Positions 1-64,000 of a stretch of DNA of 64,000 nt are shown one piece after another. How positions within the stretch are numbered: position 1 is the stretch's first letter; the number at the start of each line of letters is the position of its first letter. The DNA lies in IMG/VR virus record IMGVR_UViG_3300034954_001721; one strand, 5' to 3'. The notes beneath the pieces were generated by a model. It was not told the origin of the DNA, made no database searches, and saw only the letters and a list, made by a program, of their open reading frames with translations. The position numbers and the translations under genes were made by a program. This DNA is from a virus.

Positions 1-1
1 C

Positions 2-3000
2 CTTGGTTATCACGCAGGAAATTGTGGAACTACTGGTTCTAATAGTATTTTCTTAGGAAGATATGCTGGTAAAAATACCACTACTGGAAATTATAATATC
101 TTCTTTGGAGGTATGGCAGGACAATGCAACACCACTGGAACTTGTAATGTTGCTGCAGGTGTTTTTGCTGCAAAGTGCCGTAATAGCTCTAATGGTGTCT
201 TTATTGGTCGGTATGCTGGTATGGGTTGCAACGGAGCAACTGGTGCCGAGAACATTATGCTTGGCAATGAAGCAGGAAAATGTAGCACAACTGGTGCTAA
301 TAATGTTTTTCTTGGAAGTGAGGTAGGTAAATGTGTCACTACTGGTGGATATAACGTTATATTTGGTAATAGGGCAGCAAAATGTCTAACCACTGGTGCT
401 AATAATGTTTTCTTAGGAAAATATGTTGCTTATGGTGCAAATGTAACTGGAGATGATAATATTTCTCTTGGTAGATGTTCAGGACTTTGTTTAACTAGTG
501 GTGGATACAACATCTTCTTTGGTTGTAGTGCAGGAAGATGCATGGCCGATGGAGAGTATAATGTTTTTATTGGTAAAAATGCTGGTTGTACTAATACCAC
601 TGGTAGTTATAACATTGCTATTGGAGATGCAGTAACACTTCCATCTGCAACGGGCAGTGGTCAGTTAGAAATTGGTTATTCAGCTGGCCGTTGGATTAGT
701 GGTAATAGTTCTTATACTGTATGTTTGGCTAACAGCAGTAACATTAAGGCATTTGAAAATGGCACAATGTGTGCTACTTGTTTCGTTGGATGTGGTGCTG
801 GTTTAACTGGAATTGATGCTGGATTTGATCCAGACGCAGATGAGAACTTAGTAGCGGGTACTAATGCTGGTGCTTCTCTTGATGGTTCGAGTGGTTGTTA
901 TAATGTTTTCTTAGGATTAAAGGCTGGTAATTCTGCTACTAGTGGTGCTGGAAATGTTTATATTGGTTGTTGTGCTGGAGAGTCAGACGCTACTGGAATT
1001 CGTAATGTTGCAATTGGTCAAGGTGCTGCTTGTGACTTTACTGCTGGCAATCAAAACGTCTTCTTGGGATATGGTGTAGCTAATGGAAACACTGGTACTA
1101 TAGGATGTAATGTAATTATTGGAGACACTGCTGGTTGTAATCAAAAGCAGTACAGCACAATTATTGGAGCAAAAGCTGGTGGTGAAAACACTGGTACTAA
1201 TTGTGGCAGTACTTTCATAGGACATCGGGCAGGATATTATAATAGTGCTGATTGTAATATTGCAATTGGTGTAGATGCAGGAAGAAGAACTACTGGAGAT
1301 TATTCAATTGCTATTGGATATTATGCTGGAGAATGTGTAAAAGGTGCTTACAATATTTCTATGGGATATTGTGCCCTGAAGGGTGGTACTGGAGGAGCTA
1401 CTAGTACTAATAATATTGCTATCGGTTGTGAAGCTGGTAAGGGTACAACTTCTGGTAATAATAATATTGCTATTGGAGCACAGTCATTATCCTCAAATAC
1501 GACTAGTAGTTGTAGTGTTGCCATAGGTTTTATGGCTGGAAAAAATGCTACTGGTGCCGATAACACTTTCATTGGTCGATATGCGGGAGCGGGTTGTAGT
1601 GGATCAAGTGGTGCATATAATATTGCAATTGGTAATCAGGCATTAAGCTGTGTAGGATCAACTAGCAGCAGTATTGCGCTAGGAACTAATGCTGGTAAAT
1701 GTAATATTGGATCATATAATATTTTATTTGGTGGTTATGCTGGTAGAGGAAGTTCTACAGTTACTGACAATACTGGTGGTGGTAATATCTTTGTTGGAAG
1801 ATATTCTGGATCATCAATTACTAGTGGTGTTTGTAATATTGCTATTGGATGCAAAGCTCTGTCCACAAACGCTGAAGGAACTCATAATATTGCAATTGGT
1901 AATGGGGCAGGTGAGAATTCTATGCCAGATGCCACTTGTACTGGTCACTGTAATATATTCATTGGTAGGAATGCAGGTTATAATGCAAATAAGACCCAAT
2001 ATTCTTGTTCCAATATTGCGATAGGTGCTAATGCGGGATATAAAGCTGCATATAATTGCAATGTCTTTATCGGAAATAATGCTGGTAAATGCAATGCTAA
2101 TTATAGCAATCTCTTCATAGGACAAGATGCTGGTTGTTCAATGACTGGAACTTACAATATAATGTTTGGTAGATCTGCAGGAAAAACTGGTGGTAGTGGT
2201 AATTGTAATATTGGTATTGGTTTCTGTGCTTTAATGTCTGTAAATGGCGGTGGTCAAAACGTTGCTATTGGAGGATGTAAGACAGCGTTCTCAATTACTA
2301 GTGGAAATGCTAATATCGCACTTGGTGAAGAAGCACTCTGTCAAGCAACAACAGGAGATCACAATATCGCAATCGGATTTGAGGCAGGATGTGATTTAAC
2401 AACAGGGTCATGTAACATCATCATTGGTGAGAATAGTCAAGTGGCCTCTGCAACTGGTAGTAATCAGTTTATCATCGGTATGGGTGGTAATAAGTGGATC
2501 TGTGGTGACAGTTCCTATAACATCTATGATAAGGACGGTAACCAACTGAATGGTGCTGGTGGTGGAGGATCATTCTCACCAGACGCAGATGAAAACTTAA
2601 TTGCAGGTACTGCTGCTGGTGCTTCTGTTGATGGTACTAATGCATGTCATAACTTATTCTTTGGAACTTGTGCTGGTAATGCAAACGTTGCTGGTGCTAA
2701 TAGTATTTTCCTTGGTTATCAAGCTGGTCGATATACTTTAAACTCCAGTAGTTTCGCTGGTAATATTATTATCGGTGATCGTGCAGGGCAAAAATTCGGA
2801 TGTGATTCTGGTGATGATCCATACAATAACGTAATTATTGGAACTTATGCTGGAAGATGTACCGATATGAATAGTTCGGTCCTTATTGGAAATAAGGCTG
2901 GTTGTTGTGCTGGTTCTAATGGCGATCAATTCAATACTTTTGTAGGAGCATATTCGGGAGTAAAAGCAAAAGGTTCTTATAATTCTTACTTTGGATTTTC

Positions 3001-5032
3001 TGCTGGTCGTTGTAATAATGGTGGTAGTAGTAATGTTATGATAGGAGCCTGCGCTGGTCAAAATATGACTGGTGGTGGTGGCAATGCTTTTGTTGGTAAG
3101 TATTCGGGTCGTCAAAATACTGGTGATTATAATACTGCTTTTGGACTTAATGCACTTCAATGTAAAACTGCTGGAGATTGTAATATTGCACTGGGATATA
3201 ATGCATTTAAAGGTAGTGCTTCTTTAGGTCATAGTAATGTTGCACTTGGAGCATGTGCAGGATTCTATCAAGAAGGAGATTGTAATGTTATTATTGGTGC
3301 TGGTGTTACTAGTGCTAATAGTGTCACTGGTAGCACTCAATTAGCAATTGGTATTGGTAATACTGTATGGTTGAGAGGTGATAGTTCCTATAACATCTAC
3401 GATAAGGATGGTAACCAACTCAATGGTGGTGGAGGATCATCATTCTCACCAGATGCACAAGGAAACTTATATGCTGGTACTTGTGCTGGTGCAGCATCTG
3501 ATAATGATACTAGTTTTAATGTTGCTATTGGAGAATGTGCTGGATGTAAAAATTGTTCTGGTGATCACAATGTATTCTTAGGAACTAATGCTGGAAGATG
3601 TACTCTTGCCGCTGATAATAATGTTATTATAGGAAAATCTACAGGATGTGCGCTTACAAATGGTGATTGTAATGTTTTCCTTGGTGTATATGCAGGTAGA
3701 AATTCAACCACTGGATGTCAAAATATCTTCCTTGGTAAGTATGCTTCTGGATATGCTGATGTAACTGGTAATGATAATGTTTCTATTGGATGTTTATCTG
3801 GAGGTAATCTAACTTCCGGTAATAATAACGTATTCTTAGGAAGATATGCTGCTGGTAGTGGAACAGTAACTGGTAATCATAATATTGCAATTGGTTGTGC
3901 ATCTGGTAGATTATTAACTTCAGGAACAAGTAATGTTATTATTGGTGAAACAGCGGGATGTAGTGTGACCCAAGGTGGTTGCAACATCCTCCTTGGTTTT
4001 GCTACCGGTAGAAAAATCACAACGAGTGGTGATAATATTATGATGGGAAGAGCAGTTGCTGCTGCTTCCCAAGCAACTCCATGTGCAAATGTTGTTATGG
4101 GTCTGGAAGCTGGTTATAACATGGGCAGCGCCTGTAAAAATGTTATGATTGGACATCAAGCAGGATGTGATGTAACAGGTCATTGTAATGTTTTCTTAGG
4201 ATATGAATCTGGAGCAAATGTAACTTCTGGAGGTGACAATGTATTCTTAGGAACTAATGCTGGTAAGGGTGATAGCAGTGGTTTTACTGGAAATCATAAT
4301 GTCTTATTGGGTAAAAATACTGGTGTGTGCGCTACTTCTGCATCGTACAATATTTTCCTAGGCACTCATTCTGGTAAATGTACAACCACTGGTAGTAGTA
4401 ATGTCTTCATGGGATATTATGCAGGTACCTGCACAACATCTTCAAATGCTATTGCTATAGGTCAAGAAGCTGGTAAAGGATGTGCTGGTTCCAGTGGTGC
4501 TAGTAATATAAGTCTTGGAACTTCTGCAGGATTTGGATTATCAACTGGTGGATGTAACATTTTGATGGGTTCTTGTGCAGGTAAAACTGTTACTTCATCA
4601 TGTTATAACGTTTTTATTGGACATGAGGCTGGAAAAAGTGCTGGTGGTAATGTTACTGGTAATAAAAATGTTTCTCTTGGTTATGCAGCATCATGTAATA
4701 TTACAAGTGGAACCGAAAATGTATCTGTCGGACAAAATGCTGGAAGAGATATTTCTTCTGGATCTTATAATGTTTACCTAGGAAGTTGTGCTGGTAACAA
4801 TATTAATAGTGGTTCTCATAATGTTATGATTGGGTGTAACGTTGAAGGTGCGTCAGCAACTGGTAGTTGTCAATTTAAAATTGGTGTTGGATCTAATCAT
4901 TGGATTTGTGGTGATAGTTCCTTTAACATCTACGATAAGGATGGTAACCAAATCACTGGAGGTGGTGGCGGAGGTGCAGGATCAGGAGTATCCCAAGCAA
5001 AAGCAACAGCAATTGCAATGATATTTGGATAA
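2..5032 (+). CDS. Giant Gly/Asn/Cys-rich repeat protein, probable tail fibre/adhesin (YadA-head-like N-x-x-I-G-x-x-A-G repeats); 5' end lies outside the window
   Basis: Frame is open from position 2 (LGYHAGNCGTTGSNSIFLGRYAG...) into the 113..5032 ORF. Dozens of N(I/V)(A/F)(I/L)GxxAG repeats; C-terminus GVSQAKATAIAMIFG typical of marine phage fibres. Confidence 0.75.
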   Translation, partial: LGYHAGNCGTTGSNSIFLGRYAGKNTTTGNYNIFFGGMAGQCNTTGTCNVAAGVFAAKCRNSSNGVFIGRYAGMGCNGATGAENIMLGNEAGKCSTTGANNVFLGSEVGKCVTTGGYNVIFGNRAAKCLTTGANNVFLGKYVAYGANVTGDDNISLGRCSGLCLTSGGYNIFFGCSAGRCMADGEYNVFIGKNAGCTNTTGSYNIAIGDAVTLPSATGSGQLEIGYSAGRWISGNSSYTVCLANSSNIKAFENGTMCATCFVGCGAGLTGIDAGFDPDADENLVAGTNAGASLDGSSGCYNVFLGLKAGNSATSGAGNVYIGCCAGESDATGIRNVAIGQGAACDFTAGNQNVFLGYGVANGNTGTIGCNVIIGDTAGCNQKQYSTIIGAKAGGENTGTNCGSTFIGHRAGYYNSADCNIAIGVDAGRRTTGDYSIAIGYYAGECVKGAYNISMGYCALKGGTGGATSTNNIAIGCEAGKGTTSGNNNIAIGAQSLSSNTTSSCSVAIGFMAGKNATGADNTFIGRYAGAGCSGSSGAYNIAIGNQALSCVGSTSSSIALGTNAGKCNIGSYNILFGGYAGRGSSTVTDNTGGGNIFVGRYSGSSITSGVCNIAIGCKALSTNAEGTHNIAIGNGAGENSMPDATCTGHCNIFIGRNAGYNANKTQYSCSNIAIGANAGYKAAYNCNVFIGNNAGKCNANYSNLFIGQDAGCSMTGTYNIMFGRSAGKTGGSGNCNIGIGFCALMSVNGGGQNVAIGGCKTAFSITSGNANIALGEEALCQATTGDHNIAIGFEAGCDLTTGSCNIIIGENSQVASATGSNQFIIGMGGNKWICGDSSYNIYDKDGNQLNGAGGGGSFSPDADENLIAGTAAGASVDGTNACHNLFFGTCAGNANVAGANSIFLGYQAGRYTLNSSSFAGNIIIGDRAGQKFGCDSGDDPYNNVIIGTYAGRCTDMNSSVLIGNKAGCCAGSNGDQFNTFVGAYSGVKAKGSYNSYFGFSAGRCNNGGSSNVMIGACAGQNMTGGGGNAFVGKYSGRQNTGDYNTAFGLNALQCKTAGDCNIALGYNAFKGSASLGHSNVALGACAGFYQEGDCNVIIGAGVTSANSVTGSTQLAIGIGNTVWLRGDSSYNIYDKDGNQLNGGGGSSFSPDAQGNLYAGTCAGAASDNDTSFNVAIGECAGCKNCSGDHNVFLGTNAGRCTLAADNNVIIGKSTGCALTNGDCNVFLGVYAGRNSTTGCQNIFLGKYASGYADVTGNDNVSIGCLSGGNLTSGNNNVFLGRYAAGSGTVTGNHNIAIGCASGRLLTSGTSNVIIGETAGCSVTQGGCNILLGFATGRKITTSGDNIMMGRAVAAASQATPCANVVMGLEAGYNMGSACKNVMIGHQAGCDVTGHCNVFLGYESGANVTSGGDNVFLGTNAGKGDSSGFTGNHNVLLGKNTGVCATSASYNIFLGTHSGKCTTTGSSNVFMGYYAGTCTTSSNAIAIGQEAGKGCAGSSGASNISLGTSAGFGLSTGGCNILMGSCAGKTVTSSCYNVFIGHEAGKSAGGNVTGNKNVSLGYAASCNITSGTENVSVGQNAGRDISSGSYNVYLGSCAGNNINSGSHNVMIGCNVEGASATGSCQFKIGVGSNHWICGDSSFNIYDKDGNQITGGGGGGAGSGVSQAKATAIAMIFG

Positions 5033-5065
5033 TAAATAACTAAACAAATAAGAGCAAAATAAATT

Positions 5066-5428
5066 ATGGCGAATCCTAATATTGCAGGGTTATCTAACAT
5101 ATATGGAAAGGTTGCTGGGCAAGCAATAGGGACAAGTGCCGCTGCAATTGTAACTAACTCTAATTCAAGTGGAAAGATTTATAAAATAAATTCGCTGATT
5201 ATTTCAAATGTTGATGGGTCAAATTCTGCTGATGTAACTGCAACTGTATATAAAAATCAATCAACAGAATACCATTTAGTTAAAACGGTTGCAGTTCCTG
5301 CTGATGCAACTTTGGTTGTTATCTCCAAAGATACAACAATTTACTTAGAAGAAAATGATAGTATAAGACTAACTGCTAGTGCTGCTTCTGATTTGGAAGC
5401 AGTATGTTCCTGGGACGAAATTAGTTAA
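5066..5428 (+). CDS. Small virion structural protein (MANPNI... type that follows fibres ending in AIAMIFG)
   Basis: Beta-rich 120 aa ORF; TAAATA late-promoter motif at about 5033-5038. Confidence 0.6.
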   Translation: MANPNIAGLSNIYGKVAGQAIGTSAAAIVTNSNSSGKIYKINSLIISNVDGSNSADVTATVYKNQSTEYHLVKTVAVPADATLVVISKDTTIYLEENDSIRLTASAASDLEAVCSWDEIS

Positions 5429-5429
5429 A

Positions 5430-6299
5430 ATGGGATATTATACTTATAATTGTGGACTGATAGGCACGGGACGAAAACAAGGTGAAGGTGTTCATAACAC
5501 CGAAACTGCTTTTCATGCTGCTAGTGCTCTAGAAGATTTAAGAACCGAACTATCGAAGGTTGGCACCGCAATTCAGGGGGGAAGAACAGGATATAAACTT
5601 ACAACTAATCGTCATAATATTCAATATAATGGCGATGAAAAATATATAAGTGATGGTGGTGGGGACATGTATGATAGTGGTAATTACACTATTTGTATGA
5701 ATGAGTCTAATCCTTCATTTAGTAACTTTGGTAGTAGTGGACGTAGTAATAGTGAAGCAATAAGTTATGATGATACTTCTGTTACTACACCTAATGGTTC
5801 TGGTGTTGGTGAATATCGATATATAGCAGGGGGATGGTCTGGATCTTATCTTGATACTGAGGGTGCATTAATTGTTGCTGCTACTACAGGTAATAGTGGA
5901 CATACTTATTGTGGGTTTGCGAAAGGTGGAAACTCTGGTGCTGATGGTAGTGGTAATAAAATTCAAGTAGATCTATATAATGGAAGTGTAATATCTGGTT
6001 TTACTGTTTATGCATCATATATGGCAACAGTCAATGCTAATGATCCAAGTGTGTGTGATTTGTATATATTACTGGGACACGCTAACTGGGGAACAACATT
6101 TGGAACAATTAATAAGTATAATTATACCAACACTGGATACAATACTTCTGCTATGTGGAGTGAAAGTTCTAGTCAAAACAATGTTTTAGCAATCGCAACA
6201 TTAGCTGCAAGAACTTCTGGAAATACACCTGTGCAAAGTGAAATGGAAGGAATTGTATCTGATATTGTTGGTGATATACAATCTGAATTCTCGTACTAA
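5430..6299 (+). CDS. Hypothetical virion-associated protein
   Basis: ATG at 5430 directly after the previous stop is the likelier start than 5379; Gly/Ser/Tyr-rich. Confidence 0.55.
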   Translation: MGYYTYNCGLIGTGRKQGEGVHNTETAFHAASALEDLRTELSKVGTAIQGGRTGYKLTTNRHNIQYNGDEKYISDGGGDMYDSGNYTICMNESNPSFSNFGSSGRSNSEAISYDDTSVTTPNGSGVGEYRYIAGGWSGSYLDTEGALIVAATTGNSGHTYCGFAKGGNSGADGSGNKIQVDLYNGSVISGFTVYASYMATVNANDPSVCDLYILLGHANWGTTFGTINKYNYTNTGYNTSAMWSESSSQNNVLAIATLAARTSGNTPVQSEMEGIVSDIVGDIQSEFSY

Positions 6300-6301
6300 A
6301 A

Positions 6302-8533
6302 ATGAAAAGAAATAGTGGAATTATAGGTGGCACAAAAGCAACTAATAGACTACAAACTTCTGGTGTTTATGAACTCTACGATTGTTATAACAGTCGTGTT
6401 GATAATTCATGGCCACGAACTAAGTATCTTTTAAGTATTAGTCCTAATGTTGCAAATCATTATGAGGGAGAAACTAAAACTTACACAATTTCTTTAGATG
6501 GATATGATTCGGGAGATAGTATCTATTATACGTATCAAAGTACGGGAGGAACTGTAAACTCTACCGATTTTGTTTCAGATTTTTCGGGATCTCTTTTAGT
6601 TGATTCTAACGGAAATGCTTCATTGCAACCACAACTTGCTAGGGATGCTGACTCTGAAGGATCAGATACGTTTAAAATTCAAATTAGAGATGGAAGCACA
6701 AGTGGAACAGTTTTGGGTGAAAGTGGAACCATCACAATACCAAATGCAACATATACACTAACTCCAAGCACTTCAACGCCAAACGAAGGTACAGCAGTTA
6801 CCATGACTCTGGCAGGAACTAATACTTATACTGGTACACATTACTACTCATTAGAAGGCACGGCTGCTAATACAACTGATATTGTTAGCAATTTAACAGG
6901 TAGTTTTTCTTTTAATGGATCATCAGGAACTTTCACTCTTTCTATAAGAGATGATTTTACTACAGAAGGTTCTGAGACTCTTACTGTAAGAGCAAGAGTT
7001 AATAGCACAACTGGACCTATTGTTGCTTCTAGTACACTTACAATACAAGATAGTTCTATTACACCAACTGCAACTATTACTCCAAGTACCACAAGTTTGA
7101 ATGAAGGATCTAGTGTTACATTTACTGTAAACACTACAAATATGACTTCTGGTACTTTAACTTATCGAGTAAGTTTGGGTGCTGATACAGAAGCATCTGA
7201 TTTAGCGTCAACATATGGAACTGTTAGTATTTCTAGTTCGACAGGTTCATTCTCAATCACTGCAACCTCTGATAGTATTACAGACTCAGGAACTGAGACT
7301 TTTACTGTTAAAATTTATAATGAACCAGACGGAAATGGTGCATTACTAGCAACCAGTTCTGCAATTACAATTAATGATACATCAACTGGTACTACAGAAC
7401 CTACGGTAGAAATATATGAAAAAACATATATTGCTCTCTGTGGATATACAAAAGAGGCAAGTACTTATAAAACAACGTATATGGTAACAAATAATGAGTT
7501 TGTGGATGTAACAGTTTATGATGACCAAACATGGACAAATGGAAGTGGAACAACAGCTCCTTTTATTGCTAAAGATTACATTTATCACAGAGGATATTCT
7601 GGACCTGGACACAGATTCAAAATTAGTGACTTAAGTCATCAAACATTTACTTCTGGAAACTATGCTTACTCGGTAAAAAGTATGGCTGGTATAAGCTCAA
7701 CTGCTTATGCGTCATATATTGCAGCACAGAACTGGTCTGGTGGTCTATACTATAATGCCTCTGCTAATACAACCAATCTTAATAATACTTTTGCAATGAC
7801 TAATTCAACACTTGTAAATGGTGTTCCAGGTACTAACAACGTTGGAATTTCTACTAATGGAAGTGGATATATGCATGGTACGGTTGGTTTAGGATCAGCA
7901 ATATATCTTGCAAAAGGATATAGTGGTAGTGGTATTTCAGCATCAAGAATGTTTAAGAGCACTGATGGTGGTGTAAATTTTACAGAAACTGCTCAACTTA
8001 CTTATTCATTTGGTGGATGTTTGGGTTCATATCCAGATTATGACGGAGGTAAGTTGTTATGGTGGTTTGGTAATAAATTAAGAACCTCATCAGATGGAAT
8101 AACTTGGTCAACAGAGGTTTCAGAAAGTGGTAATGGTATTGGTTCTCCCAGCTATAGAGATATTAGAACCCCAGTTTATAATAAGGATACCCAGAAGTTT
8201 TATCACACTAATAACAGTGTGTATAGTAGTGGTTCTAGTACTGTATATGAATCAACAAATGGTTACACTTGGACAAGTTCAGGAACTGCACAATATAGTG
8301 GAACAACTAAATCATTATTTAATGTAGTTGTTATGCCAAATGGAGATATGGTAGGAATGCATAATAATGGTAGATTCATGGAATTTTATAGATTTCCTAG
8401 AAACGGAACATCTATCACATGGAATACTACAAATCTAGTAAACAAAGTTCCGATTGCTGGAATAGGTTCTTTTATTACACGTTACTATACTAATGGAGTA
8501 TTCGGTCCTTTTGGTGCTTTTAATGGTGGATAA
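6302..8533 (+). CDS. Virion structural protein with three Calx-beta/Ig-like repeats and a C-terminal BNR/Asp-box-like region
   Basis: Repeats ending DxxxEGxETFT; Asp-box-like motifs KSTDGGVNF, TSSDGITW, ESTNGYTW. Confidence 0.6.
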   Translation: MKRNSGIIGGTKATNRLQTSGVYELYDCYNSRVDNSWPRTKYLLSISPNVANHYEGETKTYTISLDGYDSGDSIYYTYQSTGGTVNSTDFVSDFSGSLLVDSNGNASLQPQLARDADSEGSDTFKIQIRDGSTSGTVLGESGTITIPNATYTLTPSTSTPNEGTAVTMTLAGTNTYTGTHYYSLEGTAANTTDIVSNLTGSFSFNGSSGTFTLSIRDDFTTEGSETLTVRARVNSTTGPIVASSTLTIQDSSITPTATITPSTTSLNEGSSVTFTVNTTNMTSGTLTYRVSLGADTEASDLASTYGTVSISSSTGSFSITATSDSITDSGTETFTVKIYNEPDGNGALLATSSAITINDTSTGTTEPTVEIYEKTYIALCGYTKEASTYKTTYMVTNNEFVDVTVYDDQTWTNGSGTTAPFIAKDYIYHRGYSGPGHRFKISDLSHQTFTSGNYAYSVKSMAGISSTAYASYIAAQNWSGGLYYNASANTTNLNNTFAMTNSTLVNGVPGTNNVGISTNGSGYMHGTVGLGSAIYLAKGYSGSGISASRMFKSTDGGVNFTETAQLTYSFGGCLGSYPDYDGGKLLWWFGNKLRTSSDGITWSTEVSESGNGIGSPSYRDIRTPVYNKDTQKFYHTNNSVYSSGSSTVYESTNGYTWTSSGTAQYSGTTKSLFNVVVMPNGDMVGMHNNGRFMEFYRFPRNGTSITWNTTNLVNKVPIAGIGSFITRYYTNGVFGPFGAFNGG

Positions 8534-8536
8534 ATA
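8531..8536 (+). promoter_or_regulatory. T4-type late promoter (TAAATA)
   Basis: ATAAATA overlapping the stop of 6302..8533, upstream of the small ORF and the sulfotransferase. Confidence 0.55.
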
Positions 8537-8552
8537 GTAAAAAAATTTAATT

Positions 8553-8696
8553 ATGGAAAAAAACGTAGAAATTTTTGTAGAAGGTAACTGGGTGACACTC
8601 AGTAAAGAAGTAACAGAACCAGAAGCTCACATCCTTTTACATACAATTGATCTTGAGTCTATTAATGCGACTGATATCAGAGCAGTTGATTGTTGA
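8553..8696 (+). CDS. Small hypothetical protein (47 aa, MEKNVEIFVEGNWVTLSKEV...)
   Basis: Read by hand; fills the gap between the late promoter and the sulfotransferase; below the ORF-track cutoff. Confidence 0.5.
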   Translation: MEKNVEIFVEGNWVTLSKEVTEPEAHILLHTIDLESINATDIRAVDC

Positions 8697-8709
8697 TTTA
8701 CAAATTTAA

Positions 8710-9540
8710 ATGAAGACATTTTATTTCATGGCTGGACTACCCAGATCGGGTAGTACCTTGCTTTCGTCTATCCTAAATCAAAATCCAAGATTTTATTCTG
8801 GTCCATCAAGTCCTGTGCTTGGTGCAATGTATGCACTGGAAGAGAATTTTACTTCTAATGAACTTTATACTGGATATCCAAAACCAGACCAAGTGATAGA
8901 ACTTATTGGTAGTGTCCCTCACCATTTCTACAGTGATGTAGAAAAACCTATTGTCTTTGATAAGAATCGTGCATGGACTGCAAGAGTCCCATATATTGAA
9001 CAATACATTAAACAGCAGGCAAAGATTCTTGTTCCCGTTCGTCGAGTAGATGAGATTCTCACGTCCATTCTTTCAATGATTCATCGTAATCCTTTTCAAG
9101 AAGGACAGGATAGAATTAATTTTGTTGATGAGTATTTGGTGAAAACAAATCAACCAATTAATGATTATAATCGATGTATGCATCTGTTAAATCCTGATGG
9201 TATAGTGTATGAGTCACTGAATGCAGTCAAGTTAGGACTTGAACAGAACATGCGTGACAAAATGCATTTTATAGACTATAATGATATGGTGAGTAATCCC
9301 GAGCAAGTTATGGAGGATATCTATGACTTCTTAGGAGAAGAACATTATGAGCATACATTTGATGGTCTCTCTAATACTCATAGAGAGAATGACCTTAACA
9401 CATATGGATTAGGTGATATGCATGAAGTTCGTTCTAAATTAGAAAAAACTTCTACATCGCCAGAGTCTGCACTCCCTAAAGAAATTATTGCTCTTTATGA
9501 GGAGAATAAAAAACAGATGGAGTTTTGGTTATCTAAATAG
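8710..9540 (+). CDS. PAPS-dependent sulfotransferase family protein
   Basis: 5'-PSB loop AGLPRSGSTLL, DKNRAW, VRRVDEILTS (3'-PB-like), YNDMVSNPE. Confidence 0.85.
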   Translation: MKTFYFMAGLPRSGSTLLSSILNQNPRFYSGPSSPVLGAMYALEENFTSNELYTGYPKPDQVIELIGSVPHHFYSDVEKPIVFDKNRAWTARVPYIEQYIKQQAKILVPVRRVDEILTSILSMIHRNPFQEGQDRINFVDEYLVKTNQPINDYNRCMHLLNPDGIVYESLNAVKLGLEQNMRDKMHFIDYNDMVSNPEQVMEDIYDFLGEEHYEHTFDGLSNTHRENDLNTYGLGDMHEVRSKLEKTSTSPESALPKEIIALYEENKKQMEFWLSK

Positions 9541-9565
9541 AAAAGTTACGACAACACTAATAAAA

Positions 9566-9910
9566 ATGGCGATTCAACATTCAAGATCCATTGTAAATCT
9601 TGAGGTATTAAATTCTGGTGGCACCGATATTGTTTCTAGAGTAGAAGTACAATTTTCCTCTTATGATGATTCTAACCAAGAAGAGACATCTATCGAGTCT
9701 AATGAGAACTTTGAGTTGAATACTGATGGAGTTTCTAATACTGATGAAGGATTCGTTGCCTTTGCAGATTTAACAGAAGCTACAGTATTGGGTTGGCTTT
9801 CAACTTTATCTGATGTAGAAACTAGATGTCAGACAGGACATTCTGCATGGATCAATTCTGTTCTTAATCCTCCTGCTCCACCTACGGTAAGTAAAGCAAA
9901 TCCTTGGTAA
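9566..9910 (+). CDS. Conserved small phage protein usually next to tail fibres (FxxFxDLTExxVxxW...PW)
   Basis: ATG 9566 follows TAAATA at about 9534; motif FVAFADLTEATVLGWL and terminal PW. Confidence 0.55.
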   Translation: MAIQHSRSIVNLEVLNSGGTDIVSRVEVQFSSYDDSNQEETSIESNENFELNTDGVSNTDEGFVAFADLTEATVLGWLSTLSDVETRCQTGHSAWINSVLNPPAPPTVSKANPW

Positions 9911-9913
9911 TTT

Positions 9914-10810
9914 ATGGCAAAAACTAGTTATTCTATATTTCATGTTCAAGGTGGGTTTGGAAAACACATTGCCGCAACAGCAGTAGCCAAGTGCATCAAG
10001 AATAATCATCCAGGCAGGCAGCTTGTAGTTGTTTGTGCTTGGCCAGAAATATTTCAAAATCTCCCGTTTGTTGATAGAGTGTATCAAATTGGTAATACCA
10101 GTTACTTCTATCAAACTTATGTGGAGAATCAGGACTCTCTGATTTTTCATAATGAACCATACTATACTACAGATCATATTCATAAGAAACTACCTCTTGT
10201 GAAGTCTTGGACTAAGATGTATGATCTGAAATATCGTGGAGAAATGCCTGATATTAAGTTCAATCCTTTGCAAAGAAAATTAGCAAAAGAATTTTGGACT
10301 GGTCGTGCTAACGGTAAACCCATCATGGTTATTCAGACTAATGGTGGAATGTACAATGAACAGAGACCATATTTGTGGGCTCGTGATATGCCTGTTGTAT
10401 TAGCACAAAAGATTGTCGATCATTATGCTGATGATTATCATATCTTTCAGGTAAAGAAAGCATCTAGTGAAGCATTAGATGGAGTAGAAGTTATTCAAGA
10501 TCCCATGTCTAACATGGAACTTGTTAGTACTCTTCTTCATAGCGATAAGAGAATTCTTATTGATAGTTGCTTACAACACGCAGCAGCAGCACTCAAACTT
10601 CCTTCAGTTGTTCTGTGGAACGGAACAAGTCCAAAGGTATTTGGGTGGGATATGCACACGAATATCCAGGCAGAAAAACCTGCTAATTTTAAACTTCCAA
10701 ATAGTTATTTGTTTGACTTTGATTTCATGGGAGTGGAAGCAGAGTATCCTTATGTAGATGAGGATGAAGAAATCTTTGATTTTGATAAAATTATAGAAGC
10801 AGTTGGCTAA
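9914..10810 (+). CDS. Glycosyltransferase, GT9 (heptosyltransferase)-like GT-B fold
   Basis: N-terminal GGFGKHIAATAV; C-terminal LIDSCLQHAAAALKLPSVVLWNGTSPKVFG matches the GT9 DSxxxHxAxAxxxPxxxLxG motif. Confidence 0.75.
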   Translation: MAKTSYSIFHVQGGFGKHIAATAVAKCIKNNHPGRQLVVVCAWPEIFQNLPFVDRVYQIGNTSYFYQTYVENQDSLIFHNEPYYTTDHIHKKLPLVKSWTKMYDLKYRGEMPDIKFNPLQRKLAKEFWTGRANGKPIMVIQTNGGMYNEQRPYLWARDMPVVLAQKIVDHYADDYHIFQVKKASSEALDGVEVIQDPMSNMELVSTLLHSDKRILIDSCLQHAAAALKLPSVVLWNGTSPKVFGWDMHTNIQAEKPANFKLPNSYLFDFDFMGVEAEYPYVDEDEEIFDFDKIIEAVG

Positions 10811-12492
10811 TGAATGTTATTGGACTTTATGGTGCGATTGGTTGGAATGTTCTAATTTCAGACAATCCAAAACTTCGTGAGCAGATGAATGATAGTTGGA
10901 CGCATGGTGCTAGTGTGTCCCTATTTTCTGATGGAAATCATGTTGTTAGTATTAGTGAAGAACGACTCAGTGGTATTAAATATGATGGAAATTTTCCGCG
11001 TAAGTCAGTAGAATATTGTCTATCTACAGGCAATCTTTCTAAAGAAGATATTGATGTAGTCATTGTTCCATCGATGGCTAATCAAAATTTCTATAAGAAT
11101 TACATCAATAAAACTATTGAAAAGAAAGTTAAAAGATATTTTCCAAAAGCAAAGGTAGAGATTGTATCGCACCATATGTGCCATGCATATTCTTCCGTAT
11201 TTTCATGTGATCATAACGAAGGATCTTTCATTACATTAGATAATGCTGGTTCTGTCCTGTTTGATACCACAGGAAATGTCTTTGCTTGTGAGAATCATTC
11301 ATTTGGATACTTCAATAAAGAGAAAGGTGTCTTCAAGTATTATCCTGGTATTCCAATGACTAATAATTTTGGAAATTACTATTGGATGTGGGCGTATAAT
11401 ATCTACACCCAGATGGTACAAAAACCAATTGAACTTACTGATCCAAAGTATCGTGAAACATTCTGTGGTAAGGTGATGGGTCTTTCTGCTTATGGAAATA
11501 TAAAAGAACCCAAGAAAGATTGGAGACTTCACTTTGAGGGAATTCCACAAGTAGCACTGGAGTCTTTACCTGGTCGTGATTTTAATTATGGTAATCTTTC
11601 TGCCGAAAATAAAGCAAAGCAACTTCAATATAACTTTGAAAATGCAATGCTTGAATGGATGAAGCAACTCAAAGAACAAGGGTATATTGAGGATAATCTT
11701 TGCCTTGCCGGTGGAGTATTCCTTAACATCCTTGCAAACTCTGTTCTTCGTAAGAATGATATTGCAAAGAACATGCACATTCCACCATTCCCTGATGATA
11801 CAGGACTTTCATTCGGTGCAGCTTGTTATGGTGCATTCAAGGCAAAAGAAAAGGTAACTCTTCCACATAACATTTCACTTCTCGGACGCACTTATAGTGA
11901 TGAAGAGATTGAGGAAGCACTTGAGGGCATTGAGTATAAGAAGTTTGATACCTTTGAGGAATTGTGTGATAAGACTGTAAATGTTCTTGCCGAGAATAAG
12001 ATTGTTGGTTGGTTCCAGAACCGTTCAGAGTTTGGTCCAAGAGCACTTGGTTCTAGGTCTATCCTTATGAATCCCACACCAAAGAAGAATAAGGAGACAA
12101 TAAATACTCGCATCAAACACAGAGAGGAATGGCGTCCGTTCGCAGGTATTATGCTTGAGGAATATCAAGATGAATACTTCATGGATACATATCCGAATGA
12201 ATATATGCTATACTCTTTAGTTGTAAAACCACATCAAAGAAAGAAACTCGGTGCAATTACACACAAGGATTTCTCTTGTAGAATTCAGACTGTGAATAAG
12301 AAGTTGCATCCAGAAGTTACCACACTCCTACAAAAATATAATGAGAAGACTGAATGCCCAGTTCTCCTCAATACATCTTTCAATGATAATGGTCAACCAA
12401 TCGTAGAAACTCCAAAGGATGCGGTTAAAACCTTTAAAAACATCGATTTGGATTATCTTGTGATTGGTAACTATCTTGTAGTAAAACAGTAA
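10810..12492 (+). CDS. Carbamoyltransferase (NodU/CmcH/TobZ family)
   Basis: SEERLSGIKY, HHMCHAYS, GKVMGLSAYG, AGGVFLN, PPFPDDTG, EFGPRALGSRS, IKHREEWRPFA, LLNTSFN. Confidence 0.92.
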   Translation: MNVIGLYGAIGWNVLISDNPKLREQMNDSWTHGASVSLFSDGNHVVSISEERLSGIKYDGNFPRKSVEYCLSTGNLSKEDIDVVIVPSMANQNFYKNYINKTIEKKVKRYFPKAKVEIVSHHMCHAYSSVFSCDHNEGSFITLDNAGSVLFDTTGNVFACENHSFGYFNKEKGVFKYYPGIPMTNNFGNYYWMWAYNIYTQMVQKPIELTDPKYRETFCGKVMGLSAYGNIKEPKKDWRLHFEGIPQVALESLPGRDFNYGNLSAENKAKQLQYNFENAMLEWMKQLKEQGYIEDNLCLAGGVFLNILANSVLRKNDIAKNMHIPPFPDDTGLSFGAACYGAFKAKEKVTLPHNISLLGRTYSDEEIEEALEGIEYKKFDTFEELCDKTVNVLAENKIVGWFQNRSEFGPRALGSRSILMNPTPKKNKETINTRIKHREEWRPFAGIMLEEYQDEYFMDTYPNEYMLYSLVVKPHQRKKLGAITHKDFSCRIQTVNKKLHPEVTTLLQKYNEKTECPVLLNTSFNDNGQPIVETPKDAVKTFKNIDLDYLVIGNYLVVKQ

Positions 12493-12496
12493 TCTT

Positions 12497-12733
12497 ATGA
12501 AATTTTTAGTATATTCCAAAAATGGATGTCCATATTGCTATAAAGTAATGTCGGTGTTAGAGATGACTGGTAATCAGTTTGTTGAGTATAAACTTGGCAG
12601 AGATTTTACAGGTCAAGAATTCTATGATAAATTTGGAAAAGGTTCTACTTTTCCACAAGTTCTTTGTGATGATAAAAAACTAGGAGGATGTGTTGACACC
12701 ATTCAGTTTCTCAGAGAAGAAAAAGTTATCTAA
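12497..12733 (+). CDS. Glutaredoxin
   Basis: CPYC active site, TFPQV, LGG. Confidence 0.9.
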   Translation: MKFLVYSKNGCPYCYKVMSVLEMTGNQFVEYKLGRDFTGQEFYDKFGKGSTFPQVLCDDKKLGGCVDTIQFLREEKVI

Positions 12734-12911
12734 TCAAGACATAAATAAAACTACCACCCGTGAAGTCAATCGTGGGGTTGAACTTATTCTTAATGGAGGG
12801 AAGAGGCAATCTAAACCATTTCATATAATTTTTGAAAAGATGGTTTGCTTCTTCAAACGGGAAGTAACTATCTACTTCGAATTTTCCTTTCAATTGAGGA
12901 AAAAAAGTTAG
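12690..12911 (+). CDS. Conserved cyanophage hypothetical protein (start uncertain: GTG 12690 or TTG 12693)
   Basis: AGGAGG at 12682-12687 inside the glutaredoxin gene precedes the start; fills the gap to 12930. Confidence 0.45.
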   Translation: MLTPFSFSEKKKLSNQDINKTTTREVNRGVELILNGGKRQSKPFHIIFEKMVCFFKREVTIYFEFSFQLRKKS

Positions 12912-12929
12912 TTCCCAGAGGTAAGAGCA

Positions 12930-13157
12930 ATGTTAGCAGTAAGTTTAGTCTTTGGTTCATTTTTGACCATCCTGTTTCTTGTAGTGGGACTAATTGGAGG
13001 TTGGACTGCTAGAGAATATATGATGAATTATCGGGAAGTACCAAGACCTCACCCCGAAATGTTTGATAATCAGGGCAACCTGATTCCAGATGAGGTTATT
13101 GCATTTAATTTTGAAAACTATTATGACGACAGCGAAGAAGACGACATCAACGAATAG
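12930..13157 (+). CDS. Conserved cyanophage membrane-anchored hypothetical protein
   Basis: N-terminal TM helix, HPEMFDxxGNLIPDE motif, GAGG SD. Confidence 0.65.
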   Translation: MLAVSLVFGSFLTILFLVVGLIGGWTAREYMMNYREVPRPHPEMFDNQGNLIPDEVIAFNFENYYDDSEEDDINE

Positions 13158-13743
13158 AAAAAAGACAACTACTTCAAAACCAAAAACAATTGCAAGAAAG
13201 AGTCAATCTATTCCCGACCTCCCTGCAAATCCTTTTATCTTTGAGATTTTTGATTTGTGTGGGAAGCAGCGTAGTTCTGCTAAAAAAGTAGAAGTACTTC
13301 AAAAGTACTCCCATCCTTGTTTGAAAACTATCTTCATCTGGAACTATGATGAAAGTGTAGTTTCTATTCTTCCTGCAGGAGATGTTCCATATGCTGCTGT
13401 AGATGAGATGGATTCTTTCAAGGGCACTCTTTCTGAAAAGATTGCAGATGCTGTAGAAAAAATGGGTGAAATGGGAAGTCGTTCACTTGGTTCTCAAGAT
13501 CAAGGTCAGACATCTCTTCGTAAAGAGTATACAAAGTTTTATAATTTTGTAAAAGGTGGTAATGATGCACTGAGTTCTCTTCGTAAAGAGACTATGTTTA
13601 TCAACCTTCTTCAAGGTCTTCATCCACTTGAAGCTGAGATTGTATGCTTGATTAAAGATAAAAAACTTGAAACAAAGTATAAGATTACTAAAGATGTAGT
13701 CTCTAAAGCATACCCTGATATTCAATGGGGTAATCGTTCTTGA
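13123..13743 (+). CDS. Conserved T4-like cyanophage hypothetical protein
   Basis: ATG 13123; motifs LPxGDVPY and RKETMFINLLQGLHPLEAE. Confidence 0.65.
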   Translation: MTTAKKTTSTNRKKTTTSKPKTIARKSQSIPDLPANPFIFEIFDLCGKQRSSAKKVEVLQKYSHPCLKTIFIWNYDESVVSILPAGDVPYAAVDEMDSFKGTLSEKIADAVEKMGEMGSRSLGSQDQGQTSLRKEYTKFYNFVKGGNDALSSLRKETMFINLLQGLHPLEAEIVCLIKDKKLETKYKITKDVVSKAYPDIQWGNRS

Positions 13744-13756
13744 TCGGAGTTTTATT

Positions 13757-14116
13757 ATGAATAAAGAAGTTACAGAGGTGTCCACAGAGACATCTGTGGA
13801 GAAGAAACCTATGTATTCTTGGACACAATCAGAAAAAGATAACTCCAAAAAACTTTATGGAGTTGAAATTATGATTGAGAATGGCACACTGGAGCAAGTC
13901 AAGACAAAAGACTGTCCTAATGATGCCAGGATTGTTACTTATGAGGTTGATGGTGAAATCAGATATGATTTGACTCGTAGTCAAAAAGCAGTCAATATTT
14001 TTGATATGTACTATGATAAATTTGGTAAGAGTTTAAAAGATATTCAGTTTGGTGAAGGGAGACACAATCCTAAACTCTGGGGGATTCAAGCACCCAAAAC
14101 CAAAAAGAAGAAGTGA
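13757..14116 (+). CDS. Conserved cyanophage hypothetical protein
   Basis: GGAG SD; IFDMYYDKFG motif. Confidence 0.6.
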   Translation: MNKEVTEVSTETSVEKKPMYSWTQSEKDNSKKLYGVEIMIENGTLEQVKTKDCPNDARIVTYEVDGEIRYDLTRSQKAVNIFDMYYDKFGKSLKDIQFGEGRHNPKLWGIQAPKTKKKK

Positions 14117-14176
14117 TTTCCCAGATCGGGGGAAAAAATTCCGGCAAAAATTTTGCTTCTTAAAGTTTTTTAAAAA

Positions 14177-14192
14177 TGTATCATAAGTTACA
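14177..14192 (+). promoter_or_regulatory. Putative NtcA binding site (tGTA-N8-TACa)
   Basis: TGTA TCATAAGT TACA, exact match to the cyanobacterial NtcA consensus, 8 nt upstream of a -35 box. Confidence 0.65.
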
Positions 14193-14199
14193 TAATTAC

Positions 14200-14228
14200 T
14201 TGACTACATAGTGTATAGGAGTTATAAT
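14200..14228 (+). promoter_or_regulatory. Host sigma70-type promoter
   Basis: TTGACT (14200-05), 17 nt spacer, TATAAT (14223-28); predicted TSS about 14234-14235. Confidence 0.8.
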
Positions 14229-14237
14229 ACTCTAGTA

Positions 14238-14281
14238 CGTTCATCCCACTCTTGGGTGGGACGCAAGTAAGTCGCGGAACG
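14238..14281 (+). ncRNA. Glutamine riboswitch aptamer 1 (glutamine-II / Downstream-peptide-like)
   Basis: CGTTC-A-TCCCAC[loop]GTGGGA-CGCAAG...GGAACG; P1 CGTTC/GAACG and P2 TCCCAC/GTGGGA pair; lies at the transcript 5' end upstream of a YRG peptide. Confidence 0.7.
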
Positions 14282-14284
14282 GAG

Positions 14285-14469
14285 CGTTCATCCCATGTTA
14301 ATAGAATCACTTCTATACGCAACACTCAATTGTCAAGATTCTGATGCGATTATGCTCAGGATCGCTAGACATGAATCTTTACCACCTAAGGTAAAGATTG
14401 AGTTGGTTGAGACCGTAAGGGAAGCAACCGAACCTGAGTGTTACTGGGACGCAAACGACTGAAGGAACG
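14285..14469 (+). ncRNA. Glutamine riboswitch aptamer 2 (glutamine-II-like) with an about 150-nt coding insert in the P2 loop
   Basis: CGTTC-A-TCCCA (14285-95) ... TGGGA-CGCAAA-CGACT-GAA-GGAACG (14445-69); same conserved halves as aptamer 1. Confidence 0.6.
14295..14462 (+). CDS. 55-aa hypothetical protein nested in aptamer 2 (MLIESLLYATLNCQDSDAIMLRIARHESLPPKVKIELVETVREATEPECYWDAND)
   Basis: Read by hand; GGAG SD at 14281-84; ATG 14295 to TGA 14462. Confidence 0.6.
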   Translation: MLIESLLYATLNCQDSDAIMLRIARHESLPPKVKIELVETVREATEPECYWDAND

Positions 14470-14504
14470 GGGCTAAAAATCCCTAGTATTTCAGGTAACG
14501 ACAA

Positions 14505-14672
14505 ATGAACACACTAACTCTCATCAAGAAGCAAATCGAGAAGGCAGCAGCACTGCATGACGCTCAGATCACTCACACATCATATCGTGGTGTTGAGTAT
14601 GATACTCGTTGTGTAGAAAGCAAAGAGTCACACGGCACTTTCTGCTATCGTGGTCACACTTATAACAAGTGA
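14505..14672 (+). CDS. DUF4278-like small protein with two YRG motifs (55 aa)
   Basis: MNTLTLIKKQIEKAAALHDAQITHTSYRGVEYDTRCVESKESHGTFCYRGHTYNK; YRGxxY is the DUF4278 hallmark and this family is the usual partner of glutamine-II riboswitches. Confidence 0.75.
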   Translation: MNTLTLIKKQIEKAAALHDAQITHTSYRGVEYDTRCVESKESHGTFCYRGHTYNK

Positions 14673-14679
14673 GGCAATT

Positions 14680-14775
14680 ATGCAAGCAATTCAAGTAGCA
14701 TCATTAGGTTCTATTTTTATCATTGCATTTCTTGGTTTACTTTACGGAGAACTCACACTTTTGCATAAGAGGTGA
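14680..14775 (+). CDS. 31-aa single-TM peptide (MQAIQVASLGSIFIIAFLGLLYGELTLLHKR)
   Basis: GAGG SD at 14671-74; hydrophobic core; ends before the terminator. Confidence 0.5.
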   Translation: MQAIQVASLGSIFIIAFLGLLYGELTLLHKR

Positions 14776-14790
14776 GAAAATTAATAATCA

Positions 14791-14817
14791 AAGAGGGGTT
14801 TCGACCCCTCTTTTTTT
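14791..14817 (+). terminator. Rho-independent terminator
   Basis: AAGAGGGGT-TTCG-ACCCCTCTT followed by a T run. Confidence 0.85.
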
Positions 14818-14848
14818 ATGCTATAATAAGTGCAGTGTATACACTATT

Positions 14849-15034
14849 ATGGACAAGGAACGACTAAAACTTATCGTTCGTAATCTTGAACTATTAGTTG
14901 ATGGATTGAAAGCAGAAGTTTACTCTGATCCAAGTGCTTACATGGATAAAAGAGAAAACTTTGATGATCCAGCACATTATTACAAAGCAGACTACGACGA
15001 GGTATTCAACGATGACGACGGGTATCCCGACTGA
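14849..15034 (+). CDS. Conserved cyanophage hypothetical protein (MDKERLKLIVRNLELLV...)
   Basis: ATG 14849 downstream of TGCTATAAT (extended -10 at 14819-27); the longer 14723 start would cross the terminator. Confidence 0.6.
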   Translation: MDKERLKLIVRNLELLVDGLKAEVYSDPSAYMDKRENFDDPAHYYKADYDEVFNDDDGYPD

Positions 15035-15191
15035 ACGGGCAAGAAAGTATATGAAATTGCTTCGCAGATTGGTGAAGCAAGAACATCTTTATACAGAAGA
15101 AAAACTGATTGAGATGAAGAAACAATTGCGGGTTTTAGAAGAAGAGCTTGCTGTGCTAGAATCAAAAGTGTCAAAAGGATTTGGTAAATGA
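15012..15191 (+). CDS. Conserved cyanophage hypothetical coiled-coil protein
   Basis: ATG 15012; ends SKGFGK overlapping the thyX start. Confidence 0.5.
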   Translation: MTTGIPTERARKYMKLLRRLVKQEHLYTEEKLIEMKKQLRVLEEELAVLESKVSKGFGK

Positions 15192-15823
15192 GTGTAAAAC
15201 TGATCAGTGTAACTCCCGATGCGGAGAAGATGATGGCATACGTTGCTCGTGTGTCAAACCCCAATAACCAGGAAAACCCTAACTACGCAAAATTATTGGG
15301 TTACTGCATTAAGCACAACCACTGGTCTGTGTTTGAGCAGGCATTTATGACTCTGGAACTTCAAACTACCAGAGGGGTGGCGGCTCAAGTGCTCCGGCAC
15401 CGTTCGTTCACATATCAAGAATTTTCGCAACGCTATGCTGACAGTTCTATGTTGGCAGAACGTATTCCCCTTCCAGAACTTCGCAGGCAGGACACTAAAA
15501 ATCGCCAGAATTCTATTGATGATATTGATCCCTTTGTGAATCAAGAGTTTCAAATCAAAATGGAAAATCATTTCCAAGAAGGTATGAAACTCTATCAAGA
15601 GATGCTTAAATATGGCATCGCAAAGGAGTGTGCTCGTTTTGTGCTTCCTCTTGCCACACCCACCAGAATTTACATGTCTGGTTCATGTCGCTCATGGATT
15701 CATTATATCAATCTCCGTACTGCTAACGGCACTCAGAAAGAGCACATGGACCTTGCAGAAGGTTGTAAGAAAGTGTTTATTGAGCAGTTTCCAACTTGTG
15801 CAGAAGCCCTTGAGTGGGTCTAA
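15188..15823 (+). CDS. thyX: Flavin-dependent thymidylate synthase
   Basis: HWSVFEQ and the ThyX motif RHRSFTYQEFSQRY; AKECARFVLP. Confidence 0.95.
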   Translation: MSVKLISVTPDAEKMMAYVARVSNPNNQENPNYAKLLGYCIKHNHWSVFEQAFMTLELQTTRGVAAQVLRHRSFTYQEFSQRYADSSMLAERIPLPELRRQDTKNRQNSIDDIDPFVNQEFQIKMENHFQEGMKLYQEMLKYGIAKECARFVLPLATPTRIYMSGSCRSWIHYINLRTANGTQKEHMDLAEGCKKVFIEQFPTCAEALEWV

Positions 15824-15846
15824 ATAAAATACATTGAAATTTGATT

Positions 15847-16095
15847 ATGGCAACGTATCCTGTTATTCATAAGGAAACTGGAGAGCAAAAACAAGTTAGT
15901 ATGAGTGTTCACGATTGGACACAATGGTGTGAAGACAATCCCGAATGGCAACGAGATTGGTCAGATCCATCTACCTGTCCTGCTTCAGCTGAAGTTGGGG
16001 AATGGAAGGATAAACTTCGTAAGTCTTATCCAGGGTGGAATGATGTTCTTGGAAAAGCATCTAAAGCACCTGGTTCAACTGTAAAGAAAATTTAA
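15847..16095 (+). CDS. Conserved small protein preceding phoH (FmdB-like position in T4-like phages)
   Basis: MATYPVIHKETGE...GWNDVL; TAAATA at 15821. Confidence 0.6.
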   Translation: MATYPVIHKETGEQKQVSMSVHDWTQWCEDNPEWQRDWSDPSTCPASAEVGEWKDKLRKSYPGWNDVLGKASKAPGSTVKKI

Positions 16096-16097
16096 AT

Positions 16098-16862
16098 ATG
16101 GCAAGAAGGAAAAGAGCATCTGCAAAAGATGAACAACCAATTGGAGTTGGTCTTACTGCAAAGCAGATGAAGAGAAAAAAACCACTAAGTCAAGAGTATT
16201 TGGTTGATATTGATCCATTATCTGATAATCAAAAACAACTCTTTGATTCATATAATGAAGGAAAGCATATTGTTGCATATGGTTGTGCAGGCACCGGTAA
16301 AACCTTTATTACCCTCTACAATGCTCTTCGTGATGTTCTGAGTGAAAATACTCCATATGAGCGCATTTACCTTGTACGCTCTCTTGTAGCAACTAGAGAG
16401 ATTGGTTTTCTTCCAGGTTCACATGAAGACAAGGCAGACATTTACCAAATTCCTTATAAGAATATGGTGAAATATATGTTCCAGATGCCTAGTGATGCAG
16501 ACTTTGAAATGCTGTATGGAAACTTAAAATCTCAGGAATCTATCAAGTTCTGGTCTACTTCATTTTTGCGTGGAACAACTCTTGATAATGCGATTGTTAT
16601 TGTGGACGAGTTCCAGAATCTAAACTTTCATGAACTTGATAGTATTATTACCCGTGTTGGTGAGAATACTAAGATCTGTTTCTGTGGAGATGCACGTCAA
16701 TCTGATTTGCAGAAAGATAAGGAAAAGAATGGTATTGTTGATTTTCTCAACATCTTGCGTAAAATGGAATCATTTGATATAATTGAGTTTGATGTTGACG
16801 ATATTGTTCGTTCTGGACTCGTCAAAGAATATATTATTGCAAAAATGGAATCTGGTTTTTGA
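16098..16862 (+). CDS. phoH: PhoH-like ATPase
   Basis: GCAGTGKT Walker A, REIGFLPG, FLRGTT, IVDEFQN, GDxxQSD, DIVRSGLV. Confidence 0.95.
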   Translation: MARRKRASAKDEQPIGVGLTAKQMKRKKPLSQEYLVDIDPLSDNQKQLFDSYNEGKHIVAYGCAGTGKTFITLYNALRDVLSENTPYERIYLVRSLVATREIGFLPGSHEDKADIYQIPYKNMVKYMFQMPSDADFEMLYGNLKSQESIKFWSTSFLRGTTLDNAIVIVDEFQNLNFHELDSIITRVGENTKICFCGDARQSDLQKDKEKNGIVDFLNILRKMESFDIIEFDVDDIVRSGLVKEYIIAKMESGF

Positions 16863-17542
16863 TGTTTAATTATGTTGATGTAAGTCTCCCTCAACTTGAG
16901 AGGGAGACAATTGATGGGGTGAGATACTACTCTGTTCCCGATGAAGAAGAACTCCTCCGACTGGTCTCCATTACTTCGGTGACCAGTCATTTTAATAAGG
17001 AGATTTTTATTAAATGGAGGAAAAGAGTTGGTAATGAAGAAGCAGATCGTATCACGAAAAAAGCAACTAGTCGCGGTACGGATATGCACACTCTTACCGA
17101 ACATTATCTCAAGAATGAGAATCTTCCAAAGGTTCAACCTATCTCTGATTTTCTGTTCAAGATTTCTAAAGAGAACCTAAATCGTATAAATAACATACAC
17201 GCCCTTGAGGGTTCGCTATATAGTAAGCAATTAGGAATTGCTGGAACAGTAGATTGTATCGCTGAATATGACGGCGAGTTAGCAATAATCGACTTCAAGA
17301 CTTCAAAAAAACCAAAACCCCGAGAGTGGATTGACCACTACTTTGTACAGTGCATGGCATATGGTTGTATGCTGTATGAATTGACTGGTATTTCAGTCAA
17401 AAAACTTGTAATTATCATGGCATGTGAAAATGGAGAATGCGTCGTCTATGAAGAGCGAGACAAATCAAAGTACATCAAACTTCTCACAGAATACATTGGA
17501 AAGTTTGTTAGAGATAAACTGGAACTCTATGGAACCAAATAA
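16862..17542 (+). CDS. PD-(D/E)XK (Cas4-like) exonuclease
   Basis: SITSV, RGTDMH, AGTVDCI, IIDFKTS, YFVQxxAY; syntenic between phoH and gp33. Confidence 0.85.
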   Translation: MFNYVDVSLPQLERETIDGVRYYSVPDEEELLRLVSITSVTSHFNKEIFIKWRKRVGNEEADRITKKATSRGTDMHTLTEHYLKNENLPKVQPISDFLFKISKENLNRINNIHALEGSLYSKQLGIAGTVDCIAEYDGELAIIDFKTSKKPKPREWIDHYFVQCMAYGCMLYELTGISVKKLVIIMACENGECVVYEERDKSKYIKLLTEYIGKFVRDKLELYGTK

Positions 17543-17789
17543 AGAACTAGAAAAAGCAATCGAGAGTAAATTTTTGACCCCCTCAAAATTTGCCTTAGAA
17601 ATTGAAAAAATTGTTGCTGAAGAAAAATTTAACTATATTGATGCTATTTGTCATTATTGTGAAATCAATGAACTTGAGGTAGACTCTATATCTAAGTTAG
17701 TATCTAAACCACTAAAAGAAAAACTGAAGTGGGATGCTACGAGACTTAATTTTATGAAACGAACTTCGAGAGCAAAATTGCCTTTATGA
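17529..17789 (+). CDS. gp33: Late promoter transcription accessory protein gp33
   Basis: FALEIEKIV...YIDAICHYCE...KPLKEKLKWDA; synteny with gp59 and gp32. Confidence 0.85.
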   Translation: MEPNKELEKAIESKFLTPSKFALEIEKIVAEEKFNYIDAICHYCEINELEVDSISKLVSKPLKEKLKWDATRLNFMKRTSRAKLPL

Positions 17790-18388
17790 AAGTGACTCCA
17801 TTTGATACCTACCAACATTATTTGTCACTCAAAAATCATTTTACAAATCCAAAATACGACTTCTTCAAGTATGGTGCGAAGACCCGTGCTAGTGTGACCT
17901 CTTTTAACAAGAGGAAAGACAAGTATTGGTTTGAGAAAACCTCTCGCAAATACTCTGATGAAGAGGTTGTTGATTTTTTGGTGTCAAATTTTTCTTCCGC
18001 CGATAACCCACAAAATCTATGGATTGGAGAAATTATCAATTCTGGCGAAAGGACTTACGCCGAATGGAAAAAACGGAGACAGAGTTCGACTTACTTGTTC
18101 AAAGAACAAAGCAACGGGTTGTTCTTGGAGAACGAATTCTCGAAACTGTTCGATTGTTCCAAAGGTCATCCTATCCTTCTGAAGGAGTATCTAAGCGGGA
18201 GATTATCTCTAGAAAACTTCGTCATCTACGACAAAATTTTCCATTTTTCTAAAAACTTTGATAAAAAACTGCTGGATCCTGTGTGGGAAACCGTAAGTTT
18301 GAAAATAAAGAAATATGAACCCTTCATAAATATTGACGTATTCAACTACAAAAGAATTCTAAAGGAGATTATTAGTAATGGCTCTTGA
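17786..18388 (+). CDS. gp59: Loader of the gp41 helicase, gp59
   Basis: YLSLKNHFT..KYDFFKY..K, FNKRKDKYWFEK; synteny. Confidence 0.88.
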   Translation: MKVTPFDTYQHYLSLKNHFTNPKYDFFKYGAKTRASVTSFNKRKDKYWFEKTSRKYSDEEVVDFLVSNFSSADNPQNLWIGEIINSGERTYAEWKKRRQSSTYLFKEQSNGLFLENEFSKLFDCSKGHPILLKEYLSGRLSLENFVIYDKIFHFSKNFDKKLLDPVWETVSLKIKKYEPFINIDVFNYKRILKEIISNGS

Positions 18389-18578
18389 CAATAAAACTGT
18401 TCTTGAAAATCTTATTAATCAGCGAACAGAACTTATCACACAGATTGAAACGTCCCGTGCAACTGTATTGAGGCTTGACGGTGCTATTGACGTGCTTCAG
18501 CAACTTATTGAATCTGCTGAAAAGACTGAAGAGACTGAAGAAGTCGCAGAAACTGAAGTAGTAGCAGAGAATGAGTGA
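18378..18578 (+). CDS. Hypothetical acidic coiled-coil protein
   Basis: AAGGAG SD; 66 aa. Confidence 0.55.
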   Translation: MALDNKTVLENLINQRTELITQIETSRATVLRLDGAIDVLQQLIESAEKTEETEEVAETEVVAENE

Positions 18579-18903
18579 TTTTTTTGATTCTGAAATTATT
18601 CAAGATGAATTAAAAGAAATCAATGAGTTGCAAGAGAGAATCTATGGTTCTCTCTTTAATTTTAATTCTATGTCCAACGAAGACAGATTAAAACATGTTG
18701 AAATACTGTCAAACTTGCTAGAAAAGCAAAAAGTGATGTATACTAGGTTATCTCTTTCGGAAGATCCTAAAGCGGTTGAAATGAAAGAGAACCTTCGCAA
18801 GTCAGTCGTAATGATGGGTTTTCCACCTGAGACCGACATGAGTATGCTATTCAATAGTATGAGTGCGACCATCGAGGCATTGAAAAATTACATTGACTCT
18901 TGA
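18571..18903 (+). CDS. Conserved cyanophage protein (DUF1825-like)
   Basis: FFDSEIIQDEL...LLEKQKVMYTRLSLSEDP. Confidence 0.65.
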   Translation: MSDFFDSEIIQDELKEINELQERIYGSLFNFNSMSNEDRLKHVEILSNLLEKQKVMYTRLSLSEDPKAVEMKENLRKSVVMMGFPPETDMSMLFNSMSATIEALKNYIDS

Positions 18904-18921
18904 TGGTTTCTTTGTTATAAT
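18893..18921 (+). promoter_or_regulatory. sigma70-type promoter for gp32
   Basis: TTGACT-17 nt-TATAAT. Confidence 0.75.
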
Positions 18922-18966
18922 ATCCAAGCAAATCCAACAAATCCAAACTAATCCGAGGTAATCTAA

Positions 18967-19902
18967 ATGTCTTTCGCAGACCTTAAAAAGCAATCCAAAC
19001 TGGGCTCCCTGACTCAAAAACTGGTCAAGGAAGTTGAAAAGATGAACAACAACGGTGGCGGTTCCGCCGATGACCGTTTCTGGAAACTGGAGTGTGATAA
19101 GAGCGGCAATGGTTATGCCGTCATCCGTTTCCTTCCTGCTCCTAACGGAGAAGATCTTCCCTTCGTCAAACTGTACTCTCATGCCTTCCAAGGTCCTGGC
19201 GGTTGGTACATTGAAAACTCTCTGACCACTCTGGGTCAGAAAGATCCTGTGTCTGAGTACAACTCTATGCTGTGGAACAACGGCACTGATGCAGGCAAAG
19301 ATGCTGCTCGTAAGCAGAAGCGTAAACTGACTTACATCAGCAACATCTATGTTGTGAAGGATCCTGCTAACCCTCAAAATGAAGGTCGTGTGATGCTGTA
19401 CAAGTACGGTAAGAAAATCTTTGACAAGATCACTGCCGCAATGCAACCCGAGTTCGAGGACGAGGAAGCAATCGATCCGTTTGACTTCTGGCAGGGTGCC
19501 AACTTCAAACTGAAGGCAAAGAACGTTGCTGGTTACCGTAACTATGACTCTTCTGAGTTTGCACGTCAAGATGCACTTCTAGAAGATGATGACGCTATGG
19601 AAGCAATCTGGAAGAAGCAGTCTTCTCTGTCTGAGTTCACTGCTGCTGACCAGTTCAAGGACTACGACGCACTGAAAAAGCGTCTGGACTATGTGCTGGG
19701 TAACAAAGGCACTCCTCGCTTCCACGACGAAGAGACTGTTATGGAAGAAGAACAGTTCCGTCGTGAGAACCGTGGTGCTACTCCTGCAGTGACTTCTACC
19801 CCTGGTGACTTTAATGCAGAAGACATCATTGCTCCTAGTTCCGCTTCAACCGTTGAAGAGGATGACACTCTGGCATACTTTGCTCGTCTTGCCGAAGAGT
19901 GA
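18967..19902 (+). CDS. gp32: Single-stranded DNA-binding protein gp32
   Basis: DDRFWKL..DKSGNGYAVIRFLPA, HAFQGPGGWYIENS, YKYGKKIFDKI, acidic C-terminus. Confidence 0.96.
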   Translation: MSFADLKKQSKLGSLTQKLVKEVEKMNNNGGGSADDRFWKLECDKSGNGYAVIRFLPAPNGEDLPFVKLYSHAFQGPGGWYIENSLTTLGQKDPVSEYNSMLWNNGTDAGKDAARKQKRKLTYISNIYVVKDPANPQNEGRVMLYKYGKKIFDKITAAMQPEFEDEEAIDPFDFWQGANFKLKAKNVAGYRNYDSSEFARQDALLEDDDAMEAIWKKQSSLSEFTAADQFKDYDALKKRLDYVLGNKGTPRFHDEETVMEEEQFRRENRGATPAVTSTPGDFNAEDIIAPSSASTVEEDDTLAYFARLAEE

Positions 19903-19970
19903 AGTCTGATTACACAACATACCGTGTAACTAAATCCGATGCCGCAGATTTACTTCTGCGGTTTCATTAT
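19899..19970 (+). pseudogene. Remnant 5' end of the Mom-like gene
   Basis: GTG-start frame VKSDYTTYRVTKSDAADLLLRFHY matches the N-terminus of 20376..20993 (14 of 24 positions counting the start). Confidence 0.7.
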
Positions 19971-19977
19971 TTTTTTT
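19941..19977 (+). terminator. Probable terminator after gp32
   Basis: GCCGCAGA-tttact-TCTGCGGT followed by a T-rich tract. Confidence 0.6.
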
Positions 19978-19980
19978 ATT

Positions 19981-20379
19981 ATGAAAAATCCTTGGAAAGC
20001 ACTTGTTCAAAAAGCAAAAACTGCTGCCCGTCCTGGACAAGAAAAGAAAAATGGAATTAAAAGAACAGAACCATTAGATGTTACTATTGATGAACAGTAT
20101 CTTATTCATCAATTTACTAGACAAAAAGGCATGTGTTACTGGACGGATTTTCCTATTGACCCACAGGGTATTTTTATAAGTCCCAATCCTCTTGCTCCCA
20201 GTTTAGAGAGATTAGATGAATCCCTTGGATATGTTCCAGGGAATGTTGTTATTGCTTTAAGACTTTTTAATCTTGGTAGACAGCGTTGTCCAGAGTCTAT
20301 GTTCAAAGAACAAGTACAATTGTTAAAAAATCATTTTTCTGGTGTTGATACTAGAAATGCGTTAGAAAAAATGTTATGA
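19981..20379 (+). CDS. HNH-like endonuclease, probable free-standing mobile gene
   Basis: QKGMCYWT...PSLERLDESLGYVPGNVVIA...NLGR resembles the SxDRID...GYxxGNV...N HNH variant; ATG 19981. Confidence 0.6.
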   Translation: MKNPWKALVQKAKTAARPGQEKKNGIKRTEPLDVTIDEQYLIHQFTRQKGMCYWTDFPIDPQGIFISPNPLAPSLERLDESLGYVPGNVVIALRLFNLGRQRCPESMFKEQVQLLKNHFSGVDTRNALEKML

Positions 20380-20993
20380 AATTAGATTTTTATATAGACC
20401 GTGTAACCAAATCACAATCAGCAGAACTACTTTTAAAATATCACTATCTAAAGGATATTTCTAAAGATTTCAAATCTGGATACAATTATGGTCTTTATGA
20501 AAATAATGATTTTAGTCCACTCAATATCGGTGGCATCAAGGGAGTCTGTATCTTTACGGGTCTCCCCGTTCCAGAAATAGCACAAGGAGCATTCGGTCTA
20601 GACCGAAATGAACAAGAAGGTCTCTTTGAACTTTCACGACTTTGTATTCACCCTGACACACAACAAACAGAATATAATATTACTTCCTGGTTCGTATCCA
20701 GATGTATCAAACAGTTACGCAGAGAGACTAAAGTTAGGGCAATCATTTCTTACGCTGATAGCGACTTTCATGGTGGTACAATCTATCGAGCTTGTAACTT
20801 TAAATATTGTGGGCTTACAGATGCTAAAAAAGACTTCTATTATGCAGACGGTACCAAGCACTCACGCGGCAAAATGAAAGGTGTTGAGGGAGAATGGAAA
20901 TATCGATCCCGTAAACACCGATATGTAATGGTATTTGATAAAAAATTAGATCTCTTATGGACCGATGAGTCTAGTGTTGTCAGTCTTAATTAA
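20376..20993 (+). CDS. Mom-like (GNAT-fold) DNA modification protein
   Basis: HYL, ELSRLC, AIISYAD, HxGTIYRACNFxYxG resemble phage Mu Mom family motifs. Confidence 0.65.
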   Translation: MKLDFYIDRVTKSQSAELLLKYHYLKDISKDFKSGYNYGLYENNDFSPLNIGGIKGVCIFTGLPVPEIAQGAFGLDRNEQEGLFELSRLCIHPDTQQTEYNITSWFVSRCIKQLRRETKVRAIISYADSDFHGGTIYRACNFKYCGLTDAKKDFYYADGTKHSRGKMKGVEGEWKYRSRKHRYVMVFDKKLDLLWTDESSVVSLN

Positions 20994-21662
20994 TCTTTCA
21001 TTGATAAACTGAGAACTTTCACTATAGTTCATAATAGTTCTTATTTCACTCAAATATTGTCCCAAGTATTTTGATTTTAATAAGAATATCTTTCTCTTCT
21101 TTTCATTTTGAATTGTTTCATAAACAAAGTTTGAAATACCAATTACTGGATTGATGTCACCTGTTCCTGTGTACTTAGTATTTTCATATGCACCTGTTGC
21201 AACATAACTATTACCTGTGATAGTAGCATCATAGGGTGCAGGAATAGAAAAATCTTGGTCAACTCTCTGACCAGGAGGAAGAATTAACCGACCCTTGGAG
21301 TCTTTTACTTCGAGGGTTTCATAATGATGAATATCATTTAATTTTGTACCATATTTGTTTTCTGCATAAACGTAGAGATCTTTATTGGAGAGTGGCCATT
21401 GGTCTCTAATGTTTGTTATACCTGCAGTTAATACAACAACCCAGTCCAATTCAGAGGAACCATAAAATGTTTCTGCAATCGTGTCTGGTCGTTGACCTTG
21501 AAGAATAGTATACTTAGAATATAAAGTTGTTTTATCTTGAATAGAATCTCTAACCTTTACTCTACGGAAAAGATTTTTGATAGCAACATATTCTTTTGAA
21601 GAAATTTTATGTTGAAGATTTGACTGATATGCAATATCAGGTAGTTCTCTAAAATAAGACAT
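20955..21662 (-). CDS. gp53: Baseplate wedge protein gp53
   Basis: YFRELP, RPDTIA..YG....WVV......I..QWPL, IHHYE. Confidence 0.85.
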   Translation of the reverse strand: MSYFRELPDIAYQSNLQHKISSKEYVAIKNLFRRVKVRDSIQDKTTLYSKYTILQGQRPDTIAETFYGSSELDWVVVLTAGITNIRDQWPLSNKDLYVYAENKYGTKLNDIHHYETLEVKDSKGRLILPPGQRVDQDFSIPAPYDATITGNSYVATGAYENTKYTGTGDINPVIGISNFVYETIQNEKKRKIFLLKSKYLGQYLSEIRTIMNYSESSQFINERLIKTDNTRLIGP

Positions 21663-22774
21663 CAGTAACCTACTCCTGTACCAGCTGCGAGTGCTGTATC
21701 ACCTTCTACTTCATAATCATCAGCATAAATTGGATTGATTTCTTTAAATGTAAATTGCATGGTCATATGAACTGGTGTTCCATCATCATATGTTGCATAA
21801 GTATTTGACCCAGTATAATTAACTGACATATCTGTTACTACGCCAGTTTTCATTTTGTTCAAGAATGGATGTGGATCTGTACCAGACATATATCTCAATT
21901 TAAATAGTTTGGGAGATTTAATAAAGATCGCAGGATTCTCTCCTTTTCTTGGCATCATTCCTCGTTTAATTGTTCGTATTATTAGTGCAACTTCATTTGC
22001 TTCATCAGGATTTCTAGGTGCAAAATCAAAGGCAAATGGGAAAGACCTTAGAGTGACATTATTGAAGAGTAACTCTAAATTTGATTGTAGAATTTGACCA
22101 CTTGCTCTGGTGATAATTGATTGTGGATTTACATTAGCACCTAATTGATTGATTGCTACTGACGATAATCCATCTTTTAATGCCCTTATTTCATTAGGAC
22201 CAACTCCCAGTCCTTTTAAATCTTTAAATACTTCAGTTACATCTTCAGTACCAAAGGGTCTTATCTGACCAGTCTTAGCGTCGGGTACAATAGCACCTGC
22301 AGCCTTAAGACCAGCGACTTGTAAAGGATTTAAAGAATCTTCAGCATATCCAACAGACATAGCGTCAGAGATACTTTGTGGCATCGGCAGATATATCTGC
22401 TGAAGATTGGTCATCAATTTTTTCTCTTCTTCAGTACCTTCTAGAATCTTTTCTATTTTATCCGCTTTGTTTCCTAGTCCAGAAAGCAAATCTGTTAACT
22501 TTTGACCCTTAGTATCTTTATCAGTCAGTCCATAAATGTCTTGATTACTTTCATAATCAAATATTGACATTGACAAATAATCTGCAGTTGCGTCAAGTCT
22601 TTGCTTTGGATATCTCAACACTAAAGGGTCATTATTCGTACCCTGAGTACCAGCATCTGGAGTAGTTGCAGTTTGATTTGATTGTCCGGCAAGAATTTCG
22701 GCAGCACTGAATCCATTAAATGAAAGTGGATTTGTAAATGAATCTGCTATTAATGCACTATAGTCGTCTTCCAT
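21662..22774 (-). CDS. gp48: Baseplate tail-tube cap gp48
   Basis: IYLPMP, ELLF..VTLRSFxFxFxFxPRN..EA, MxVNYT, FKEINPI. Confidence 0.85.
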   Translation of the reverse strand: MEDDYSALIADSFTNPLSFNGFSAAEILAGQSNQTATTPDAGTQGTNNDPLVLRYPKQRLDATADYLSMSIFDYESNQDIYGLTDKDTKGQKLTDLLSGLGNKADKIEKILEGTEEEKKLMTNLQQIYLPMPQSISDAMSVGYAEDSLNPLQVAGLKAAGAIVPDAKTGQIRPFGTEDVTEVFKDLKGLGVGPNEIRALKDGLSSVAINQLGANVNPQSIITRASGQILQSNLELLFNNVTLRSFPFAFDFAPRNPDEANEVALIIRTIKRGMMPRKGENPAIFIKSPKLFKLRYMSGTDPHPFLNKMKTGVVTDMSVNYTGSNTYATYDDGTPVHMTMQFTFKEINPIYADDYEVEGDTALAAGTGVGY

Positions 22775-22797
22775 TATGGACGGTACTTTTTAAGTAT

Positions 22798-23337
22798 TTA
22801 GCTACTCATTGCAAAATCTGCTAAAGGAAGCATAAGAACATCCCTTAACTCAGATGGGTAGATTTCATAAATGCCATCAGTCACTACTTCATTAGCAAGA
22901 TATCGTCTTACTGACTGACCTTTACCTAACCAATGATAATTTTCTGCAATCCAACCATCTTCTAGTGGTGTACGCATCTGAACTACAGGATTTTTATCAT
23001 ATCTTATACCAGGTGTGATTGCACGATAGCGATAAACATATAACTTACCAGGTATTGGTGCATCTGCTTTATCCAATACTTTTATCAGTTCGTTGATTAC
23101 AATATCTGGGTCTCTGACACCCGTCACATTGTTTGTTACTACACGAATTCTATTTCTGTTCGTGTCAGTATCAGTTGGTCTATTTTTAGCAGGTCTTGGG
23201 TCTCTACGTATCCCATCATCATATACATTAGAACCAACTTCAATATTAAGATCGCTACTAGAAGTTACCTCACCAGTTTCGTAAATATAAAAATATTTGC
23301 TTCCAATTTTACCACCAGACTTAATGGTTCGTGCCAT
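22798..23337 (-). CDS. DNA end protector gp2-like protein
   Basis: PGKLYVYRY......YDKNP.V, NYHW, L.LP; position between gp48 and gp4. Confidence 0.55.
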   Translation of the reverse strand: MARTIKSGGKIGSKYFYIYETGEVTSSSDLNIEVGSNVYDDGIRRDPRPAKNRPTDTDTNRNRIRVVTNNVTGVRDPDIVINELIKVLDKADAPIPGKLYVYRYRAITPGIRYDKNPVVQMRTPLEDGWIAENYHWLGKGQSVRRYLANEVVTDGIYEIYPSELRDVLMLPLADFAMSS

Positions 23338-23774
23338 TACTTGATACCTAATTCTTTTTCAGTTAATACTTTGAACTCCCACATTCTATCTTCACAAAAT
23401 TCTCTCGCTGCTTTCCACTTCGCTTGATTCTTAGCGTATTCGTATGCCTCGTTAAGATACTTCTTTGTTTGTCTTTTTGGTTTTGATGGAGGAGAACATT
23501 GTTTTAGTGGTTTAATTTCAATCAGTGATCGTTTGATTCTACCACCAACGTCTTTATACTTAATGTAGAAGTCTGGGAAGTATCTATGAATTCTATTATC
23601 AACAGGTGAACGATATGGGAGAACAATCTCTTCACTACCCCACTCTAATATATTTTCGTTATTATCACAGTAAACCATGAACTTTCGTTCCCATAAGGAA
23701 CGATAAACAATATTGGTTGGGTCACCCTTATATTTCTTGGGATGTGATGGTGAATATTTTCCCTTGTATGACAT
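23337..23774 (-). CDS. gp4: Head completion nuclease gp4
   Basis: KYKGDPTNIVYRSLWERKFM, WGSEE, HRYFPDF, IEIKP, NQAKWKAA. Confidence 0.92.
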   Translation of the reverse strand: MSYKGKYSPSHPKKYKGDPTNIVYRSLWERKFMVYCDNNENILEWGSEEIVLPYRSPVDNRIHRYFPDFYIKYKDVGGRIKRSLIEIKPLKQCSPPSKPKRQTKKYLNEAYEYAKNQAKWKAAREFCEDRMWEFKVLTEKELGIK

Positions 23775-23775
23775 C

Positions 23776-23807
23776 TAAATAACTAATAATCTCATATAAG
23801 ATATTTA
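23776..23807. promoter_or_regulatory. Face-to-face pair of late promoters (TAAATA on + at 23776-81 and on - at 23802-07)
   Basis: Both motifs lie in the 35-bp gap between divergent gp4 and gp54. Confidence 0.6.
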
Positions 23808-23809
23808 GA

Positions 23810-24682
23810 GTGCCTAGACCGTTTCCCAAAAAGATATCGCAGATAAAACCTCTTATATCAAACGTAGCACTTACATCAAACTATTTGGTACAGTTTGGTG
23901 GATTTACTCCAAAGTTAATGACATATCTCAAACAAAGAGGTATGGATAGTAGATTTCTTGGAGAAGAAATTGGTCTTCTTTGTTCTAGAGGATCTTTACC
24001 TGGAAGTAGTTTTGCTACAGCAGATATTATAGGAAATTTTCAAGGTGTCACCGAGAGGATGATACACACAAGACAATTTGTCCAGATGGATTTGGACTTT
24101 TATGTTGATAATGAGTATCGTGCATTAAAGTTTCTTGAACATTGGATGGAATTTGCTTCTAGTGGTTCCACTACTGGTCTTGATGCTCAAGATCCAGTAA
24201 AGAGAGGTTATTATTTTAGAATGAGATATCCTGATGAATATAAATGTGATTATACTAAAATTGTAAAATTTGAAAAGGATTACAAGAGATATATTGAGTA
24301 TAGATTTATTGGATTGTTCCCAATATCATTGAATGCCACTACAGTTTCATATGAAGGATCGCAGATACTAAAAGCAACTGCATCATTTAACTATGAACGT
24401 TATATTGCAGGACAATCATATTCTATCAATTACGCTACTGGGACAGATAATAATAAAGAAGGAGCGACTACTGGAAATCCAGGTAATGCTGGAGATTATG
24501 CTTCCACAGTTTTAGATACTGGAATCACATTACCTGCTGACGGAAGTTTTAATAATCTTGCAGGTCTTTTCAATAATAGTTCTAGTGCTAGTGCATTTAA
24601 TATATCTAATAGTTCGATATTGAACAGTCAATTTGATAGTAGTCCCAGTGTGTATGATTCAACATTTGAAATCAACATTTGA
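23810..24682 (+). CDS. gp54: Baseplate tail-tube initiator gp54 (gp19-like fold)
   Basis: LLC....LPG.S.AT, FYVD..Y....FLE.WM, FPIS, F.Y; GTG start; synteny. Confidence 0.7.
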   Translation: MPRPFPKKISQIKPLISNVALTSNYLVQFGGFTPKLMTYLKQRGMDSRFLGEEIGLLCSRGSLPGSSFATADIIGNFQGVTERMIHTRQFVQMDLDFYVDNEYRALKFLEHWMEFASSGSTTGLDAQDPVKRGYYFRMRYPDEYKCDYTKIVKFEKDYKRYIEYRFIGLFPISLNATTVSYEGSQILKATASFNYERYIAGQSYSINYATGTDNNKEGATTGNPGNAGDYASTVLDTGITLPADGSFNNLAGLFNNSSSASAFNISNSSILNSQFDSSPSVYDSTFEINI

Positions 24683-24731
24683 ATTCTTCTGATTCCCATC
24701 TAAATAATTTCACTGATGTGCAAGGATTGTA

Positions 24732-25448
24732 ATGCCTTTACCAAAAATTAATACACCAACTTATGAGTTGGTGATTCCTTCAACTGGAAAAAAAGTTAAG
24801 TATAGACCTTTTCTAGTCAAGGAAGAAAAGATTCTTATTATGGCAATGGAAAGTGAAGATACTGTACAAATAACTAATGCCGTTAAAGATGTAATTAAAA
24901 GTTGCATTAGCACCCGTGGTGTTAAAGTTGAAGAACTTGCAACATTTGATATTGAATATTTGTTCCTCAATATTCGTGGTAAATCTGTAGGTGAAGAGGT
25001 TGAAGTTCTTGTAACTTGTCCTGATGATGGTGTAACAAAAGTTCCAACAACGATTGCACTTGATGATATTATGATTCAAGTTGATGAAAATCATTCTCGT
25101 GATATTAGATTAGATGAGAATCTAACTTTGAGAATGAAGTATCCATCAATGGATCAGTTTGTGAAAACTAACTTTGCAATGTCCGATATTAATGTAGATG
25201 ATACCTTTGAAATTATTGGTTCATGTATTGAACAAATTTATAATGAAGAGGAATCTTGGTCTGCAAAAGACTGTACCAAGAAAGAGATTCGTGACTTTCT
25301 TGAGCAACTTAGTTCTAAGCAATTCAAAGAAGTTGAAGATTTCTTTGTAACCATGCCAAAGTTGTCTCATACTATTAAGGTAAAAAATCCTAACACTGAA
25401 GTTGAAAATGATATCTTATTGGAAGGGTTAGCATCTTTTTTCGCATAA
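24732..25448 (+). CDS. gp26: Baseplate hub subunit gp26
   Basis: MPLPKI.TPTYEL..PS.GK..KYRPFLVKEEKIL, FDIEYLFL.IR.KSVGE, LEGLASFF. Confidence 0.92.
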   Translation: MPLPKINTPTYELVIPSTGKKVKYRPFLVKEEKILIMAMESEDTVQITNAVKDVIKSCISTRGVKVEELATFDIEYLFLNIRGKSVGEEVEVLVTCPDDGVTKVPTTIALDDIMIQVDENHSRDIRLDENLTLRMKYPSMDQFVKTNFAMSDINVDDTFEIIGSCIEQIYNEEESWSAKDCTKKEIRDFLEQLSSKQFKEVEDFFVTMPKLSHTIKVKNPNTEVENDILLEGLASFFA

Positions 25449-25450
25449 GT

Positions 25451-25630
25451 ATGGCTCATACTGACCTTGAGTCATACTTCCGAATTAATTTTGCCTTGAT
25501 GCATCATCATAAATACTCTTTGACAGAGTTAGAAAATATGATACCTTGGGAGAAAGAAATTTATCTTACTTTCCTCCAACAGTATATTGAAGAAGAAAAC
25601 CTGAAGGCACAACAACAGCAGAATGGTTAA
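25451..25630 (+). CDS. gp51: Baseplate hub assembly protein gp51
   Basis: Read by hand: MAHTDLESYFRINFALMHHHKYSLTELENMIPWEKEIY...; follows gp26. Confidence 0.85.
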   Translation: MAHTDLESYFRINFALMHHHKYSLTELENMIPWEKEIYLTFLQQYIEEENLKAQQQQNG

Positions 25631-27071
25631 TTCAGCACTAATAGGAAGAAGAACAACAATATCTGCTGCTGCATTTACTGGTAGGGCAGTTGCTCCTGGT
25701 GCTGTTGCACAACCAGATCCTACTACAACTGCATTAATTAATAAGAATTCATTACAGTTAGGTGTTGTATCCAATCAAATACAAAATTTGACTGCCCAAG
25801 TGAATTCTTTGTCGGGTTCTATGACTGTGATTGCTAATAGTTTAGCAACATCTCAAGCATTAGAAAGAAGAAAGGAACAGCAAGAATTATTACTTGAGAG
25901 AAGATTAGCAGAACAACAACTGAGAGAAGGTAAAGAGTCTGCAATTGAGAAAAAAATACAAACAAAAACAATTGCACCTGCAGAGAGATTATCAGGCAGA
26001 GCACAAATTACTTTAGGAAGACTTGGTAACTTCTTCTTTACATTATTAGGTGGATGGTTAGCAATAAATGCAATAAAAGTATTAAATGCTCTCAGTGATG
26101 GAAACGAAAAAGAATTAAGAAGATTACAAGATAGTATTGTATCCAATCTAGTTAAGATTGGATCTGTAATGCTAGCAGGTAAAGCAGCATTAGCATTACT
26201 CACTTTAAGATTTAAAGCTTTTGCTCTTCTTGCTGGTGGTGCTGCTATAGCAAATTATTTCTCAGATCCAATTGCACAGTTTATCAATACAGTAATTGAA
26301 GCTGCAAAGCAGGGTCTTCCAGGATTATTCAATTTATTTAAGGGAGCTCCTATAGATGATCCAACAACACCCCCTTCTAAATTAAATTTACCAGATACTC
26401 CAAATGGCAATGAAAATAATGGTAATAATCAGCAAGAACCACCTGATGAAGGACCTCCACCAATAGAAGGTCTTGATCCAACGACGCCACCAGATAATCT
26501 AAATGGAACTGGTGGTCCATCTTTAGATCCAAATATACAACCAATTACTCCTGTAATGGGTAGACAACCCATGTCAGCAGGTCAACTGGCAGGCAATGAG
26601 GAAGGAGCACCAATAGATCCAGATGTACCAGCGGAGTATGGTGAAACTGAGATGAATGTTAATGTAGAACCAGCAAATGTTCCTATTGAAGGTGACCCCT
26701 CTGCCGGATTAGAACCTGGTCAGATTACACAAGGTGACACTACATTATCGGATATGGGATATAGTGTCGGTGAGATACAAAGATTTGTAGACCAGGAGAA
26801 ATATATTGGTAGAACAGGACAACTTCCTGCAAATATGTTTACTCCTATAAGTAGAGATGATTCTGTTGCAAGAACTATAGCACAATCAACTGAACCAGGT
26901 GTAACGGTTGTCCCCATACCTATAGAACAGGCGCAAGCACAAGAAACACAACCAATTGAGACTCCTGCTGCTCAGGGTGCCATTTCTGGTGTTCCAAATA
27001 TACCAACTGCAAATAAAGATAACATTTATCTGCTTGGTGCATATTCTAACTTTAACGTGGTACCTAGCTAA
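25623..27071 (+). CDS. Baseplate hub / tape-measure-region protein (gp29-like position)
   Basis: Coiled coil, hydrophobic segments, Pro-rich tail; synteny after gp51. Confidence 0.5.
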   Translation: MVNSALIGRRTTISAAAFTGRAVAPGAVAQPDPTTTALINKNSLQLGVVSNQIQNLTAQVNSLSGSMTVIANSLATSQALERRKEQQELLLERRLAEQQLREGKESAIEKKIQTKTIAPAERLSGRAQITLGRLGNFFFTLLGGWLAINAIKVLNALSDGNEKELRRLQDSIVSNLVKIGSVMLAGKAALALLTLRFKAFALLAGGAAIANYFSDPIAQFINTVIEAAKQGLPGLFNLFKGAPIDDPTTPPSKLNLPDTPNGNENNGNNQQEPPDEGPPPIEGLDPTTPPDNLNGTGGPSLDPNIQPITPVMGRQPMSAGQLAGNEEGAPIDPDVPAEYGETEMNVNVEPANVPIEGDPSAGLEPGQITQGDTTLSDMGYSVGEIQRFVDQEKYIGRTGQLPANMFTPISRDDSVARTIAQSTEPGVTVVPIPIEQAQAQETQPIETPAAQGAISGVPNIPTANKDNIYLLGAYSNFNVVPS

Positions 27072-28999
27072 TGTTAGCACAACAATCACTATTTAAAAGC
27101 GGCACTAGTATTACCAACATTCAGAAGTCTTTGAACAGTTTTGGTGTTGGACTCAGAAAAGCTAATAATACATCTTCAGTAATCATACGTGGACTTGTAG
27201 AAGGAAATAGGGAAAAAGAAAAAGCAATTAGATCAAGACTAGGTGTATTTGAAAAGAGAAGAGAAGCAGTAAGAAGAAGAGAAAGGGAAGATATAATTGA
27301 AGCAGGAAAAGTTCAGTCATTAGGAATAGGTTCTGCAACACAAAAAGCTGTTACATCAAGCACTCAAGGATTCTTAGGAAGAGTCATGAAGTTTGTTGGA
27401 ACTATTTTTGTTGGATGGTTACTTACAAATCTTCCGAAAATTATTAAAGGTGCGGAAGAACTAATCACTAAGATGACAGTTGTTTATAATACTCTTCGTG
27501 GTTGGGTTGATAACACGACAAATTTCTTTAAAAACTTTAATCTTTCACTTGATGGTCTTTATGGGCGCATTTTTAACCCACGAGAGGATGATGTTAGACA
27601 ACAAGAAAATCAATTTAACTCTGCCAATTCTGATGTTGAAAATGCAGTCAATAGTATGTTTTTGGATTTGCAGAAGGGAATAACAAACTTGAGAGATTTT
27701 GATTTACTTGCTATTATGAGAAGCATGTTTGTTTCTAATAATAACAATAACAATAATAATCGTAGTACTTCTGGTGATGCTGCTACGGCAGGAAAATATG
27801 GACCAATCTTAAATTTAATTGGAAGTGCTGAGGGTGGATATACTTCTATTGCACCAAACGATAAGAATGATAATCTAACAAATATGACGATTGCTGAAGC
27901 AGCAAATGCAAAGGGTGAAAATGGTGGCACTGGTGCAATTGGCAAATATCAATTAACAAATCCCATTCAGCAAGCAGTTAATGCTGGATTGGATCCAGAA
28001 AAAGATTTATTTAATGAAGAGAATCAAGATTTAATTGCAATATCTTTGATTAAGGGTAGAGGAATAACTGCCGATATGATTATAAATGATCCTATTAGGG
28101 CAGCAAGTCTTCTTGCAATGGAATTTGCTGGTATTCCAGTATTAGCAGATCAACAAGGATACGTGCAGTCTGTTCAGAGGGGTCAAAGTTATTATAGAGG
28201 ATTCAATGGCAATAAAGCTACTATTGCACCAGAAGACGTTGAAGCAGCATTCAAACAGTTTGGGCAAACAGGAAAACTAGATTTAAGTAAAAGATTTACT
28301 AAAGGAGAAGATGTAAGTGCATTAGGTGCTCCAGCAACAATCACATCAATTAAAGGTGCTTTTGAAAACTTTAGAACAAAACCTCATGGTGGTCTTGATA
28401 TTGGATGTGCTGCTGGTCTTTATATTGCATTAAGAGCTGATTGTGAAGTTGTTGGGACAAAGGATGATCCTGGATATGGTCTTGTTATTGACGTATGGGT
28501 GCCTTCGGTTGGTGTTCAACTTAGATTTGCACATAATAGTTCAATCATTATCAAGTCTGGTGCTATTCCAGCAGGAACTTCTTTTGCTGTTACTGGTAGC
28601 ACTGGCAAGTCTACAGGACCACATATTCACTTGGAGGCATCAACAGAAAAAGGTTCTACAAACTACGGTGGCAATACATCACCAGATCCATACGTTGGAT
28701 TAATTATGCTTTCTGCTGCTCAAATTGATAGAAAACCAGGACAAATACCAGATCTTAGTGGTCGCGGTGGTCCTTCTTTAGAGGGAATAGGTATGAATGA
28801 TATTGGTAGTACGGTTGCAACTTCCAGAAATAAAGGTTCTGTCATCCCTGTACCAATTCCTGTGGGAGGACAGCAATCTCAATCGCCTGCAGTAGTAATG
28901 TCTGGTGGTGGAGGTAATGGTGGAACAAAAACTGTTGTCGTAAATGAGTTAAATAGTTTCATCACAAATAATCTTCTTAGAGAGTTAGAATATACATAA
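27071..28999 (+). CDS. Baseplate/tail protein with lysozyme-like and M23 peptidase domains
   Basis: IGSAEGGY...GAIGKYQL...NQDLIA...EFAGIP (lysozyme-like); HGGLDI and STGPHIHLE (M23). Confidence 0.75.
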   Translation: MLAQQSLFKSGTSITNIQKSLNSFGVGLRKANNTSSVIIRGLVEGNREKEKAIRSRLGVFEKRREAVRRREREDIIEAGKVQSLGIGSATQKAVTSSTQGFLGRVMKFVGTIFVGWLLTNLPKIIKGAEELITKMTVVYNTLRGWVDNTTNFFKNFNLSLDGLYGRIFNPREDDVRQQENQFNSANSDVENAVNSMFLDLQKGITNLRDFDLLAIMRSMFVSNNNNNNNNRSTSGDAATAGKYGPILNLIGSAEGGYTSIAPNDKNDNLTNMTIAEAANAKGENGGTGAIGKYQLTNPIQQAVNAGLDPEKDLFNEENQDLIAISLIKGRGITADMIINDPIRAASLLAMEFAGIPVLADQQGYVQSVQRGQSYYRGFNGNKATIAPEDVEAAFKQFGQTGKLDLSKRFTKGEDVSALGAPATITSIKGAFENFRTKPHGGLDIGCAAGLYIALRADCEVVGTKDDPGYGLVIDVWVPSVGVQLRFAHNSSIIIKSGAIPAGTSFAVTGSTGKSTGPHIHLEASTEKGSTNYGGNTSPDPYVGLIMLSAAQIDRKPGQIPDLSGRGGPSLEGIGMNDIGSTVATSRNKGSVIPVPIPVGGQQSQSPAVVMSGGGGNGGTKTVVVNELNSFITNNLLRELEYT

Positions 29000-30318
29000 T
29001 GCCAAGTAAAAAAGCGTCAGATCCATCAGAATACATAGAAGTACTCATTGAATCTAACGATAAATCCCAGAGTGCTGATTTAAGACTTGGTGTCCAGTCT
29101 ATAAATTATTATGAAGACATTTTTTCACCAACGATTACAGCAAAGATTATTGTTACCACTACTGGTAATGCCTTTGATGGTAAAGGAATTTATCAAGGAC
29201 TTCCATTAAGAGGTGGAGAAAGAGTATCTCTCAATATTAAAGGTAATGCAGAAAGTCCTGGATTAAACTTTTCAAAAAATACTGATGATTATTTGTATGT
29301 CTCAAGTATAACAAATATTATCAGTGAACCTCAAGTTGAGACATTTGTTCTTAATCTTTGTTCTAGAGAAGCGATTACAAATGAAACGACAAGAGTAGTA
29401 AAGAAATATCCATCTTCTTCACCAATATCTGGTTCTGTAGAATCAATTTTGACGGAACTTATTCAAACAAGAAAACCAATTGATTCTGACCAGACTTCTA
29501 ATAAGTATGGTTTCATTGGAAATATGAGAAAACCTTTCACCGTACTTACTTGGTTAGCATCCAAGGCAGCACCAGAATCTGGTATTGCTGGTTATGTGTT
29601 CTATCAAACTCAAGACGGATACAAATTTAAATCTCTTGATAAATTAATTACTCAGGAACCAAAAGATAGATTCTATTATACAACAGTTACCGATGGTAAT
29701 GCACACGTTGGGTCTGTATTTGGTGAAGATAAAATTATAATGGCATATGTTACTAATAGAAATCAAAATATGCTTGAAAAATTAAGACTGGGTTCTTATT
29801 GTTCTCATCGTGCATATTTTGATCCACTTACATTTAGAGTAACTCCACCAGAGAAAAGAAGATTTACTATTGACGATTATGGTAAAGTAAAAAATCTGGG
29901 CAAAAAATTGAAATTGCCAAAGATTAGTGAGACCTCTGATAAGACTTTAGGAGAAATTCCAACAAGGATGATTACTGGTATTTTAGATAGAGGAACTATT
30001 GAAAAAGATGTGAAAAAAGATTTGAATGCAGACCCACTTGAAAATCAATCACAATCATTACTTAGATATAATAGTCTATTCACACAGACCTTAACAATTA
30101 CTATTCCTTCAAATACTAATTTGAGGGCAGGTGATATTATTGAATGTTCTTTTCCAGTTACTTCAACAAAAAAAGAAAAAGAATTTGACCAGGAGCAAAG
30201 TGGTCTATATATGATTAAAGAGTTATGCCATCAATTCAATGCAGAGGGGTCATATACCTCTGCAAAGTTGATTAGAGATACATTTGGTCAATACGGAACA
30301 AATAACAAAGAGAACTGA
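28999..30318 (+). CDS. Baseplate hub protein (gp27-like position)
   Basis: YYEDIFSPTITA, GYVFYQTQDGYKFKS, LRAGD.I, SGLYMIKELCH; directly upstream of gp5. Confidence 0.6.
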   Translation: MPSKKASDPSEYIEVLIESNDKSQSADLRLGVQSINYYEDIFSPTITAKIIVTTTGNAFDGKGIYQGLPLRGGERVSLNIKGNAESPGLNFSKNTDDYLYVSSITNIISEPQVETFVLNLCSREAITNETTRVVKKYPSSSPISGSVESILTELIQTRKPIDSDQTSNKYGFIGNMRKPFTVLTWLASKAAPESGIAGYVFYQTQDGYKFKSLDKLITQEPKDRFYYTTVTDGNAHVGSVFGEDKIIMAYVTNRNQNMLEKLRLGSYCSHRAYFDPLTFRVTPPEKRRFTIDDYGKVKNLGKKLKLPKISETSDKTLGEIPTRMITGILDRGTIEKDVKKDLNADPLENQSQSLLRYNSLFTQTLTITIPSNTNLRAGDIIECSFPVTSTKKEKEFDQEQSGLYMIKELCHQFNAEGSYTSAKLIRDTFGQYGTNNKEN

Positions 30319-32894
30319 TGTTAGAGGAGTCATTACTAAAAACTAATTTTATTGGTAGAGACGGATTCCGATGGTGGATTGGACAGACTGCTCCTGCTTC
30401 TGCACAAGGTAATCAAGCAAATGGTGGCGGATGGGGAAATCGTTTCAAAGTTCGTATTTTTGGTTATCATCCATATACTACTGTTGAACTTCCTGATGAA
30501 GATTTGCCTTGGGCGATTGCAATTCTTGGTTGTACTGATGGTTCTGGTGCTTCAAATAGAGCTACGTCTGTAAAGATTGCACCTGGTGATACTGTATTTG
30601 GTTTCTTCCTTGATGGTGATGATGCACAGCAACCTGCAATTCTTGGTGTTTTTGGTAGAACAGACCAGGTTCCATCATCAACGTACAAGAATCCATTTGA
30701 ACCGTTCACTGGATTTACAGGCAGAATCAAACCTGCAGCTGGTGGAGTTATTGTACCAAATCAAGCAAACGAACAGACCACAACAGCACAAAAAGCACCA
30801 CGTTCAGTTGATAAACAAACTGCCGATAAACTGAATAAACAGGCAGAAAGTTCTACTCAAACTGATGAAGTTCTTGCGGCAGAAGACGCCGCTTTAGCAG
30901 AAGCACAAGCAAAAGAAAAGGCAGCAACTACAAAAGAAGTTTCTTCAAGTCGTGCTATTGGTAAAAAAGTTACTGCTGCAAATGCTAATGAAGATAGTGC
31001 TGTTGCAAGAATAAAGAATGATGTTGATAATTTTACTAAGAGTGTAGCAGAAATTACAGGAAGCATTCAAGGTGCTGTTAATGGTGCAAATGAATTTGTA
31101 GGAAAAAAGAAGCAACAATTATTTGAATTAATTGATACTCAAACTGCCAATATTCAGAAGGGCAGTGCTCGTATGATTCAAGATATAACTACAAATTTAT
31201 CGAATGTTCTTGTACCAACTCTAAATTTTGGTCTTCAAGCATTATATGATTCTGTATATGCAGTAGTTTTTGCTGCAACAGGAAGCGATCCAGCGGCAGA
31301 TACTGCAGGAATAATTGCACAAGCAACACTCATTGGTCCAGTAAAGGAAATTTCGGATGCAATACCTTGTATTGCTAATAAAGTTATAGCAGGTATTGGA
31401 GATGTAATTAAAGGAGTTCTTCAGAGTGTTGCTGATAATGTTACAAATTTTGTTTCATGTATTGGAGACCAGGTTGTTGGTGCTTTAATGAATCACATTA
31501 TCGGTGGTGTGACAAGTTTCCTTGGACCTTTGATGGCAGGTGTCGATAAAATTCTAATGGGATTTGACATCGGTACTTGGTTAGGTGGAACGGGTAGTGC
31601 AATCTTAGGTATTGCACAAGAACTTGGATGTAATCAGATTGCACCAGAATTTGACCTTGCATCAGATGAGTGGGTAATTGGAAAAGGATTTAGTGATGAG
31701 GATGGTGTTCCTGTAGATGAAATTTTAAATACTGCAAATGAAGCGTTAGCGGTTGCTCAGGATTTATCTGCGCTGCCAATTGATTTGGTTCAAGATATTG
31801 CTTCCATCACTGGATCATTAGGATATTTTGATTTTATGAATCCAAGTGTATCAACACCAGGATTTGAAAGTCCTCTGAGTAAGTGTTACGCAGGACCACC
31901 AGAACTTGGTGGATGTGGTGGCACAAAAGTTAAAATTTTTGGTGGTGGAATCAAAGGTGTTGGTGGCATTGCAAATGCAATTGTTCAGGTTGCTCAAGGT
32001 GGACAAGGACTTACAGGTAGTGTGATTGGTGTAGATCTTGTTAATGGTGGTGGTGGATATACTTTCCCACCATTTGTTGAACTTGTTGATGAATGTGGTG
32101 AAGGTTATGGTGCCACAGCAAGATCAGTTATTGATTATGATCCAGATTCTCCTACCTATCAACAAATAACTGACATTTACATTGTTACTGAGGGTGAAAA
32201 TTATACACCAGATAAAAATATTCCAGTTGACGATGACTTTATTCTTGATGATGAAAAAGGACCCATTATTATTGATGGTGGAGAAAATTATGAAGATGAG
32301 GATATAATTACTGATAGTGCTGGAAACGAATATGATATTAAGATTGACAATACTGGCGCAATAACTAAGATTGCTCCCAGAATCAATAATGAATATCCTA
32401 GTTTTACTGAATCACTTGAATATACAGTTAACACTATTACTGGAAGTGGTGCCAAGATAGCACCTAGAATTAAGAAGAGACCTATCACACCTCAAGGTCA
32501 AGTTAAACAGGTCATTGATTGTATTTCTAAGGATGATGATTTTGTTGGATATGTCAATGGTGAAAAATATTATGGACCATTCCATGTACATCCAACAAAT
32601 GGAAGAAAAATGGTGGGTGCTACACACGTATCTACACCTCATCAATACATTTATGATTCTCCAGAAGAAAGTCTTGGTTCTCCACAACAAATAGTTAGTA
32701 CAACTACTCAAATACAACAGGTAACTGGAGGAGGTACTCCTACAACTACATCTAGTACCACCCCTACAACACCTAGCACTAGTGATGGTGAAACTCAAAC
32801 TCCCTCAGCACCAGTACCAACTCCTACACCAACTCCTACACCACCACCAACACCTCCCCCATCTTCACCTCCATCCGGTGGTGGCGGATACTAA
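30318..32894 (+). CDS. gp5: Baseplate hub subunit gp5 (N-terminal OB domain)
   Basis: WWIGQ, RFKVRIFGYH, LPDEDLPWA, VFGFFLDGDDAQQP.ILG. Confidence 0.85.
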   Translation: MLEESLLKTNFIGRDGFRWWIGQTAPASAQGNQANGGGWGNRFKVRIFGYHPYTTVELPDEDLPWAIAILGCTDGSGASNRATSVKIAPGDTVFGFFLDGDDAQQPAILGVFGRTDQVPSSTYKNPFEPFTGFTGRIKPAAGGVIVPNQANEQTTTAQKAPRSVDKQTADKLNKQAESSTQTDEVLAAEDAALAEAQAKEKAATTKEVSSSRAIGKKVTAANANEDSAVARIKNDVDNFTKSVAEITGSIQGAVNGANEFVGKKKQQLFELIDTQTANIQKGSARMIQDITTNLSNVLVPTLNFGLQALYDSVYAVVFAATGSDPAADTAGIIAQATLIGPVKEISDAIPCIANKVIAGIGDVIKGVLQSVADNVTNFVSCIGDQVVGALMNHIIGGVTSFLGPLMAGVDKILMGFDIGTWLGGTGSAILGIAQELGCNQIAPEFDLASDEWVIGKGFSDEDGVPVDEILNTANEALAVAQDLSALPIDLVQDIASITGSLGYFDFMNPSVSTPGFESPLSKCYAGPPELGGCGGTKVKIFGGGIKGVGGIANAIVQVAQGGQGLTGSVIGVDLVNGGGGYTFPPFVELVDECGEGYGATARSVIDYDPDSPTYQQITDIYIVTEGENYTPDKNIPVDDDFILDDEKGPIIIDGGENYEDEDIITDSAGNEYDIKIDNTGAITKIAPRINNEYPSFTESLEYTVNTITGSGAKIAPRIKKRPITPQGQVKQVIDCISKDDDFVGYVNGEKYYGPFHVHPTNGRKMVGATHVSTPHQYIYDSPEESLGSPQQIVSTTTQIQQVTGGGTPTTTSSTTPTTPSTSDGETQTPSAPVPTPTPTPTPPPTPPPSSPPSGGGGY

Positions 32895-32916
32895 ATATTA
32901 TTAGGAGGTTCTAGAA

Positions 32917-33519
32917 ATGTCAAATAATTGGGAAGGTAGACAATATATCAATCTTGGTCCTAAATTCAGGATTGAAGCTGCAAATCCCCAGACGGGATTT
33001 AATGGTGAATCAGTTTATGATATTTACGGCAATAATAATCAAGGTGATGTTTCCTTGATGGGAATGACCGAGGGTGGAGTATTTCGTCTCTATAATGATA
33101 GAACCATTGAGATTATTGGAGGTCAAAATACTGAAAGAGGTGGTGTAGATATTTGCATTACTGGTATGAAAGGTAGTGTTCTTATTACTGCCATGGAAAA
33201 TGGTGATGTCAGAATCCTTGGCAATAACATTGTTATGGAATCTAAGACAGATATTACATTCAAAGCGGGAGCTAATGTGCTCTTTGATGTTGGTGATAAA
33301 TTTGATATTAAAGCAAAAGAGGCATATTGTGAAGCACCACATTCTTATGGACCTAAGTGTATCGCAACAGAAACTAATCTAAAGACTTTCTTGAATCAAG
33401 TATATGCTGGTCTTGATGCAGAAAGTATTGCTATTGCCGCGTCTGCTGGTGCTGGTGGAGTTGGTTCTGCTGCCGCAGTTGCTATTGCAAAAAAAGCTAT
33501 TGGAGAACTTAAAGCATGA
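32917..33519 (+). CDS. Probable gp5 C-terminal beta-helix/spike-like protein
   Basis: Short beta repeats (GDVRILGNNIVMES..DITFKAG); AGGAGG SD; TAAATA at 32892. Confidence 0.5.
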   Translation: MSNNWEGRQYINLGPKFRIEAANPQTGFNGESVYDIYGNNNQGDVSLMGMTEGGVFRLYNDRTIEIIGGQNTERGGVDICITGMKGSVLITAMENGDVRILGNNIVMESKTDITFKAGANVLFDVGDKFDIKAKEAYCEAPHSYGPKCIATETNLKTFLNQVYAGLDAESIAIAASAGAGGVGSAAAVAIAKKAIGELKA

Positions 33520-36500
33520 GTTTATTCAATAATAAAACTAGTTTTGAGCATACTTTTGCCGCTAAAGTATATTTTTATAAGGATATTGATGTAAGTGGTA
33601 GTGCAACGTTTGATAAAGATGTAACAATTGGTGGAGACTTAAACGTTTCGGGTGATTCATCTTTTGCTGGTAATGTAACTATTGAAGAAAATCTAACTGT
33701 TAAAGGTTTTTTAGATTTTGAAAATCTTTTAGTAAGAAATAGTTTTGATGTTGGTGTAGGTGGAACTGTATTTACTGCTGATGCTAGTACGGAAAGAGTT
33801 GGTATAGGAACAACGGCACCAGTAGAAAAATTTCAACTACTAAGTGGAAATAATACTATTGTAGTCACTGATCAGGGAGTAGTTGGTATAGGAACAACGA
33901 CACCTGTTGATTTTACTGATGATGGTTCATTAAAACTTGATATTGACGGAAGTGTTTCTATCGCCAAAGATCTTTTAGTAAAAAGAAGTTTTGATGTTGG
34001 TGTAGGTGGAACATTATTCACAGCAGACACTAGAACGGATAAAGTTGGTATAGGAACAACCGCACCCCTAGAAAAAGTTCAGATTCTTTCTGGAGATGAC
34101 AGTATCGTAATTACTGATCAAGGAGTAGTTGGTGTTGGAACAACAGTTCCGGCAAATTTTAATAATGATGGATCAATAAAATTAGATATTAATGGAAGTA
34201 TTTCTATTCAGAAAGAAATTTATGACTCTAGAAATCTAAAAGGTCTTTCTGGTAATTTCTTAAGTAAAGATGAAAATGGTATAACTTGGGTACCATTTGA
34301 ACCTGCGTTCCAAGAAGGTATTTTCCTACAGGATGAAGGTGTCTTTGTACCAACTCCAGGACAAGGGGGTCAAGTTGGTGCTGGACAATCCTTCTCAATT
34401 CTAAATTTTGTCCAATTAAATAGTCTTGGAAAAGGAACTGATACACTTGTTCCAACTGCTAGACATCCACAGACAGTTACTGGACTTGCAACCATATTTA
34501 CCAATGATCTTTGGGGATTTAATGGTTCTGGAGATGATGCACCAATTTATAGGGATACTAGAGTTGGAATCAAACAAAATAATCCACAGTTTGATCTAGA
34601 TATAAACGGAACGTTAAATGTTGATGGTGCTACAACACTTAATGACACTCTCGATGTTGATGGTGCTACAACACTTAATGACACTCTCGATGTTGATCTT
34701 GCTACTACTCTTAATAGCACTCTTGATGTTGATGGTGCTACCACTCTTAATAGCACTCTTGATGTTGATGGAGTATCAACATTTAATGATGAAACAGACG
34801 CCACTAGCACTACAAATGCATCAGTTCAAATTGATGGTGGCGTTGGAATAGTTAAGAAACTTTTTATCGGTGGAGATACCAAAGTAGAATCTGAAACTGA
34901 TGCAACTGCATCTGATGCTACGGCAGCATTACAGGTGGTTGGTGGTGCTGCCATCGGCAAGAAACTTTTTGTTGGTAACGAAACTAAAGTAGAATCTGAA
35001 ACTGATGCAACTGCATCTGATGCTACGGCAGCATTACAGGTGGTTGGTGGTGCTGCAATTGGTAAGAAACTTTTTGTTGGTCAAGAAACTAAGTTAGAAA
35101 ATACATTAGAACTTGAGAATGCAATAATTGATATAAATCAACAAACTGGAGTTAATGGGAAAGATTATCGTTTAGCATCTGTCGGTGCTGGTGTATCTTG
35201 GAGACCATCAGGTGTTGAAACAAAGAAAACTATTTGGGTTTCAAAAAGTGGTGATGATTCTAACAGTGGGTTATTAGAGGGTGATGCTAAAGCAACAGTT
35301 GGTGCTGCAGCGACGGTTGCTCTACCTGGAGATACAATTAAGATTCGTCCTGGAAGATATGTTGAGAATAATCCAGTTGGTCTTCAAAGAGATGTATCAA
35401 TTACTGGAGAGGATTTAAGACTTGTTACTATTGAACCACAAAATACAAATTTAGATGTTTTCTGGGTCAGAAGAGGATGTCTGATTGAGAATTTAAATTT
35501 TGCTGGTGACAATATTTTTGTTGACCATAGTGGTGCAGGTGCAGTTGCATTCCCGATAACTGGAGTGACAGCAAATAGTGGATATACTGCTGCTGGTCCA
35601 GCAGACGAAGGTCCTACAAAACGTTGGAGATCTCCATACGTTAGAAACTGTACCAATTTTATGACCGGAAGTATTGGTATGAGAATTAATGGTGATGATG
35701 CAATAGCGAATTTTACAGGAACAGTAATTCCTGGAGCAGACTTAAAATCAATGGTCTGTGATTCCTTTACTCAGTATAATGAAGCGGGGATTGGTGTATC
35801 TCTGACTAACAATGCATATGCTCAGTTGGTTTCTATCTTTACAATTAATAATGATATTGCAATCTACGCCGATACTGGAGCACAATGCGATCTTACAAAC
35901 TCCAACTCATCATTTGGTAATTTTGGATTAGTTGCTGTTGGTCTTGGCGCAACACAATTTACTGGTAAAGTAAATGCGGATATTGTTCCTGGAGATAATT
36001 CTGATGTAGTTGTTGGTAAGGGAGTTACTGATTCAAGTGATATAGTTAGAAGACCATTTGATGGGCAAGCATTATATTTTAAAATTAACTTAGCAAACTA
36101 TCCAGATGTTCCTGCAGCAGAACAAGCAACTGGAAGAATAACAGCACCACTTCAAGAACTTTCAAGCATTGAAGTTATTGGTTCTCCTGGAGGATTTTCT
36201 GCTGCAGTTCCACCAACAGTTACTATTAGGGATAATGATGGAACTCTTGAACCAAAGGGACCACAGGGTATTATTGCAGAAGCAAGTGCAACTATTGATG
36301 AAAATGGAATTTTAACTGAAATTGATGTTATTAATTCTGGAAGAAACTATCTTCCTACACAAAATATTGTAGTAGATATTGATGGTAATACTGCACTTGC
36401 AAATGCAGTTATGGAACCAATTTATTTCACAATCTCCGAAGCAACTGAACCTATCATTAATACTGGAATAACTACAATGACTTTTAATGAATTTGTTCCT

Positions 36501-36818
36501 TATGAACTATTTGAGGATGACCCTTTTACCCTGCAAAGAATTAGTCGTATTCTAACCAGCTCACATTCTTTTGAATACGTTGGTTCAGGTACCAGTATAA
36601 ATACATCACTACCTTTCCAAGGTGCTATTCCAATAAAAGAGAATGAGGTTGTTGTTAGTAAAGGAGCACAAATTCCATTTACTTCAACAGATCAAAAAGG
36701 AAACTTTGATATCGGTGCAGGAATTCAGGTCGATCAAACCACATCCACAGTTAGAGGAAGAGACTTTAGTAAAGCAATACAGGCAGAGGTTACACCACTT
36801 ATACTTGCGTTGAGATAA
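33516..36818 (+). CDS. Large virion structural protein with fibre repeats and a pectin-lyase-like C-terminal domain
   Basis: VGIGTT repeats, LDVDGATTLN repeats, VSKSGDDSNSG, SPYVRNCT, SNSSFGN. Confidence 0.7.
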   Translation: MSLFNNKTSFEHTFAAKVYFYKDIDVSGSATFDKDVTIGGDLNVSGDSSFAGNVTIEENLTVKGFLDFENLLVRNSFDVGVGGTVFTADASTERVGIGTTAPVEKFQLLSGNNTIVVTDQGVVGIGTTTPVDFTDDGSLKLDIDGSVSIAKDLLVKRSFDVGVGGTLFTADTRTDKVGIGTTAPLEKVQILSGDDSIVITDQGVVGVGTTVPANFNNDGSIKLDINGSISIQKEIYDSRNLKGLSGNFLSKDENGITWVPFEPAFQEGIFLQDEGVFVPTPGQGGQVGAGQSFSILNFVQLNSLGKGTDTLVPTARHPQTVTGLATIFTNDLWGFNGSGDDAPIYRDTRVGIKQNNPQFDLDINGTLNVDGATTLNDTLDVDGATTLNDTLDVDLATTLNSTLDVDGATTLNSTLDVDGVSTFNDETDATSTTNASVQIDGGVGIVKKLFIGGDTKVESETDATASDATAALQVVGGAAIGKKLFVGNETKVESETDATASDATAALQVVGGAAIGKKLFVGQETKLENTLELENAIIDINQQTGVNGKDYRLASVGAGVSWRPSGVETKKTIWVSKSGDDSNSGLLEGDAKATVGAAATVALPGDTIKIRPGRYVENNPVGLQRDVSITGEDLRLVTIEPQNTNLDVFWVRRGCLIENLNFAGDNIFVDHSGAGAVAFPITGVTANSGYTAAGPADEGPTKRWRSPYVRNCTNFMTGSIGMRINGDDAIANFTGTVIPGADLKSMVCDSFTQYNEAGIGVSLTNNAYAQLVSIFTINNDIAIYADTGAQCDLTNSNSSFGNFGLVAVGLGATQFTGKVNADIVPGDNSDVVVGKGVTDSSDIVRRPFDGQALYFKINLANYPDVPAAEQATGRITAPLQELSSIEVIGSPGGFSAAVPPTVTIRDNDGTLEPKGPQGIIAEASATIDENGILTEIDVINSGRNYLPTQNIVVDIDGNTALANAVMEPIYFTISEATEPIINTGITTMTFNEFVPYELFEDDPFTLQRISRILTSSHSFEYVGSGTSINTSLPFQGAIPIKENEVVVSKGAQIPFTSTDQKGNFDIGAGIQVDQTTSTVRGRDFSKAIQAEVTPLILALR
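34615..34790 (+). repeat. 36-nt coding tandem repeats (LDVDGATTLN[D/S]T, about 4-5 copies)
   Basis: gatgttgatggtgctacaacacttaatgacactctc and variants in tandem. Confidence 0.85.
34879..35090 (+). repeat. Near-identical coding duplication of about 100 nt (TKVESETDATASDATAALQVVGGAAIGKKLFVG x2)
   Basis: Direct comparison of the two copies. Confidence 0.85.
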
Positions 36819-36819
36819 T

Positions 36820-37809
36820 ATGGCAGTTGCACCACTTAATAAGTTTATCACGATTGCTGTTCCAGTTTCTCCTGGGGAGCAGACAGTTTATACTGCACCT
36901 ACAGGAGTTTCTTCAATTATCTTATATGCTTCAGTATCTAATGTTGGGGTAAATACATACCCAACAATGACTTTTACGCATAGAAGAGAAAGTCAAGCAT
37001 CTAAGACAAAGGGTAATACTAGAAATATTAGAGTTATAAAGAATGGTGAAATTCCACCTAACGATGCTTTAGTGATAATTGATGGCAGACTAGTTCTTCA
37101 AAGAGATGCAAGAATAAAAGATTCCGTTATTATCAATGGAGTTCAATCAGGAGTAACGACAATTACAAATGTAGATTACGATAATTCATCAGGTATTGCT
37201 ACTGTAACAACAATAAACAATCATGGATTTAATGTTAATGATGAAGTAACACTGAGCAATATTGTCTTTGATTGCGGGTCATATAATTCAGGTATAACTA
37301 CAAGTGTTTTTCCAGAACCACAAAGAAGTTTTATCGTTGATAGTATTGTAAATAATGTAGGAACATCAAAAACATTTACTATTGATGCAGGTATAGTTAA
37401 TGGTATTCCTCACACATATGTACCTGCTCAACACCAATTTGTAAGTGCAACATCAAATGCTATTACAAATACTACAGGCACACCCGCTACAATGAATCCT
37501 CCAACAGCAGTAACTTATGATGGTGCTACAGGAGTTTTAACATTAACAATCGCTGGACATGGACTATCAAATGGAAATACGATAAGTATAGCAGATAATT
37601 CTTTATCATTTAGGTGTAGTATGGATAGATACTTAAGCGTGCATACATACCCTAGAACAACAGATCCTGCTTCTGGTCAGAATCTGACTGTAACAAAAAT
37701 AGATAATGATAAGTTTACTGTAAATGTCGGTGTCTCTCCAAGTGGAGGTAATGTGGCTCCACTACAAATGGAATTAATTATGAGTATCTTAGAGAATAGC
37801 ACTACGTAA
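36820..37809 (+). CDS. Virion structural protein
   Basis: MAVAPLNKF..., beta-rich, ends LIMSILENS; TAAATA at about 36598. Confidence 0.6.
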   Translation: MAVAPLNKFITIAVPVSPGEQTVYTAPTGVSSIILYASVSNVGVNTYPTMTFTHRRESQASKTKGNTRNIRVIKNGEIPPNDALVIIDGRLVLQRDARIKDSVIINGVQSGVTTITNVDYDNSSGIATVTTINNHGFNVNDEVTLSNIVFDCGSYNSGITTSVFPEPQRSFIVDSIVNNVGTSKTFTIDAGIVNGIPHTYVPAQHQFVSATSNAITNTTGTPATMNPPTAVTYDGATGVLTLTIAGHGLSNGNTISIADNSLSFRCSMDRYLSVHTYPRTTDPASGQNLTVTKIDNDKFTVNVGVSPSGGNVAPLQMELIMSILENSTT

Positions 37810-37815
37810 TAATAA

Positions 37816-40800
37816 ATGTCTAGATATATCTCAGGTCGCTATAAAAAAACTCCCCAATCGGGATTAACTACCGATAGATATAGATATTTGTCTCCAGGTG
37901 ATTCTGAACCAAATTTAGGTAATCCTCCTCCTGGAGGTACTCCTAATATTCCTGCTGGAGAACAATATCAAATAATATCTATTATTGGTGATGATAATCA
38001 AATAAATCGATATTGGATTCCTGTTCAGGGAGGTATTATTCCTGGATCAATTAGTGTATTTGAAGAAAGTGAACTTGTTGGTACTGCTAGTAGTATTACA
38101 CAACTTGATTTTATTGGTAATTCTATAACTGCTGTAGCAGATCCTTATATTGAAGGTGTTAGTGTAGGTACTCTTGCAACAATAACAGTTGCACCTCCTG
38201 GAAATAATAATTCAGTATTATTCAAAAGTAGTGATGATTTTGCCACAGATACTAGATTTACTTTTAATGATGGATTATTTGCTGCTGGTGATAGAATAAC
38301 TGTAGGAACGGGAGGAACATTTGTAACAACAGACTTAAACGGTTTTGTTGGTATTTCAACTATAGATCCAACTCAGAGATTACATCTTGATGGAAATTTT
38401 AGAATCACAGGAACAATTTATGATTCTAATAATCAACCTGGTAGTACGGGAGATTTAATAGTAAAAACTGCAACTGGTGGTCTTTTGTGGGTTACACCAC
38501 AATCAGTAATTTCTGGTGCCGGTGGAACTATAGGTCAAATTCAGTTTCATAATACTGCTGGTCTTGTAGACGGAGCAGAAAAGTTTTATTATGATTTTAA
38601 TAATGATCGTGTTGGTATCGGAAGCACAATACCGACACAATTATTGGATGTTCTTGGAGTATCTACCTTTAGTGGTGGTGTCAATATTGATACTTTAACC
38701 GTAACCCAAAATTCAACATTTGAAAAGAATTTAGATGTTGATCAAAAATTAACAGTAGATGGTTTAGCGGATTTAGATGAACTCAAAGTTACAGGAATTG
38801 CAACTTTTGATAATATAATTGAAGCTAAAAAAGATTTAGATGTAGATGGTCATACGGAACTTGATAATTTAGGTGTATCTGGTATAGCAACTTTTAGTAG
38901 TGAATTACAAGTTGACGCTACAGGAAACTTAAATGTACTTGGACCCTCTGTTGGTGTTGCAGTAACACTTGCCGGTAATGCTGGTATCACAACAACTGGA
39001 GGAGACCTTTATGTTGGTGGTGATTTATACATCAAAGATGATTTAACCTTTGATAATTTAACAGCAAACACTGGTACTTTTAATACCTCTTTAGATATTC
39101 AAGGAATTACAACAACTGATACGTTAAAAGTAGGGACAAATCCAACGGTCAGCATCACATCAATACTTGATGAAGATGACATGTCATCTGATAGTGCCAC
39201 CGCACTTGCCACTCAGCAATCAATTAAGGCATATGTAGATAATCAAATTACCGCTCAAGATTTAGACTTTGCGGGAGATAGTGGAAATGGTTCCGTTGAT
39301 CTTGATAGTGAGACGTTTAAAATTGAAGGAACCACAAATGAAATTGTAACTGTAGGTAATGGAACTACTTTAACAATTGGTTTACCTGATGATGTTACTG
39401 TTTCTGGAAATCTTACAGTAAATGGTAATACAACACTTGGTAATGATGTAAATTCTGATACTGTATCTTTTGGTTCTCGTGTAATTAGTGATATTAATCC
39501 TAAAACTAATAATGGTGTGAATTTAGGATCTGCTAATCTAAGATGGAATAATGTTTATGCAACTACGTTTAATGGTGCTTTCCAAGGAACTGCTGATATT
39601 GCTAAGAAGTTAGAAACTCCTAGAGAAATTTCTTTTGGAACTGATGTTGTTGCGGTAGGAAAAACTTTTGATGGAACTCAAAATGTAGGATTCGCACTTA
39701 CATTAACAACTACTGGTGTCGAACAAGGAACTTATGGTTCTTCAACTCAAGTTGGTATTGTTACTGTTGACACTAAAGGTAGAATAACAGCAGCATCTAA
39801 TGTTGATATTAACTTTGCTGATGCTAGTGTTGATATTGCTAACAAATTAAAAACACCTAGAACATTTACTTTAGGTGAAGGTACCAATGATGATATTGTT
39901 GCAGTAGGAAAAACTTTTGATGGAACTGAAAATGTAGGATTTGCACTCACCCTAAAGGACGTTGGTCCTGGTGCAGGAGATTATGGTGGAGATAATAAAT
40001 TAGTATCCTTAACATTAGATGATAAAGGTAGAGTTACTGGAGTTACAAGTACTAATATTAATTTTGGCAATGCTAATGTTGCAACTGCCGATTCATTAAC
40101 TAATTCTAGAAATATTGAGGCAACAGGTGATATTACATGGAATGTTGACTTCAAAGGTCATGAAGATGTAACTGCAGCAGCAACACTGGCAGATACTGCT
40201 GTATCAGCAGGTGATTATGGATCTGGAACTCAAGTTGGAACATTTTCTGTTGACAGTAAAGGAAGATTAACAGCAGCATCTAATGTTGATATTAACTTTG
40301 CTGATGCTAGTGTCGGTTTTGCAACTATTGCTGGATACGCACATACTGCAGGTATAGCAACTATTGCTGGATACGCACATACTGCAGGTATAGCAACTGT
40401 TGCAGAATATGCAGATAATGCAGGTATAGCAACTAACTTAAAAGGTGGTGGTGCGTATCAAATTCCTTATCAAAGTGATGTTGATACAACACAATTTATT
40501 GCCAATGGAAGTGTAACTGGTCAATTACTTCAGTATAATCAAGGTTCAGCACCATCTTGGGTGAGTGCAACGGACTTAACTGCAGGAGTAGCAAATAGTC
40601 TTTCAGGTGGTGCAGCAGGAAGCATACCATATCAAACTGGTCCAGGAGTAACCACATTCCTTGGAGAACCTGATGCAGATAATAGGGTTCTCACTTACAA
40701 CAATACTAGTGAAGCACCAGAATGGAAAGATATATCCACTTTTGCTGGGGTTGGATATACAATAGAAGCGGCAGATGATGGTGACAATGCTAAAATTGTG

Positions 40801-43800
40801 CTGACTGACGGTGGAACAGGAATTTCTTCCATCAAAGTTACTGCTGGTTCTAATATTACTATTGACCCTGCAGATTCGACTGGATTTACTATTTCTGCTG
40901 TTAATGGTGCTGGAGTTGGTATTGCTGCTAGTGCTAGTGATATATTAAATGCAGTTGATGGTAATATTGGTGGTATTGATGCTGGTGCCGATAAGATTGT
41001 TTTCTATGATGATAGTGAAAACAAGTTAACTTACTTGACTGCAGGAAGTGGATTAACGATAGATAATACTACTATTAGTGTAGATAGTGACGCAGGTAAA
41101 ACTTACGATTTAACTGTTGAACAAACTGCTGGTAATAATGATGATCCTGCAATTAGATTAAGTGATGGAACTACCAATGATGATATTACAATCACTGGTG
41201 GTTCTAATATTACAGTTACAAGAAACTCTGGTACACAACTTACCATTGATGCTGTTGCTGGTGCTGGAATTGGTATTGCCGTTAGTGCTAGTGATGTATT
41301 AAAAGTTGATACTGCTCAAATTGATGCTGTTGATGCTGGTGCCGATAAAATTGTTTTTTACGATGATAGTGAAGAGAAGTTAACTTACTTAACTTTAGGA
41401 AATGGATTAACGATTACCGATGATACATTAAATGCATCAAGTAATTCTCAATATGCTGAGGTTGCTGGATATGCACATACTGCAGGTATATCGACATACA
41501 CATCAGAATGGATATTAGGTGCTAATGGAATTAATCATTATACATTCACTGGTCCAGGTTTAATTGGTGCAGAGAATGATCCAAAAATCTATCTGGTTAG
41601 AGGTCAGCAGTACAAGTTTACCAATAATATGAATGCTCATCCTTTTAGGATTCAGAGCACTGCAAATGGATCTGCTGGAACACAATATAATGATGGAATT
41701 GTTAATAATGATATACAGAATGGTACTTTAACTTGGAATGTTCAGTTTGATGCTCCTCCTACATTATATTATCAGTGTACTTCTCATCCAAATATGGGTG
41801 GTGAAATTGTTATTTTAGAATCTGGTAGTGGAGATACAAACACAACGTATGATTTAGAAACGGAAGCAGACGGTACTGATATAAAAATAAAACTGGTAGG
41901 TAGTGATAATAATACTGGTATTGTTACTATTACTGCAGGAAATAATATTACTCTTACCGACAACGGTGATAGTTTTACCATTGATGCTGCAAATAGTGGA
42001 TCGGGTACATTAACAGATATTGATGTAAAACTATATTCGGATAATAATACGCCAAGAACAGAGTATGGATGCAGTAATCCAATTGATGTAACAATTACTG
42101 CTGGAATTGCAACGATTGGAATTGGAACTACAAGTAATGCATACGGAAAGCGTTATGTAGGAACCACAGAACCAACTGTAGATGTTTGTGATGGTGATAT
42201 TTGGTATGATACTAGTGCTGGTAGTGGATCTAATTTTAGTTCAGATCCTGTAGGAACTATTGTTGCTTGGGCTGGTTCAGTTGCAAGTATTCCTAATGGA
42301 TATCAACTTTGTGATGGTACTTCAGTACAATCATTAGCACTTCAAGATATTGTAGGACCTAATGTTCCTGACTTAAGAGATAGATTTATTATTGGTGCTA
42401 CTGATGGAGGTGATAATACATATCCTGGTATTGGTATTGGTTCTACTGGTGGTGCTGCTACTCATACATTAACAGTTGATGAGATGCCATCTCATAATCA
42501 TCCATTTAGTAATGGTGATTATTATTGGATAGGAGATAGCAGTGCAAGTCCAGATTTTAGTTGGAATACTGGTTCAGTTTACGAGGTATCAACTTCTTCT
42601 TCAATATCATCTCAAGGTGGTGGACAAGCACATAATAACCTCCCACCATATTATGCTCTCTGCTATATTATCAAGCATAGTGCAACTGATAGTGGCAATG
42701 TCGGCATTAGTAGCGATAAAATTACAGAAGGAAACACAGAAGCAGAAGTCGTTGATACTGGAACTGATGGGCACTTTAAGGTTACAACTGAGGGTACAGA
42801 AAGATTCCGTATTGGATCTAATGGACAAATTGGTCTTGGTGGTGCTAACTATGGAACTCCTGGTCAGGTATTAACTTCTGGTGGTGCTGGTGCAGGTGTT
42901 ACTTGGGCAGACCAAACTAGTGGTGCTAGTGGTAGTGGAACTTTAACAGATATTGATGTAAAACAATATGCGGATAATAATACGCCAAGAACAGAATATG
43001 GGTGTAGTAATCCGATTGAAGTGACAATTTCTGCCGGAATTGCTACAATAGGAATTGGGTCTACGAGTAATGCATTTGGAAAACGTTATATAGGATCCAC
43101 AGAACCAACAGTAGATGTTTGTGATGGTGATATTTGGTATGATACTAATACTACTGGTGGTGCTGGTTCTAGTAGTTCTGGTGGTGGTTCTTTAGTAAAA
43201 CATGGAACAGTAACAATCGATACACCATCTTCAATAACGGAAGCAGCATTTACTAATATTCCATCTACTGCCAAGAAAATCACCGTATCTCTGTATAGGT
43301 TTGGTTACAATACTCTAGATGGTACTAGTGATGATATTATTATGGAGGTTGGTGATAGTAGTGGATATGCTAACAGTGGATATCAATCAGCTTTTGATAG
43401 TGTAGATGTTGCTGGTAATCTAGGTGGAAATCAACTAACTACTGCTTATGGACTTGCTGATGATACAAGTATTTCTTATGACTATAACATTACTATAGAA
43501 TTAGTAAATGTAACTGGAAACAGTTGGACTATTTCACATCAAGGTGGAGATAGTACTGATAAATCAATCCATGGTGGTGGTAGTATAACACTATCAAACG
43601 CACTTGATAAACTAAGAATAAAAACTCAAAATGGTCGATATCTTTCCCCCGGTGGACCCCAGGGGAACCAGAATGGATATGTAACTGTTCATTATGAGAC
43701 CGAAGGTAGTGGTGGTGGTTCTAGTAGTTCTGGTGGTAGTTCTTTAGTAAAACTTGGAACAGTAGATGCCACTTCTAGTACTGCAGCAGCATTTACCAAT

Positions 43801-44433
43801 ATTCCGTCTACTGCCAAGAAAATCACAGTATCTATACATAGAGCCAATTTTAATGGAACTAGTAATATTGGCTTCCTTAATATGGAAGTTGGTGATAGTA
43901 GTGGATATATTCAGTCTGGATATGAATCAAGTTATGAACTTCGAGACCAGACATCAGATGCATCAAGAACTACTTATTTTTATGGTTTGGGTTCTCATAT
44001 TAATGATACCGATGATTACTCTTACAATATAGAATTAGTAAATATAACTGGAAATAAGTGGACTATTTCTCATGTAGGTCATAGCAACCAATCAACTGGG
44101 CAAATTTCTCATGGTGCTGGTAGTATACAATTAACGAATGCTCTTGATAAACTTAGAATACAAACTTATACACCTGGTGGTTCGGGATACACAGCACAAA
44201 CTTTTGATTCTGGAGAGGTAACCGTTTATTATGAGACCGAAGGTGGTGGTAGTAGTTCTAGTGGTGGTTCTGAGGGTACTGATGCTGGTCAAGGATTCTT
44301 CGAAAATGATACCACCTTAAATAGTTCCAAGACATTACCTGCAAACAAAAACGTTGGTATATTTGGTCCATACACCATTGGAAATAATGTTACTTTGACT
44401 GTCCCAACAGGAACAACATTCACTGTCGTATAA
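37816..44433 (+). CDS. Long tail fibre protein (2205 aa) with tail-collar domain and internal repeats
   Basis: VGIGST repeats, VDxKGRITAAS repeats, collar PVGTIVAWAG...YQLCDG...PDLRDRFIIG...HNNLPPYYALCYIIK. Confidence 0.8.
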   Translation: MSRYISGRYKKTPQSGLTTDRYRYLSPGDSEPNLGNPPPGGTPNIPAGEQYQIISIIGDDNQINRYWIPVQGGIIPGSISVFEESELVGTASSITQLDFIGNSITAVADPYIEGVSVGTLATITVAPPGNNNSVLFKSSDDFATDTRFTFNDGLFAAGDRITVGTGGTFVTTDLNGFVGISTIDPTQRLHLDGNFRITGTIYDSNNQPGSTGDLIVKTATGGLLWVTPQSVISGAGGTIGQIQFHNTAGLVDGAEKFYYDFNNDRVGIGSTIPTQLLDVLGVSTFSGGVNIDTLTVTQNSTFEKNLDVDQKLTVDGLADLDELKVTGIATFDNIIEAKKDLDVDGHTELDNLGVSGIATFSSELQVDATGNLNVLGPSVGVAVTLAGNAGITTTGGDLYVGGDLYIKDDLTFDNLTANTGTFNTSLDIQGITTTDTLKVGTNPTVSITSILDEDDMSSDSATALATQQSIKAYVDNQITAQDLDFAGDSGNGSVDLDSETFKIEGTTNEIVTVGNGTTLTIGLPDDVTVSGNLTVNGNTTLGNDVNSDTVSFGSRVISDINPKTNNGVNLGSANLRWNNVYATTFNGAFQGTADIAKKLETPREISFGTDVVAVGKTFDGTQNVGFALTLTTTGVEQGTYGSSTQVGIVTVDTKGRITAASNVDINFADASVDIANKLKTPRTFTLGEGTNDDIVAVGKTFDGTENVGFALTLKDVGPGAGDYGGDNKLVSLTLDDKGRVTGVTSTNINFGNANVATADSLTNSRNIEATGDITWNVDFKGHEDVTAAATLADTAVSAGDYGSGTQVGTFSVDSKGRLTAASNVDINFADASVGFATIAGYAHTAGIATIAGYAHTAGIATVAEYADNAGIATNLKGGGAYQIPYQSDVDTTQFIANGSVTGQLLQYNQGSAPSWVSATDLTAGVANSLSGGAAGSIPYQTGPGVTTFLGEPDADNRVLTYNNTSEAPEWKDISTFAGVGYTIEAADDGDNAKIVLTDGGTGISSIKVTAGSNITIDPADSTGFTISAVNGAGVGIAASASDILNAVDGNIGGIDAGADKIVFYDDSENKLTYLTAGSGLTIDNTTISVDSDAGKTYDLTVEQTAGNNDDPAIRLSDGTTNDDITITGGSNITVTRNSGTQLTIDAVAGAGIGIAVSASDVLKVDTAQIDAVDAGADKIVFYDDSEEKLTYLTLGNGLTITDDTLNASSNSQYAEVAGYAHTAGISTYTSEWILGANGINHYTFTGPGLIGAENDPKIYLVRGQQYKFTNNMNAHPFRIQSTANGSAGTQYNDGIVNNDIQNGTLTWNVQFDAPPTLYYQCTSHPNMGGEIVILESGSGDTNTTYDLETEADGTDIKIKLVGSDNNTGIVTITAGNNITLTDNGDSFTIDAANSGSGTLTDIDVKLYSDNNTPRTEYGCSNPIDVTITAGIATIGIGTTSNAYGKRYVGTTEPTVDVCDGDIWYDTSAGSGSNFSSDPVGTIVAWAGSVASIPNGYQLCDGTSVQSLALQDIVGPNVPDLRDRFIIGATDGGDNTYPGIGIGSTGGAATHTLTVDEMPSHNHPFSNGDYYWIGDSSASPDFSWNTGSVYEVSTSSSISSQGGGQAHNNLPPYYALCYIIKHSATDSGNVGISSDKITEGNTEAEVVDTGTDGHFKVTTEGTERFRIGSNGQIGLGGANYGTPGQVLTSGGAGAGVTWADQTSGASGSGTLTDIDVKQYADNNTPRTEYGCSNPIEVTISAGIATIGIGSTSNAFGKRYIGSTEPTVDVCDGDIWYDTNTTGGAGSSSSGGGSLVKHGTVTIDTPSSITEAAFTNIPSTAKKITVSLYRFGYNTLDGTSDDIIMEVGDSSGYANSGYQSAFDSVDVAGNLGGNQLTTAYGLADDTSISYDYNITIELVNVTGNSWTISHQGGDSTDKSIHGGGSITLSNALDKLRIKTQNGRYLSPGGPQGNQNGYVTVHYETEGSGGGSSSSGGSSLVKLGTVDATSSTAAAFTNIPSTAKKITVSIHRANFNGTSNIGFLNMEVGDSSGYIQSGYESSYELRDQTSDASRTTYFYGLGSHINDTDDYSYNIELVNITGNKWTISHVGHSNQSTGQISHGAGSIQLTNALDKLRIQTYTPGGSGYTAQTFDSGEVTVYYETEGGGSSSSGGSEGTDAGQGFFENDTTLNSSKTLPANKNVGIFGPYTIGNNVTLTVPTGTTFTVV
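40321..40440 (+). repeat. 36-nt coding tandem repeat (ATIAGYAHTAGI)
   Basis: gcaactattgctggatacgcacatactgcaggtata x2 plus a degenerate copy; a further copy at about 41460. Confidence 0.8.
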
Positions 44434-44442
44434 GGAGGTAAT

Positions 44443-44952
44443 ATGGGAACTCTTAATGTATCAAACATAAACGCTACAGGAAATCTCAATCTTGGTGGTT
44501 CTTGGACTGATGCTCCTCCCGGAACTATTATTAAGGTTAGTTATGGTGAAGGTACAACACAAATGGCAACTACAGCAGCACAAACTTACTATACTATTCA
44601 TAGTGTAAATCACACTGCTCTTGCTACAAATAGTAAATATTTTTTAACAGCATATTGTCATGCTTGGGATGCAAGTGATAGCAGTCGCGCTAATCTTGGA
44701 TTTTCTGTAACAATTGGGGGAGTTGAAACACGTATTCAAGGTGTTGATGGTGGTAGTGGTGATTCTTGGGGAACTAATGCTTATCCAGGTGCTAATCTTA
44801 ATAGGTCTACTGTATATACATCAACTGCTGCTGCTGGAACTGTATTGACGTTTAATCTCATGGGTGCTGGTTGGGATACTAATGATACAAGATTCAATTA
44901 TACTGGATATGGTCATATATCAACTCTGACCATAATGGAAATTGAAACATAA
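44443..44952 (+). CDS. Small fibre-associated (adhesin-like) protein, paralogue 1
   Basis: MGTLNVSNI...GTIIKV...STLTIMEI; AAGGAGG SD. Confidence 0.6.
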   Translation: MGTLNVSNINATGNLNLGGSWTDAPPGTIIKVSYGEGTTQMATTAAQTYYTIHSVNHTALATNSKYFLTAYCHAWDASDSSRANLGFSVTIGGVETRIQGVDGGSGDSWGTNAYPGANLNRSTVYTSTAAAGTVLTFNLMGAGWDTNDTRFNYTGYGHISTLTIMEIET

Positions 44953-44976
44953 ATAAAAATAAAAATAAAAATCATT

Positions 44977-45342
44977 ATGAAGTACGATATTCCATCAGCA
45001 TTACAAGTACTTACACCAGGAGCAGAATGGGTGCTTCGTGGTGATTCGTATTCTGGTTTGGAGTGGATTGATGGTCACGGACAAGATAAACCAACTCAAG
45101 CAGCAATTACTGCTAAAATCACAGAATTAGATAATGCAGAAGCAATGAAACTTCTGCGAGAAGAGAGAGATAGAAGAATTGCAAAGACTGATTGGAGAGC
45201 ATCATCAGACCTTACACTTTCTTCAGAGTGGTCTACTTATAGGCAAGCACTTCGTGACCTTCCTTCTACAGCAACTCCAACCTTAGATGCTAGTTATAAC
45301 TTAGATCTTACTTCTGTTACTTGGCCTACTGAACCTTCTTGA
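44977..45342 (+). CDS. Tail fibre assembly chaperone-like protein
   Basis: LREERDRRIAKTDW...W.TYRQALRDLP...WP.EP. Confidence 0.75.
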   Translation: MKYDIPSALQVLTPGAEWVLRGDSYSGLEWIDGHGQDKPTQAAITAKITELDNAEAMKLLREERDRRIAKTDWRASSDLTLSSEWSTYRQALRDLPSTATPTLDASYNLDLTSVTWPTEPS

Positions 45343-45343
45343 T

Positions 45344-45874
45344 ATGACTTCGCAAATTAGAGTAGATAGTATTGTACCAACAACTGGTGTACCTACTGGT
45401 GGTGGAGGAGGTATTGTTCAAGTAGTATCAAATACAAAGACTGATACTGCAAGTGTTAGTGGACTTACTTTTGGAGATGTGGGATTATCAGCAACCATTA
45501 CCCCTAAATCCTCTAGTAATAAAATTTTAATATTAGTACAAGCAAATATTGGTTCTAGTGTTGGATATAGTATGAAGGCCAGATTGATGAGAGATAGTAC
45601 TGCTATCCATATTGGTGATGCTGATGGTAACCGACCACGAGCAACTACAGAAGTCAGTCAAACTTATGGGAACACAATCACCTACAATGCCGACCAGGCA
45701 AATATGATATTCTTGGATTCTCCGGCAACCACATCACAAGTTACATATAAAATACAAATGGCATCATATAGTAGTTATATAGTTTATATAAATCGAAATG
45801 GTGCCGACTTGGATACATCAAGTTATGATGCTAGCACAGCTTCTTCAATAACATTAATGGAGGTATCGGCATGA
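45344..45874 (+). CDS. Small fibre-associated (adhesin-like) protein, paralogue 2
   Basis: GGIVQVV, LSATITPKSSSNKILI, LDSPATTSQVTYKIQ, SSITLMEV. Confidence 0.65.
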   Translation: MTSQIRVDSIVPTTGVPTGGGGGIVQVVSNTKTDTASVSGLTFGDVGLSATITPKSSSNKILILVQANIGSSVGYSMKARLMRDSTAIHIGDADGNRPRATTEVSQTYGNTITYNADQANMIFLDSPATTSQVTYKIQMASYSSYIVYINRNGADLDTSSYDASTASSITLMEVSA

Positions 45875-46164
45875 GTTATAATCACGAAGCAATATATCAA
45901 GTTCATACAAATGCCGTCAGGATTGATGATAGTCTTGGTGCATTTGATGCTGAGGGAAATAAAATATCTATAGATATTGATGCAGTTAATGCAGCTGCTG
46001 CAGAGATAGATGCTGCAAGAATTGTTGCTTATAAAAAAATGAGAAGGCATCAAGATTATATAAATGAATCAGATCCTCTATTCTTTAAGTATCAAAGAGG
46101 TGAAATTGAGAAATCTGTGTGGGAAGCAAAGGTAGCAGAAATAAAAAGTAGAACTTATTCATAA
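45871..46164 (+). CDS. Small chaperone-like protein of a fibre cassette
   Basis: RRHQDY..ESDPLFFKYQRGE....W..KV.EIK. Confidence 0.55.
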   Translation: MSYNHEAIYQVHTNAVRIDDSLGAFDAEGNKISIDIDAVNAAAAEIDAARIVAYKKMRRHQDYINESDPLFFKYQRGEIEKSVWEAKVAEIKSRTYS

Positions 46165-46185
46165 GGTAAAGGAGCATTCGGCATA

Positions 46186-46740
46186 ATGAGTACAATCAAG
46201 GTAGATAGAATAGAACCACAAGATGGTTTACAGAGCAATGCTATGGGAGGTATTGTTCAGGTTGTGCGTGCTGTTCATACCGGAACAGTAAGCGCAAGCA
46301 CATCAACTTATGTAAGCACTGGTCTACAGGCATCCATCACACCTAGATCAGCATCCAATAAAATTATGGTTTCATTTGAACATTCAATATATCATACCAC
46401 TCAAAATGCTGATGTATATACACTTCATGGTATAAGAATAAAAAGAGGTACTCAAGTAATTTACACACCAGTAACTTCTAATAGTGGTAATAGTACTAGT
46501 TCTGGTCCATATGATTTTGGTCTTTATCATTCACATACTACTGTTTCCGACAATTATTATCATAGATCTAGGGTAGAATATTTGGATAGTCCAGGTACAA
46601 CTGGTACTTTAACATATTCAACAGAACTCTCTTGTTTTGGTGGTCAAGGTGTTGTATATTCAAATTATGTTGATCCAACCCCTGGTGTTACAGCATCGGC
46701 ACCACAATCTTGGATGACTCTTGTTGAAATTACAGCATAA
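46186..46740 (+). CDS. Small fibre-associated (adhesin-like) protein, paralogue 3
   Basis: MSTIKVDRI, GGIVQVV, LQASITPRSASNKIMV, LDSPGTT. Confidence 0.65.
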   Translation: MSTIKVDRIEPQDGLQSNAMGGIVQVVRAVHTGTVSASTSTYVSTGLQASITPRSASNKIMVSFEHSIYHTTQNADVYTLHGIRIKRGTQVIYTPVTSNSGNSTSSGPYDFGLYHSHTTVSDNYYHRSRVEYLDSPGTTGTLTYSTELSCFGGQGVVYSNYVDPTPGVTASAPQSWMTLVEITA

Positions 46741-46768
46741 CAATAAATACAGGAAAGAATAATATAAG

Positions 46769-49700
46769 ATGGGCATAAAAGTACGGCATAATGGACAATG
46801 GGTAGAATTCACACCTCCTAGTAGTGGTGGTGTTGGTGTTGGTACTACAGATAGGATTTCTGAAGGAAATTCAAAAGCAGAAATAATTGATACTGCAACT
46901 GAATCTAAATTCACTGTAGAAATTGATGCTGCGGAAAAATTTTCTGTTGATATTGGTGGTCCAAAAATACATAGACAAGATAATTCTATTGAAGGTGGGT
47001 CTATAGTATTCAATAGAGCAGCAGATGATGTTGCTGCTTTTGAACTTGATGTTTATGGATCATCAAGTTCTGATTCGGGTAGATTTAGAATTGTAGATTC
47101 TACTGGTGGTGTAGAAAGATTTGCGATCGGACCTTCTGGACAAATTGGTCTTAGTGGTGCTAACTATGGAACCTCTGGTCAAGTATTAACTTCTAATGGT
47201 TCATCTAGTGCTCCTACATGGCAGACTGTTTCTGGTGGTTCTGGTGGTGGAGGAGAACCTGTAGGTACTATTATTGCTTGGTCTGGAACAGTAGCAACTA
47301 TTCCAACTGGATATCAACTCTGCGATGGTTCTGCAGCATCAACATCAGAACTTCAAGCAATCACTGGTCCTAATGTACCTGATTTAACAAACAGATTCAT
47401 TATTGGTGCCGATGCTGATGCTACAATTAATAGTGTCGTACTCCCAACAACATCAATAACTGGTTCTGCAACAACAACTGGTGGAAGTAAGGATGCTGTT
47501 GTTGTTTCACACACTCATTCATATAATGATAGGTCAAATTCACAAGGAAATCCCAATAGTGTAACCGGAGGTCCTAGTGCGATTAATGACGGAGTGTTAC
47601 CATCTACAACAGGAAATGCATCGGGAGGAGTAGTTGGAACCAATAAAAACCTTCCACCATATTATGCTCTCTGCTATATCATCAAGCACAGTGCAACAAG
47701 TGGTTCTGGTTCTAGTGGTGGTGGAATTGAATTATTATCACCAAAAACGGCAACTGGAACATCAGTAGAATTTACTGATATTCCTGCAGGTGCAAAAGAA
47801 ATTACATTAATGCTCAGTGAGGTTGGAATCTCAGATGATACTAATCATCTGTTAGTACAATTGGGAACAAGTTCTGGTTGGATTAACACTGGATATTATG
47901 CTTCTTCTGAAGCGGAAAATGGGACTACTGATGTTTCTGCTAGTGATGGATTCCCAATTCATAATGTCAATGATACAGATTCTGCCGGTAACCGTTTTAC
48001 TGGTTCCATGATTATCAATCTGTTTAAAACAAGTCCATCTAAGACTTATACTCAGATTGGACAATTTAAAAGATACAATAATTCTAACGATTGCGAAGAT
48101 TGTAGTAGTGCATGTCAAACTTATGGTAATTTAGATTCAATCAGTAATAATGCTGAAATAACCAGAATAAGAGTGCTTGCTAACCATACTGGTAGTGGTC
48201 AAAGCTTTACAAATGGTGAAATTAATATTTCATATAAGACTAGTGGTGTTGGTTCCACTAATAAAATAACTCAAGGAAATACATCAGCAGAAGTTGTAGA
48301 CACAGGTTCTGATGGTCACTTTAAAGTTACAACAGAGGGTACAGAAAGACTCCGTATAAAGTCTGACGGTTTTGTTAGTGTTAAAGATAGTAGTGTAAAC
48401 GACTTTCTTGTAATTCAACCCACACAAGTATTTGAATGGTATACACCTAGTGGTTACACCAGACAATTGAGTTCTCAGATTGGGACTCAAATTACCAGCG
48501 GCATTGTACCCAATAATGCAACAAGAAATACAGATGCTTTAGTTTATGATTATTGTTGGGATAATTATGATATTTTTGATTTAGATGGTGATGGTATAGT
48601 TTCATATACAGACGCATTATTATTCTTTAGATATTACGCTAATACTGCTGATTCTTCACTAATTGGCACTCAAACGAATGTATGGTCATCAAGAGCAACT
48701 AGAAATGACCATACATCAATTAGACAGTTTATGTCGAAATATGATAGTATAGAAAATACTAATACATCTTATAGTGCAGCATCAAAAAGTATATCAGGAG
48801 TTACTACTTCTACATCCACTAAGGTATTAGGTATTGGTGCTTCTGTTAGTGGAACGGATATTCCTGCAGGATCATTTATTGAATCTATTCAAGTTGGTGC
48901 AATAACAATAAATCAAAATCCAACAGGCACTCAAACAAATGCAACAATCACTATTGGAAATGGTGCCCATGATATTGATGGAGATGGTACGTTCAATCAG
49001 TTTAGTGATGGACTTATTCTCCTGAGAATTTTTTCTGGATCATCATCACCATCAGCTGATACACCTGAAGATTATGAATCATATGATTTCAATAATGATT
49101 CATTTTTAAATCCTGATGATGGTGGTGTAGCACAGTTTAGAATTTTAAGACAAGGCGTTGGTATTGGAACAACACAACCTGATAATAGGTTGCAAGTAGG
49201 TACAGGTAATAGTTCTTTTAATGTTACTGATTTAGGTTTGGTTGGTATTGGAACTGATAACCCAATATATAAATTGGACGTTCTTGGGACTAACGTACTT
49301 GCAAATATAAAAAGTACAAATAATAACTACGTCCTTCAATTTGCTGGAAATAACTGTCCATATGATGTATATGTAGGAACAGATAATGCAAATAATTTCC
49401 TTTTTGCTAATGAAAATAATGATGGAACATTTTCAGAAAGACTTCGTATTGGATCTGCTGGACAAATTGGTCTTAGTGGAGCAAATTATGGAACGCCAGG
49501 TCAAGTATTAACTTCTGGTGGTTCTAGCGCAAATGTTACTTGGACTACTCCTTCCTCTGGTGGACTGTCACAATTAAAGGTCAGACAATTTACTAGTAAC
49601 ACTACATATACTCCAACTAGTGGTGCTACACATTTTATTGTTTATGCAACTGGAGGTGGTGGAGGTTCTGGTGGTGGTACACCTACTGGTGGTGCAGGTG

Positions 49701-50164
49701 GTGGGGGCACTGCTATCCGTGCATATAATTCTACACAAATGGGCAGCAGTGCCTCTATAACGATAGGTGGTGGAGGTTCTGGTGGTAGTGCTAGTAGTAG
49801 TGATTGGAATCTCAATAATGGTAGTCATGGTGGAGATACCACATTCAATCCTGGTGGCACTGGTACTACAATAACAGGTGGTGGTGGAAGAAGATCAACT
49901 GCTACTGGTGGTGGTGCAGGAGGAACTGCAACAAATGGACAGTCCAATTTGACTGGAATGAGTGGAGCTAGTACACGAGTTATTGGTGGGTTGAATAGCG
50001 AATCTACTCCTGCTGCTGGAGGATCATCACACTTTCAACATAGAGGTCATGGGGGTGATGGTGCATATGGATATTCGGCTGATAATCAAGATGATGTTTC
50101 GTATTCTGCAGGTTCTGGAAATTCTGGAACTGCCGGTATAGTTATTGTTTATGAATATGGTTAA
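46769..50164 (+). CDS. Tail fibre protein with collar domain, dockerin-like repeats and Gly-rich C-terminal domain
   Basis: Collar PVGTIIAWSG...; DLDGDG and DIDGDG motifs; FTSxxTYTPxxG...GGGGG...GxVxVYEY C-terminus. Confidence 0.78.
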   Translation: MGIKVRHNGQWVEFTPPSSGGVGVGTTDRISEGNSKAEIIDTATESKFTVEIDAAEKFSVDIGGPKIHRQDNSIEGGSIVFNRAADDVAAFELDVYGSSSSDSGRFRIVDSTGGVERFAIGPSGQIGLSGANYGTSGQVLTSNGSSSAPTWQTVSGGSGGGGEPVGTIIAWSGTVATIPTGYQLCDGSAASTSELQAITGPNVPDLTNRFIIGADADATINSVVLPTTSITGSATTTGGSKDAVVVSHTHSYNDRSNSQGNPNSVTGGPSAINDGVLPSTTGNASGGVVGTNKNLPPYYALCYIIKHSATSGSGSSGGGIELLSPKTATGTSVEFTDIPAGAKEITLMLSEVGISDDTNHLLVQLGTSSGWINTGYYASSEAENGTTDVSASDGFPIHNVNDTDSAGNRFTGSMIINLFKTSPSKTYTQIGQFKRYNNSNDCEDCSSACQTYGNLDSISNNAEITRIRVLANHTGSGQSFTNGEINISYKTSGVGSTNKITQGNTSAEVVDTGSDGHFKVTTEGTERLRIKSDGFVSVKDSSVNDFLVIQPTQVFEWYTPSGYTRQLSSQIGTQITSGIVPNNATRNTDALVYDYCWDNYDIFDLDGDGIVSYTDALLFFRYYANTADSSLIGTQTNVWSSRATRNDHTSIRQFMSKYDSIENTNTSYSAASKSISGVTTSTSTKVLGIGASVSGTDIPAGSFIESIQVGAITINQNPTGTQTNATITIGNGAHDIDGDGTFNQFSDGLILLRIFSGSSSPSADTPEDYESYDFNNDSFLNPDDGGVAQFRILRQGVGIGTTQPDNRLQVGTGNSSFNVTDLGLVGIGTDNPIYKLDVLGTNVLANIKSTNNNYVLQFAGNNCPYDVYVGTDNANNFLFANENNDGTFSERLRIGSAGQIGLSGANYGTPGQVLTSGGSSANVTWTTPSSGGLSQLKVRQFTSNTTYTPTSGATHFIVYATGGGGGSGGGTPTGGAGGGGTAIRAYNSTQMGSSASITIGGGGSGGSASSSDWNLNNGSHGGDTTFNPGGTGTTITGGGGRRSTATGGGAGGTATNGQSNLTGMSGASTRVIGGLNSESTPAAGGSSHFQHRGHGGDGAYGYSADNQDDVSYSAGSGNSGTAGIVIVYEYG

Positions 50165-50178
50165 AGGAGGTAATTAAA

Positions 50179-50544
50179 ATGGCAAATTATGCAATTATAG
50201 AAAATCAAACAATTACTAATGTAGTAGAATGGGATGGAGATACTAACAACTGGTCTCCTCCAGATGGTTCTATCGCAATTCTTTTAGATACTACTAACAT
50301 AGGAATAGGAGATAGTTATGTCGGAGGAAATTTTGTAAAGACAGATATTTACACAACTGCTGAACGTTGGCAGGGTCTAAGAAATATGAGAAATGGGCTT
50401 TTAGCAGAAACTGATTGGTCACAATTAGGAGACATTCCTGTAGGAATTAAGAGTTCATATCAAAAATATAGACAAGAACTACGCGATTTACCTGCAAATA
50501 TATCAGAACCTCGTAATGTCACATGGCCAGAGCATCCAGAATAA
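50179..50544 (+). CDS. Tail fibre assembly chaperone-like protein
   Basis: LRNMRNGLLAETDW...YRQELRDLP...WP.HP; AAGGAGG SD. Confidence 0.75.
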   Translation: MANYAIIENQTITNVVEWDGDTNNWSPPDGSIAILLDTTNIGIGDSYVGGNFVKTDIYTTAERWQGLRNMRNGLLAETDWSQLGDIPVGIKSSYQKYRQELRDLPANISEPRNVTWPEHPE

Positions 50545-51110
50545 AAGTAACAGCATCTCTGCAAAAACAATTAGAAGATAATATAAACTTTGATGAAATA
50601 AATTATTTTGTTAGAAGAGATGGAGAAGGTGAATCTAAATTTTTTCCTGAATGGGAGAATGAAATTTCCGAAGAAAAATTAATTTCGATTAAATCAAAGA
50701 ATCTTATTCTTGACACTTCAGGTAATAAAAATTTAGTCCATTTTCCAAGAAAACATGCTATTAGAATAAAACCGATAATAAAATCATTGTTTCCAAATAG
50801 GAAGATAAGAACAAGTGGATTTTTTTATTATCCTAAGACTGGATATATGGGATGGCATACAAATTGTAGTACACCATCTGATACACTTTATGTTACATAT
50901 TCAACAGGTGTTTCATTTTTTAGATATTATGATGGGGAGAAAGTTGTAACAGATTATGATGATTGTGGATTTACTATTAGAAAGTTTAAAAATAGAGCAC
51001 AAAAACCATATTTCTGGCACTGTGTAGGAAGTGATTGTGATAGATTTAGTTTTGGTTTTCGATTATTCGGTGGTTGTGAAGAAGGGAGTCTAGAAACTCC
51101 TCCCTCTTAA
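50523..51110 (+). CDS. Cupin / 2OG-Fe(II) oxygenase-like protein
   Basis: YYP..GYMGWHTN ... FWHCV....RFSFGF suggests a double-stranded beta-helix with His ligands. Confidence 0.55.
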   Translation: MARASRIKVTASLQKQLEDNINFDEINYFVRRDGEGESKFFPEWENEISEEKLISIKSKNLILDTSGNKNLVHFPRKHAIRIKPIIKSLFPNRKIRTSGFFYYPKTGYMGWHTNCSTPSDTLYVTYSTGVSFFRYYDGEKVVTDYDDCGFTIRKFKNRAQKPYFWHCVGSDCDRFSFGFRLFGGCEEGSLETPPS

Positions 51111-51426
51111 TTACGTAAAATAAACTTTCATATATGTTATTATTTTTCATTTTTACTATTCTGTGATTTCCATCTATCAATCTATATTTTAAATTGAGTG
51201 GATTTTCACATTCACAAACTATTCCTGGAAATGATGTATCACATTTTTCATATCTTTTTTGATTGGAAATTCCTTTATATGCAATTTCTGAGTGCTTTAT
51301 TGTTGTCAAACGTTCATCAAAGAGAAAAGGTTTCAAATAAAATAAATCAATTACACAATTATTACCATTGATACTCCAATCTCCACAAAATTTGCTATTT
51401 GTACAAACATGAAATCCTTTTAACAT
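51046..51426 (-). CDS. ParB/sulfiredoxin-like N-terminal domain protein
   Basis: PGIV......YRLIDGNHRIVK; a minus-strand gene within a long plus-strand block. Confidence 0.55.
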   Translation of the reverse strand: MLKGFHVCTNSKFCGDWSINGNNCVIDLFYLKPFLFDERLTTIKHSEIAYKGISNQKRYEKCDTSFPGIVCECENPLNLKYRLIDGNHRIVKMKNNNIYESLFYVIKREEFLDSLLHNHRIIENQN

Positions 51427-51473
51427 TACACTTTCGCTTGTATACTTAAATAAATATAAGAAAAAAAATTATA

Positions 51474-52385
51474 ATGGGAACTAAAATTAGAGTTGATGGT
51501 GAATGGGTTGATTTAGAAATTAACAGCACAGTTTCTCCTGATGGTCTTGATGGATCTTGGACAACTACCAGTAAACAGCATGATACGTATTATACTAATG
51601 GAGCATCATTAATCTATGTAAGTGCAATTTTTAGGGTTAAGACAATTGGTAATGATAGTAATGGCGTAACAGCAGGTAGTAGTGCTTGGGTATATGTATC
51701 TGACCCAGGTGAAACTGGAACAAATCTTTCAAACTATACTAATATATCTAGAGTGAGAGATAATGGAACAGCAGATGCAGAAAATCTTTATCTAAATGTA
51801 AGATTTTTTGTTCCACCATCATGTAAGTATATTGTAAAACTGTATAATAGCAGTTTATCTGATTGGGGTAATAATAGTAGAATTTCCACACTTTCTTGGA
51901 ATGAATTTGGTATTAATTTGAAAACTCCAGATCATAATTTTACTTCATTAGATTCTAATAGTAATAATTTTCAGCGTTGTGGTAAAGCACCCTCAACAGC
52001 TATAATCAATGCTTCCAATTCTGTGACGAATGGATGGTCAGATTTTATGGAGGAGTTTGCAGTATGGCATGAACCTGGAAATGTTGGAACACTTAGTCAA
52101 GCATATTCAACAACATATACAATAAATATCACAAAAGCAGGTGATTATACATTAGAATATGGTATAGATGATTTTGGAAGCATAACTTTTGATGGAACAC
52201 AAGTTGCATCAGCTGTTGAAGCTGATGCAACATGGACAAATGATCCACCTAGCTCTGTTACATTATCAAATGTAAGTATTGGGTCGCATACATTAGTTGT
52301 AACCGTAACTAATAGTCCAAATTCAAATGCTTGGGATACCAATCCTGCAGGCATTGCATGGAGACTTAAACCTTTTGGAACCTAA
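51474..52385 (+). CDS. Virion-associated protein, paralogue A (RDNG/FFVP domain plus a PA14-like C-terminal part)
   Basis: TAAATA at about 51451; AGDYTLEYGIDDFGSITFDG, NPAGIAW. Confidence 0.55.
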   Translation: MGTKIRVDGEWVDLEINSTVSPDGLDGSWTTTSKQHDTYYTNGASLIYVSAIFRVKTIGNDSNGVTAGSSAWVYVSDPGETGTNLSNYTNISRVRDNGTADAENLYLNVRFFVPPSCKYIVKLYNSSLSDWGNNSRISTLSWNEFGINLKTPDHNFTSLDSNSNNFQRCGKAPSTAIINASNSVTNGWSDFMEEFAVWHEPGNVGTLSQAYSTTYTINITKAGDYTLEYGIDDFGSITFDGTQVASAVEADATWTNDPPSSVTLSNVSIGSHTLVVTVTNSPNSNAWDTNPAGIAWRLKPFGT

Positions 52386-52394
52386 AGAAATAAA

Positions 52395-52874
52395 ATGCCA
52401 ATAAGAGTTAGAGAAGGAAACACTTGGAAATTAGTTGCAAATCCTACAGGAATTTCTGATACTGTAACGGGTAGTTATGAGTATTATGGACCTGGTGAAA
52501 CGACCGAAAAAGTTGCTAATACATCATATACAAATAATACAACCAAACTTATTCATGTTAGTGCCACAATAGGTATAGATAGAAATGCATCAATTGGTAG
52601 TGGCAATAATGCAAAGGAACTTATTGCAGGAAGTTACATTCTTGCATCAATAACTTCTCCACAAAATGTAACTACTGAAGTTGCTAACATTAGAGATAAC
52701 GGTAGTATAAACACACAATATTTGTTTTTAAATCCACAATTTTTTGTACCTGTTGGATATAGTTACATAATTAAATTGTATGATTCTGATGATAATCATT
52801 GGTCAGATAATACAACTTATCCAAACGCTGTAGAAACATTTGCTTGGTCAGAATTTAAATTTCAATTACAATAA
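52395..52874 (+). CDS. Virion-associated protein, paralogue B
   Basis: YTNNT.KLI.V...GIDR...EVA..RDNG...QFFVP...VET..W.EF.FQ. Confidence 0.55.
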   Translation: MPIRVREGNTWKLVANPTGISDTVTGSYEYYGPGETTEKVANTSYTNNTTKLIHVSATIGIDRNASIGSGNNAKELIAGSYILASITSPQNVTTEVANIRDNGSINTQYLFLNPQFFVPVGYSYIIKLYDSDDNHWSDNTTYPNAVETFAWSEFKFQLQ

Positions 52875-53350
52875 TGGCAGTACATCTTAGAAAAAATGGA
52901 GTCTGGACTAATATCACTTTTGATATTACACCATTTGCTGTTGGCGGAACCTGGAGTGATGAAACAAGTAATAGACTTTATAGAGATACTAGTGATACTG
53001 ACATAGAACAGGCAAAAAGAATATACACAAATAATACAGGTAAATTAATTCTTGTTCGTGCCGTACCGGGGATAGACAGAGTTGCTAGAGGTTTGTCTAC
53101 TAATGATATTTCTGGATCTTATGCGATTGCATATGTAGATGACGTGGAAGTTGCTAGATTTAGAGATAATGGAACAAATTCAGCAGATAAACTTAGAATT
53201 GAACTTCAGTTCTTTGTTCCAAATTATAGTGAATATTATATAAAAGTTTTTAAGAAAAATCATAACCAGAGTCAGACTTGGCAGGGTGATGACTCCAATG
53301 GTAACACGTATGTTGAAACAATTGAGTGGTTTGAATTTACATTTCAGTAA
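52874..53350 (+). CDS. Virion-associated protein, paralogue C
   Basis: Same motifs as paralogue B. Confidence 0.55.
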   Translation: MAVHLRKNGVWTNITFDITPFAVGGTWSDETSNRLYRDTSDTDIEQAKRIYTNNTGKLILVRAVPGIDRVARGLSTNDISGSYAIAYVDDVEVARFRDNGTNSADKLRIELQFFVPNYSEYYIKVFKKNHNQSQTWQGDDSNGNTYVETIEWFEFTFQ

Positions 53351-53355
53351 CACCC

Positions 53356-53384
53356 TTGACTACCCACCTCAAATACGTTATAAT
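53356..53384 (+). promoter_or_regulatory. sigma70-type promoter for the small-ORF/tRNA unit
   Basis: TTGACT-17 nt-TATAAT. Confidence 0.75.
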
Positions 53385-53407
53385 ATCTGGGTAGTCAAGA
53401 CAAGCAC

Positions 53408-53605
53408 ATGAACGAAACTTATGTTGCTGGCGTCGTCATTGATGTCTGTACTCGTTCTTTTCTCCTCTTCAGCGATGCAGGAGATGAAAAAATGGTAAAA
53501 TGTGAAACTGCTGAGCAGTTTATGAATGTGCTAGAAGTTTGCACTTCTCATCTTAATGATGATCAGATTGAATATGCAAATTTAACAGTAGCAGGAGAGA
53601 TTTGA
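53408..53605 (+). CDS. Conserved cyanophage hypothetical protein
   Basis: VVIDVCTRSF.L.SD.GDEK.V.C.T.EQFM.VLE. Confidence 0.6.
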   Translation: MNETYVAGVVIDVCTRSFLLFSDAGDEKMVKCETAEQFMNVLEVCTSHLNDDQIEYANLTVAGEI

Positions 53606-53778
53606 TGGAAGTATTTACAATTGAGGAATGGGAAAAAAACTTTGATGAACTCTTCGCAAGAGTTGAAAATGGAGAAACAATAGGTATAGTCAAAGAAGAT
53701 GGACAGGCAGCAGTAATGATGCCTGCCGATGATGAAATTGTGCGAATATACACAGAGCAAAATAACGAAGCTCAGTAA
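53605..53778 (+). CDS. 57-aa Phd/YefM-antitoxin-like protein
   Basis: Read by hand: MEVFTIEEWEKNFDELFARVENGETIGIVKEDGQAAVMMP...; AGGAG SD; TGATG coupling. Confidence 0.55.
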   Translation: MEVFTIEEWEKNFDELFARVENGETIGIVKEDGQAAVMMPADDEIVRIYTEQNNEAQ

Positions 53779-53789
53779 TTTCATCATCT

Positions 53790-53861
53790 GGGACTATCGC
53801 ATATTGGTTAATGCCCACTGCTTATAACGGTGTGAACTGGGTTCAATTCCCAGTAGTCCTA
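53790..53861 (+). tRNA. tRNA-Ile (anticodon UAU)
   Basis: Acceptor GGGACTA/TAGTCCT, D arm GCAT/ATGC, anticodon arm CACTG-CT TAT AA-CGGTG, T arm CTGGG-TTCAATT-CCCAG. Confidence 0.85.
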
Positions 53862-53864
53862 TTT

Positions 53865-53937
53865 GCTTCCTTAGCAATCTGGTGAATGCAGCAAACTCAT
53901 AATTTGCCTAAGGAGAGTTCGATCCTCTCAGGAAGCA
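53865..53937 (+). tRNA. tRNA-Met (anticodon CAU; elongator Met, Ile2 not excluded)
   Basis: GCTTCCT/AGGAAGC, GCAAA-CT CAT AA-TTTGC, GAGAG-TTCGATC-CTCTC. Confidence 0.85.
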
Positions 53938-53942
53938 CCTAA

Positions 53943-54027
53943 GCGAGTGTGGCGGAATCGGTAGACGCACCAGACTTAAAATCTGTTGGGAGTTAATCCC
54001 GTGGGGGTTCAAGTCCCCCCACTCGCA
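53943..54027 (+). tRNA. tRNA-Leu (anticodon UAA)
   Basis: GCGAGTG/CACTCGC, CAGA-CT TAA AA-TCTG, long variable arm, GGGGG-TTCAAGT-CCCCC. Confidence 0.9.
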
Positions 54028-54051
54028 CTAAATACCTAAAAAAGAAGTATC

Positions 54052-54363
54052 ATGAAGAACACTTTTGAAGTTGGTTCATCTTTTGTGTGGTACAACGACG
54101 AGAAAATTGTTGTAAAGATGTACTTCTTGAATGATATCCCTTTTACTTTTGATGAGATGCCAGATGGTCATCTATGGGACCAGGATTTAGTTAGAGAAGC
54201 AAACGGAAATAGAAGTTTTGAAGTAGAGGACGTTTATAGAGGTTCTAATTATCTTATCATGGAAGGATGCCATCCTTGCTTTGACAATATTGATATTTCT
54301 AACCCCGAAGTATTACCAGATGACCTTCTGTCATATTTTGATGAAGAAGATTTAAGGGGATAA
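54052..54363 (+). CDS. Conserved cyanophage hypothetical protein
   Basis: KMYFLNDIPFTFDE, YLIMEGCHPCF; TAAATA at about 54030. Confidence 0.6.
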   Translation: MKNTFEVGSSFVWYNDEKIVVKMYFLNDIPFTFDEMPDGHLWDQDLVREANGNRSFEVEDVYRGSNYLIMEGCHPCFDNIDISNPEVLPDDLLSYFDEEDLRG

Positions 54364-54398
54364 ATAAAACATAGAAATACAATGGTTGTCAGAATAAG

Positions 54399-57300
54399 AT
54401 GCCACTCAATAAGTTAGAGAATTTTATCAAGAATACAGAAGGTCGTATTCTTTATGTAAATCCGAATGACCTTGATGCTACTGATGGTATCGAGAATGCG
54501 GGTAACTCCTTAACAAAACCCTTTAAAACTATTCAAAGGGCACTAATTGAATCCGCAAGATTTTCATATTTAAGGGGCGATAATAATGATATAACTGAAA
54601 AAACCACAATTCTTTTATATCCTGGGGAACACCTAATTGATAATAGACCTGGATATGCAATTAAAAGTGTTGGTGGCACCCCTACAACTGTATCTCCCAG
54701 TGGAGCAGAATCTTTTGCTGGTAGTGAATTAACACTAACACTAGATTCTAATTTTGATTTAACACAAGAAAATAATATTCTTCACAAGTTTAATAGTATT
54801 AATGGTGGTATTATTATACCTCGTGGTACCTCTATTGTTGGTCTTGACTTAAGAAAGACTAAGATTAGACCAAAGTATGTTCCAAACCCAACGGATGAAA
54901 CTGTAAAATCCAGTGCTATTTTTAGAATTACTGGTGCCTGCTATTTCTGGCAATTCTCTATCTTTGATGGAGATGAGAGCGGAACTGTATATACCGATCC
55001 TGTTGATTTTTCTTCTAATAATCGTTCAAAACCAACATTCTCTCACCATAAACTCACTTGCTTTGAGTATGCTGATGGTGTCAATCTTCCAACTGGTTAT
55101 GATCTGACAGATCTTGATATGTATTACGCTAAGTTGAGTAATGCATATAACAAAGCAGCTGGCAATAAAGATATTGATCAAAAATATCCAACACAACCAA
55201 ATTCGTTTGCAAAACAAAGACCTGAATGGGAAATTGTTGGCGCATTTGCTGCTGACCCAATTACTATTTCGTCTATCATTTCTGGAGATGGTGCAACTCC
55301 TGGTAGTGTGGTTACTGTTACTACATCAATTCCGCATGGATTCAGTGCTGGAACACCCGTCAAAATTCGTGGAATCAATGTAAGTGATTATAATATTTCC
55401 ACGAAAGTTACGAAAATTATAAGTGATAAAGTATTCACATATTCATTATCTAATGTAAGAGCGAACTTACCTGCTGGTCCTGGTGCTGGTCTTGCACCAG
55501 GTGCAAATGCAACTGCCACTATTGAAACTGATACCGTAACTGGTGCATCACCATATATCTTTAATATCTCCTTACGTTCTGTTTTTGGTATGCAGGGTAT
55601 GCACGCCGATGGAAGCAAGGCAGATGGTTTCCGTTCAATGGTTGTTGCACAGTTTACTGCTGTATCTCTCCAAAAAGATGATCGGGCATTCGTTAAATAT
55701 AATCCATCAAATCGGACTTTTGATAGTATCGGTATCACCAAAGTAACCGGTTCTAAACTTTCTTCAGAATCATCAGCAACTAACGATAAATTTGTTTATC
55801 ACTTAGATTCTGATGCTGTTTATAGAGAAGGTTGGAAGACAACTCATATCAAGATGACCAACGATGCCGTTGTTCAGATTGTTTCAGTCTTTGCTATTGG
55901 ATTCCACAAACACTTCGAAGCAGCAAGTGGTGGTGATGCATCCATTACCAACTCTAACTCCAACTTTGGTCAATTCTCATTGGCAGCAGACGGATTCAAG
56001 CCAGATGCATTTGATAAGGATGATAAGGGTTATGTAACTTCCATTGTTGCACCTAAAGCAATTACTGGTGGAGAAATTAATGTTGAATGGGTTCAGTTTG
56101 ATGTTGATAAAATTAAGAGTACAGCAAATGAACATCTATATCTCTTAGGATATACTAACGAAGATATTCCACCCCCAGTAATTTCTCAAGGTTACAGAAT
56201 TGGTGCAAGAGAAGGTGAAAGAATTTATCTAGATGCTGATGGCAATAGTGCCAGAGTTTTGATGACTAATGGTCCTATTACTGCATCTAATACTCAAGTT
56301 GATGGAACTGATTCTTCAGTCAAGCGTTATGATAATGTAACTCTCCAAAATAATACAGAGGGGACAGTTTACACTGTTGGTGCTCACAATTTACAGAATG
56401 GTGAATCAGTTAGAATCATTAGTGAAACTGGTGACTTACCAGAGGGTCTTGAAGAAAATGTGGTCTATTTTGCGGTCACAAACGCTAAAAATACAAATCT
56501 TGCCTCAACACAAATTCAACTTGCATCTTCAAGAACTAATGCAGAAGCATTAGATGAAGTTACTCTTGTAAATTATGGTGGAGAACAACTTAGAGTTGAA
56601 AGTAGGGTATCTGATAAGAAAGCAGGTGAACTTGGTCATCCACTCCAATTTGATCCTAATGTGGGACAATGGTGTATTCATACTGATGCGGACAGTGCTT
56701 TAGAAGCATATATTAAAACACTACAAGTTCCTGATACAGAAATTTCTTATTTTAAGAGAATAGAGGATGAGAGAAGTCTGGATGAGAAACTTTACAAGAT
56801 TCGTTATGTTGTTCCAAAGAATCTTATTAACGGAAGAGATCCTATTCCAGGATTTGTTCTTCAAGACTCTAGTTCTACAAATGTAAGACAAGACTCCGAC
56901 TTTAATGCTATTAGCATTGATACTAATGACTATGATTTCAATCGTAATGTTAGATTCATTAGTTCTTGTACTTTTGACTCTGGTACATCTACAATAGAAA
57001 TCAGATCAGAGAAACCACATGGATTGAAAGTCAACGATAAGATTTTCGTTGAGAACGTAACCAGTACAACTAATACACCTGGTACAAAGAATATTGGTTA
57101 TAATGGCACATTTACTGTTGAGACAGTAACTAACGATAAAGTATTTTCATTTGATAGCACTGATGTTTTTGGAACTTCTCATAATCCAGGAACAATTACA
57201 AATGATACTGATACTGCATCAAATCAACTTCCCAGATTTACAAGAAAAGATGTTAAGAAAAACTATTACATCTATCGTGTAGAGACAATCAAGAGTTATG

Positions 57301-60248
57301 TAAAAAATGTAGATGATGGCATTTATTATCTGTATGCGTTGAATGCTGATGCATCATTGCCACAAGAATTTGTTAATGATAAGTACAGTCAGAATGTAAC
57401 AAACCTCTATCCACAGTTAGATAGAGATAACTTTGAGGATAATCCACCAGCAGCAAAAACCTTTGCTAAGAGATTTCCTCTTGGTGATGTTGTAACTAAT
57501 GACCTGAAGAGAAGTCTCACTAGAGAGAATACTGATATGTTCTTAGACACCTTTGGTGTCGGATTTAAAATTGGCAGTATAAGTGGAACAACACCCGCAG
57601 AGACTTTAACATTTGATAGACAACATGATTTAAATAAACTTGTAAAATATAATAATCTTTCTGGTGGTAGTGGTCACGTTGATGGCACTTACAGAAATGT
57701 AAGATTGTTCAATGACAATTCTGCACCTGCCTCTGCTGTTTGGGATGGTGCAACTGCTGATGTTACTGTTAGTAGTGGTGCAGTCACTGCTGCCTCTATT
57801 GTAGAAGGTGGTTCTGGATATACTAGTGGTGAAACATTATATTTTGATAGTAGTCATATTGGTGGTTCACCCAACGCAAACGTAACTACCAACATTGCTG
57901 GTATTTCAACAGCGGAGCATAACTACGTTCAAGTCACTGGTATTGGTACCACTGCTGGTGGATATTTCCGTATTAATTCTACTATCAATAGCAAAACAGC
58001 AGTCTCTATTGCTAAGACTGCTGGTGACCCAATATCTGCTAAGGGTCAGATTGTACTGAATCTTGGTATTGCAATGAAAGTAACTCAGGTGAGTTACACT
58101 GCGGCAACAGGTATTACTAGATTTACTACCGCCGCAGGTGGTGCTGAAGTAAGGCATGGACTCTTAAAAGGAAATAGCTTTAGAATCCTTGATAATCAAA
58201 ATAATAATCTTGGTGATTTTACAGTTTCTGCCAAAATTAATCGCCAAGTATTTGAGGCAAAAACTGATAAGGAACTTTCCACAACTGATTTCTTCTATAT
58301 TCTAAAGCATGGCATGTCTGCCAACGATGCATCAGCAGATGCATCTGGTGAAAACTTTGGTGCTAGAAACCTTGTATTCTATGATAATGAGCAGATTCAA
58401 ATTACAAGTGATATTACAACAGAAGAACAATTCCAAATTTATCGTCCATCTCCAGCACCATATCCATTAGAAGATGTTCCTGTGAGATTCCCACTTGGAT
58501 GTTATATTCAAGTAGATAATGAAATCATGAGAATTAGGAGCAATGCTCTTTCTGGAACAGGTACTGATGAAATTCAAGTCATTCGTGGTGCAATGGGTAC
58601 GCTCATTGAATCACATGCTGAAAATTCAGTAGTTAAGAAGATTAAATTGCTTCCTATTGAATTCCATAGACCATCTATTCTTCGTGCTTCTGGTCATACG
58701 TTTGAATATCTTGGTTATGGACCTGGTAACTACTCAACGGGTCTGCCACAGGTTCAAGTCAAGACCTTGACTGAAGATGAAGAGTTCTTATCACAATCTC
58801 AAGAAACATCTTGTGGTACTGTTCTCTACACTGGTATGGACAGTGACGGTGACTTCTATATTGGAAACACCAAGTATTCTTCACAGTCTGGTGAACAGAC
58901 TGTATTTGATGTTCCGGTTCCAACAATTACTGGTGAAGATCCAAACAGACTCAGTGTTGTCTTTGATGAAGTAATTGTTAAGGAAAGAATTCTGGTTGAA
59001 GGTGGTTCATCACAGCAAATCTTATCGCAGTTTGATGGTCCTGTAACCTTTAATGCTGATACTAGATTTAATGCTCAACTGGTTATTAATGATAAGTTGA
59101 GAGTCACTGACACTGTTGACTTCAGAAGCTCTAATAATGCAACATCCTGTGATGATTCTAATGCTGCTCTGAGAGTGAAGGGTGGTGTTGGTATTGGTTC
59201 AGATTTATATGTTTGTGGAAATACTGATATTGATGGAACACTAAATGTTCAAGAAGCTGCAACATTCCAGACAGGTATTGTTCCTGATACTGATGAAGGT
59301 GCATATCTTGGTACTAGTGCTTTACCATGGAGTGAAGCACATATTGATGAGATTATAATTGGTTCAACTAATAACACAGTAACCACAGCAACTGGTAAGC
59401 TAGTTCTTGATTCTAATGGAGGAACAGTTGATATTAACGATCAACTAACAGTTTCTGGTATTACTACATTTGAAAGTAATCAAGATAACACAATTGGTGA
59501 TGTAAACACTGGTGCCGTTCAATTAGACGGCGGTATGGGTATTGCTGGAAATCTGTCAGTTGGTGGTAATCTTGATGTTGATGGTGATACAACACTTGAT
59601 AAATTAACTGTTTCTTTAGATATCAATGCTAATGGAAATATTGTAGGTGATGATGCAACTGATATTTCTGGTATAAATTCAGTAACTGCATCAAATTTTT
59701 ACGGTCCTTTAACTGGAGATGTAACCGGTGACTTAACTGGTACTGCTTCTCAAATTAAGATAACTGACACTACCAATGCTGGCACATATTATCTAACTTT
59801 CGCTAGCAATCATGACACTGGTAATTATGATTTAAGAGCGAATGATCGCTATTATGTAACTCCAGGTAGTAACGCAGCAGGATCAGAACTTAGAGTTAGA
59901 GGAGATATTATTGCATTTGCTGCTGCTGCTTCTGACGATAAACTAAAGACTAACAAGATTAATATTACTGGTGCTCTTGATAAAGTAAATTCACTTACTG
60001 GATTTACTTTTGAATGGAATGAAGTTGGTAATAAAATTCTTGATTTGGGCGATAATCCTGGAAGACAACTTGGTGTTTCTGCACAAGAAGTACAAAAAGT
60101 TCTTCCAGAGGCAGTTAAACCTATCGTCACCGATAGGGAAGAAGAATTCCTTTCGGTCAAGTATGAAAAACTTGTCCCACTTCTGATTGAAGCAGTTAAG
60201 GAACTCTCCGATAAAATTTCTGCTCTTGAAGATAGACTAAATAACTAG
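54399..60248 (+). CDS. Very large virion structural/tail protein with C-terminal peptidase S74 intramolecular chaperone
   Basis: MPLNKLENF...PFKTIQRAL; C-terminal SDDKLKTN...G..AQEVQKVLPEAV...V.YEKLVPLLIEAVKEL. Confidence 0.8.
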   Translation: MPLNKLENFIKNTEGRILYVNPNDLDATDGIENAGNSLTKPFKTIQRALIESARFSYLRGDNNDITEKTTILLYPGEHLIDNRPGYAIKSVGGTPTTVSPSGAESFAGSELTLTLDSNFDLTQENNILHKFNSINGGIIIPRGTSIVGLDLRKTKIRPKYVPNPTDETVKSSAIFRITGACYFWQFSIFDGDESGTVYTDPVDFSSNNRSKPTFSHHKLTCFEYADGVNLPTGYDLTDLDMYYAKLSNAYNKAAGNKDIDQKYPTQPNSFAKQRPEWEIVGAFAADPITISSIISGDGATPGSVVTVTTSIPHGFSAGTPVKIRGINVSDYNISTKVTKIISDKVFTYSLSNVRANLPAGPGAGLAPGANATATIETDTVTGASPYIFNISLRSVFGMQGMHADGSKADGFRSMVVAQFTAVSLQKDDRAFVKYNPSNRTFDSIGITKVTGSKLSSESSATNDKFVYHLDSDAVYREGWKTTHIKMTNDAVVQIVSVFAIGFHKHFEAASGGDASITNSNSNFGQFSLAADGFKPDAFDKDDKGYVTSIVAPKAITGGEINVEWVQFDVDKIKSTANEHLYLLGYTNEDIPPPVISQGYRIGAREGERIYLDADGNSARVLMTNGPITASNTQVDGTDSSVKRYDNVTLQNNTEGTVYTVGAHNLQNGESVRIISETGDLPEGLEENVVYFAVTNAKNTNLASTQIQLASSRTNAEALDEVTLVNYGGEQLRVESRVSDKKAGELGHPLQFDPNVGQWCIHTDADSALEAYIKTLQVPDTEISYFKRIEDERSLDEKLYKIRYVVPKNLINGRDPIPGFVLQDSSSTNVRQDSDFNAISIDTNDYDFNRNVRFISSCTFDSGTSTIEIRSEKPHGLKVNDKIFVENVTSTTNTPGTKNIGYNGTFTVETVTNDKVFSFDSTDVFGTSHNPGTITNDTDTASNQLPRFTRKDVKKNYYIYRVETIKSYVKNVDDGIYYLYALNADASLPQEFVNDKYSQNVTNLYPQLDRDNFEDNPPAAKTFAKRFPLGDVVTNDLKRSLTRENTDMFLDTFGVGFKIGSISGTTPAETLTFDRQHDLNKLVKYNNLSGGSGHVDGTYRNVRLFNDNSAPASAVWDGATADVTVSSGAVTAASIVEGGSGYTSGETLYFDSSHIGGSPNANVTTNIAGISTAEHNYVQVTGIGTTAGGYFRINSTINSKTAVSIAKTAGDPISAKGQIVLNLGIAMKVTQVSYTAATGITRFTTAAGGAEVRHGLLKGNSFRILDNQNNNLGDFTVSAKINRQVFEAKTDKELSTTDFFYILKHGMSANDASADASGENFGARNLVFYDNEQIQITSDITTEEQFQIYRPSPAPYPLEDVPVRFPLGCYIQVDNEIMRIRSNALSGTGTDEIQVIRGAMGTLIESHAENSVVKKIKLLPIEFHRPSILRASGHTFEYLGYGPGNYSTGLPQVQVKTLTEDEEFLSQSQETSCGTVLYTGMDSDGDFYIGNTKYSSQSGEQTVFDVPVPTITGEDPNRLSVVFDEVIVKERILVEGGSSQQILSQFDGPVTFNADTRFNAQLVINDKLRVTDTVDFRSSNNATSCDDSNAALRVKGGVGIGSDLYVCGNTDIDGTLNVQEAATFQTGIVPDTDEGAYLGTSALPWSEAHIDEIIIGSTNNTVTTATGKLVLDSNGGTVDINDQLTVSGITTFESNQDNTIGDVNTGAVQLDGGMGIAGNLSVGGNLDVDGDTTLDKLTVSLDINANGNIVGDDATDISGINSVTASNFYGPLTGDVTGDLTGTASQIKITDTTNAGTYYLTFASNHDTGNYDLRANDRYYVTPGSNAAGSELRVRGDIIAFAAAASDDKLKTNKINITGALDKVNSLTGFTFEWNEVGNKILDLGDNPGRQLGVSAQEVQKVLPEAVKPIVTDREEEFLSVKYEKLVPLLIEAVKELSDKISALEDRLNN

Positions 60249-60265
60249 AAAAGCATCCCTAAGAG

Positions 60266-62341
60266 ATGGCGAATATCAGAAAGCAGTTTAATTTTCGTAA
60301 TGGTGTTCAAGTTGATGATGATAATCTAAATGTAACTCCTACAGGTTTGGTCGGAATCGGTACAACGCTTCCGACAGAATCCTTACATGTAAATGGCAAT
60401 GCCAAAATTGTTGGTTTTGCATCTTGCGGCACTATCTTCGTAGAAAGTTTAGAAGCAACTTCTGCTACCATTGAAACTATCAACTTAAATACCACCATAG
60501 GTTCTGTTGTTGGTGGTGGTGTCAGTATTGTTTCTGGTATTATCACAGGTGCTGATTCTGGTATTGTAACATACTTTGGTGATGGTGGAAACTTACTGAA
60601 TCTTCCAACATCTCAATGGATAGATGTTGATTCTGGTGTTGGATATACTTCAATCTATGCTGCGGGTAATGTAGGAGTTGGAACTATAGTTCCTGCATTT
60701 ACCTTCCAAGTTGCTGGAAATCAAGATATTTCCGTTGAAGGATTTGCTGGTGGTGTGGGTATAAGTTCTGATGGTGATGTTCTGATTACTGGTGTTACCA
60801 CATCAGGCAAATTTGCTGGTATCGGTTCAGACTTAACTTTATTAAACGCAAATAATATTTCTTCTGGAACAATATCTGCTTCCAGACTTCCAGTTATTTC
60901 ATCCAGCGCATTAGATTCTAATCAAAGTCTTGGTATAGTAACTGTAACTAAACTTGATGCTGATAATGTCGTAGCAGATTCTGCACTAGTTTCTTTAGCA
61001 TCTACATTCAGCAGTGGATTAACTGTAACTGGAGATCTTGTTGCTACTGCCACCACAGCAAAAGGATTGGTTGATAGTCCTGGCATTGCAGTAACATCAA
61101 TTAGTGCAACAGAAATTACCACAGATACTATTATAGCAGATTCTGTACTTGTTTCTTTAGCATCTACATTCAGCAATGGATTAACTGTAACTGGAAGTCT
61201 TGTTGCTACTGCTACTACAGCACAAAGTCTTACTACTGATTCTGATGTAGATATTGACGATCTTACAGTTGGTGTTGCAACTGTATCCACAAGACTTGTT
61301 GCTAATACTGATGTTGGAATTGGAACTACAGCACCACCGGATAAACTTTCAGTTTATGGTGGAAATGTAAAAGTTTATAATGAATCTAACACATCTACTA
61401 TCTCTATTGGAAGTTCTGTAGACAATACTGGACATAATGGGCAACTTAGATATGGAAATAATATTGGATTATTTGATTATAGCACAGAAGCATCATTTGA
61501 CTTAATAAATCATGGTTATGGCAATTTTAATTATTACTTAGATGCTCAAGAATCTGCTCCAATAGGGATTAAAACTGGAGATTTCCACTGGTTCCATAAA
61601 ACATCTACTGAATTGATGACGCTTACCTATGATGGTAAATTAGGTATTGGTAATACTCAACCAGAAGTAAGACTTCACGTTACTGGATCTTCTAAGTTTA
61701 CAAATGACGCAACATTTGAGCAGAATTTAAATGTTGATGGAACTCTCTCTGCTTCGACATTTTCAATAGAATCTATTAATGTTACTAACATTGAGGCAAC
61801 GGGCATTATTACTGCAAAAAAATTTAATGGAATTTTTGAAGCAAATAGTAATAATTCTATAGATGGCGTTGATTCAGAGTTCATACATGTACAAGAAATA
61901 TTAGCAGTAGGATCTGCTTCTACATCAAATCCAATAAGTTCTGGTAAACTTATTATTGGTGATTCTGATGATAGAGTATTCGTTACTAACGGTGGTCAGA
62001 TTGGTATCGGAACTACCAGTCTGAGGACAAATCCTGATAATTCAGATACTGATGAACAGTTCACAATTGTTGCACTAGATCGAACTGCTGGACTGGGTGC
62101 GGTTGGTGTTGGAACAACAGCACTACAATCTCTTGTTGACTTCTCCTCAGTTGGTGTTGGTAGAACTGAAATTTTTACAGTAGAGCAATCAGATGTTGCA
62201 AAGATGAGATTTATGCTTCCACCAAAAATTAGTACTGATGAAAGAGCGGGATTAACCACTGTTTCGGGTGCAACAATATATAATACAACGACAAATAAAC
62301 TGCAAGTTTATACAGGAACTGCCTGGGAGAATTTACACTGA
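60266..62341 (+). CDS. Virion structural / fibre protein
   Basis: MANIRKQFNFRNGVQVD, VGIGTT repeats, ends GATIYNTTTNKLQVYTGTAW. Confidence 0.7.
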   Translation: MANIRKQFNFRNGVQVDDDNLNVTPTGLVGIGTTLPTESLHVNGNAKIVGFASCGTIFVESLEATSATIETINLNTTIGSVVGGGVSIVSGIITGADSGIVTYFGDGGNLLNLPTSQWIDVDSGVGYTSIYAAGNVGVGTIVPAFTFQVAGNQDISVEGFAGGVGISSDGDVLITGVTTSGKFAGIGSDLTLLNANNISSGTISASRLPVISSSALDSNQSLGIVTVTKLDADNVVADSALVSLASTFSSGLTVTGDLVATATTAKGLVDSPGIAVTSISATEITTDTIIADSVLVSLASTFSNGLTVTGSLVATATTAQSLTTDSDVDIDDLTVGVATVSTRLVANTDVGIGTTAPPDKLSVYGGNVKVYNESNTSTISIGSSVDNTGHNGQLRYGNNIGLFDYSTEASFDLINHGYGNFNYYLDAQESAPIGIKTGDFHWFHKTSTELMTLTYDGKLGIGNTQPEVRLHVTGSSKFTNDATFEQNLNVDGTLSASTFSIESINVTNIEATGIITAKKFNGIFEANSNNSIDGVDSEFIHVQEILAVGSASTSNPISSGKLIIGDSDDRVFVTNGGQIGIGTTSLRTNPDNSDTDEQFTIVALDRTAGLGAVGVGTTALQSLVDFSSVGVGRTEIFTVEQSDVAKMRFMLPPKISTDERAGLTTVSGATIYNTTTNKLQVYTGTAWENLH

Positions 62342-63402
62342 TGGCAATAAAAAATAGTAATCAAGGTTCTATTTCTTTTTCCGAAATAAAAAATGAGTTT
62401 GGTGATTCAAACGGCAGTACTGCTGGAGTTTCATTAGGCAATTATAGAGTCAGTGAATCTTATGGTGAAATGTCAAATATGCCATTAGATGAAGGTATGC
62501 CTCAATCTGGTGCTATTGGAATGTCAGACTTTTATGGCAAAAAACTGAATATTGTCGTAAATTATTATAGTGGTGGTACAGAGCATTTACCAGAGAATGG
62601 AAAACAAAGATATCAAAAACAAGGACATCCTCAGTCAGAGTGTGTAGGTGAATTCAAAGCTCCACCTCAACAAACTACTGGAAGTAAAGTATGGATTCAT
62701 GTTAATAAAACTATAGGAAGTTCAGGTGCACAACAATCACAGGATGTTTGTGCATTTAAAACTGGTAACTGGCAAGGTAATACTGATTTAAGAGTTCATG
62801 TTGGGAATGAAGGATATATTAGAGGTAAAGGTGGAACTGGTGGAAGTGGCGGTGATGGTGGAAGTGAAACTGGACAAACGGGATCTCCGGGATCATCCGC
62901 GATTGGTATTCAATACTCCAACGGAACAACTATTTTAACTAGTGGTAATGGCGCAATCGCTGCTGGTGGTGGCGGTGGTGGTGGCGGTGGTGGTGCCGCA
63001 CGACAAGAAGATAGAGGTAATGACCGCAAAGCGGGTGGAGGAGGTGGAGGAGGTGGTTTCGGACTACCTGTTGGTGATGGTGGAGAAGGTGGCACTGGTG
63101 ATGGAAGATACGCTAGTGGCGGTGGGGGTCAGCAGGGAACGGTCACATCGCAGGGACAAGGAGCTGCTGGTGGTGGCGGTGGTGTTAATGATGGTGAGGC
63201 ATACGCTGGTCATGGTGGAAGAGGCGGAGTAGCAGGCGCTGTTGGACAAACTGGCGGTGATGGTTCTGGTAATAAGCAAGAAGGTGAAGGTGGAGGTGGA
63301 GGTGCTGGTGGAAATTGGATAAGAACGGGTGGTAACAGTGTTCAAAGTCAAGGTTGGCAGGGACAATCACAAGGACAATATAGTTCTGGAACCGTAGCAT
63401 AA
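62341..63402 (+). CDS. Glycine-rich fibre-tip-like protein
   Basis: ISFSEIKNEFG...VSLGNY N-terminus; polyglycine C-terminal half. Confidence 0.6.
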   Translation: MAIKNSNQGSISFSEIKNEFGDSNGSTAGVSLGNYRVSESYGEMSNMPLDEGMPQSGAIGMSDFYGKKLNIVVNYYSGGTEHLPENGKQRYQKQGHPQSECVGEFKAPPQQTTGSKVWIHVNKTIGSSGAQQSQDVCAFKTGNWQGNTDLRVHVGNEGYIRGKGGTGGSGGDGGSETGQTGSPGSSAIGIQYSNGTTILTSGNGAIAAGGGGGGGGGGAARQEDRGNDRKAGGGGGGGGFGLPVGDGGEGGTGDGRYASGGGGQQGTVTSQGQGAAGGGGGVNDGEAYAGHGGRGGVAGAVGQTGGDGSGNKQEGEGGGGGAGGNWIRTGGNSVQSQGWQGQSQGQYSSGTVA

Positions 63403-63426
63403 ATAATAAAAAATTGAATTTTTATT

Positions 63427-64000
63427 ATGCAACCCGATTTTATTCAAAGGTATACTGACGTATACTCCATGGGGGAGTGTAAGAGAATAATAGATGAAAT
63501 AGAATTTTTGCATAATATTGGACAACTTTCTAAAACTACAGACGAAGGTAGTCCACGTCACATTCAAGATCATCTGGTTTTTAACTTTGCAAATAATCTA
63601 GATTATTCTTTAGAAAATGGTTGTACTGTAACAAGTTTATTATTGAACAAACTTGGTACATGTCTTCAACACTATCTGAAAATGTATAGTGTTTTAGATA
63701 GATCAAAATTCCTAGCATATGACTGCAAAGTCAAAAAAATATATCCAGGAACAGGATTTCATAATTGGCACTATGAAAGTGGAGAATATTTTACTACTGG
63801 TAGAAAATTAGTAATGCAAGTTTATCTAAATGATGAATTTGAGGGAGGAGAAACAGAGTTTTTATATTATAACAAAAGAGAAAGAGCAGAAACAGGTAGT
63901 GTTTTAATATTCCCATGCGAATTTACACACACTCATAGAGGAAATCCCCCTATTGGTGGCACCAAATATCTTGCCACAACATGGGCATGGTTACAAAACG
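63427..64000 (+). CDS. 2OG-Fe(II) oxygenase, runs off the window end
   Basis: Read by hand from ATG 63427: GFHNWHYE, VYLNDEFEGGETEF, IFP..FTHTHRGNPP...KY..T.W; TAAATA at about 63400. Confidence 0.85.
   Translation, partial: MQPDFIQRYTDVYSMGECKRIIDEIEFLHNIGQLSKTTDEGSPRHIQDHLVFNFANNLDYSLENGCTVTSLLLNKLGTCLQHYLKMYSVLDRSKFLAYDCKVKKIYPGTGFHNWHYESGEYFTTGRKLVMQVYLNDEFEGGETEFLYYNKRERAETGSVLIFPCEFTHTHRGNPPIGGTKYLATTWAWLQN

Follow-up and report, generated by a model that had tools for sequence, protein, structure and literature searches.

Operon and leader

The window, by which we mean the whole 64,000-nucleotide stretch of viral DNA analysed, contains the 5′ and the 3′ half of the glutamine-aptamer sequence twice each between 14238 and 14470 (plus strand, as are all features described here; chance expectation 0.01–0.04). 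Matches to ACGCA-N5–16-GGAACG number two in the 64-kb window against 0.01 expected, matches to CGTTCAYC-N10–30-CGCA two against 0.04, and no shuffle reached two for either pattern. Copy 1 is formed by CGTTCATCCCAC (14238–14249) and GTGGGACGCAAGTAAGTCGCGGAACG (14256–14281), a GAG linker follows (14282–14284), and copy 2 is divided into a 5′ half, CGTTCATCCCATG (14285–14297), and a 3′ half, TGGGACGCAAACGACTGAAGGAACG (14445–14469). Both copies and the linker, the P2 halves, the ORF that these enclose and two complementary pentamers had been listed in a first-pass annotation, and all lie where it placed them.

A sigma-70-type promoter (TTGACT-17-TATAAT, 14200–14228, 11 of 12 consensus positions) is the top-scoring site within 13600–15300, with −35 and −10 boxes that are kept in aligned relatives and a predicted transcript start at ~14235, two to three bases 5′ of the first CGUUC. 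ORF3 (14680–14775 in the ORF list), the last gene of the operon, encodes a 31-codon hydrophobic peptide that is kept in S-IOM18 and has no family match in Pfam, NCBIfam, PHROG or PDB sequence searches; an intrinsic terminator lies downstream (14790–14820, a 10-bp stem then a T run).

ORF1 (55 codons, 14295–14462; ATG at 14295, TGA at 14460–62, ending W-D-A-N-D) matches phrog_504 (E = 4e-24) and has no family match in Pfam, NCBIfam or PDB sequence searches. AlphaFold2 predicts a two-helix hairpin (pLDDT 84), and Cys13 and Cys49 are invariant among its relatives. Among 137 distinct sequences, 135 keep the frame open, whereas neither of the other two forward frames is open in any; the three codon positions have entropies of 1.42, 0.98 and 1.64, and the median dN/dS of 0.56, which is of limited use because dS is near saturation, indicates moderate protein constraint only. 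By these sequence measures ORF1 is a real, conserved coding frame, as first proposed, and the GGAG at 14281–84 that had been taken for its ribosome-binding site is the sole Shine–Dalgarno-like sequence 5′ of the ATG.

ORF2 (55 codons, 14505–14672) carries two YRG motifs and is DUF4278- or IF17-like, a relationship already suspected for this downstream peptide. Its Pfam DUF4278 match (PF14105; E = 3.8e-5, 24.4 bits) falls just under the cut-off of 25.3, 38 of 40 homologues match DUF4278 at E ≤ 0.01 (best E = 2.3e-7), phrog_545 matches at E = 3e-36, and a PDB search returned no solved structural relative. DUF4278 is part of the glutamine synthetase inactivating factor IF17 (PMC6212724), and short marine DUF4278 proteins are without the C-terminal residues on which binding to glutamine synthetase depends in Synechocystis (PMC6212724, Klaehn 2018). 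ORF2 is most likely the gene under riboswitch control; its ribosome site is weak in the window (AGGU, versus AGGAG in 75 of 82 relatives).

Outer and inner cores

The first CGUUC, a short hairpin, CGCAAGUA, P3 (AGUCG:CGACU) and GAAGGAACG make up a predicted outer core that is a type-I (glnA-class) three-way junction. Its P1 is formed by CGUUC 14238–14242, unchanged in 82 of 82 aligned loci, with GAACG 14465–69, which lies within GGAACG 14464–69. Both P1 helices are invariant and so have no covariation of their own; the outer strand partners were assigned from the linchpin covariation described below and from the Rfam nested parse of compact relatives. The outer P2 hairpin (14244–14261; UCCCAC 14244–49, loop UCUUGG, GUGGGA 14256–61) shows numerous compensated changes in its stem, both in compact forms and in those that carry an ORF (S-IOM18, for instance, has UCUCAC/GUGAGA), and its loop holds a separate ORF of 65–68 codons in about one-third of related loci. 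The linking strand CGCA and the E-loop 5′ half AAGUA (14265–69) that follow it (14262–14269 together) match the type-I consensus CGGAAGUA. The 3′ side of the core (14461–14470) comprises the E-loop 3′ half GAA (14461–63), GGAACG and the linchpin base; 14461–14469 is an exact match to the type-I consensus GAAGGAACG. The long-range linchpin of RF01739 is present as C14264 paired with G14470, the latter being invariant in the window's family and C wherever the first linking strand is CGGA.

P3 pairs AGUCG (14270–14274) with CGACU (14456–60). The helix had been proposed from complementarity, and its reality is borne out by compensation, every variant selected on one side being matched on the other. 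By pair counting, P3 is fully (100%) paired across 82 loci and has two positions at which both strands vary, and in scans selected on the upstream strand only, 39 of 39 variants are matched downstream, 38 by Watson–Crick pairs and one by a U-G wobble (AGUCA with UGACU or UGGCU, 28/28; AAUCG with CGAUU, 7/7; AUUCG with CGAAU, 3/3; AGUCU with GGACU, 1/1). The scans gave 0 loci with the window's flanks and variants at positions 3 and 4, so those pairs are judged only from other families; further pair types among relatives include AGACU/AGUCU, and linker-length scans, filtered by flanks against chance matches, add a second family with an 8-nt P3 and 4-nt loops. AGUA is restricted to the first half and GAA to the second, and both flank P3 as in the type-I consensus and the crystallised RNA. 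AAGUA stands opposite GAA at the base of P3, the type-I E-loop arrangement, with AAA replacing GAA in about one-third of relatives. Within the three-way junction characteristic of RF01739, then, P2 and P3 covary, and P1 is invariant and assigned via the linchpin.

This is the element order of the glutamine-I riboswitch (RF01739; gifB leader of Synechocystis PCC 6803, PMC6212724), namely CGUUC, A, P2, CG(C/G)AAGUA, P3, GAAGGAACG and a linchpin base. The E-loop of the glutamine-I crystal RNA (23-GAAGUAA-29/50-UGAAGC-55; PMC5393176) corresponds to CAAGUAA 14264–70/UGAAGG 14460–65 in the window, in both RNAs P3 begins with the pairs A-U and G-C, the same kind of gene (DUF4278/IF17-like) lies downstream, and the logic is likely to be shared, an inhibitory helix near the ribosome site being released on binding. 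The window departs from glutamine-I in its P3, which is not a short hairpin and encloses a second core and a gene (~180 nt), and in its linchpin, which is G:C there, whereas the C:G of the window's family is the glutamine-II identity.

The inner core, placed inside P3, is by prediction a circularly permuted second core whose P1′ is capped by GAG and whose P2′ closes around ORF1. The P1′ hairpin (14276–14289) consists of GGAACG 14276–81 (stem GAACG 14277–81), the GAG loop and CGUUC 14285–89; the loop measures 3 to 6 nt in relatives, with G as its first base almost everywhere. P2′ joins UCCCA (14291–14295), whose last base is the A of the ORF1 start codon, to UGGGA (14445–14449) inside the last codons of ORF1. 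The inner linking strand, CGCA then AA (14450–14455), is conserved in all loci, and its C14452 forms with G14282 the inner linchpin pair, which remains C:G when the outer linchpin swaps.

A long-range stem around the ORF had also been suggested at the outset, and P2′ covaries in related cyanophage contigs across 150–200 nt: position 4 in 113 distinct loci is C-G in 86, U-A in 19, U-G in 4, A-U in 2, G-C in 1 and mismatched in 1, and its pairing falls to 9% when the partner is slid by one register. Pair counting over 82 loci finds 94.8% of cells paired, against 34–49% with the partner slid; the number of cells with both sides changed is 67, whereas shuffles give 8.5, and none of the 500 shuffles reached the observed value. 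The unconstrained RNAfold minimum-energy structure contains P1′, P2′ and a competing hairpin (z = −4.05). The nucleotides that contact glutamine in PMC6698751 (C1, G2, G18, C39, G40) are all present in both cores, and both are predicted to bind glutamine.

The competing (OFF-state) hairpin (14459–14494) pairs CUGAAG 14459–64 with UUUCAG 14489–94 and encloses a smaller hairpin, GGGG 14469–72/CCCU 14481–84. The OFF-state hairpin takes up nucleotides of P3 and the E-loop as well as the first G of GGAACG, and its 3′ strand extends into the ORF2 ribosome site. This helix likewise covaries, CUAAAG occurring with UUUAG in 43 of 43 cases, never with C opposite A, and CUGAAG with UUCAG in 69 and with UUUAG in 23; its central pair in the 82 counted loci is G-C in 36, A-U in 31 and G-U in 15. 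Nearest-neighbour energies are −73.9 kcal/mol for the nested state and −87.5 kcal/mol for the competing-hairpin state, a large gap (13.6) in a model that ignores the E-loop, base triples, Mg2+ and ligand.

Rfam at gathering thresholds gives zero matches at the element. In E-value mode copy 1 alone appears, below threshold (RF01704, 28.4 bits against a cut-off of 33; RF01739, 26 bits against 35), with nothing for copy 2 on RF01704; the first-pass expectation that a covariance model would miss the second copy was correct. Four compact relatives with the same P3 and flanks as the window, and a P3 insert of 38–41 nt, pass RF01739 in a nested parse (37.1, 41.4, 41.0 and 38.4 bits against 35), and the window's copy goes undetected by this model because its ~180-nt P3 insert exceeds the model's tolerance. 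The inner unit of one compact relative scores 34 bits on RF01704. A type-II H-type pseudoknot is not seen in the window: a local P2 3′ strand follows neither GGAACGG, and CUGAAG:UUUCAG leaves a 24-nt loop (14465–88) around GAACG, with ~18 nt from the linchpin G to the 3′ strand. Glutamine-II (RF01704; PMC6698751) shares with the window the binding-site nucleotides CGUUCA, CGCA and GGAACGG, with its C19:G41 pair, and in marine picocyanobacteria it likewise precedes short DUF4278 peptides; in vitro, a two-piece version of it comes together on glutamine. The window differs in having an E-loop, which type II is without, in lacking a P2 hairpin that continues from the pseudoknot strand and in strand pairings that are nested, not pseudoknotted.

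Genes in the loops and pairing of the strands

The start codon lies within the P2′ 5′ strand and the stop within the 3′ half in nearly all loci. The stop falls at the same base in 106 loci, and in the window UGA 14460–62 covers the final base of P3 and the two E-loop bases next to it. Where the upstream loop holds an ORF, its stop codon pairs with the bases directly 5′ of the AUG. The W-D-A-N-D tail of ORF1 had been recognised as coinciding with conserved aptamer nucleotides; relatives without ORF1 keep these same 3′-half nucleotides, and in four loci with UAG-stop variants ORF1 ends early, in the P2′ 3′ strand, with the stem still paired. These observations rule out protein constraint behind the tail, which is, on this comparison, dictated by the RNA. 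The loops of relatives are compact/compact in 8, compact/split in 86 and split/split in 40, and hhalign identifies the two families of inserted ORF as paralogues (95%, E = 3e-8).

That relatives carry zero, one or two loop ORFs would fit an architecture that is nested and in which the ORFs are passengers, P2 and P2′ tolerating insertions and translation of ORF1 being independent of glutamine (it might, for instance, run during transcription, ahead of the synthesis of the 3′ half) and regulation being limited to ORF2. The paralogy of the inserts likewise fits the copying of a cassette between two equivalent loops, ~150 nt are transcribed between the ORF1 start site and the P2′-closing strand, and the GGAG and whole inner core are already present in ORF-free forms and so did not evolve for ORF1. 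Against this stand the placing of start and stop codons in opposite stem strands in nearly all loci, the single stop base of 106 loci and the pairing of the upstream ORF's stop codon beside the AUG. Such a tight register between ORF and stem suggests more than tolerance, although genome compaction could also give it, and we regard mere passage of the ORFs as unlikely.

How the strands pair is decided by the linchpin bases. The first-pass annotation saw an interlocked tandem of glutamine-II aptamers, with AGTCG/CGACT as a lock between them; the two cores and the long-range pairings stand, and the tandem arrangement does not. Among loci selected solely because their first linking strand reads CGGA, C follows the second GGAACG in 83 of 83, G is kept after the first GGAACG, and CGCA is clearly kept in the second linking strand of at least 55 (52 distinct ones in a count over all loci), ~20 more of the 83 being misread there by the search pattern. 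In this class the nested fold gives Watson–Crick pairing at both linchpins, and the tandem fold at neither. The linchpin base thus covaries across copies and not within them, so each 5′ half has its partner in the 3′ half of the other copy; it follows from this strand pairing that AGUCG/CGACU is P3 of the outer core, not a lock between two aptamers. The predicted fold is therefore nested rather than tandem. The window's own family has linchpins C, G, C, G, which are compatible with both folds, so its nested assignment is carried over from sister families.

Those C, G, C, G linchpins are among the points in favour of two separate glutamine-II-type aptamers in tandem, in which CGUUC pairs with GGAACG within each copy and AGUCG/CGACU, as a shared P2, joins the copies. 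The compact first copy is scored as glutamine-II by Rfam when taken alone (at the 28.4 bits given above), the spacing in AGUCG-C-GGAACGG is similar to that of type II, where the P2 5′ strand is followed by a single nucleotide and then the pseudoknot strand (PMC6698751), the two-piece glutamine-II aptamer offers an in vitro parallel, and RNAfold picks the local pairing of copy 1 in a shorter transcript ending at 14504. The same arrangement would, however, give G·G and C·C mismatches in at least 52 distinct loci with linchpins G, G, C, C, where nesting gives two Watson–Crick pairs; it would leave the strictly conserved AGUA/GAA E-loop halves without a role and require the 2–3 nt after the linchpin G in the inter-copy linker to bridge a P3 of 5 to 8 bp, and its Rfam parses all fall below gathering cut-offs, with nested parses above them. 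Linchpin covariation rules out the tandem fold as the conserved binding fold, and overall we consider two side-by-side aptamers improbable; the compact first copy of the window may nevertheless adopt such pairing transiently.

A third reading, in which the conserved halves are repeated boundary sequences (recombination or processing signals) flanking gene cassettes and not ligand sensors, has a proposed precedent in the promoter-stem-loop cassettes of T4-type phages and would account for the same ~10-nt motifs flanking two paralogous ORFs and for ORF content that differs among phages, yet every known glutamine-contacting nucleotide is kept in both cores, the helices covary to preserve pairing and not sequence, compact relatives pass Rfam's curated glutamine model and the downstream gene is the classic riboswitch-linked DUF4278, and we give it very little credence.

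With nesting as the preferred fold, the region is probably the leader of a small early cyanomyovirus operon (promoter 14200, ORF1, ORF2 with DUF4278, ORF3, terminator 14790) that folds as a nested double glutamine aptamer.

Predicted glutamine response and phage distribution

Glutamine binding would stabilise both cores and draw CUGAA out of the competing helix, which would be mutually exclusive with P3 and the E-loop; release of that helix would activate ORF2, a logic for which the ON switches that precede gifB and DUF4278 genes are the precedent (Klaehn 2018, PMC6212724; Huang 2019, PMC6698751). The folded inner core would hold the GGAG of ORF1 in the end of P1′, the linchpin pair and the tight loop, and the A of its AUG in P2′ (which ends at 14295), so glutamine would lower ORF1 initiation. 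The predicted ligand-free structure contains P1′ and P2′ as well, making any such effect on ORF1 one of degree. Ribosomes on ORF1 would in turn block formation of both cores, and a ribosome terminating at UGA 14460–62 would also open the competing helix. It is likely, on this folding model, that glutamine turns the DUF4278 gene on and closes the ORF1 start site. Control of the two ORFs in opposite directions, which the first-pass annotation had suggested, is plausible given how the parts are arranged. More tentatively, the element may be a two-output, two-input RNA device in which two glutamine sites and ribosome traffic on ORF1 choose between exclusive folds: high glutamine would mean ORF1 off and ORF2 on, and low glutamine ORF1 on, with ORF2 transiently opened by terminating ribosomes. 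In this scheme, possible though we would not expect all of it to hold, the P2 loops are landing sites for a two-cysteine gene copied more than once, and the riboswitch-embedded cassette has so far been seen in phages alone.

Tandem riboswitches, including tandem glycine riboswitches and 157 glutamine 'doublets' (PMC9481103), likewise place two homologous cores in one leader, probably for a steeper or combined response. The doublets were classified as units lying side by side, with an expression platform for each, whereas the window's cores are interleaved (5′a, 3′a, 5′b, 3′b; a pairs with b and b with a) and have a helix in common and a single platform downstream. A gene in the terminal loop of a helix that must close is also found in group I and II introns that encode homing endonucleases or maturases. 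In the window, by contrast, the host RNA is a predicted metabolite sensor in an mRNA leader, the start and stop codons of the ORF belong to the sensor's helices, and the ORF product has no sign of a mobility enzyme.

The module occurs in more than 400 sequenced cyanophage records and several hundred viral contigs, and the predicted nested layout is common to hundreds of phages. The genome record nearest to the window lacks the element. The nested junction was not found in 401 sampled cyanobacterial genomes and may therefore be a phage invention; a 14-base junction pattern run against 596 Gb of bacterial genomes gave, among the matches listed, only chance ones, none with the flanking motifs. 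We did not find the nested layout described in the searchable literature, though the figures of Ames and Breaker 2011 may hold an example, and the surveys of tandem riboswitches that we consulted (PMC9481103) contain plain tandem glutamine riboswitches, with the nested architecture not among them.

A 2017 census, which counted no more than two glutamine aptamers among cyanophage genomes, concluded that riboswitch use is rare in phages (PMC5473149). Scans miss the module because covariance models cannot bridge its inserts, and the picture of phage riboswitch frequency changes accordingly from that census. An aptamer would, on the fold proposed here, be buildable from interleaved strands hundreds of nucleotides apart while holding a permuted copy of itself in one helix, and whole protein genes would sit in the sensor's stem-loops with their start and stop codons as part of the sensor. 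An early phage operon that includes an IF17-like protein would thereby be tied to the glutamine level of the host, and phage sensing of host nitrogen status becomes testable.

Genomic setting of the paired aptamer frames

Two glutamine-aptamer frames occupy 14238–14470, and every motif named in the first-pass annotation is present at its coordinates. Their 5′ halves (CGTTCAYC) and 3′ halves (ACGCA...GGAACG) each occur twice in the 64 kb, all within this element, against 0.04 and 0.01 expected by chance, respectively. Rfam at gathering thresholds gives no match at the element; E-value mode recovers compact copy 1 alone, below threshold (RF01704, 28.4 of 33 bits; RF01739, 26 of 35 bits), as had been anticipated for a covariance model confronted with the second aptamer.

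The source is a T4-like cyanomyovirus, with glutaredoxin nrdC (12497–12733), thyX (15188–15823) and phoH (from 16098) flanking the element; 14236–14672 aligns at ~75% identity to >400 Synechococcus and Prochlorococcus phage records. A near-consensus sigma-70 promoter (14200–14228, TTGACT-17-TATAAT) and an intrinsic terminator (14790–14813) bound a small operon of ORF1 (14295–14462), ORF2 (14505–14672) and ORF3 (14680–14775), the last a 31-codon hydrophobic peptide placed directly after ORF2 and before the terminator. ORF3 has no match in Pfam, PHROG or NCBIfam and is kept in Synechococcus phage S-IOM18 (L004, about 1021–1116). Upstream lie a 217-aa ORF (13090–13743; DUF6433, E 3e-37) and an ORF at 13757–14116 (phrog_485), and a three-tRNA-gene cluster sits at 53790–54027 (60.6, 57.2 and 52.5 bits).

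Glutamine riboswitches are already known from cyanophages (PMC9964418); a 2017 census recorded only two of them there (PMC5473149), and a 2022 survey lists 157 glutamine doublets, which it treats as plain tandem units (PMC9481103). The literature searched yielded no description of a nested topology or of genes inside an aptamer. For comparison we assembled about 120 IMG/VR loci sharing the junction GGAACGGAGCGTTCATC, with additional sets gathered using one-sided variant patterns. The junction pattern was not found in 401 sampled cyanobacterial genomes, where the control, a reversed pattern, matched 12 times by chance. One related contig with a nested glutamine element (L528) also carries a PhotoRC-II RNA (RF01717, 64 bits; 11262–11350, minus strand).

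A probable nested arrangement of two glutamine cores

The same four strands are compatible with two folds, tandem and nested. AGUA occurs in the first half only and GAA in the second half only, on opposite sides of the AGUCG/CGACU helix (P3; 14270–14274 with 14456–14460), the same placement as in the loop E of type-I glutamine riboswitches. The type-I consensus reads CGGAAGUA-[P3]-GAAGGAACG, and the crystallised type-I RNA AAGUAAGGCCC...GGGCCUGAAG, with an E-loop of 23-GAAGUAA-29 / 50-UGAAGC-55 (PMC5393176). On four fully compact relatives, the Rfam type-I model returns the nested parse with a 38–41-nt P3 insert, above its cut-off (37.1, 41.4, 41.0 and 38.4 bits); their tandem parses fall under it.

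In solved structures, position 3 of the linking strand (CGCA or CGGA) makes a long-range 'linchpin' pair with the base following GGAACG; type II has C19:G41 here, type I a G:C pair (PMC6698751). Selecting loci for CGGA in the first linking strand, we observed C after the second GGAACG in 83/83, with G retained after the first; a clear CGCA stands in the second linking strand of at least 55 of these loci (the all-loci count has 52 distinct ones), and the pattern mis-read ~20 more. The linchpins of this class thus form two Watson–Crick pairs if nested and none if tandem, a swap that spans the copies and, with the sub-threshold tandem parses, rejects, as the conserved binding fold, the side-by-side aptamers originally proposed. 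The first 5′ half therefore joins the second 3′ half, and the remaining two halves (first 3′, second 5′) join each other; by these comparisons, the fold is an outer type-I core with an inner, circularly permuted core, whose P1 is capped by a 3–6-nt loop with the linchpin G nearly always first. The window's own family has linchpin bases C, G, C, G (C14264:G14470 and C14452:G14282 when nested), which fit both folds alike, so its nested fold is inferred from sister families.

Both proposed helices covary. The inner-core stem around ORF1 (P2′; UCCCA 14291–14295 with UGGGA 14445–14449) was scored in register between CGTTCA and CGCA anchors in 113 distinct loci, where pairs 1–5 are 99, 99, 99, 99 and 83% paired. 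Position 4 is C-G in 86, U-A in 19, U-G in 4, A-U in 2, G-C in 1 and mismatched in 1; shifting its partner by one position drops pairing to 9%. A pair-counting tool run on a MAFFT alignment of 82 sequences agrees on this stem. For P3, compensated variants were already visible in the first locus set. Further variants were picked on the upstream strand alone, leaving the downstream strand unselected: upstream AGUCA is met by UGACU or UGGCU in 28/28 loci, AGUCU by GGACU in 1/1 (a U-G wobble), AAUCG by CGAUU in 7/7 and AUUCG by CGAAU in 3/3. No variants with window-type flanks were found at positions 3 and 4. A second large family (L288–L405, for example L385, L386 and L393) has 4-nt inner loops (GAAU, GGUU) and an 8-nt P3 whose strands are both AGCCGACU, nearly palindromic, with two C.A mismatches placed symmetrically and a last pair alternating U-A and A-U; this symmetry hints that the element arose through duplication of a self-pairing unit.

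Open reading frames within and behind the aptamers

The nested frame proposed at the outset is conserved, with ORF1 (phrog_504) open in 135/137 distinct sequences and the other forward frames in 0/137. Its indels are all multiples of three, most variation falls at third codon positions, and dN/dS has a median of 0.56, with dS near saturation. The product is predicted to fold into a hairpin of two helices (pLDDT 84) and carries a pair of invariant cysteines. Nearly all related loci hold an ORF of 145–200 nt in the second stem-loop; the first is compact in ~2/3 and carries its own 65–68-codon ORF in ~1/3, for example in the outer-core P2 loop of S-IOM18 (388–626). This upstream-loop ORF (phrog_6471) and ORF1 are distant paralogues (hhalign 95%, E 3e-8); the stop of the upstream-loop ORF (UAA, UGA or UAG) lies within the 3′ strand of the P2 stem, covarying with the three bases just 5′ of its own AUG (UUA, UCA, CUA). 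Only the second loop holds an ORF in 86 loci, both do in 40, neither in 8 and only the first in 0. The compact pairs reveal that the whole RNA also occurs without any ORF, and the ORFs are additions to its loops. ORF2 is DUF4278-like, as expected of the downstream peptide; the glutamine synthetase inactivating factor IF17 contains this domain, and glutamine riboswitches usually precede a gene of this kind (PMC6212724).

A competing helix and the proposed control

The unconstrained minimum-energy structure contains a competing helix, CUGAAG 14459–14464 with UUUCAG 14489–14494. The ORF1 stop within it is UGA in some loci and UAA in others, with the facing base changing to match: opposite A stands U in 43/43 loci and never C, and opposite G stands C 69 times and U 23 times (G-C 36, A-U 31 and G-U 15 by the pair-counting tool). 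This helix overlaps the last two P3 bases, GAA of the E-loop and the G that opens GGAACG, and its 3′ strand extends into the AGGAG of ORF2. Judged across these loci, P3/E-loop and competing helix are conserved and mutually exclusive, which is what a switch requires. In the RNAfold minimum, GUUCAU 14239–14244 of the first 5′ half also pairs with AUGAAC 14505–14510, codons 1–2 of ORF2 (AUGAAC in 50/82 related loci, AUGAAU in 5), and could be an extra OFF-state pairing that masks the start codon. A nearest-neighbour model favours the competing-hairpin state by 13.6 kcal/mol, a caution rather than a test because tertiary and ligand energies are not counted.

By analogy with ON switches (Klaehn 2018, PMC6212724) and the discussion in Huang 2019 (PMC6698751), we infer that glutamine would stabilise the nested fold, withdrawing CUGAA from the competing helix and freeing the ribosome site of ORF2. 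Once the inner core is folded, the GGAG of ORF1 would supply the final pair of P1′, the linchpin G and a two-base turn, and the A of its AUG would be the last P2′ stem base (14295); with both so held, glutamine should lower ORF1 initiation. Ribosomes on ORF1 would, in turn, block formation of both cores.
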